From: a virus
Taxonomy: Duplodnaviria; Caudoviricetes
IMG/VR virus record: IMGVR_UViG_3300032287_000344
Coordinates: 1 to 29,746 of that record
Length of the DNA stretch: 29,746 nucleotides
Direction: 5' to 3' (one strand)
In this document: piece after piece, positions 1-29,746 of the stretch
Position numbering within the stretch: the stretch's first letter is position 1
How the letters are laid out: every line of letters starts with the position of its first letter
Notes under the pieces: model-generated
Seen by the model: the letters and a program-made list of their open reading frames with translations, nothing else
Told to the model about the DNA's origin: nothing
The model's database searches: none
Translations under genes and position numbers: made by a program

Positions 1-1
1 A

Positions 2-886
2 CAACAACAAGTGCTTGAAGGAGAACTGCGTTTAGGTTCTCGTTATCCTGAATCTCGTACCGGAAACATTGATGCTTCAATCGTAACTGGCCGTGGAGTT
101 CAGGCTCTTATGGGTGGATTTGATACCCAAATCAAGACAGCACACGCCATGTTTGCTCGCGCTTTTGTGGAACTTGTTGGCCTTGCACTCAAGGTTGAAG
201 AAAAAGTTTTCCCAGATATGGACAGGGAATTAAAGGGCAACCGCAATGGAACCCCATATTCCATCAAGTATCGTGCAGCAAAAGATATTAATGGCGATTA
301 CACCGTAGATGTCCAGTATGGATTGATGGCAGGACTTGACCCTAACCGAGCATTGGTCTTTGGTTTGCAAGCACGCGGAGATAAACTAATATCCCGCGAC
401 TTCTTGCGCCGTCAGATGCCTTTTTCTTTTAACGCCAGCCAAGAAGAAGAAAAGGTTGACACCGAAGAACTCCGTGATGCTATGAAGCAGGCGATTGCCT
501 CTTATGCACAGGCAATTCCGGCACTTGCTTCACAGGGTCAAGACCCATCAGATATTCTTCGTAAACTTTCTTATGTCGTTAACGCCCGTCAAAAGGGAAC
601 TTCCATTGAAGTTGCTATCCAAGAGGCGTTTCAACCTCAGAATCCCCCACCTGCTGCGATGGCCCCCGGGCAAGTAAGTCCTCAAATGGGGCAACCGGGT
701 GCGGCCCCTGCAGGTGGCGGGAATGAATTACCAGAAGGATTAAGTCCTACTGGTCGTATGGTAGGTGTAGCACCGGGTCAAATTGCGCCAGGTGGTCGGC
801 CAGATGTTCAATCTTTACTAGCCAGTTTGACTCAACGCGGAGAGCCGAATCTACAGGCTTCACTTATCCGCCGGATGCCAGCCTAA
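2..886 (+). CDS. Portal protein, C-terminal part (gene starts upstream of the window)
   Basis: Frame is open from the window edge. Sequence (YTVDVQYGLMAG, LISRDFLRRQMPF, EEEKVDTE, then a Pro/Gly/Gln-rich tail) and position upstream of internal virion, scaffold and capsid genes match podovirus portal C-termini. Recognised by eye. Confidence 0.7.
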   Translation, partial: QQQVLEGELRLGSRYPESRTGNIDASIVTGRGVQALMGGFDTQIKTAHAMFARAFVELVGLALKVEEKVFPDMDRELKGNRNGTPYSIKYRAAKDINGDYTVDVQYGLMAGLDPNRALVFGLQARGDKLISRDFLRRQMPFSFNASQEEEKVDTEELRDAMKQAIASYAQAIPALASQGQDPSDILRKLSYVVNARQKGTSIEVAIQEAFQPQNPPPAAMAPGQVSPQMGQPGAAPAGGGNELPEGLSPTGRMVGVAPGQIAPGGRPDVQSLLASLTQRGEPNLQASLIRRMPA

Positions 887-897
887 CGGAGGTGAAC

Positions 898-1053
898 ATG
901 AAGAAAGCAAAGCCAGCAAATCAAGGTTCAGCAGGAAAAGCAAACGTATTTCCTATGCGTAAGGATGGTATTCCAAAGGCAGGAAGTAACAAAAAGGGTA
1001 CAACCTTTTTAGCAAAGCAACCTGGTGGAACCAAAGGTTCAAAGAACAAGTAA
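898..1053 (+). CDS. Small Lys/Gly-rich basic protein, 51 aa (not in the ORF track)
   Basis: Strong SD GGAGGT at 888-893 before ATG 898. Translates MKKAKPANQGSAGKANVFPMRKDGIPKAGSNKKGTTFLAKQPGGTKGSKNK, stop TAA 1051-1053. Confidence 0.75.
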   Translation: MKKAKPANQGSAGKANVFPMRKDGIPKAGSNKKGTTFLAKQPGGTKGSKNK

Positions 1054-1058
1054 TTCAT

Positions 1059-1086
1059 ACACCTGAGCAAGTGTTTAAACGGCTCA
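1059..1086 (+). promoter_or_regulatory. Putative compact H-type RNA pseudoknot in intergenic leader
   Basis: ACAC(1059-62)/GTGT(1071-74) and TGAGC(1064-68)/GCTCA(1082-86) are interleaved complementary pairs. The element contains GTTTAAAC. Confidence 0.4.
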
Positions 1087-1108
1087 CAATAAACTGACCT
1101 TAATTGGG

Positions 1109-1582
1109 ATGGATGAGATGACAGTAGAACCACAACAGGGCGGGATGCGCCCAACTGCACCGCAGAACAACTTTGCCGTATCTGCAACCGGCGGAGCAGG
1201 TAATGGTGGTCAACCAGCACGATATACAGCAGGCATTGATAACGCACAAGATTTTTATGACCTACAAACAGCACAGCCTATGAGCAAGTCTGGTGTCAAG
1301 TTAAGTCCTTCTTCTGCTCGTACCATGATGACACCACAAAGCCAAATGACACCACTTGATGCTCCAACACAATTTCCTAATGAGGATGTACGCACAGGTG
1401 TAGATACAGGTCCAGCAACAGGCGCTGGTCCAGAGGTAATGTACGCAACAGATACAACTGCCCAAGAAGAAGATGCTAACCGGCTTCGTGCAGCGCTGCC
1501 ATATATGGCGCAACTTGCCGAAATGCCATCAGCATCTAATTCATACCGCAACTATGTGAGATACCTAAAGAGCATATTGTGA
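1109..1582 (+). CDS. Hypothetical protein, probable internal virion protein
   Basis: 157-aa ORF with a low-complexity N-terminus and helical C-terminus; GTGA overlap with the next gene. Confidence 0.7.
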   Translation: MDEMTVEPQQGGMRPTAPQNNFAVSATGGAGNGGQPARYTAGIDNAQDFYDLQTAQPMSKSGVKLSPSSARTMMTPQSQMTPLDAPTQFPNEDVRTGVDTGPATGAGPEVMYATDTTAQEEDANRLRAALPYMAQLAEMPSASNSYRNYVRYLKSIL

Positions 1583-4500
1583 GTTTTACTGACAACATTG
1601 GCACTGGTTGGGAAAAGATTGGCAAAAGTGGTTTTGCTAATGACATCCGTTTGCCATCCCTAATTAACGACATTGCTTCTGTTGCCAGCAACGATAAAAA
1701 CTTTTTTCAGGATGCTTTATCCATAGCAGGCTCTACATTTATGACATCGGTTTCTTTCGCAAGCCTACCAGTCCGTAAAATTGGTGGATTTGCCGTTGAT
1801 GAAATCCTTATGCCAGCAGCGCAAAGAAGTTATGAAATTGGTGGCAAGTATGCACGTCAACCAATATCAGCAGGTTTACTTACGCTAGCCACGCTTGGTA
1901 ATGCTAAAAAGGCTTGGGAGCAGAAGGATGAGATTTCTGCAGGACAAGCATTAACCTATCTTGGTTCTAAATTTATCCCCGGTGGCGCAATCAACCGAGA
2001 AGATTTTGACATCTTTGACCCAAATGACCGCAAGATATTTGCAGATGATTGGGGTTATCGTTCAATATCTGGAGCGTTTGATACCTTCTTTAGCACAGTA
2101 ACAGACCCGCTTGGAAAAGCAGGCAAGGCTATTGGTCTTGCTCGTAAGGGATTAGTTACCCGCCCACTTGGAGCGGAAGATGCTGGTTACTCAAACCTTG
2201 TTAAAGATTTTGTTATGCCAAAGAGCATCCGAAAAACTACCGTTATTTCTCCTGCAGCACTTGCAGCAACAATTAATGCTGGCAGAGAAGAAGCCGGTGA
2301 GGTTTACAACACTCTTTCATGGTTTGCTAAGAGCGACAAAATAGCCATACGCGAGCATCCAATGATTAAGGCATCCAACGATGGCGATACACTTGCTTAT
2401 CTACTTGGAGAAGCAAAGACTGTTGATGATGTAGCAGATACTCTTATGGCTACAGCATTACGCGATACCGAAGCGATGGGCCGCTTAGTTGATAAGCGTA
2501 AAGACTTAGCGTTTGTATTTGACAACCTTAAAGATGCTTCAAAGGTTGATACAGAGATTCTTGATAACATACCAACCAACAGTCTTGTTGATGATGTCAA
2601 TAAACTTGATGCAGCAGAAGAAATGCTCCGTCAGGCGAAGGAAAACGATAGATACTATAACGCTCTAGTTGGCCTCAACGCAAAAACATCTGGAGCAGAC
2701 CTAACAAAGCGTACATTTGGTATGCAACCTTTTGAGAAATTGGCTATGAACCGCGCAGAACGGCGAGCGCAACGCAACCTTACTGGAACTTTTGATGTAC
2801 CAACATCTTTCCCAAGCGTAGCCTACTACCAGCCAACTAAGTTTCACCCACTTGTGGCTGTTGTAAACTTTGGCCTTCGCAAGGTTGGCGAGGCTTTTAC
2901 CGAGAAGCCAGCAGGTTATTTGTTTGCTAACGACTCAGATGCTTATGGTGAAATTGCTGCTTTTGGCAATGGACTTCGTAGAATAATTGGTGAAGAAGCC
3001 AATCCAATTGTTGAACGACACTTAGATGATTTTATTCGTTCTGCTGATGCAGAGAATAAGATAACAACCGCACAGTCTTTTGAAGATACAGCAGTTGCTG
3101 CAATCCACCGTTCATTAGGAATCTCTGATGAGGCTGGTGCTGCAATCTGGGGCGCTTACAAGCGCCGTAGGCAGTCAGCAATGGACATGATAAGCAACCG
3201 TAAGTTCTTAATGACAAACGATAATGTTGTCTTGAAGATTCCATATTTGGAACGCCAGGGTGGTAACGCTCTTCCAATGCTTGATGTTGAACAGTATCAT
3301 CGTGTTCTTAGCGAAAACATCGGACTTACTAAAGCACTTGATGGCTCATTAAGACTTGCTGACCCTGATGCGACCCGGTACATTGCTGGAATCCTCAATG
3401 ATATGTGGAAGGCATCTGTACTTCTTCGCCTTGGATATACCATCCGAAACGTATCAGAAGGTGCCTTGTCAATTCTTGGCAAGGGTTATGGTCTAGTCGC
3501 AGCAGCACAACTCTTTGAGAAAGATGCAGCGCGAGCATGGTGGAATAACCGTAAGGCTGGTTATGACAGAATCATTGACAAGCGTTTAGTTGGCAAAGGC
3601 CAGCGTGAAGATTCAGTGCAAATTAGAGAGCGCATCTCGGAAATCTATGATGAGATGGCAATGTCTAACCAACTTGATGAAGAACATCTTGTTGCTGTTA
3701 TTGATGCTGCAGAACGTGCATATCGCCGTGGCACACTAAATGAAGGTGCCTACGCAGAGTTTTTGGATGTATTTGGTCAAACAACTGGTGAGTGGTTATA
3801 CCATGGCTCAGTTGGTGGAATCAAGCAACTAGACCAAGCAAGACCTCTTGCCATGAACCTTAATGAGGCGCGGGCAACACAATGGGCTGAAAGCAGAATA
3901 CCTGTAATCTCTGTTGCTGAGTTATACCGCCGTCAGTTTGGTCGTGCCGTAAAACTTCCTAAAGAAATTACACAACGCCCTGGCGAAGAAATTGGAACCA
4001 ATTTAGTTTCTCAGCAGATGCCTGCTCAGGAATTTAATGCTCTTGATGAGTATGTACAAGGCGATGTAAATGTAAGATTTGATGTTCAGAATTTCCTTCG
4101 TGGAAATGCTACCGCTAGAGGTACTAACTATCCTTTTGTTAATCAGTTAAAGCGTGCCATTGAGCGCAGTGTTCTTAAAAAAGAAACAGTTGTTTATCGT
4201 GGAACATCTAACCCAAATATTCTTAATGCAAAAATTAACGACATTGTTGAAGAAAAAGGATTTACCTCAACATCAAAAGTTCGCCGTCAAGCAGCAAAAT
4301 TTCTAACAGATGTTTCAGGAGAATCTACTGTTGTAGAAATACGCTTGCCAAAAGGAATACCAGGATTAGATGTTAATGCAGCATACCGAGATTTTACTGG
4401 ATTACCAGTGCCGGGGTATGTAAAGTCTGGTGCAAAGTTTGACGACAATTCTTTTGTTGCAGAACAAGAAGTATTGTTACCTCCAGGGTTAAAGTTTAAA

Positions 4501-7500
4501 GTTATAGATGTTAAAGAAGTTCCAAATGAAACTTTTCCGTTTAAATTACCGTCACAAAAACAAGTTATTCTTGAAGCAATTGTTCCAGCACGCAAACCAG
4601 CGGTTACTTTTTCTGCACAAATGCAAGAGTTTGGCGATACACTACGTCAAGGTCTTACCAATACAGTAGCCAAAGGAAATCAAGTAGAAATACTCAACCC
4701 TTCTACTGGAACTTGGCGTGCCATTGACCCAGAAACTGTATCAGAAGATTTACTTATTACCTCACAGTTCCGTATCCGCAAGCCCGGAAACCAAGGGCAA
4801 TTGCTTGGAACAAAGGTTTATGGTCAATCACTAGACCTCCGCACTATGCGTGGTGGCCGTGCATACTTTGGGTTGAAAGACTACCCAGAGATTATGAAGA
4901 TTCTTGGCGTTACCGGCAGAGAAGCCAACTGGGGTTCTTCTTCCCTATGGGAAGGCAAAGAGCGCCAACTTCTTAACTGGATGCGAGCCAACGGAATCAG
5001 CAAATTAACCTTGCCAGATACCAAGGCTAGAGGTGGTCATACTGTTCTTGTTGACCCAAAGATGATTGAAGGCTTTGGACAACAGCCAACTAAGACTATG
5101 GCACAAGAGCGTTTAAACGCTGTTAAGAACGCTCAGAACCTTCTTAGCGATTCTTCTCGGATGACCCAGATGCTCTACCGCACCATCCAACAGGGTGGCG
5201 GAACATTTAAGTTTACTGTTGAACAAAGCGGTGATGTTCCAACTCAAGGTGTATCTGTTGCTGTTCGTGGAGCCACACACGCATTTTCTGTCGCTGATGC
5301 ACAGGCTAATCCACAACTGTGGATAAACTCTTTGGCTGACCACCTAGAGGCTAATCTTGATAAGATGGCAAAGGCAGACCACTTTGGCACATGGATTGAA
5401 GATATAGATGGTGTTCCCCATATCTGGGCAGAGCCAACCAATATCGTCATGGACCGAGCCACTGCTGTTAAACTAGGCGTTGAGCGCAACCAAAAGGGTG
5501 TGTTTGATGTCGGCAAGGGTGAGTTTATTTCTACGGGAGGAACCGGGGATGAAAAAGCAAGCGCAGCGTTTGCATTGGGTAAAAGCACAAAAGCCATTAG
5601 AGCAGATGTCGCCGGAAGAGCGCAGAGCGTTCGCGGAGCAATTAGCGCAACAAGCGTTGAACGCACTATTGACGACCTCACAGAATCCATCTCCCAAGGA
5701 AAATACCCTGTAGAAGGATTACTTAATTTTGTACGCGATAAGGCAAATACTGATGCTGCCGTTAAGCGTGATTTGCAAGAACTGCTTGGGCGTTTAAACG
5801 CACGGGTTCAAGAAGAATCAAGAATCTACGGACCACGACAAGTTTCTGGAACAGGCAAACGTAAGACCAAACTGTTCAACGGTCAGGTTATTGAATATGA
5901 TGATGCTGGTGCTGGTGAACTAGGACAAATCCTAATGAGCCGTACTGACAACGCTCAGACATATCGTAACTTTGTTGACTCACCATCGCAGTTGTTCCAA
6001 GCAAACTTTGGCAACATGGTTGAGGATGTACTAAGCCCAGATATGCCACAGTATTACTCGGGCTATGCAAACTCTCTCAATACTTTCTTCCGTTCTCCAA
6101 CAGATGACAAGATTGACCCAATCATTTCACAATTCTTAGATGGCAGAAAACCAGAACAAGTTATTGCATGGTTGCGCAAGCCAGAGAACGCAGCATATAG
6201 AGCGCGATTTAACATTGACGTTCCGGGAATCCAAGTTGCATCAGAACGACTTAATGTTGCTATTGATGCTGAGGATTTTGTTGGTGATTTGTACAGTGCT
6301 TACCAACGCTACTTGCCAGATGCAGAGATTCAAGAAGCGTTTAGAAACAATGAAATCACAGAAATGTGGTTGCGTGAGCACTTTGCTGACAATCCATCAA
6401 TGCCAGAGATTGTTGGTCGCTTTGTACCTACAAGTCCACAGGCAACCAACTTTATGGAGAAAACCCAGAAGTTTGTTGAGAAGGCATTTTACTTCTTAGG
6501 AAGCCTGCCAGAAACAACTCTTGCTCGCCATCCATTAGCACGTTCTGTTTATCGTGCTGAGATAGAGAATAGAGCAAACATTGCTCTCTCTATCAAGAGG
6601 ATGAAGTTTGGTGAAGATTCTGAACTTAGCCTTGCAGACATTAACGGACTACGCAGAGATGCAATTGAAGCAACTCGTAGAGAAGTAAACAAGACACTCT
6701 TTACAATCATCCGCAAGTCCTACGCTGGTGAGAAGATGCGCTTCATCATGCCGTTCTTTAACGCATGGGAAAACACCATCCGCCGTTGGTCAACATTGGC
6801 TATGGAGAATCCAGCAATCCCAGCAAGGGCTGGTCAAATAGTTTCATCCTTGCGTAACCAACCAAATGTGGTTGACAGAGATGGAAACCCAACAGAAGAG
6901 TTTAGTTACGATAACAAAATTATTCTACCTATGTCAGAAACTCTTGTTAAGATGCTACCTAGCGGGCTAGAGTCAGCAATGCGCTCTGCTGGTATGCAAG
7001 TTAGCATCCCGTTGCGAAGCCTTGACATCTTGTTCCAAGGCGAAGCAATTGCAGGTTTTGGTCCTATAGTTGCCATCCCAGCATCAGAGATTGTCAAACT
7101 ACGCCCAGACTTGATGGAAGTATTAAAACCAATTCTTCCTATGGGTCCATCAGATTCAATTGTCAAGCAAGTTATTCCACCTGCTATTCAGAAACTTTAC
7201 TCAGTAGCATCGCAGGATGAGGCTTGGTCAAGAACATTTAACACTGTGTATCGCTATGAACTTATCAAGTACAAACTTGGCGAGCGCACTACCGAACCAA
7301 CTCTTGAAGAAGTACAGACACTTGCAAACAATATGTACTTTGTCAAGATGCTTTCAAATCTTGTTATGCCGTTTGCTGCACAGTACGACTCACCATTGAG
7401 TTGGTACACACAGCAGTTCCGCAAGTTGCAGGAAACATACGGCAAGGATGCAGAAAGCATCTTCTTGCAGATGTACCCAGATTTAGCGGAAGCCACTGTT

Positions 7501-8244
7501 TCTACATCCCTCAACACCAGCGGTGCGCAAGCATCAGTTAAGGCTTGGGAGAATAGCAACAAGTACAAGAGCCTTATTTCATCAATTGGCAACCAAACTC
7601 CTGAAATGATTGGCTTCTTGGTTAATGACACCAATGGTCAGTATGATTTCAGCGAAGCGGTTTATGCTTGGCAATACGGCAACTCTCCAGTTCCCGGCTC
7701 CAATGAGAACTACCGCGAGCGCCGTAACCCAGCGCTTCTCAAGCAAGATGCCAACAAGAAAGTTGGTTGGGTGCAGTTTCGTAAGAATATGGATTTGCTT
7801 GAGCATAAATTATTTGCAGAAGGCTTCACTTCGTTTAACGAACGAGGGGCAGAAGAACTACTTGCTTACAAGCAAGCAATGGTTGCAGATTTAGCAGCGA
7901 AGAACAAAGACTGGTATGCTGACTTCCTCAATGTTGATAGAGGTAAGTGGATTTACAGGATGCAGTCAATGCAAAAAATGTTAAGTAATCCTGAATGGAT
8001 GAAAGATAATGCCAGCAGGCCAGTTGTTCGTAGTATATCAATATATCTTAATACTCGTTCTCAAATTGCAAGAGAGTTGGCGACTCGCAAAGCACAAGGT
8101 TTGCCATCAACTCTAACTGCCGAAGCAAATCAAGACCTTGATGGTGCGTGGAACACTGTCATAGCACAACTAAAACAGCAATCACTTGAATTTAGTGATT
8201 TCTACAATCGGTTCTTACAAAACGACCCAGTAACATTAGGATAA
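1579..8244 (+). CDS. Giant (2221 aa) putative internal virion/ejection protein with embedded ADP-ribosyltransferase and other effector-like domains (polyvalent protein)
   Basis: Long, mainly helical ORF between portal and scaffold. PFFNAWENTIRRW-type motif as in large podovirus internal proteins; clear ART motifs VYRG/FTSTS/EQEVLLP. The virion role is inferred from context. Confidence 0.8.
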   Translation: MSFTDNIGTGWEKIGKSGFANDIRLPSLINDIASVASNDKNFFQDALSIAGSTFMTSVSFASLPVRKIGGFAVDEILMPAAQRSYEIGGKYARQPISAGLLTLATLGNAKKAWEQKDEISAGQALTYLGSKFIPGGAINREDFDIFDPNDRKIFADDWGYRSISGAFDTFFSTVTDPLGKAGKAIGLARKGLVTRPLGAEDAGYSNLVKDFVMPKSIRKTTVISPAALAATINAGREEAGEVYNTLSWFAKSDKIAIREHPMIKASNDGDTLAYLLGEAKTVDDVADTLMATALRDTEAMGRLVDKRKDLAFVFDNLKDASKVDTEILDNIPTNSLVDDVNKLDAAEEMLRQAKENDRYYNALVGLNAKTSGADLTKRTFGMQPFEKLAMNRAERRAQRNLTGTFDVPTSFPSVAYYQPTKFHPLVAVVNFGLRKVGEAFTEKPAGYLFANDSDAYGEIAAFGNGLRRIIGEEANPIVERHLDDFIRSADAENKITTAQSFEDTAVAAIHRSLGISDEAGAAIWGAYKRRRQSAMDMISNRKFLMTNDNVVLKIPYLERQGGNALPMLDVEQYHRVLSENIGLTKALDGSLRLADPDATRYIAGILNDMWKASVLLRLGYTIRNVSEGALSILGKGYGLVAAAQLFEKDAARAWWNNRKAGYDRIIDKRLVGKGQREDSVQIRERISEIYDEMAMSNQLDEEHLVAVIDAAERAYRRGTLNEGAYAEFLDVFGQTTGEWLYHGSVGGIKQLDQARPLAMNLNEARATQWAESRIPVISVAELYRRQFGRAVKLPKEITQRPGEEIGTNLVSQQMPAQEFNALDEYVQGDVNVRFDVQNFLRGNATARGTNYPFVNQLKRAIERSVLKKETVVYRGTSNPNILNAKINDIVEEKGFTSTSKVRRQAAKFLTDVSGESTVVEIRLPKGIPGLDVNAAYRDFTGLPVPGYVKSGAKFDDNSFVAEQEVLLPPGLKFKVIDVKEVPNETFPFKLPSQKQVILEAIVPARKPAVTFSAQMQEFGDTLRQGLTNTVAKGNQVEILNPSTGTWRAIDPETVSEDLLITSQFRIRKPGNQGQLLGTKVYGQSLDLRTMRGGRAYFGLKDYPEIMKILGVTGREANWGSSSLWEGKERQLLNWMRANGISKLTLPDTKARGGHTVLVDPKMIEGFGQQPTKTMAQERLNAVKNAQNLLSDSSRMTQMLYRTIQQGGGTFKFTVEQSGDVPTQGVSVAVRGATHAFSVADAQANPQLWINSLADHLEANLDKMAKADHFGTWIEDIDGVPHIWAEPTNIVMDRATAVKLGVERNQKGVFDVGKGEFISTGGTGDEKASAAFALGKSTKAIRADVAGRAQSVRGAISATSVERTIDDLTESISQGKYPVEGLLNFVRDKANTDAAVKRDLQELLGRLNARVQEESRIYGPRQVSGTGKRKTKLFNGQVIEYDDAGAGELGQILMSRTDNAQTYRNFVDSPSQLFQANFGNMVEDVLSPDMPQYYSGYANSLNTFFRSPTDDKIDPIISQFLDGRKPEQVIAWLRKPENAAYRARFNIDVPGIQVASERLNVAIDAEDFVGDLYSAYQRYLPDAEIQEAFRNNEITEMWLREHFADNPSMPEIVGRFVPTSPQATNFMEKTQKFVEKAFYFLGSLPETTLARHPLARSVYRAEIENRANIALSIKRMKFGEDSELSLADINGLRRDAIEATRREVNKTLFTIIRKSYAGEKMRFIMPFFNAWENTIRRWSTLAMENPAIPARAGQIVSSLRNQPNVVDRDGNPTEEFSYDNKIILPMSETLVKMLPSGLESAMRSAGMQVSIPLRSLDILFQGEAIAGFGPIVAIPASEIVKLRPDLMEVLKPILPMGPSDSIVKQVIPPAIQKLYSVASQDEAWSRTFNTVYRYELIKYKLGERTTEPTLEEVQTLANNMYFVKMLSNLVMPFAAQYDSPLSWYTQQFRKLQETYGKDAESIFLQMYPDLAEATVSTSLNTSGAQASVKAWENSNKYKSLISSIGNQTPEMIGFLVNDTNGQYDFSEAVYAWQYGNSPVPGSNENYRERRNPALLKQDANKKVGWVQFRKNMDLLEHKLFAEGFTSFNERGAEELLAYKQAMVADLAAKNKDWYADFLNVDRGKWIYRMQSMQKMLSNPEWMKDNASRPVVRSISIYLNTRSQIARELATRKAQGLPSTLTAEANQDLDGAWNTVIAQLKQQSLEFSDFYNRFLQNDPVTLG
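4030..4585 (+). other. VIP2/C2-like (R-S-E clade) ADP-ribosyltransferase domain within the giant protein
   Basis: ALDEY..NFLRG N-lobe, VVYRG (R874), KGFTSTS (S897-T-S899), EQEVLLPPGLKFKV (E962-x-E964). Confidence 0.9.
5194..5547 (+). other. Discrete ~118-aa domain, SAM lyase (T3 SAMase/DUF3293-like)-like motif pattern
   Basis: GGTF..G..P..G..VAV...HFGTW(1272)...WAE(1285)...AVKLG..NQ(1305)KGVFD...TGGTG. The G-x-W / E / A-x-x-LG-x3-4-Q pattern recalls SAM-lyase-fold proteins. Confidence 0.4.
5549..5713 (+). CDS. Overprinted 54-aa gene in the +1 frame inside the giant gene
   Basis: GGAGG SD at 5536-5540, 8 nt before ATG 5549. Product MKKQAQRLHWVKAQKPLEQMSPEERRAFAEQLAQQALNALLTTSQNPSPKENTL is protein-like (strand plus amphipathic helix). 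Confidence 0.6.
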   Translation: MKKQAQRLHWVKAQKPLEQMSPEERRAFAEQLAQQALNALLTTSQNPSPKENTL

Positions 8245-8247
8245 TAA

Positions 8248-9285
8248 ATGGTGCAACCAACAACAAAGCAAGGGCCAAAGATGGAGTCCATTGGTGGTCA
8301 AGGCGCTACTGCGGGTGGAGGAGCAGCAGGTCGTGCTAGTAAGGCTGGCTCTACTGCTGCAAAGAAACCAAAAAGTTCTTTAAAATCAAAAGCAATAAAG
8401 GGAACAATTGGTGGCGCAATTCTTTATGGTGGAGCACAGGTTGCTCAAAATGTTTTTGGTTCCGATTCTGTTGACCCAACAGACCCTAATGCTGTTGCCG
8501 CTGCTGCCGTAGCGCAATATGCAGCAAGCGGTGGGGATGTAACCACCATGGTTAATAACCCAATGTTTCAACAAATGGGGTTAGATGCCAATTCTTTTGT
8601 AAGTAATTTTAGCACCTATCAACTTCCTACAACTGGTGGCGTGTATCTTGGAGAACAGCAGTACACTATGTCAGTTCCAAAAAGAGGAGCAAGAACTGGA
8701 ACTCGTCAAGTAACTGTCAGCGCATCTGAGTGGGAAAGACAATTCCCCATTGCTGACCCTCAGAAGTTAAACCAGTTTAAACAAAAACTTGTTGATGCTG
8801 GATTGGTTACACCATCTGCAGGTATTCAGGAATTACAAACAGAGTGGAAGCGCTTTGGTGAGTTTTCTTCTATGGCATACAAATCAGGAGAGAAACTTAC
8901 TCCAGACCAAATCATTGACATCCAAAGAGGTCTTTGGGGTGGTGGTTCTGGCGGTGGACCATCATATTCCCTGCAGTATTCTTCACCAGAATCCATCAAG
9001 GATGTTTACTCACAAACATATACAGCGCGTACTGGTAAAGTGCTTGACCAAGGTAAGCAAGATAAATTTGTCAGGTTTATTAACAAGTTGGAAGAAAATA
9101 AACCAACCAAGACTGAAACAAAAGTAATTAAAGGCAAGAAAGTTACCGTTACTACACCCGGTATAACTGGGGCAGAAATTTCTGCAGAAGCAGAAAAGCG
9201 GGCTATGCAAGACCCGCAGTACAAAGAATACCAAAATGCAACAGTATTTGGTGATGGTCTTTCAAAGGCATTGGGGATTAGATAA
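8248..9285 (+). CDS. Putative internal virion protein (345 aa)
   Basis: Tightly coupled ORF with a Gly/Ala/Lys-rich N-terminus and a short hydrophobic stretch; lies in the portal-to-scaffold block. Confidence 0.65.
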   Translation: MVQPTTKQGPKMESIGGQGATAGGGAAGRASKAGSTAAKKPKSSLKSKAIKGTIGGAILYGGAQVAQNVFGSDSVDPTDPNAVAAAAVAQYAASGGDVTTMVNNPMFQQMGLDANSFVSNFSTYQLPTTGGVYLGEQQYTMSVPKRGARTGTRQVTVSASEWERQFPIADPQKLNQFKQKLVDAGLVTPSAGIQELQTEWKRFGEFSSMAYKSGEKLTPDQIIDIQRGLWGGGSGGGPSYSLQYSSPESIKDVYSQTYTARTGKVLDQGKQDKFVRFINKLEENKPTKTETKVIKGKKVTVTTPGITGAEISAEAEKRAMQDPQYKEYQNATVFGDGLSKALGIR

Positions 9286-10223
9286 TGGCTATAGATAACC
9301 CATTTAGTAATGTACCTAATGCACAGGTAAAAGTAGATGATTGGGTAATCCGATTACTGCAAAGCACCCCACAACTTAAAGCAATATATGACCAAGTGCG
9401 CAATCCTGAAACTGGTGAGTTTTCTTATAGCGCAGATTACATTGCTCGGTTAATCCAAAATAGCGACTGGTACCTACAAAACGGACCAACTGTTGCAGCC
9501 CAAGTTGGTGCAAGAGTTAAGTATGGCGAAAAGTATTTTCAAGATGAAGTAAATAAATACAAGACATCTATATCTAGTTTAGCCAAAACTATTGGTTTAA
9601 ACATGGCAGACCCAATAGTGGCTGGTCAAATAGCAGTCTTTGCTGAGTCTGCTTATTACAACCAGTGGGATGCAGCAAACCTAGAGAACCAACTTGTTAA
9701 GCAACTTGGCAGCATGGCTCAGGGTGGTGCCTATGCAACAATGGCACAAGACATAAGCGACTATGCAAACCTTATGGGTTTTGTTCCATCGGAGAAGGAT
9801 AAGAAAAGTTACCAGACCAGACTTCTCGGAACTGTTGACCCGGTATCCGGCCTTCGCCTTCGTTCAACCGCTGATGAGATTAAGGCCGAGATTCGTGCAA
9901 ACTCTGCCAAGACATACGCGGTTTATTCAGACCAAATTAACGCTGGTTCTACCCTGTGGGATTTAACATCTGCCCAACGCAAGCGTGCAGCATCGCTTCT
10001 TGAGATAGATGAAAAATCTTTATCGTGGAACGACCCACTTCTTAAAGACGGAAAACTATTTGTATCTGTTGATAAAGAAACTGGCAAGTTGGCACAACGA
10101 CCAGTGTGGGATGTAGATGCAATGGTAAGACAGGATGAGCGCTGGCAGTACACAAACAATGCTAGAGCGACTTATGACAAGTTTACCTATGAACTTGGTA
10201 GAAGGATGGGGAAGATAGGCTAA
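9285..10223 (+). CDS. Putative internal virion protein (312 aa)
   Basis: TAATG coupling at both ends; helical composition; context. Confidence 0.65.
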   Translation: MAIDNPFSNVPNAQVKVDDWVIRLLQSTPQLKAIYDQVRNPETGEFSYSADYIARLIQNSDWYLQNGPTVAAQVGARVKYGEKYFQDEVNKYKTSISSLAKTIGLNMADPIVAGQIAVFAESAYYNQWDAANLENQLVKQLGSMAQGGAYATMAQDISDYANLMGFVPSEKDKKSYQTRLLGTVDPVSGLRLRSTADEIKAEIRANSAKTYAVYSDQINAGSTLWDLTSAQRKRAASLLEIDEKSLSWNDPLLKDGKLFVSVDKETGKLAQRPVWDVDAMVRQDERWQYTNNARATYDKFTYELGRRMGKIG

Positions 10224-11548
10224 TGGCTCCTAAGAAAAAAGCAACCCCGCCACCTGTTCTATTGGGTGGACAAACAGTAATTCCACCAGCACCAGAACCA
10301 TCTTTACAGGAACAACTTACTGCTCTTAAAAAGCAAGCAAAAGCAGCAAGTGCTGCAGTACAAGAGCAAGCAAATAAAACACAAATTACTATTGGAAAAG
10401 CAACAGACCCATTTTTGACACCTATTGCAGAAATGCAACCTTCTCTTGCTCCAACAATTAACAATAGTATTCTTAGCAACATTAATGCTTATGCAGCAGG
10501 TGCTGCAGTGGCTGGAAATTTAGATTACATATCTGCTGCTGGTTTAGCAGATGCTTTTAGCGCAAATCAAACAGGTACAACCCCAGTAGGAAAAACAATA
10601 CCCCCGGCAACAGTAACACCTGTACAAGCAGCACCAGCGCCATCAGCACCACCAGCGCCCACAGCAACACCCGTAGAAACACCAGCACAGCCTACCATGA
10701 CAGCAGAGCAAAGGGCTTCACGGGTTAAGGCTTCCGACAGGCTTGCTGCTCAAGTTAATGCGTGGGGCTTTCCTCAGATTGCTACTTGGCTTAACACTAA
10801 GATTATGGCTGGCGAAACAGAAGAAGCAGTCTTTGTTCAGATGTATGACCAACCAGAATATAAGACACGCTTCCCCGGTATGGAAGGCCTCCGCAAAAAA
10901 GGCAAGGCTATTACCGAAGATGCCTACATGAAAATTGAAGATGCTTATACTCAGACAGCACGATTCTTTGACTTACCTGCTGGCTTCTATGATGGCGCTG
11001 AGGACTTTGGTGATTTGATTGCCAAGCAGGTATCAGCCAAAGAATATCAAGACCGCTTACAGGCAGCACAAGATGTCGCCAAGTCTGCTGACCCAGCAAT
11101 TCGCCAAGCACTCACAGACTTGTATCAGGTTTCTGAGGGTGGCATTACGGCTTACTTTGCCAATGCAGACAAAGCGCTTCCTATTTTGCAGAAGCAAGCA
11201 AAGGCTGCTCAGATTCGTGGCATTGCTAGAACAGCGAAGTTTACTGACCTTGCTGCTGCTGGAACTGCTGCACTTGAATCACTTGCTGGAAGAGAAGCGT
11301 ATGCAAAACTTAGCGAAGCGCAACTTGCTCAAGGATTTGGTCAAGCAGATGTTCTCCGACAAACACAACAAAGACTTGCTGCTATTGAGGGAACAACCTT
11401 TACCGAGCAACAAGCATTATCTGCTGTAATTGAGCAGAATCAACAAGAACTTCTTGCATCGCAAAAACGAGCCCAGCGTGAGCAGGCTCGCTTTGGTGGA
11501 ACATCCGGTTTGACCGGAACATCTCTACGGAGCACCAACACCTTCTAA
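10223..11548 (+). CDS. Putative internal virion protein (441 aa)
   Basis: TAATG coupling; Pro/Ala/Thr-rich N-half, helical C-half (YKTRFPGM, EYQDR motifs). Confidence 0.65.
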   Translation: MAPKKKATPPPVLLGGQTVIPPAPEPSLQEQLTALKKQAKAASAAVQEQANKTQITIGKATDPFLTPIAEMQPSLAPTINNSILSNINAYAAGAAVAGNLDYISAAGLADAFSANQTGTTPVGKTIPPATVTPVQAAPAPSAPPAPTATPVETPAQPTMTAEQRASRVKASDRLAAQVNAWGFPQIATWLNTKIMAGETEEAVFVQMYDQPEYKTRFPGMEGLRKKGKAITEDAYMKIEDAYTQTARFFDLPAGFYDGAEDFGDLIAKQVSAKEYQDRLQAAQDVAKSADPAIRQALTDLYQVSEGGITAYFANADKALPILQKQAKAAQIRGIARTAKFTDLAAAGTAALESLAGREAYAKLSEAQLAQGFGQADVLRQTQQRLAAIEGTTFTEQQALSAVIEQNQQELLASQKRAQREQARFGGTSGLTGTSLRSTNTF

Positions 11549-11556
11549 ATAGAATC

Positions 11557-11668
11557 CTCCTCTGACCGACCAGCCCAGAGGGGTGTAGAAGTCTGGTAGC
11601 AATAGCCAATTCGGATTCCCCTATCCGTGTTGTGGATTGCGAATACAACTAACAAGGGAGATAGGTAG
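11557..11668 (+). promoter_or_regulatory. Structured RNA leader upstream of the scaffold gene (pseudoknot plus hairpin able to pair with the RBS)
   Basis: Stem 11557-64/11576-83; its loop ACCAG pairs with CTGGT 11593-97; second stem GCAAT/ATTGC enclosing CGGAT/ATCCG with loop TCCCCT complementary to AAGGGAG (11654-60). Confidence 0.55.
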
Positions 11669-12124
11669 ATGACTACCAACTATCACGATGACGAAGATGA
11701 TGACTTCAATGACCAAGGTCAGGATGCCATCACGCAACTACGCAAGGTAAATAAAACGCTGGAAAAGCGTGCTAAAGAACTTGAACAGGAGTTGAACAAT
11801 CTGCAGAAGCAGAATCGTCAGCGTACTGTCAAGGATGTACTACAGGCAAAGGGAGTTAATCCAAAGATTGCCACATTTATTCCGTCAGATGTTGATACCT
11901 CAGAAGAGGGCATCAGCGCTTGGCTCAATGAGTATGGCGATGTCTTTGGTATGGAACAGTCGGAAGAAAAGGCGAAAGCCCCGGCTCAGGACCTAACTGC
12001 ACAACACAGAATCACAAATGTCGTTTCAACTGGTCAAGCACCAGATATTGACGAAGATGCTTTATCAAAGATTCTTAACGCAGGAAACCCCGCAGAACTT
12101 AACCGCATCCTTGGTATTTCTTAA
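11669..12124 (+). CDS. Capsid scaffolding protein
   Basis: Acidic N-terminus, coiled coil (LRKVNKTLEKRAKELEQELNNL), directly upstream of the major capsid gene. Confidence 0.75.
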   Translation: MTTNYHDDEDDDFNDQGQDAITQLRKVNKTLEKRAKELEQELNNLQKQNRQRTVKDVLQAKGVNPKIATFIPSDVDTSEEGISAWLNEYGDVFGMEQSEEKAKAPAQDLTAQHRITNVVSTGQAPDIDEDALSKILNAGNPAELNRILGIS

Positions 12125-12158
12125 CTAACTACCAATCACACCACAGGAGGTGGACTAA

Positions 12159-13334
12159 ATGGCATATACAGACACAACCGCTATGGCTGGTTTAATTAAA
12201 ACCGCTTATGACCGTTATGTTGAATTTGCCCTGCGTAATCAGCCAATGGTTCGTTCCGTTGCTGACAAGCGCCCAGCACAGCAAGCAATGCCGGGGTCAA
12301 CCGTTGTATTCTCACTTTACAACGACCTATCGGCAGCAACTGCAACTCTCGGAGAAACATCCGATGTTGATGCAGTAGCACTACCAGATGTATCAACTGT
12401 TAGCGTAACCCTTGAGGAAAAGGGCAACGCTGCTCTTGCTACCCGCAAGTTACAGTTGTTCTCACTCTCCGATGTTGACCCAGCAATTGCTGACATCATC
12501 GCTTACAACATGGCTGACTCACTTGATAAGTTAGCAATGGAGCCACTCCGTCAAGGAACCAATGTTCTTTACGCTGGCAACACTGCAACCTCAACCGCTA
12601 CCATTTCGGCAGCATCAACCATTGACTCTGCAGACATCCGCAAGGCTGTTGCAAAGATGCGCTCCAACAAGGCCGTTCCACGCGAGGGCAACCTCTACTG
12701 GGTCGGTATTCACCCAGAGGTTTCGCATGACCTCCGCGCAGAAACCGGCAATGTCGGTTGGCGCGACATCCACGCTCAAACAGATGCCGGTCAAGGCAAT
12801 CTCTGGGCTGGAACAATTGGAACCTATGAGGGTGCTTTCTTCGTAGAAACATCCCGTATGTACTCCGCAAAGGATGGTGCTGACCAAACAGCACTCACCA
12901 CAACTGCCGTTACCGTTGCCGGAAGTTCTGCAGGTTACACCCTTGGTGTTTCCGCAACTTCCGTTATTGGAACCCGTGCAGAGGTTGGCGACAAGATTTC
13001 AGGAACTGGTATCGCTACAGGTGCAAAGATTACTGCACTTTCAGTAAGCGGTGGCACTGAAACAATCACTGTTGACCTTCCACACACTGCTGCAGTTACA
13101 GCAACCACAGTTGTTACAGTAACTCCAGTAACTCGCAACTTCCGTACAATCGTTGCCGGAAAGCAAGCACTTGCTGAGGCCGTTGCACAGGAGCCAAGCG
13201 TTGTTATCGGACCAGTTACCGATAAGTTGATGCGTTTCCGACCAATCGGATGGTACGGCGTACTCGGATTTGCTCGCTACCGCGAAGCATCCTTGTACCG
13301 TATTGAGTCCGGTTCTTCAATCGCAGCACTCTAG
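12159..13334 (+). CDS. Major capsid protein (HK97 fold, N4-gp56-like family) with an inserted beta-rich domain
   Basis: SD AGGAGGT at about 12145-12151; motifs MPGSTVVF, VTLEEKG, IHPEVSHDLR, GTIGTYEGAFFVET, DKLMRFRPIGWYG; followed by a terminator-like hairpin. Confidence 0.88.
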   Translation: MAYTDTTAMAGLIKTAYDRYVEFALRNQPMVRSVADKRPAQQAMPGSTVVFSLYNDLSAATATLGETSDVDAVALPDVSTVSVTLEEKGNAALATRKLQLFSLSDVDPAIADIIAYNMADSLDKLAMEPLRQGTNVLYAGNTATSTATISAASTIDSADIRKAVAKMRSNKAVPREGNLYWVGIHPEVSHDLRAETGNVGWRDIHAQTDAGQGNLWAGTIGTYEGAFFVETSRMYSAKDGADQTALTTTAVTVAGSSAGYTLGVSATSVIGTRAEVGDKISGTGIATGAKITALSVSGGTETITVDLPHTAAVTATTVVTVTPVTRNFRTIVAGKQALAEAVAQEPSVVIGPVTDKLMRFRPIGWYGVLGFARYREASLYRIESGSSIAAL

Positions 13335-13345
13335 TCGCAATTAGT

Positions 13346-13375
13346 AGAGGGGCAGGGTGCAAGCCCTGCCTCTCT
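13346..13375 (+). terminator. Intrinsic terminator-like hairpin after the capsid gene (13-bp stem, GCAA loop, no U-run)
   Basis: AGAGGGGCAGGGT-GCAA-GCCCTGCCTCTCT, including two G-U pairs. Confidence 0.7.
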
Positions 13376-13390
13376 CTAGTAAGGAAACTA

Positions 13391-13651
13391 ATGACTCAAT
13401 ATAAATTTACAACACCAACAGAACTAGAAACACCTGCTGGCGGTGGACCATTATTTGAGCGCATTGGTTTACATCGTGGCATCAGCGTTTTACGCACAAA
13501 TGGGATATACTCTTCCTATAGATACCCAGGCTTAACTGAGGTCAACGCAGCGCAAGAAGTCTATCTTGGTGGGCGTGAATACATAATTGAAGAAGCAACA
13601 AAAGATGCTTTAACTGCACAAGGATACGGCGAGTACATAACGGAACTATGA
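13391..13651 (+). CDS. Hypothetical protein (86 aa), head-associated region
   Basis: SD AAGGA at 13381; ATGA overlap with the next gene. Confidence 0.7.
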   Translation: MTQYKFTTPTELETPAGGGPLFERIGLHRGISVLRTNGIYSSYRYPGLTEVNAAQEVYLGGREYIIEEATKDALTAQGYGEYITEL

Positions 13652-13968
13652 CAACACTACATCAAATACAAAAACATCCTGAGTATGTAGAAGGTTGTTT
13701 TGGTTGCAAGGTATCCACACTAGAATTATCCACCGGCGATGCTAACGCAAAGAAGTCAATGCCAGAGAAAAAGTGGAACGCTGAACTAGATGCCTATAAG
13801 CAAGCAAGAGCGCAAGGCATCCAACCAAACGGAACCACAATGAAAGACATTGATGCTGCTAAGAAAGCATCTGAGAATCTAGGCAGAGCATACGATGGAA
13901 ATAGTATGCCAAGTGCCAAGAAAATCAATAAGACACTTGCTACGACAATGAATCAGTTAGGGATGTAA
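13648..13968 (+). CDS. Hypothetical protein (106 aa) with H..H..CxxC putative Zn site
   Basis: LHQIQKHPEYVEGCFGCK; coupled to both neighbours. Confidence 0.7.
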   Translation: MTTLHQIQKHPEYVEGCFGCKVSTLELSTGDANAKKSMPEKKWNAELDAYKQARAQGIQPNGTTMKDIDAAKKASENLGRAYDGNSMPSAKKINKTLATTMNQLGM

Positions 13969-14531
13969 TGACAACAATAATCGGTGTTCAGGGTAATGGC
14001 TGGGCGCTGATAGCAGCAGATTCAAAATTAGTTTATGGCACGCAGCCTTTCTATGCTAAACAAATGGATAAAGTTGTTAAGCGTGGTGAGTATGTGTTCG
14101 CATTTGCTGGGGATGCTATGGCTGGAGATATTGCCAATCACCTTTGGACTCCACCCAAAGTTAGCAAATCGCTAGACCCAGACACATTTCTAATGTTTAA
14201 ACTATTGCCCTCATTAAAAGAAGCATTTGCTTCTGCAGGGTATGACCCTAAGCAAGAGAGCAAAAAGGATGAATCGGGCTTTGATGCCCTTATCGCCTTT
14301 AGCGGAAGAATCTACCAAATCACCTCAGACTACGCATGGATGAGGGATGACAACAAATTGTTTGGCATCGGCTCTGGTGGCTCCTATGCCCTTGGTGCTT
14401 TAGTTGCAATGAAAGCAAACACAAAGAGCATAAAGATGGCAACTCAAGTTGCCAAGCGTGCAATACAGATTTCCAGCCAGTATGACATTTACACGGGCGG
14501 GGAAGTAAAGGTTATCACTACTAAGGAGTAA
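13968..14531 (+). CDS. Proteasome beta-subunit/HslV-like N-terminal-threonine (Ntn) protease
   Basis: After Met removal: T1, D17 (AADSK), K34, G47 (FAG), GIGSGG and DIYTGG match the catalytic layout of 20S beta/HslV subunits. Confidence 0.85.
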   Translation: MTTIIGVQGNGWALIAADSKLVYGTQPFYAKQMDKVVKRGEYVFAFAGDAMAGDIANHLWTPPKVSKSLDPDTFLMFKLLPSLKEAFASAGYDPKQESKKDESGFDALIAFSGRIYQITSDYAWMRDDNKLFGIGSGGSYALGALVAMKANTKSIKMATQVAKRAIQISSQYDIYTGGEVKVITTKE

Positions 14532-14533
14532 TT

Positions 14534-14683
14534 ATGTGCGTTGAGTGCGGATGCTATGGCGCTGTGAATCCCTACGGGATTGGTGGGCGTGATGTAAATA
14601 AGCCACCAGTACAAGCAACTGTAAAGAAGTCAACCGTTTCCAAGGCTAAGAAGATGGAGATGGAATATGAAGAAGATGACTAA
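14534..14683 (+). CDS. Small protein, 49 aa, N-terminal CxxCxC (not in the ORF track)
   Basis: SD AAGGAG 14523-28; MCVECGCYGAVNPYGIGGRDVNKPPVQATVKKSTVSKAKKMEMEYEEDD. Confidence 0.7.
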   Translation: MCVECGCYGAVNPYGIGGRDVNKPPVQATVKKSTVSKAKKMEMEYEEDD

Positions 14684-14834
14684 TAAGCAAACTAAAGTCA
14701 AGAAAGTTATGAAAGAATACAAGTCTGGAACCCTGCACTCAGGCAAAGGTGGTCCAGTTGTTACCAAGCGCAAGCAAGCCGTAGCAATCGCAATGAGCGA
14801 AGCAGGCATGGCAAAAAAGAAAAAGAAGATGTAA
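14676..14834 (+). CDS. Small basic protein, 52 aa, DUF6496-like (not in the ORF track)
   Basis: KVKKVMKEYKSGTLHSGKGGPVVTKRKQAVAIAMSEAG matches the DUF6496 pattern as I recall it; overlaps both neighbours. Confidence 0.75.
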   Translation: MTNKQTKVKKVMKEYKSGTLHSGKGGPVVTKRKQAVAIAMSEAGMAKKKKKM

Positions 14835-15091
14835 TGAAAGATGCACGCCTAACCCGTGCCGGAGTATCCGGCTACAACAAACCAAAGCGCACTCCAAGCC
14901 ACCCAAAAAAATCTCATGTTGTGGTAGCCAAAGAAGGCAGCCAGGTAAAACTCATCCGCTTCGGACAACAGGGAGTTACTGGGGATAGGCAACCTTCGGC
15001 ACGGCAAAAGTCCTTTAAGGCTCGCCATGCCAAGAACATTGCTAAAGGCAAGATGAGCGCAGCATACTGGGCAGACAAGGTGAAATGGTGA
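14834..15091 (+). CDS. Small basic protein (85 aa), conserved phage hypothetical
   Basis: TAATG coupling; KLIRFGQQG..RQKSFKARH..SAAYWADKVKW, a pattern I recognise from aquatic phage proteins. Confidence 0.75.
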   Translation: MKDARLTRAGVSGYNKPKRTPSHPKKSHVVVAKEGSQVKLIRFGQQGVTGDRQPSARQKSFKARHAKNIAKGKMSAAYWADKVKW

Positions 15092-15246
15092 AGAGCAAAG
15101 CATTTTGGGATAAACCAAATCCAAAGAAGAAGTCAACACCCCTTACACCAGCACAAAAGACCAAGGCTAAGGCCATGGCTAAAAAGGCTGGTCGTCCTTA
15201 CCCGAATCTAGTAGATAATGCAGCAGCAAAGAGAAAGGCTAAGTAA
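15085..15246 (+). CDS. Small basic protein, 53 aa (not in the ORF track)
   Basis: MVKSKAFWDKPNPKKKSTPLTPAQKTKAKAMAKKAGRPYPNLVDNAAAKRKAK; fills the gap exactly with overlaps at both ends (alternative start GTG 15088). Confidence 0.7.
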   Translation: MVKSKAFWDKPNPKKKSTPLTPAQKTKAKAMAKKAGRPYPNLVDNAAAKRKAK

Positions 15247-15512
15247 TGGCCACAGGAGTCGCTGGAAGCACCCTTACAGGTGAACTCAACCGCCTTGCTG
15301 GTATCACCAGCGTTAGTGCCTTTAAAGCCCCACAGGGGGCTGCTAATGCCTATGCTGGAACCTCTGGCTTGGGTATTGTAGGAGCGCTTAACTACAAGGC
15401 TAGTTCTACCCGTCAGCCTTCTGCCTATAAGGGTTTAAACGCAGTATGCAATGAACTTGCTGGAACCACTGGCAAGTCAGCCGTAGATGCTTTGAGGTCA
15501 ATCAATATATGA
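15246..15512 (+). CDS. Hypothetical Ala/Gly-rich protein (88 aa) with internal repeats
   Basis: Repeated N-x-x-AG[TI]-type units (LNRLAGI, ANAYAGT, LNYKASS, CNELAGT); coupled to both neighbours. Confidence 0.7.
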   Translation: MATGVAGSTLTGELNRLAGITSVSAFKAPQGAANAYAGTSGLGIVGALNYKASSTRQPSAYKGLNAVCNELAGTTGKSAVDALRSINI

Positions 15513-16414
15513 GTACATTTAACCAACTCACTGAGCGCGTAGATACGCTGCTGCATGGCTACAGTTTAAACACTGAGTCAACCACTTGGCTTACCACCAG
15601 CGCTACAAGCACCAGCACTACCCTTACGGTTTACGATGCTGGTCAGATAGGTAGAGGGTATATCCAAATTGGGGATGAAATACTCTATGTTAACAATACG
15701 GACAATGTTAACAATACGGTAACTATCGCTCCATGGGGCAGAGGACAACGTGGTACTACTCCTGAAACTTTTACCTCAAACACTAAAGTAACAGTAGCGC
15801 CATTGTTTCCACGCAATGAGATTAAAAGGGCTATTAACGACACCATCAACGCAATGTACCCACAGGTATTCGGAGTGGGGCAGACAGAGTTTTCTTATGT
15901 CGCAGCCAAGACCACTTATGACTTGCCAGATACAGCAGAGTCAATTCTTTCTATCACACATCAGGTGATTGGCCCAAGCAAAGAGTGGTTCCCAGTACGA
16001 GGTTTTCAATTTGACCGCACAGCCAATCCAACTGCATTTGGTACCGCTGGTGCGCTTGGTAAGAGCATCAGCATTTTTGGTGCCATCACGCCAGGAAGAA
16101 CAGTTAGCGTTGTGTACTCCAAGCGCCCAACTGTATTAACAAACGGCAACGATGAGTTCAGCACTGTAACTGGACTGCCTGACTATGCAGAAGATGTAGT
16201 TATCTACGGAGCAGCGTTCCGTATGATTTCCTTTCTTGACCCATCTCGCCTTGGCCCATTATCTGCAGAAGCAGATTCTTTGGACAATCAACGCGGTGGC
16301 CGTGCTGGAGAATCCGCAGCGCGTTTCTTGTTCAATATCTATCAAACCCGTTTAAACGAAGTATCGGCAAATATGAATCGCCAATACCCAGTTCGTTCCC
16401 ACTACCAAAGGTAA
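15509..16414 (+). CDS. Putative head-tail adaptor (tail tubular protein A-like) with an inserted beta domain
   Basis: STFNQL N-terminal helix, IKRAINDTIN..YP, YDLP, LPDYAEDVVIYGAA and C-terminal helix resemble podovirus adaptor proteins; position before the fibre gene. Confidence 0.55.
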   Translation: MSTFNQLTERVDTLLHGYSLNTESTTWLTTSATSTSTTLTVYDAGQIGRGYIQIGDEILYVNNTDNVNNTVTIAPWGRGQRGTTPETFTSNTKVTVAPLFPRNEIKRAINDTINAMYPQVFGVGQTEFSYVAAKTTYDLPDTAESILSITHQVIGPSKEWFPVRGFQFDRTANPTAFGTAGALGKSISIFGAITPGRTVSVVYSKRPTVLTNGNDEFSTVTGLPDYAEDVVIYGAAFRMISFLDPSRLGPLSAEADSLDNQRGGRAGESAARFLFNIYQTRLNEVSANMNRQYPVRSHYQR

Positions 16415-16420
16415 GGTAAA

Positions 16421-18913
16421 ATGGCAGCAGGCGACCCCGGCACACTCAAAAGAAATTACTCATCCATTGCGATTGAAACAACGCTCTCTGCGAGCCTTGC
16501 CTCAGCAGCATCGGGTGATAGTAATACAGTCAATGTGGCAGCAATCTCCGGCTTTCCCGGCACTGCCCCTTACACACTTATTATTGACCCAGATACTTCT
16601 AAAGAAGAAGTAATTACAGTAACTGTTACTGGTACTACTGTTCTTACTGCAGTACGCGGTCAAGACGGAACAGCAGCAGTTGCTCACGCTGCTGGCGCTA
16701 CTGTACGCCATGGTGTATCTGGCCGTGAGTTTAAAGAATTACAGACACACATCGCAGCCCGCGGTTTTGCATCAGACTCTGGAATCCTATCTGGCGTAGA
16801 TACCCATGTTCACGGCATTGCTTCTGGACAGGGTGATGTAGTTGGTACCGCAAAAGAACAAACCCTTACCAATAAAACAATCAGCGGTGCAAGCAACACT
16901 ATCAGCAATATCAATCTTGCTTCTCAAGTAACTGGCACATTGCCAGCAAATAATGGTGGCACTGGTATCACATCTCTTGGAACTGGCATTGCCACTTTCC
17001 TTGGTACTCCATCTAGCGCAAATCTACGCGCTGCTCTTACTGATGAAACAGGAACTGGCGCTGCAGTATTTGGAACTAGCCCAACAATCAGCAGCCCAAC
17101 CATTACTGGCACTGGAGCAATTGCTGGTACCTTTACTGGTAATTTAACAGGCAACGCTGATACAGCAACAGCCCTTGCTACTGCACGCAACTTTCAACTT
17201 GTTGGCGACATTGAGGCCGGTGCTGTATCTTTCAATGGTACTGCAGCAGTAACCCTAACAACCTCTATTGGTACGGGTGTAATTGTCAACGCCGATGTCA
17301 ACGCATCTGCTGGTATTGTTTATAGCAAACTTAATCTTGCAAACTCAATTGTTAACGCAGATGTATCAGGAACTGCTGGTATTGCCTATAGCAAGTTAAG
17401 CCTTGGTGGGGCAATTACTTCTGCTGACCTTGCAGATGGAACAATTGTTAATACCGACATTAGCAATACTGCAGCAATTGCACTGAGCAAGTTGGCGACA
17501 GACCCACTAGCACGCGCTAACCACACTGGCACTCAGACTGCAAGCACCATCTCTAATTTTGATACACAGGTGCGCACTAGCCGACTAGACCAGATGGCTG
17601 CTCCAACTGCTTCTGTTTCATTAAACAGCCAGAAAATTACTAATCTTGCTACTCCAACAAACAGTGGCGATGCTGTGTCTTTGGGTTATCTTAATGGCCA
17701 AAAGGGTGTAGCAAATGGTATTGCTGAACTTGATGGAAGTGGATTAGTTCCAACCCATCATTTGCCAGCATTGGCTATTTCTGAAACTTCTGTAGTTAAC
17801 TCACAAGCCAATATGCTTGCACTTACTGCACAAATTGGTGATGTTGCAGTTCGCACAGATGTTAACAAATCATTTATTCTTACTGCCACACCAGCCTCTA
17901 CCCTTGGCAACTGGCAGGAACTTCTTACCCCAACAGATGCAGTTCTTTCTGTTGATGGTGGCACTGGTGCAATAAGCCTATCTGGTACATACTTAAACAG
18001 AACTAGCGGTCAGTTGCTTGGCAACTTGGATGCTAATGGATTCAAAGTAACTGGACTAGGTACACCAACAAGCAACGCAGATGCTGCTACTAAGGTCTAT
18101 GTAGATACAGTTGCCGGTTCTGCTACTGCTGCTGCAGCAAGCGCTACCGCTGCTGCTGCTTCATACGACAGTTTTGATGACCGTTATCTTGGCGCTAAGT
18201 CAAGCGCTCCTACGCTAGATAATGATGGCAATGCACTTCTTACTGGTGCTATCTACTGGAACAGCACTACTAACGCAATGTATGCGTGGACTGGTTCTGC
18301 TTGGGGTTCAATTTCTTCTACTGCTGATTTATTCCGCTATCGCTTTACAGCAGCAGGCGGAGAAACATCAGAGTCAGGAATTGATGACAATGGTGTAACA
18401 CTTGCGTACATCCCAGGCAAAGAACAAGTTTACCTTAACGGTGTACTACTAGCCCGTAATTCTGATTATGTAGCAAGCAATGGAACTAGCATTGGTTCGC
18501 TTTCAGCGCTGGCTGCAGGCGACATACTTGAAATCATTTCTTTCACTTCGTTTGAAATGGCAGATGCTGTTCAACGAGCAGTTCTTGACGCTAAAGGTGA
18601 TTTGATTGTTGCTTCTGCTGCAGACACCGCAGGTAAGTTATCAGTAGGTACTGATGGACAAGTTCTTACTGCATCGTCAACAGCATCACTTGGAGTTACT
18701 TGGGCAACACCTGCTCCAGGATATACCGCACCTACACTTGGTAGCACAGCAATTAACTCTGGTGCGACAGTAACAACAATCTCTGGTTTAACTCTATCTG
18801 CTCCAACGCTATCAGGAACTGTTACCGCTTCTGGCGATATTAATTTAACTGCAGCAAATGGACCAGGAAGTTTGATTGATGAATTAGCACTGCTCATGAT
18901 GGGCGCACTCTAA
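16421..18913 (+). CDS. Tail fibre protein (830 aa)
   Basis: Thr/Gly/Ala-rich mosaic with QTLTNKTI, ITNLATPT..DA, DAATKVYVD, QVYLNGVLL, AKGDLIVA..KLSVGTDGQVL modules typical of phage fibres. Confidence 0.8.
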   Translation: MAAGDPGTLKRNYSSIAIETTLSASLASAASGDSNTVNVAAISGFPGTAPYTLIIDPDTSKEEVITVTVTGTTVLTAVRGQDGTAAVAHAAGATVRHGVSGREFKELQTHIAARGFASDSGILSGVDTHVHGIASGQGDVVGTAKEQTLTNKTISGASNTISNINLASQVTGTLPANNGGTGITSLGTGIATFLGTPSSANLRAALTDETGTGAAVFGTSPTISSPTITGTGAIAGTFTGNLTGNADTATALATARNFQLVGDIEAGAVSFNGTAAVTLTTSIGTGVIVNADVNASAGIVYSKLNLANSIVNADVSGTAGIAYSKLSLGGAITSADLADGTIVNTDISNTAAIALSKLATDPLARANHTGTQTASTISNFDTQVRTSRLDQMAAPTASVSLNSQKITNLATPTNSGDAVSLGYLNGQKGVANGIAELDGSGLVPTHHLPALAISETSVVNSQANMLALTAQIGDVAVRTDVNKSFILTATPASTLGNWQELLTPTDAVLSVDGGTGAISLSGTYLNRTSGQLLGNLDANGFKVTGLGTPTSNADAATKVYVDTVAGSATAAAASATAAAASYDSFDDRYLGAKSSAPTLDNDGNALLTGAIYWNSTTNAMYAWTGSAWGSISSTADLFRYRFTAAGGETSESGIDDNGVTLAYIPGKEQVYLNGVLLARNSDYVASNGTSIGSLSALAAGDILEIISFTSFEMADAVQRAVLDAKGDLIVASAADTAGKLSVGTDGQVLTASSTASLGVTWATPAPGYTAPTLGSTAINSGATVTTISGLTLSAPTLSGTVTASGDINLTAANGPGSLIDELALLMMGAL
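17282..17496 (+). repeat. Degenerate ~22-aa tandem repeats in the tail fibre
   Basis: IVNADVNASAGIVYSKLNLANS / IVNADVSGTAGIAYSKLSLGGA / ITSADLADGT / IVNTDISNTAAIALSKLA. Confidence 0.7.
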
Positions 18914-18931
18914 CAAGGAAGGTAGTAAATA

Positions 18932-19246
18932 ATGGCTACAACAACTAAGGCTCTTGCCAGAACAGCAGCAGCCACAAGCAGCACAACTCTCTACACTGTA
19001 CCAAATACCAGCACTACAACTATTGTAACAAGCATCGTAGTAACTAACTCAGCAACATCTGCTGCTACTTTTACCATTGCAGTAGATAGCGTTGATATGT
19101 TTACAACAACGGCACTTGCTGCTAACTCAACGGCTATATTTGATATGAAACAAGTTATTCCCGCAAATGCTACACCTAAAACTATTTCTGGTTTTGCATC
19201 AGCAACTACAGTAAGATTTCACATTAGCGGAATAGAGGTATCTTAA
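18932..19246 (+). CDS. Small beta-rich tail-associated protein (104 aa)
   Basis: TTLYTVP..TTIVTSIVVTN...FHISGIE pattern of small virion beta-sandwich proteins; SD AAGGAAGG upstream. Confidence 0.7.
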   Translation: MATTTKALARTAAATSSTTLYTVPNTSTTTIVTSIVVTNSATSAATFTIAVDSVDMFTTTALAANSTAIFDMKQVIPANATPKTISGFASATTVRFHISGIEVS

Positions 19247-19247
19247 T

Positions 19248-20228
19248 ATGGGTTCATCAGTATTTCCAACACCATCATCTGCCGTAAACTTAGGTGGATT
19301 GGTTCCGCTTGGATTAACTTTACAACAAACAATTACTTCTGGAACAACAGTTACCATTCCATCTGGAGTGCAATTTGTTTATGCAGTTGTAGCCGGAGGC
19401 GGTGGAGGCGGTGGACACGGTGTTTCAGGCTCCAACACTGGCGGTGGCGGAGGTGCTGGTGCAGTACTTGCAGGTTGGGTTCCGGCTTCTACTGTTTGCA
19501 CAATTGGTTCTGGTGGCTCAGGCTCCTCTAGCGGTGGCTCAGCAGCAGGAGGCGATGGAACTACAACTACCTATGCAACATTAAACGCCGAAGGTGGCGG
19601 TGGTGGTGGTTCTGGTACAGGCGGAGCAAGTGGACGACCTGGCTCTGGCACTAATGCTGGTGGTTCTGCCGGTGGTGGTGGCGGTGCAAATAATGGAACA
19701 GGTGGTAGTGGTGGCAACAGTACGGCATTATCAACTCACATTGGTTCAACTTTAATATCAACAATTTTTGCTGCCGGTGGCGCATCTGGCTCTGGTGGTG
19801 GTAGCGGAACTGCAGGCGGTAATAGTTATGGTGGTGGCGGAGGCGGAGCAAGTGGGGCTGCAACTGGCACTTTTAATGGCGGTAGAGGCGGTAGCGGAAT
19901 TTCTGGCGGCGGTGGAGGTGCTGCTATGTCTGCTGGCGCTGGCGGAGCCGGTGGCGATGGACTTGCCGGTGGAGGCGGTGGAGGCAACTGGAGCGTTAAT
20001 CCCGGAGGAGCAGGTGGAAGGTCTATTGCTTCTGCATCCGTTGCTGCAACCGCAATGGGTGGAGCAGGTGGAGGCGGAATAGCCGCTGCAGGCACAAATA
20101 GTGGAAGTCGTACTGGCGGAGCAGGTGGCGCAGGTGGCGGCGGAGGAGGCGGTGCTGGTGGCACCGGCGGAACCGGAACTGGCACTGGCGGTAATGGCGG
20201 CAGCGGTGCAATCCTTCTTTACTACTAG
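19248..20228 (+). CDS. Glycine-rich tail/adhesin-like protein 1 (326 aa)
   Basis: TITSGTTVTIPSGVQFVYAVVAGGGGGGG N-motif, many GGGGG runs, GGNGGSGAILLYY C-terminus. Confidence 0.75.
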   Translation: MGSSVFPTPSSAVNLGGLVPLGLTLQQTITSGTTVTIPSGVQFVYAVVAGGGGGGGHGVSGSNTGGGGGAGAVLAGWVPASTVCTIGSGGSGSSSGGSAAGGDGTTTTYATLNAEGGGGGGSGTGGASGRPGSGTNAGGSAGGGGGANNGTGGSGGNSTALSTHIGSTLISTIFAAGGASGSGGGSGTAGGNSYGGGGGGASGAATGTFNGGRGGSGISGGGGGAAMSAGAGGAGGDGLAGGGGGGNWSVNPGGAGGRSIASASVAATAMGGAGGGGIAAAGTNSGSRTGGAGGAGGGGGGGAGGTGGTGTGTGGNGGSGAILLYY

Positions 20229-20239
20229 GAGATACTTAA

Positions 20240-20431
20240 ATGATAATTACAACAATTAGACATACCTATCAATGCAGTTCTTGTAATAAAAATTATATTG
20301 AACAAAGAAGGCAAGAAGAATTAAATGCTTACTTTACTCAGTGTGATTTTTGTGGTGGAAATTATATGGAAGTTGCTACCGAAGAATTTACCCACGAAGA
20401 GCCAGACCCCGTTACAGAGGATAACAACTAA
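20240..20431 (+). CDS. Small Zn-ribbon protein (63 aa; CxxC..CxxC)
   Basis: YQCSSC...CDFCGG; SD AGGAG at 20227-31; TAATG coupling to the next gene. Confidence 0.7.
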   Translation: MIITTIRHTYQCSSCNKNYIEQRRQEELNAYFTQCDFCGGNYMEVATEEFTHEEPDPVTEDNN

Positions 20432-21099
20432 TGACTAAATCAAGAGATAATGCAAACAATGCACTTGCAGACATTACTGGCGTAACAGCCGGTACTGGTC
20501 TTACTGGTGGAGGAACCTCTGGCACCGTCAGCATTGCCATTGACTCAACAGTTGCTACCTTGGCTGGTTCAGGAACGCTTACCAATAAAACAGTTGCGCT
20601 TGGTTCTAACACGGTATCAGGAACATTGGCTCAATTTAATACTGCTGTAACTGATGCAGATTTTGTATCCCTTACTGGAACAGAAACTCTTTCTAATAAA
20701 ATCCTTCTTTCACCAGAAGAAAGAACAACTGTTTCTGCTACGGCTGCTACCGGAACTGTGCATTTTGATGCCGTTACTCAAGGTGTTTTGTATTACACAA
20801 CAAATGCATCTGGTAACTGGACATTAAACATTAGAGGTAACTCGGGAACAACATTAAATTCATTACTTGCAGTTGGTGATGCTATTACCGTATCATTTTT
20901 AGCAACCAATGGTTCAACCGCCTACTATCAAACATCATTCACAATTGATGGTTCTGCAGTAACTCCAAAGTATAGTGGTGGAACTGCCCCTGCTTCTGGC
21001 AACGCATCTTCAATTGATGTGTATTCTTATACTATTGTAAAAACAGCAGCAACACCAACCTACACTGTATTTGGTGCAGGTCCGGTTAAATACGCTTAG
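20431..21099 (+). CDS. Short tail fibre/spike-like protein (222 aa)
   Basis: MTKSRD start, ITGVTAGTGLTGGGTSG and TLTNKT fibre motifs, C-terminal beta domain (GGTAPASGNASSIDVYSYTIVKT). Confidence 0.7.
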   Translation: MTKSRDNANNALADITGVTAGTGLTGGGTSGTVSIAIDSTVATLAGSGTLTNKTVALGSNTVSGTLAQFNTAVTDADFVSLTGTETLSNKILLSPEERTTVSATAATGTVHFDAVTQGVLYYTTNASGNWTLNIRGNSGTTLNSLLAVGDAITVSFLATNGSTAYYQTSFTIDGSAVTPKYSGGTAPASGNASSIDVYSYTIVKTAATPTYTVFGAGPVKYA

Positions 21100-21107
21100 G
21101 AGATAAT

Positions 21108-21950
21108 ATGCCATTTTTTGCACCCGTATCTGCTGGTGGAATAGGTAAAGCAACAGTAACTGGAACTACTGGTTCGCCAAGCGTTGATACTTCTTCACGC
21201 GCTGGTAAAACTATCTACAATTTTACCAGTTCTGGTTCTATCACTGTTGGAACAGGTGGAACTTGTGAAGTATTAATTATTGGAGGCGGCGGAGGCGGCG
21301 GTGGAGGTGGAGGCTCTGCTGGCGGAGGCGGTGGTGGTGCAGGGGGTTTCCTGTATCAAAGTTCTGTTTACATACCTTCTGGAACTTTAACCGTTACTGT
21401 TGGTGTAGGTGGTACAGGTGGTCTAAATAATTCAAACACTCCTTCCCATGGAACAAATGGTGGTGCTAGTTGCATTGGAACTTTGGTTGCTATTGGTGGC
21501 GGAGGAGGCGGTGGAGGTGGAAACACTTCTTACAATTATGATGGTCAGACTGGTGGTTCTGGTGGAGGAAGTGCTGGCGCTAACTATGACACTGGTAAAG
21601 CATTTTCTGGACAAGGCAACAATGGAGGTTTAAGTTCTGGAGGAGGCGGTGCTGGTGGAGGCGGTGCTGGCAGCGCCGGTGGAAACGCAGGTTCAGGTGT
21701 CTGTGGAAATGGTGGAAGCGGTCAGGCATCTTCTATAACTGGCACATCTGTTACTTATGCTGGCGGCGGTGGTGGTTCAGGTTCTACTGGATTTACCGGA
21801 GGAAGCGCTGGTTCTGGCGGTGGCGGTGCAGGAACTGTTGGCTCTGGAAGTGGTGGAACCGCAAACACTGGTGGTGGTGGTGGTGGAGGAAGAAATGGAA
21901 GCAACGGTTTTTCCGGTGGTTCTGGCAGGGTCATAATAGTAATTGGATAG
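21108..21950 (+). CDS. Glycine-rich tail/adhesin-like protein 2 (280 aa)
   Basis: YNFTSSGSITV..EVLIIGGGGGGG, GTSVTYAGGGGG, GTANTGGGGGG, GGSGRVIIV motifs of the phage glycine-rich domain; SD AGGAG. Confidence 0.8.
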   Translation: MPFFAPVSAGGIGKATVTGTTGSPSVDTSSRAGKTIYNFTSSGSITVGTGGTCEVLIIGGGGGGGGGGGSAGGGGGGAGGFLYQSSVYIPSGTLTVTVGVGGTGGLNNSNTPSHGTNGGASCIGTLVAIGGGGGGGGGNTSYNYDGQTGGSGGGSAGANYDTGKAFSGQGNNGGLSSGGGGAGGGGAGSAGGNAGSGVCGNGGSGQASSITGTSVTYAGGGGGSGSTGFTGGSAGSGGGGAGTVGSGSGGTANTGGGGGGGRNGSNGFSGGSGRVIIVIG

Positions 21951-21989
21951 TTAAAAACTAATCATTTGTTTAAACACTAAAGGAGCAAT

Positions 21990-23948
21990 GTGGTAACACG
22001 CGCACCGGATATTACAGAGCGCCCGTTAATTGATTTAACTGGGCGCACTTCTGTTTACTACGACCCAACGGGTAACAAGTTTGATATTGCTATTGCCAAT
22101 ATGCCTTTCATCATGGCTGCCACGGACAATACGCCATACCGCAGACAGACTGCAGAGTTTCGTACTCAGCGAGTGGACCAAGCCCGCGACCCGGGAGAGC
22201 AAACACTTTCGGGTTCAGGCTATTGGATTCGTTCACAGTCATCCTTCCACTTGGGTTCTGGCATTAACTATGCCGAGCCTATTGATGGCAATGCTGATGA
22301 GGTTCGCTTTCGTTACAAGTCATCCACTGGTATCAATCCTTGGACTCCAGGTGAACTATCTCTTCTTAAATCTACTACCAGAGTAGAGGCATTTACTGGC
22401 AAGGTATATCTATTCTCTCAGTCCAAGAACGGAACTGAGTATGTAGTTGCTGTTACCCAAAATGCTACAGAAACAAAAAGAATTATTCAGTACACAACCG
22501 CTGGTGTAGGTACAACAATTGCTAACAACACTGCCATCACAGAAAAGATTATTGCTGCTGGCATGGGTGGTAATGACTTATTTGTTGCTACACCAACCAA
22601 GGTATATCGCTATTCATTTGATGCTGTAACTCCAACGCTTCGGGTGGACTACAACATTAACTCAGGAAACGCGGTTGATGCAACCATTAACTATGTAAAA
22701 AATCGTTTTATCATAGCGTACAACGATGTTAATGGTGGAACTTATGTTTATGAAATTACTAGACAAACAGGTTCTGCTGTTAACTTTAGCACCTTAACCG
22801 CAGTCAATGGAAGTGCAACCCTTCCTATTGGCTTTACTTTTAGAGGAATTACTGAATCAAGTGCTGCTATTTATATTGGTGGCTTTAGCGGTAATCAAGG
22901 CATAGTGTTTAAACTTACCGTTGACAGCACCGGAACTTTATCAACAATGACTAGCGTTCTTATATTGCCAGTTGGCGAACGCTTACTTGGATTGTTTGGA
23001 TACCTCGGCACCTATGTAATGATAGGAACTAACCAGGGAGTTCGTGTTGCAATTGCAAACGACACTGGAGATTTGTCCTACGGTCCATTGGTGTTTACAT
23101 CTACTAATGGTATCTATAAATTTGCTGCAGCAGGAACATTTGTGTGGGCTGGAGTTCAAACCGAAATTGGTGGTTACTCTGGAACATACAGAATTAACCT
23201 TGGTTCCCCATTGACAAATGGAAGTTATGCAAGCGCAAGTGATTTAGCAACTACAGCAATAGGTCATGTTTATGGCATGGCACATTTTGCAAATAGACTT
23301 GCTTTTACTGTTGAAGATAGTGGTGTCTGGTTTGAACACGCTACTAACCTTGTTGAAACAGGTGAGATTGTATTAGCAAAGATTCGCTTTGATACCCTTG
23401 AGAACAAGGCGTGGAAGCGTATTCGCGTTCGTACACCAGCAACTCTTAATGGCGACATTGATATGTTCAAGGTTGGTCCTACATCTAATATCTTTATCCA
23501 GTCAATCAATGAAGGTGCAGCAACTAATTATGACTACGACCTTGCCACAGTCTTTACGGACACTGCAGTTGATGCTTCATTTACGTTCACGCTCAACCGC
23601 AACTCCACCTCTGCCACTACGGGTGCTGTTGTTAATGGTATATCTATTAAGGCTTTGCCTACTCCTACCCGTGCAAGGGTGCTACAGATTCCTCTGTTTC
23701 TTTATGATAAGGAAACGGACAAGTTAGGAAACATTGTTGGCTACGAGGGTTATGCACGCGCACGCTTGCAAGAACTAGAAACCCTTGAAGCACAAGGGGA
23801 TACCGTCATTATCCAAGATTTTACCAATGGCGGAGAACCAACCGAAGCCGTAATTGAACAAGTTACCTTCACTCGCACCACACCATCTGCTCGCAACTAC
23901 TCAGGCTTTGGCGGTATCGTACAAGTCATAGCCCGAACTGTCGTATAA
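21990..23948 (+). CDS. Putative tail nozzle/tubular protein B-like beta-propeller (652 aa)
   Basis: SD AAGGAG before GTG; W.R.QSSFH.G.G and GINPWTPGELSLL N-terminus, repeated beta-strand blades; last structural gene before lysis. Confidence 0.55.
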   Translation: MVTRAPDITERPLIDLTGRTSVYYDPTGNKFDIAIANMPFIMAATDNTPYRRQTAEFRTQRVDQARDPGEQTLSGSGYWIRSQSSFHLGSGINYAEPIDGNADEVRFRYKSSTGINPWTPGELSLLKSTTRVEAFTGKVYLFSQSKNGTEYVVAVTQNATETKRIIQYTTAGVGTTIANNTAITEKIIAAGMGGNDLFVATPTKVYRYSFDAVTPTLRVDYNINSGNAVDATINYVKNRFIIAYNDVNGGTYVYEITRQTGSAVNFSTLTAVNGSATLPIGFTFRGITESSAAIYIGGFSGNQGIVFKLTVDSTGTLSTMTSVLILPVGERLLGLFGYLGTYVMIGTNQGVRVAIANDTGDLSYGPLVFTSTNGIYKFAAAGTFVWAGVQTEIGGYSGTYRINLGSPLTNGSYASASDLATTAIGHVYGMAHFANRLAFTVEDSGVWFEHATNLVETGEIVLAKIRFDTLENKAWKRIRVRTPATLNGDIDMFKVGPTSNIFIQSINEGAATNYDYDLATVFTDTAVDASFTFTLNRNSTSATTGAVVNGISIKALPTPTRARVLQIPLFLYDKETDKLGNIVGYEGYARARLQELETLEAQGDTVIIQDFTNGGEPTEAVIEQVTFTRTTPSARNYSGFGGIVQVIARTVV

Positions 23949-23958
23949 GGAATATAAA

Positions 23959-24156
23959 ATGACCCCTGCTGATTGGGCTGGCCTAGCCGTATCCATCGTT
24001 ACCATTGTTACCGCGTTTCTTGCAGCAACAAGATGGTTGGTGAAACACTATTTAAACGAACTTAAACCCAATTCTGGCAGCAGTTTAAAAGATTCCGTCA
24101 ATAGGCTTGAACGACAGGTAGAAACAATTATGACAATTCTTATGGAGCGTAAGTAA
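23959..24156 (+). CDS. Membrane protein, putative holin 1 (65 aa)
   Basis: One TM helix (WAGLAVSIVTIVTAFLAA), then ELKPNSGSSLKDSVNRLE coiled coil, a pattern I recall from actinophage lysis cassettes. Confidence 0.65.
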   Translation: MTPADWAGLAVSIVTIVTAFLAATRWLVKHYLNELKPNSGSSLKDSVNRLERQVETIMTILMERK

Positions 24157-24201
24157 TGTGGTCTGACTACCCACCGATACTTGAACCGAAAGGAAAGAAA
24201 G

Positions 24202-24657
24202 ATGATTCCACTAGCGCGTGTTGCACAACCGGCTGCCATTGCAGTCCTACGCCAAGCAACAGCACTGTTCCCGAAGAGGAACAAGGCATCGGATGGGCTG
24301 CTCCCATCTAAAGCACACATCAAGCAGAATCCAAACTCTGACCATAACTCAGGATTTGCTTGCGACTTAACGCATGACCCAAAGAACGGCATTGATTGCA
24401 AAGACATATTCCAAAAACTGAAAGAGGATAATCGTGTCAAGTACCTCATCTTCCAAGGGCGCATCTGGTCCGAAGAAAAAGGCGAGCGCGACTTCAACGG
24501 CTACGCCCACCCGCACCATCTCCACATCAGCATCAAAGAAACAAAAGGCAACGACAAAAGCCCGTGGTTCCCGTGGCTCGGTGAACCCAAAAAAGTCAAC
24601 ACCGTCAAAGCCAAAGTTAAGCCCAAGCCAAAGAAAGAAGCAAGACCAAATGAATAA
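24202..24657 (+). CDS. Endolysin, Zn-dependent LAS/M15-like peptidase (151 aa)
   Basis: SDHNSGFACD (H-x6-D) and HPHHLHIS (HxH) Zn ligands; basic C-terminal tail. ATG 24202 follows AAGGAAAG and is preferred over TTG 24181. Confidence 0.8.
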   Translation: MIPLARVAQPAAIAVLRQATALFPKRNKASDGLLPSKAHIKQNPNSDHNSGFACDLTHDPKNGIDCKDIFQKLKEDNRVKYLIFQGRIWSEEKGERDFNGYAHPHHLHISIKETKGNDKSPWFPWLGEPKKVNTVKAKVKPKPKKEARPNE

Positions 24658-24844
24658 AGAAAAGATTAATGCAATTGTAGGTTCGTATTTACGAGCAGCA
24701 ATTACTGCAGTTGTCGCTCTTTACATGGCAGGAGTAACAGACCCAAAGGCTCTAGGTTCTGCAGCACTAGCAGCAGTACTTGCTCCACTTGCTAAAGCGC
24801 TAGACAAATCCGCAAAAGATTATGGCCGCGGAGCCAAGAAGTAA
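24650..24844 (+). CDS. Putative holin 2 (64 aa, two TM segments); possible longer isoform from GTG 24434
   Basis: SYLRAAITAVVALYMAGVTDPKALGSAALAAVLAPLAKALD...YGRG; overlaps the endolysin stop. Confidence 0.7.
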   Translation: MNKEKINAIVGSYLRAAITAVVALYMAGVTDPKALGSAALAAVLAPLAKALDKSAKDYGRGAKK

Positions 24845-24860
24845 CAGTTTAAACACAAAC

Positions 24861-24904
24861 GCCCCGATGAGGATTTATTCCTTGTCGGGGCTTTTTTCTT
24901 TTTT
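24861..24904 (+). terminator. Rho-independent terminator ending the late operon
   Basis: 13-bp stem GCCCCGATGAGGA/TCCTTGTCGGGGC followed by TTTTTTCTTTTTT. Confidence 0.9.
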
Positions 24905-25021
24905 CTGCTCAGTTTCAATAGCCTTAACTATCCTTACCGCCATGCTACCCGGGCTATCAGGAAGTGTGTATCCATACTCATCCCACAAAACACCAGAAAC
25001 AATCGTGTAAAGATTTGTCAT
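24875..25021 (-). CDS. Small hypothetical protein, 48 aa (not in the ORF track)
   Basis: ATGA overlap with the methyltransferase stop; MTNLYTIVSGVLWDEYGYTLPDSPGSMAVRIVKAIETEQKKEKSPDKE; its stop lies in the terminator loop. Confidence 0.55.
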   Translation of the reverse strand: MTNLYTIVSGVLWDEYGYTLPDSPGSMAVRIVKAIETEQKKEKSPDKE

Positions 25022-25578
25022 AGTTTCTTAAACCATACCTGCCAACCAAGTTCAATCACTTGCACTTTATCTCTAGCCATATTAAAGAAGGCATCTATCG
25101 CAGGGCGTGGTTCATAGAAAGGACCTCTGCCCTCACTCCACTGGTAGTCATCACAACCAAGGATGCCACCACTGTTTAAACAATTAAAAGAGTTAATCAA
25201 ATCTTTCATAACGCCAAAGGCTGTATGGTCGCCGTCAACGTAGATGAAATCATAATCACGATAGTTCTCATTAAAGAACTCATCGCTTGTTCCTTTATAT
25301 TTTTTAAAGTTATCAAAGCCTTGTAACTTTTTGTTATACACATCAAGCACATCGCTAAAGTCCATTTGCTTGTGGACTTCCTCATCACTACCACGCCATG
25401 TATCTACATCCGTTAAAGTTGAGTCAGGGTGGCTCAAGATTTCTTCTAGCATCCACTTACTAGCATCGCCTGTGTATGCGCCTATCTGTAAAAAATGAAC
25501 TGGCTTGCCTTTGAACTGAGCCAGATGGCGGGAAAAATTATGTTGCGCGGTGTCTTTAAACCAATTAGGATATTCCAT
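25018..25578 (-). CDS. Class I SAM-dependent methyltransferase (Methyltransf_24-like)
   Basis: FLQIGAYTGDAS motif I, VDTW, YDFIYVDGDH, GGILGCDDY. Confidence 0.88.
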   Translation of the reverse strand: MEYPNWFKDTAQHNFSRHLAQFKGKPVHFLQIGAYTGDASKWMLEEILSHPDSTLTDVDTWRGSDEEVHKQMDFSDVLDVYNKKLQGFDNFKKYKGTSDEFFNENYRDYDFIYVDGDHTAFGVMKDLINSFNCLNSGGILGCDDYQWSEGRGPFYEPRPAIDAFFNMARDKVQVIELGWQVWFKKL

Positions 25579-25754
25579 TAGCCACCTGTCTTATAGAAGC
25601 CCGGTCCTTTAAACTGTATGCCAGGAGAATAATACACACGGCTCATAATAATTCCACAATTAGTACAACTTGGATTAGAAGCCTCTGCGTGTATGCTACG
25701 CTCTACCTCTAAGCGGTTGTAACAAAACTCGCATTGATACTCGTATTTACCCAT
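25578..25754 (-). CDS. FmdB-family zinc-ribbon protein (58 aa)
   Basis: YEYQCEFC...CTNCG..MSRVY...IQFKGPGFYKT. ATG at 25754 with AAGGGA upstream is preferred over the longer ORF-track start. Confidence 0.85.
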   Translation of the reverse strand: MGKYEYQCEFCYNRLEVERSIHAEASNPSCTNCGIIMSRVYYSPGIQFKGPGFYKTGG

Positions 25755-25872
25755 ACTTATCCCTTGCTCTGCACGAACAGGAGTGTAGTCGCTGTTTAAA
25801 TATCCCTCAACTCGGATGGTTCTTCGGCGTGTCGCTGAATAGAGGAGAGATTGCACAGTTACAATTACACCC
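25755..25872. promoter_or_regulatory. Divergent promoter region; TACAAT -10 (25860-65) for a probably leaderless rightward transcript; GACAC motif (minus strand, 25829-33) within an imperfect palindrome
   Basis: Strand switch point; TACAAT is 7 nt before ATG 25873; TTCGGCG-TGT-CGCTGAA inverted repeat at 25823-39. Confidence 0.5.
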
Positions 25873-26703
25873 ATGTCGTTAGAAAATAAAACAGGAAAAT
25901 CTTATGTAAGCCACAGCGCCATGACCACATGGCTCAACTGCGGATGGAACTTCTACCTTACCCGGGTACAAAGCGTGCCTGAGAGCCCATCCTACTGGCT
26001 TGTAGGGGGTAAATCCCTCCACACAGCCACCGAATTATACGATGCCCTACCCTCCCTTGATGCACCCTTTGACCCCACGGCTGTCTTTACTGCTGAGTGG
26101 AACAAGAACTACAAAGAGTCAGACAATGGGATGCCCTTTAGGGCAGGGGGAAGGGCTACCAAAGCCTACCCAAATAAGGAAGATGCCCAGTGGTGGTTAG
26201 ACCACGGGCCTAAAATGGTTGACTTCTGGATGCAGTTTCGCCAAGACAGTGGGTACACCTTGTACACCACACCAGATGGCAGACCAGCAATTGAAACTGA
26301 ACTATTGATGGACATGGGCGATGTTCAGATGCGCGGATTTCTTGACCGCCTGATGGTATCTCCTGATGGAGAGTTAACTGTTATTGACATCAAGACCAGT
26401 AGCCAAGAGCCCAAGACCAACACTCAGTTGGGAACCTACGCAACCCTCGTAGAAAAGGCATTTGGTGTACGCCCGACAAAAGGGGCATATTGGATGGCAC
26501 GGACAGGGGAACTGACCACGCCTATAGATTTATCACACTACACAGAGTCGCGCTTAACATCACAAGTCAAGTCGTTTAAACTAGCGATTGAGAATAATAT
26601 CTTTATTCCTAATCCCGGTTTCTTGTGTGGCACCTGCTCTGTCAATCAGTCATGCTATGCTGTTAATGGTTCAAAATCACATCTATACCCAGAAATAAAC
26701 TAA
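25873..26703 (+). CDS. Cas4/RecB-like PD-(D/E)XK exonuclease
   Basis: SHSAMTTWLNCG, GKSLH, E...RGFLDR...IDIKT, QLGTYA, C-terminal CGTC..C (Fe-S ligands). Confidence 0.88.
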   Translation: MSLENKTGKSYVSHSAMTTWLNCGWNFYLTRVQSVPESPSYWLVGGKSLHTATELYDALPSLDAPFDPTAVFTAEWNKNYKESDNGMPFRAGGRATKAYPNKEDAQWWLDHGPKMVDFWMQFRQDSGYTLYTTPDGRPAIETELLMDMGDVQMRGFLDRLMVSPDGELTVIDIKTSSQEPKTNTQLGTYATLVEKAFGVRPTKGAYWMARTGELTTPIDLSHYTESRLTSQVKSFKLAIENNIFIPNPGFLCGTCSVNQSCYAVNGSKSHLYPEIN

Positions 26704-26713
26704 GGAGAAAATA

Positions 26714-27109
26714 ATGGAACCGCTCTACCAAATCAATGTAAAGACACCTAGAGGTTCTTTGCTAAACATCCGCGCATCTTCCGATATGGAACTAGACCAA
26801 GCCCTTGATGGTTTGTCTGTTCGCATCAATGCAATCGCAGACCTTGAGCAATCTATTGAGGCTATCTGTGCGCTCGCCGATGCTGGCTTAAAGCCGACAG
26901 TTATCTCAACACAACCATCAGCACCAGTTGCTGTTGCACCAATCACTGCTGCCCCAGTTGCTCCTGCTGCTGGCGGGGTTGGTTGTGATTGTGGTATCCC
27001 AATGCGACTTGTGCCTGCTGGTATCAGCAAGGCTGGCAAGCCATACAAGGCTTTCTATGCGTGCGCTAAGCCTAGAGAACAAGCGTGCCAAAAGAAGGTC
27101 AGCGCTTAA
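26714..27109 (+). CDS. Hypothetical protein with a C-terminal Cys4 module (CxC...GKPYKAFYAC...C)
   Basis: SD AAGGAG; Ala/Pro linker then CDCGIPM..G.SK.GKPYK.FY.C; sits between the exonuclease and helicase genes. Confidence 0.7.
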   Translation: MEPLYQINVKTPRGSLLNIRASSDMELDQALDGLSVRINAIADLEQSIEAICALADAGLKPTVISTQPSAPVAVAPITAAPVAPAAGGVGCDCGIPMRLVPAGISKAGKPYKAFYACAKPREQACQKKVSA

Positions 27110-27112
27110 TCC

Positions 27113-27892
27113 ATGCGTTTACTCTCTCGCGCTATAAAGACTGCCTCGCAAGGGGGTGCCACACTTCCTATGGTTTGGCGCTCTCTTGCAGACCAGCAGA
27201 TTGCGTTTAGACACGGAGAGTTAAGCATGATTGCTGGACCACCGGGCGCTGGTAAATCAACCTTTGCTTTATCGCTGGCGGTACATAGCAAGGTGCCAAC
27301 TCTTTACATCTCCGCAGATACACACTCACACACAATGAGTTTGCGTTTGCTTGCGATGCTCACTGGTAAATCACAGGCAGAGGTTGAGCCTTTGATGGAA
27401 AACGACAGGGAGTGGGCTGCACAAATGTTGAAGCCTGCTGACCATGTTATGTGGGAGTTTGATTCTGCTCCTACCCTGAAAGATATTGAAGATTCCATCT
27501 TGGCTGCGCGTGAACGACTTGGTGAGGATGTTCGTTTGATTGTCCTTGATAACGCCGTTGATGTAACTCTTGATGGGATGGATGAGTGGGGCGGTTTGCG
27601 TTCACTCATGCGTGAATTGAAATGGTGGGCGAGGGAAACAGGTGCAGCCGTAGTTGTTTGCCACCATACAAGCGAAGGTGTCCAAGGCAATCCTTGTCCA
27701 CCACGCCACGCACTACATGGGAAGGTGGCCCAGACCCCGAGCCTAATCCTTACAGTACATAATCAACCACAGACAATGGCTATCTGTGCGGTGAAGAACC
27801 GTTACGGCCCAGCGGATGCAAATGGTGGCACTCCAGTTTGGTTGTCGTATGACCCAGCAAGTATGTCTGTCTTAGACTTAGGACAACCTTAA
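27113..27892 (+). CDS. DnaB/RecA-family helicase-like P-loop ATPase
   Basis: Walker A AGPPGAGKST, Walker B LIVLD, VVVCHH, VKNRYGP arginine finger. Confidence 0.85.
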   Translation: MRLLSRAIKTASQGGATLPMVWRSLADQQIAFRHGELSMIAGPPGAGKSTFALSLAVHSKVPTLYISADTHSHTMSLRLLAMLTGKSQAEVEPLMENDREWAAQMLKPADHVMWEFDSAPTLKDIEDSILAARERLGEDVRLIVLDNAVDVTLDGMDEWGGLRSLMRELKWWARETGAAVVVCHHTSEGVQGNPCPPRHALHGKVAQTPSLILTVHNQPQTMAICAVKNRYGPADANGGTPVWLSYDPASMSVLDLGQP

Positions 27893-28191
27893 TGTGGGAA
27901 GCAGTAATTGTAGAAAACTCAGGTGAAGTAAGCAAGGAAATTCTCCCGCCCTTTGACCAAATGATTGAAGATATGAAGGAGCAGTTGGGATTCGTACCAG
28001 AAAACTATAACTATACTCTTGGTTGGAGGACCGTTGTTTGGCAGAATAAAGAAACTCTTGAATATAAACCGCTCACCGAGGATGAAGTACACGAACTCCT
28101 TGAAAGAGGCACTATCACTTACTCCAGAAGCGGTGGAGGAGATAATCAACAGCGCTCCGATAGCACCGGAAGTGAAGAAGATTCTGCTTAA
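27892..28191 (+). CDS. Hypothetical protein (99 aa)
   Basis: TAATG coupling to the helicase gene; acidic, protein-like sequence. Confidence 0.65.
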   Translation: MWEAVIVENSGEVSKEILPPFDQMIEDMKEQLGFVPENYNYTLGWRTVVWQNKETLEYKPLTEDEVHELLERGTITYSRSGGGDNQQRSDSTGSEEDSA

Positions 28192-28456
28192 TGAACTTCC
28201 ACACTTTATGGAAAACATTGATGAGGCTGCAGACAAAATCTACAACCCCTCCTCCGTCTGGCTTGAAGCCATACAATTTGCTGATTATGTTGAGCAAAAT
28301 GTACTTCATCTCAAAGAAGGACACGGAGAAGATTGCCAAGAAGAAATCTTAGATGTACTACTTGAACTAACCTATAGTTTCAAATCACTTGCCGAACACG
28401 CAATGCGTGTACTTGATGAGTCGGAGCAGATAGTGGAGTTTAAACATGGCTCATAG
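28082..28456 (+). CDS. Hypothetical acidic helical protein (~124 aa; start uncertain)
   Basis: MKYTNSLKEALSLTPEAVEEII...; overlaps the upstream gene by 110 nt and the downstream gene by 11 nt. Confidence 0.6.
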   Translation: MKYTNSLKEALSLTPEAVEEIINSAPIAPEVKKILLNELPHFMENIDEAADKIYNPSSVWLEAIQFADYVEQNVLHLKEGHGEDCQEEILDVLLELTYSFKSLAEHAMRVLDESEQIVEFKHGS

Positions 28457-29183
28457 CAGTAAAGAAACACTGGCTGTTGGTTGGTGCGACAATGGAGATA
28501 CCGATGGCAAGTTCACAGAAGGACTTGTTTATACGTTGCTTCATAGCGCTGTTCATGGTATTCCGTTTCATAATGGACTGCGAGTACAGGGAAATCAGAT
28601 AGCCCGACAAAGACAGGCATTGCTTGATACTTGGTACGACAGTATTAAAACAGACTGGTTGTTGTGGGTTGACTCTGACATTGTTCTTACCCTTGATGTA
28701 CTCAAGATGTTGTGGAATACGGCAGACAAAGTATCACGCCCGGTGGTAAGTGGCGTTTACTTCATCTCCAAGCAAATGGAATCTCCACTGATGCAGCCTA
28801 TGCCAGTACTGTTTAATGAAACAGAAGATAAGACAAAGATAGATTACCTGCATCCACTGCCACACAATAAGGTGGTTCAGATTGATTGCGCTGGCTTTGG
28901 CTTGGTGCTTATGCATCGCTCTGTTATTACACGCATGAAGGAAAAGTTTGGTGATGATTTCTTCTTTGCTGAAACAAATGACCATGGTGATAAATTCATT
29001 GGGGAAGATATTGCTTTCTTCCGTAAGATGAAAGAGGCCGGTGTTCCTTTATACGCACACACTGGTGCATTGGTTCAACACATGAAGAGATTTTCTCTTG
29101 ATGCTAATTACTACAATCTATTCTGGATGGCAGCAGATGCTGTTGAGCAGAAGAAGAAACAAAGGGAGAACAATGAGCAATAA
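28446..29183 (+). CDS. GT-A fold glycosyltransferase (family 2-like)
   Basis: IARQR, WLLWVDSDI (DxD), VVSGVYF, CAGFGLVLMHR, GEDIAFFR, HTGALVQH. Confidence 0.85.
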   Translation: MAHSSKETLAVGWCDNGDTDGKFTEGLVYTLLHSAVHGIPFHNGLRVQGNQIARQRQALLDTWYDSIKTDWLLWVDSDIVLTLDVLKMLWNTADKVSRPVVSGVYFISKQMESPLMQPMPVLFNETEDKTKIDYLHPLPHNKVVQIDCAGFGLVLMHRSVITRMKEKFGDDFFFAETNDHGDKFIGEDIAFFRKMKEAGVPLYAHTGALVQHMKRFSLDANYYNLFWMAADAVEQKKKQRENNEQ

Positions 29184-29334
29184 TGAAAGTGGGTTCATAA
29201 GAATCAAGCACCTCCGGGGCAGAGCATATCTTGTCTTTGATTGGGATTGGACATATTTTGGACTTGGTTTCCATATCTCAGACACAGCAACAACCCTTTT
29301 AATTGGCTGGTTATATCTGAGCATAGAGTACTAA
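29173..29334 (+). CDS. Small aromatic/hydrophobic protein (53 aa)
   Basis: SD AGGGAG before ATG 29173; FGLGFHIS...LLIGWLYLSIEY. Confidence 0.6.
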   Translation: MSNNESGFIRIKHLRGRAYLVFDWDWTYFGLGFHISDTATTLLIGWLYLSIEY

Positions 29335-29335
29335 T

Positions 29336-29701
29336 ATGGTGAGCCAACAATCTAGCAATAAGCGCAGAGGCGCAGCGTGGGAGATTGACCTGACCGATTG
29401 GTTAATGAGTCAGGGTTTAAACGCACAACGCTTGCCCCGTGCTGGCCGTAATGACATTGGGGATATTGCTCTACCCACGCCCAATGATATGTACATTGTT
29501 GAAGCCAAGGCACCACGCAGGGATGGTCGTATTGACCTATCCGGCTGGCTGAGAGAGGCTGATGTGGAGGCAGAGAACTACCGAGTACAGAAACGGTTAG
29601 CCATTGCACCTCACCCATTGCTAATAATCAAGGCATCCAACAAGAGTCCTGCTGATGCGTACCTAGTGCAAAGGTTGTCCAATGCGCTCGCCAAACTCTA
29701 A
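29336..29701 (+). CDS. Holliday junction resolvase (Hjc-like PD-(D/E)XK)
   Basis: NKRRGAAWE, DIGDI, IVEAK, WLREADVEA motifs. Confidence 0.82.
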   Translation: MVSQQSSNKRRGAAWEIDLTDWLMSQGLNAQRLPRAGRNDIGDIALPTPNDMYIVEAKAPRRDGRIDLSGWLREADVEAENYRVQKRLAIAPHPLLIIKASNKSPADAYLVQRLSNALAKL

Positions 29702-29746
29702 GCATGATATTGGACCCGTACTAGAACACTATGGATTCACACTTCC
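29682..29746 (+). CDS. Start of next gene, possibly DNA primase zinc-binding domain (truncated by window end)
   Basis: MRSPNSKHDIGPVLEHYGFTL; the I..VLEHYG start and position after the resolvase are suggestive only. Confidence 0.4.
   Translation, partial: MRSPNSKHDIGPVLEHYGFTL

Follow-up and report, generated by a model that had tools for sequence, protein, structure and literature searches.

A putative small gene nested out of frame in the giant gene of a freshwater phage and its co-inheritance with the preceding domain

Phage genes embedded in others, for example lambda Rz1 in Rz and phiX174 E in D, lie on the same strand as the gene that contains them, are read out of frame, and have their own ribosome-binding site. 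The nested gene described here resembles them in these respects, but its product contains no lipoprotein signal and no transmembrane segment, and its core has free-standing homologues. In polymorphic toxin loci, the immunity gene lies directly downstream of the toxin domain. The nested gene likewise lies directly after an effector domain and is co-inherited with it, as in effector-immunity pairs, and we propose by analogy that the two may work like such a pair. The MuF polymorphic toxins and their immunity proteins (PMC12226406) are comparable in having a virion-associated effector domain and a small partner, here a candidate one. In MuF toxins, the toxic domain lies at the C-terminus and immunity is encoded by a separate gene, whereas here the domain is internal (aa 1192-1324 of 2221) and the candidate partner is overprinted on a linker. 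With its internal domain and a partner family that is not common across lineages, the locus does not belong to the MuF toxin-immunity family; no MuF domain was detected in the giant protein.

The giant protein itself resembles the phage polyvalent proteins (PMC5512222), which are longer than 2000 aa, contain unrelated enzyme-like domains that come and go, and are inferred to enter the cell together with the DNA. The main text of that paper never uses the word "overlapping"; in the present locus, another gene is nested out of frame directly after one of the domains. The predicted beta-alpha-beta-beta-alpha-beta order of this domain fits that of the SAM lyases T3 gp0.3 (PDB 7OCK, PF23780) and Svi3-3 (PMC7877911), and its Gly-x-aromatic motif, acidic residue and loop Gln follow each other in the order in which possible counterparts occur there. 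These enzymes are described as free trimers, whereas the domain is embedded in a giant protein, lacks a profile match to them, and gives a weak structural match. Neither a cognate phage inhibitor of SAM lyases nor a description of the nested gene was found in the literature searched, which was of limited coverage.

The giant gene and the nested reading frame

The window, the whole 29.7-kb phage record that was analysed, contains a portal fragment (phrog_104), the giant gene, a capsid gene (PF13252) and replication genes. A gene of the proteasome-subunit family (PF00227, 13968-14531) directly follows the capsid gene. The giant gene product is a polyvalent protein, presumably, from its gene position, present inside the virion or injected. 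At 24-27% identity, its C-terminus is homologous to gp9 of Streptomyces phage FlowerPower and to the corresponding protein of related phages, which likewise follows the portal, and these Streptomyces phages are its nearest cultured relatives. Sequencing runs containing this stretch were mostly freshwater or estuarine, and the host is probably actinobacterial. Coordinates of the features are collected in Table 1.

Table 1. Features of the giant gene and of the nested gene, in window coordinates
Feature	Position	Strand	Remarks
Giant gene, 2221 aa	1579..8244	+	flanked by portal (phrog_104) and capsid (PF13252)
ADP-ribosyltransferase (ART) domain, aa 810-1000	4006..4578	+	PF03496, E 1.4e-10; optional module
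Span missing in cassette-less relatives L013, L063, L067	5130..5660	+	approximate; domain, start and much or all of the core
Mobile phage domain of ~130 aa, aa 1192-1324	5152..5550	+	ends TGGTGD; possibly a distant SAM lyase
Shine-Dalgarno (SD) sequence GGAGG	5536..5540	+	made by the Gly-Gly codons of the domain; 8-nt spacer to ATG
Nested gene, 54 aa	5549..5713	+	+1 frame; ATG 5549-5551, TAG 5711-5713; 56-61 aa in most relatives
Conserved core, residues 8-33 of the small protein	5570..5647	+	common to nested and free-standing homologues

The effector domains of the giant protein are variable. The ART domain is present in 20 of 49 distinct full-length relatives and missing from 29, while the second domain, which precedes the nested gene, is absent in three lineages. 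Even sisters that are nearly identical (L063/L065, L068/L069) differ in the presence of the ART domain, which suggests that it has been lost or exchanged repeatedly. Freshwater phages encoding an ADP-ribosyltransferase domain have been described (PMC6802176).

The initial annotation had placed a perfect SD sequence, an ATG and a 54-aa gene in the +1 frame of the giant ORF, and its coordinates and peptide match the sequence. Its reading that the SD sequence is encoded by the end of the preceding domain was also borne out, the Gly-Gly codons being those of the terminal T-G-G-T-G-D, and the nested ATG arises from the Asp codon of the same motif. The stop-free +1 stretch around the nested gene measures 78 codons and is the third longest in the giant gene, which has another +1 ORF of 54 codons with SD and ATG at 2180. 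In the window by itself, the nested ORF is not beyond chance, and relatives are needed to separate the two. One RNA run gave three short contigs with a depth of 3-4, too little to indicate strand, start or level.

Selection on the +1 frame in relatives

An alignment of 39 homologues was extended to 77 viral and 34 metagenome loci, which with the window made 112 loci. The region is contained in 83 of these; the 29 left out comprise 13 contigs that were too short, 13 distant relatives, and three that lack the cassette of domain and nested gene. The 83 loci represent 58 distinct alleles, with a family identity of 50-100% over this region. The +1 frame was open for 54-61 codons in all 58 alleles, whereas resampling of codons under an unchanged main-frame protein predicts 7.6; because the alleles share ancestry, such counts are not independent. 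A chance ORF was rejected on this result. Openness in at least 90% of relatives was found at 13 of 2127 positions of the giant gene, all inside the nested-gene stretch, and the control +1 ORFs at 2180, 6140 and 7610 were open for 50 codons in 13/49, 2/49 and 12/48 relatives. The stops in close relatives that would have spoken against the initial annotation were thus not seen.

The start site is conserved together with its SD sequence. The same ATG is used in 48 alleles, an ATG two codons downstream in nine, and a GTG one codon upstream in the last (read by eye); an AGGAG serves the nine shifted starts, so that the SD sequence moves along with the start. An SD duplex of -4 kcal/mol or lower was predicted for 46 of 57 alleles versus 7% of 4743 other +1 ATGs, using a generic anti-SD sequence. 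Conservation of the ATG alone is a weak indicator, with 31.5/58 expected and 7 of 51 near-invariant Asp columns likewise fixed as GAT.

Substitution patterns were examined in both frames. In 48 spanning-tree pairs from 49 full-length genes, main-frame synonymous changes over the nested gene numbered 130 against 381 expected, a ratio of 0.34 that is the lowest in the giant gene (gene median 1.01, with 0.63 and 0.80 in the windows that come next). The nested-gene window was the only one of 55 in which identity in the +1 frame (0.65) exceeded that in the main frame (0.51). Within the core, third codon positions of the main frame accounted for 22% of changes versus 59-66% elsewhere, the lowest value among 84 windows, and first positions, which are the wobble positions of the +1 frame, accounted for 55%. 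Invariant Lys and Met residues of the +1 frame overlie main-frame residues that vary between K, Q and E and between N, D and Y. Open frame, synonymous dip, wobble shift and the tracking of the start by the SD sequence agree with the initial annotation that the overprinted gene is under selection of its own. On these sequence comparisons, the nested gene is very probably a real, previously unannotated protein-coding gene.

Two further open stretches were noted. On the minus strand at 5473-5697, an antisense frame remains open over 50 codons in as many as 90% of relatives, probably as a by-product of the double constraint over the nested gene. At 6688 (aa 1704), 73% of relatives have a second +1 stretch that is free of stops over 50 codons; the main frame is highly conserved there, and no synonymous dip was found.

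The preceding domain and its coupling to the nested gene

The structure model of the domain (pLDDT 92) has a beta-alpha-beta-beta-alpha-beta core, the same order of core elements as that described for SAM lyases (PMC12255297) and compatible with their ferredoxin-like, PII-type fold. It gave 23 viral fold matches at E ≤ 0.001, comprising stand-alone proteins and parts of large proteins. Four positions are conserved among 35 family members (G79 in 35, W81 in 34, D or E at 94 in 35, and Q114 in 32), and they follow the same order as G56/Y58, E69 and Q104 of Svi3-3 (PMC7877911), a correspondence based on order and not on residue-level superposition. The T3 SAM lyase (7ock_L) was a weak structural match at rank 9 (Z 3.2, rmsd 5.1, 94 residues aligned), with the longest alignment among the 50 matches listed. 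The PF23780 SAM-lyase profile matched none of 48 domain members and none of seven distant members, and hhalign of the domain against a T3-like profile, a very shallow template, gave a probability below 1%, no better than the reversed control. The domain had no sequence match in the PDB, no Foldseek match in the PDB at E ≤ 0.001, and no VIA match at Z of at least 5 in two comparisons, the second of which had no SAM lyase among the matches listed. The label "SAMase-like" used in the initial annotation is therefore suggestive: motif, strand order and the Z score of 3.2 speak for it, and the missing profile link against it. From sequence and model, we give SAM-lyase-like activity of the domain close to an even chance. 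SAM lyases are toxic at high expression (PMC7877911), which would give the phage a reason to restrain such a domain. The same domain occurs in gp34 of Synechococcus phage P60 (L195, record 27697-27996), which is annotated as an internal virion protein, and this cultured cyanophage is a ready system for studying domain activity.

The domain and the nested gene are tightly associated. All 74 loci found through the peptide contain the domain, and 74 of 75 loci found through the domain contain the peptide; the contig of the lone exception ends within the domain. A stop in the nested gene was seen in none of the 58 domain-bearing alleles. In the three cassette-less relatives, 145-170 codons are gone, comprising the domain, the SD sequence, the start, and the core in part or in full. 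These relatives fall in three separate starred clades, each beside close cassette-bearing sisters, on a quick tree built from 46 rows chosen out of 112, with losses counted from the drawing (the tree group table gives one change, as unlabelled rows go uncounted there). Their separate placement indicates three independent losses of domain and nested gene together. The cassette-less form was rejected as the ancestral state because its rows nest inside cassette-bearing clades. No allele has lost just one of the two, and both were lost together in 3/3 events. Were loss of the nested gene tolerated beside the domain, point losses would be expected to be commoner than in-frame deletions of 430-500 bp. 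The sample is small at three events, and co-deletion is partly mechanical, since the SD sequence sits within the domain and deletion of the domain tends to remove the start of the nested gene too. The distant giant proteins contain neither domain nor nested gene (13 loci; FlowerPower region). Joint occurrence and joint loss thus uphold the claim that the small gene is tied to the preceding domain. Being kept with the domain and lost with it, the nested gene may well encode a partner or inhibitor of the domain.

Free-standing genes of the domain family give an indication of the origin of this arrangement. Most of them stop at TGGTG[DEK] or shortly beyond it, and a small gene often follows directly. 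In one of them (L349), the same Gly-Gly and Asp codons create a GGAGG, an 8-nt spacer and a +1 ATG. Together these features suggest that the "perfect" SD sequence is the ordinary coupling signal of the domain family and that capture of two genes is the simplest origin; the nested gene was probably captured with the domain as a translationally coupled two-gene cassette. The existence of free-standing homologues of the core likewise suggests that the gene was captured rather than born by overprinting.

Homologues of the nested gene were found near the domain in none of 26 viral loci retrieved with a distant free-standing domain gene and in none of five GenBank phage loci with the domain (including P60 gp34), contrary to the expectation that homologues consistently follow the domain. 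The small genes behind free-standing domain genes are unrelated to the nested gene. Hence the domain-plus-inhibitor cassette of the initial annotation is supported as an in-frame capture, the simplest origin, but not as a general rule, homologues occurring also in host islands of genomes where the domain was not found. A different small family, characterised by an acidic helix and a GHPKS-like motif, lies behind the domain gene in L349 (domain end near 2438), L324-L329, L332, L333, L335 and L337; in L349, it is coupled by the GGAGG-8 nt-ATG overlap in the +1 frame. This family may be an alternative partner of the domain.

The small protein, its homologues and its possible role

In the monomer model of the small protein (mean pLDDT 73), the N-terminal motif is extended and is followed by a single helix at residues 22-45. 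LHWVKA, earlier taken for a strand, is not modelled as one, the long helix being the only element called. Among 43 sequences, L8, H9, W10, V11, K15, M20, E24, R25, A29, L32 and A33 are invariant; K15, M20, E24 and R25 are also invariant across the free-standing homologues. The small protein matched no Pfam, PHROG or NCBIfam family (one relative had a weak match to phrog_5710, E 0.007), and it gave no GenBank phage match, no usable Atlas match and no viral fold match at E ≤ 0.001.

A full profile search with the small protein returned 34 proteins at E ≤ 0.001, two of which are nested copies picked up by gene callers; two repeat proteins (P0095, P0117) and a chimera (P0091) were set aside. Most other matches are either free-standing proteins of 45-88 aa, many with an amphipathic-looking N-terminus, or membrane proteins of 189-205 aa that start with the small-protein module. 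Among genomes related to an Actinomycetota MAG, genes of these kinds occur in 3/301 and 6/401. Two of the island homologues follow an integrase and an HTH gene, and another lies behind an HTH gene, with an MmeI-type restriction-modification gene nearby; three further genomes have the module joined to membrane proteins. In the three genomes with island homologues, the domain was not found at E ≤ 5, and it was likewise not found in 401 genomes of the order; the genomes may be incomplete. A viral scan with the free-standing profile gave 34 loci, all on contigs also found through the nested copy.

Integrative elements in small actinobacterial genomes (L235:2735-5192, L318:6483-8487, L317:8130-8659) contain an integrase, an HTH protein, the small homologue, and variable cargo such as an MmeI-type system or an EVE-domain protein; they are possibly phage satellites. 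The module occurs at either end of unrelated membrane proteins (L320, L321, L322; P0097, P0098, P0102, P0104-P0107), one of which has a trypsin-like protease sequence, judged by eye. Its presence on unrelated membrane proteins looks like that of a generic interaction module.

We tentatively favor the reading that the small protein is a partner or inhibitor of the preceding domain, most likely binding and restraining it, and place this just short of an even prospect on the sequence evidence. A two-gene cassette would have entered the giant gene in frame, the stop of the domain would have been lost, and the small gene would have been recoded so that its DNA spells a linker as well. During late synthesis, ribosomes initiating at the internal SD sequence would make the short motif-plus-helix protein beside the giant protein. 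The small protein would bind the domain, possibly a SAM-degrading anti-restriction enzyme, and keep it quiet or folded until packaging. On infection of the next cell, the virion would bring in the domain but not the small protein.

The main rival is an independent, host-directed role, which we regard as a serious possibility below an even one. In that case the nested gene is real but a passenger, captured as a downstream neighbour, and its product acts alone on a host protein or membrane complex in takeover or phage exclusion. The island homologues, with their amphipathic-looking N-terminus or transmembrane helix in genomes without a detectable domain, fit such a role, as do the other downstream neighbours of free-standing domain genes. 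A passenger would not be expected to be lost only together with the domain, and the confinement of the viral loci found with the free-standing profile to contigs bearing the nested copy also argues against it.

The remaining readings fare worse. Very improbably, +1 frameshifting could give a shortened giant protein an alternative C-terminus with no initiation of its own: in the window the +1 frame stays open from position 5477 onward and the nested ATG is followed by a run of A residues, but this run is not conserved, +1 stops occur in many relatives less than about 20 codons ahead of the start, and four read ATG-TAG-ATG. The frameshift tail was rejected on these upstream stops and on the SD sequence following the start. 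We consider it still more improbable that no protein is made and that a signal in the RNA or DNA, or a conserved linker in the main frame, underlies the conservation. The RNA contigs are uninformative on expression, which leaves room for such a signal, but main-frame residues vary while +1 residues are fixed, the wobble position shifts, free-standing genes encode the same core, and no sigma-70 promoter or terminator was found in 4900-5900. The idea that the small protein is an antitoxin of the ART domain, a known effector family in the same giant gene and a partner considered in the initial annotation, was rejected as the least probable of all because the 29 of 49 genes without ART keep the nested gene, and L067 retains an ART-like insert without the start and core of the nested gene.

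A more far-reaching version of the partner role, which we regard as unlikely, is that an injected distant SAM lyase has its inhibitor hidden in the next linker, and that freshwater actinobacterial islands carry membrane-tethered versions of the inhibitor, one beside an MmeI-type SAM-dependent restriction system, to disable the entering enzyme. One small family would then serve both as a phage safety catch and as a host anti-anti-defence.

The nested gene adds an unannotated small-protein family to a widespread freshwater phage group, and it would show a polyvalent virion protein absorbing a two-gene cassette whose second gene is kept alive out of frame. Since the domain (~130 aa) and the small protein (54 aa) are both small, the proposed partnership is directly testable. 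If the partner role is true, it would explain how a lytic phage can produce large amounts of an injected enzyme that damages the host and yet leave its own late phase unharmed, and the small protein would be the first candidate inhibitor of a large domain family that has no name and may consist of SAM lyases.
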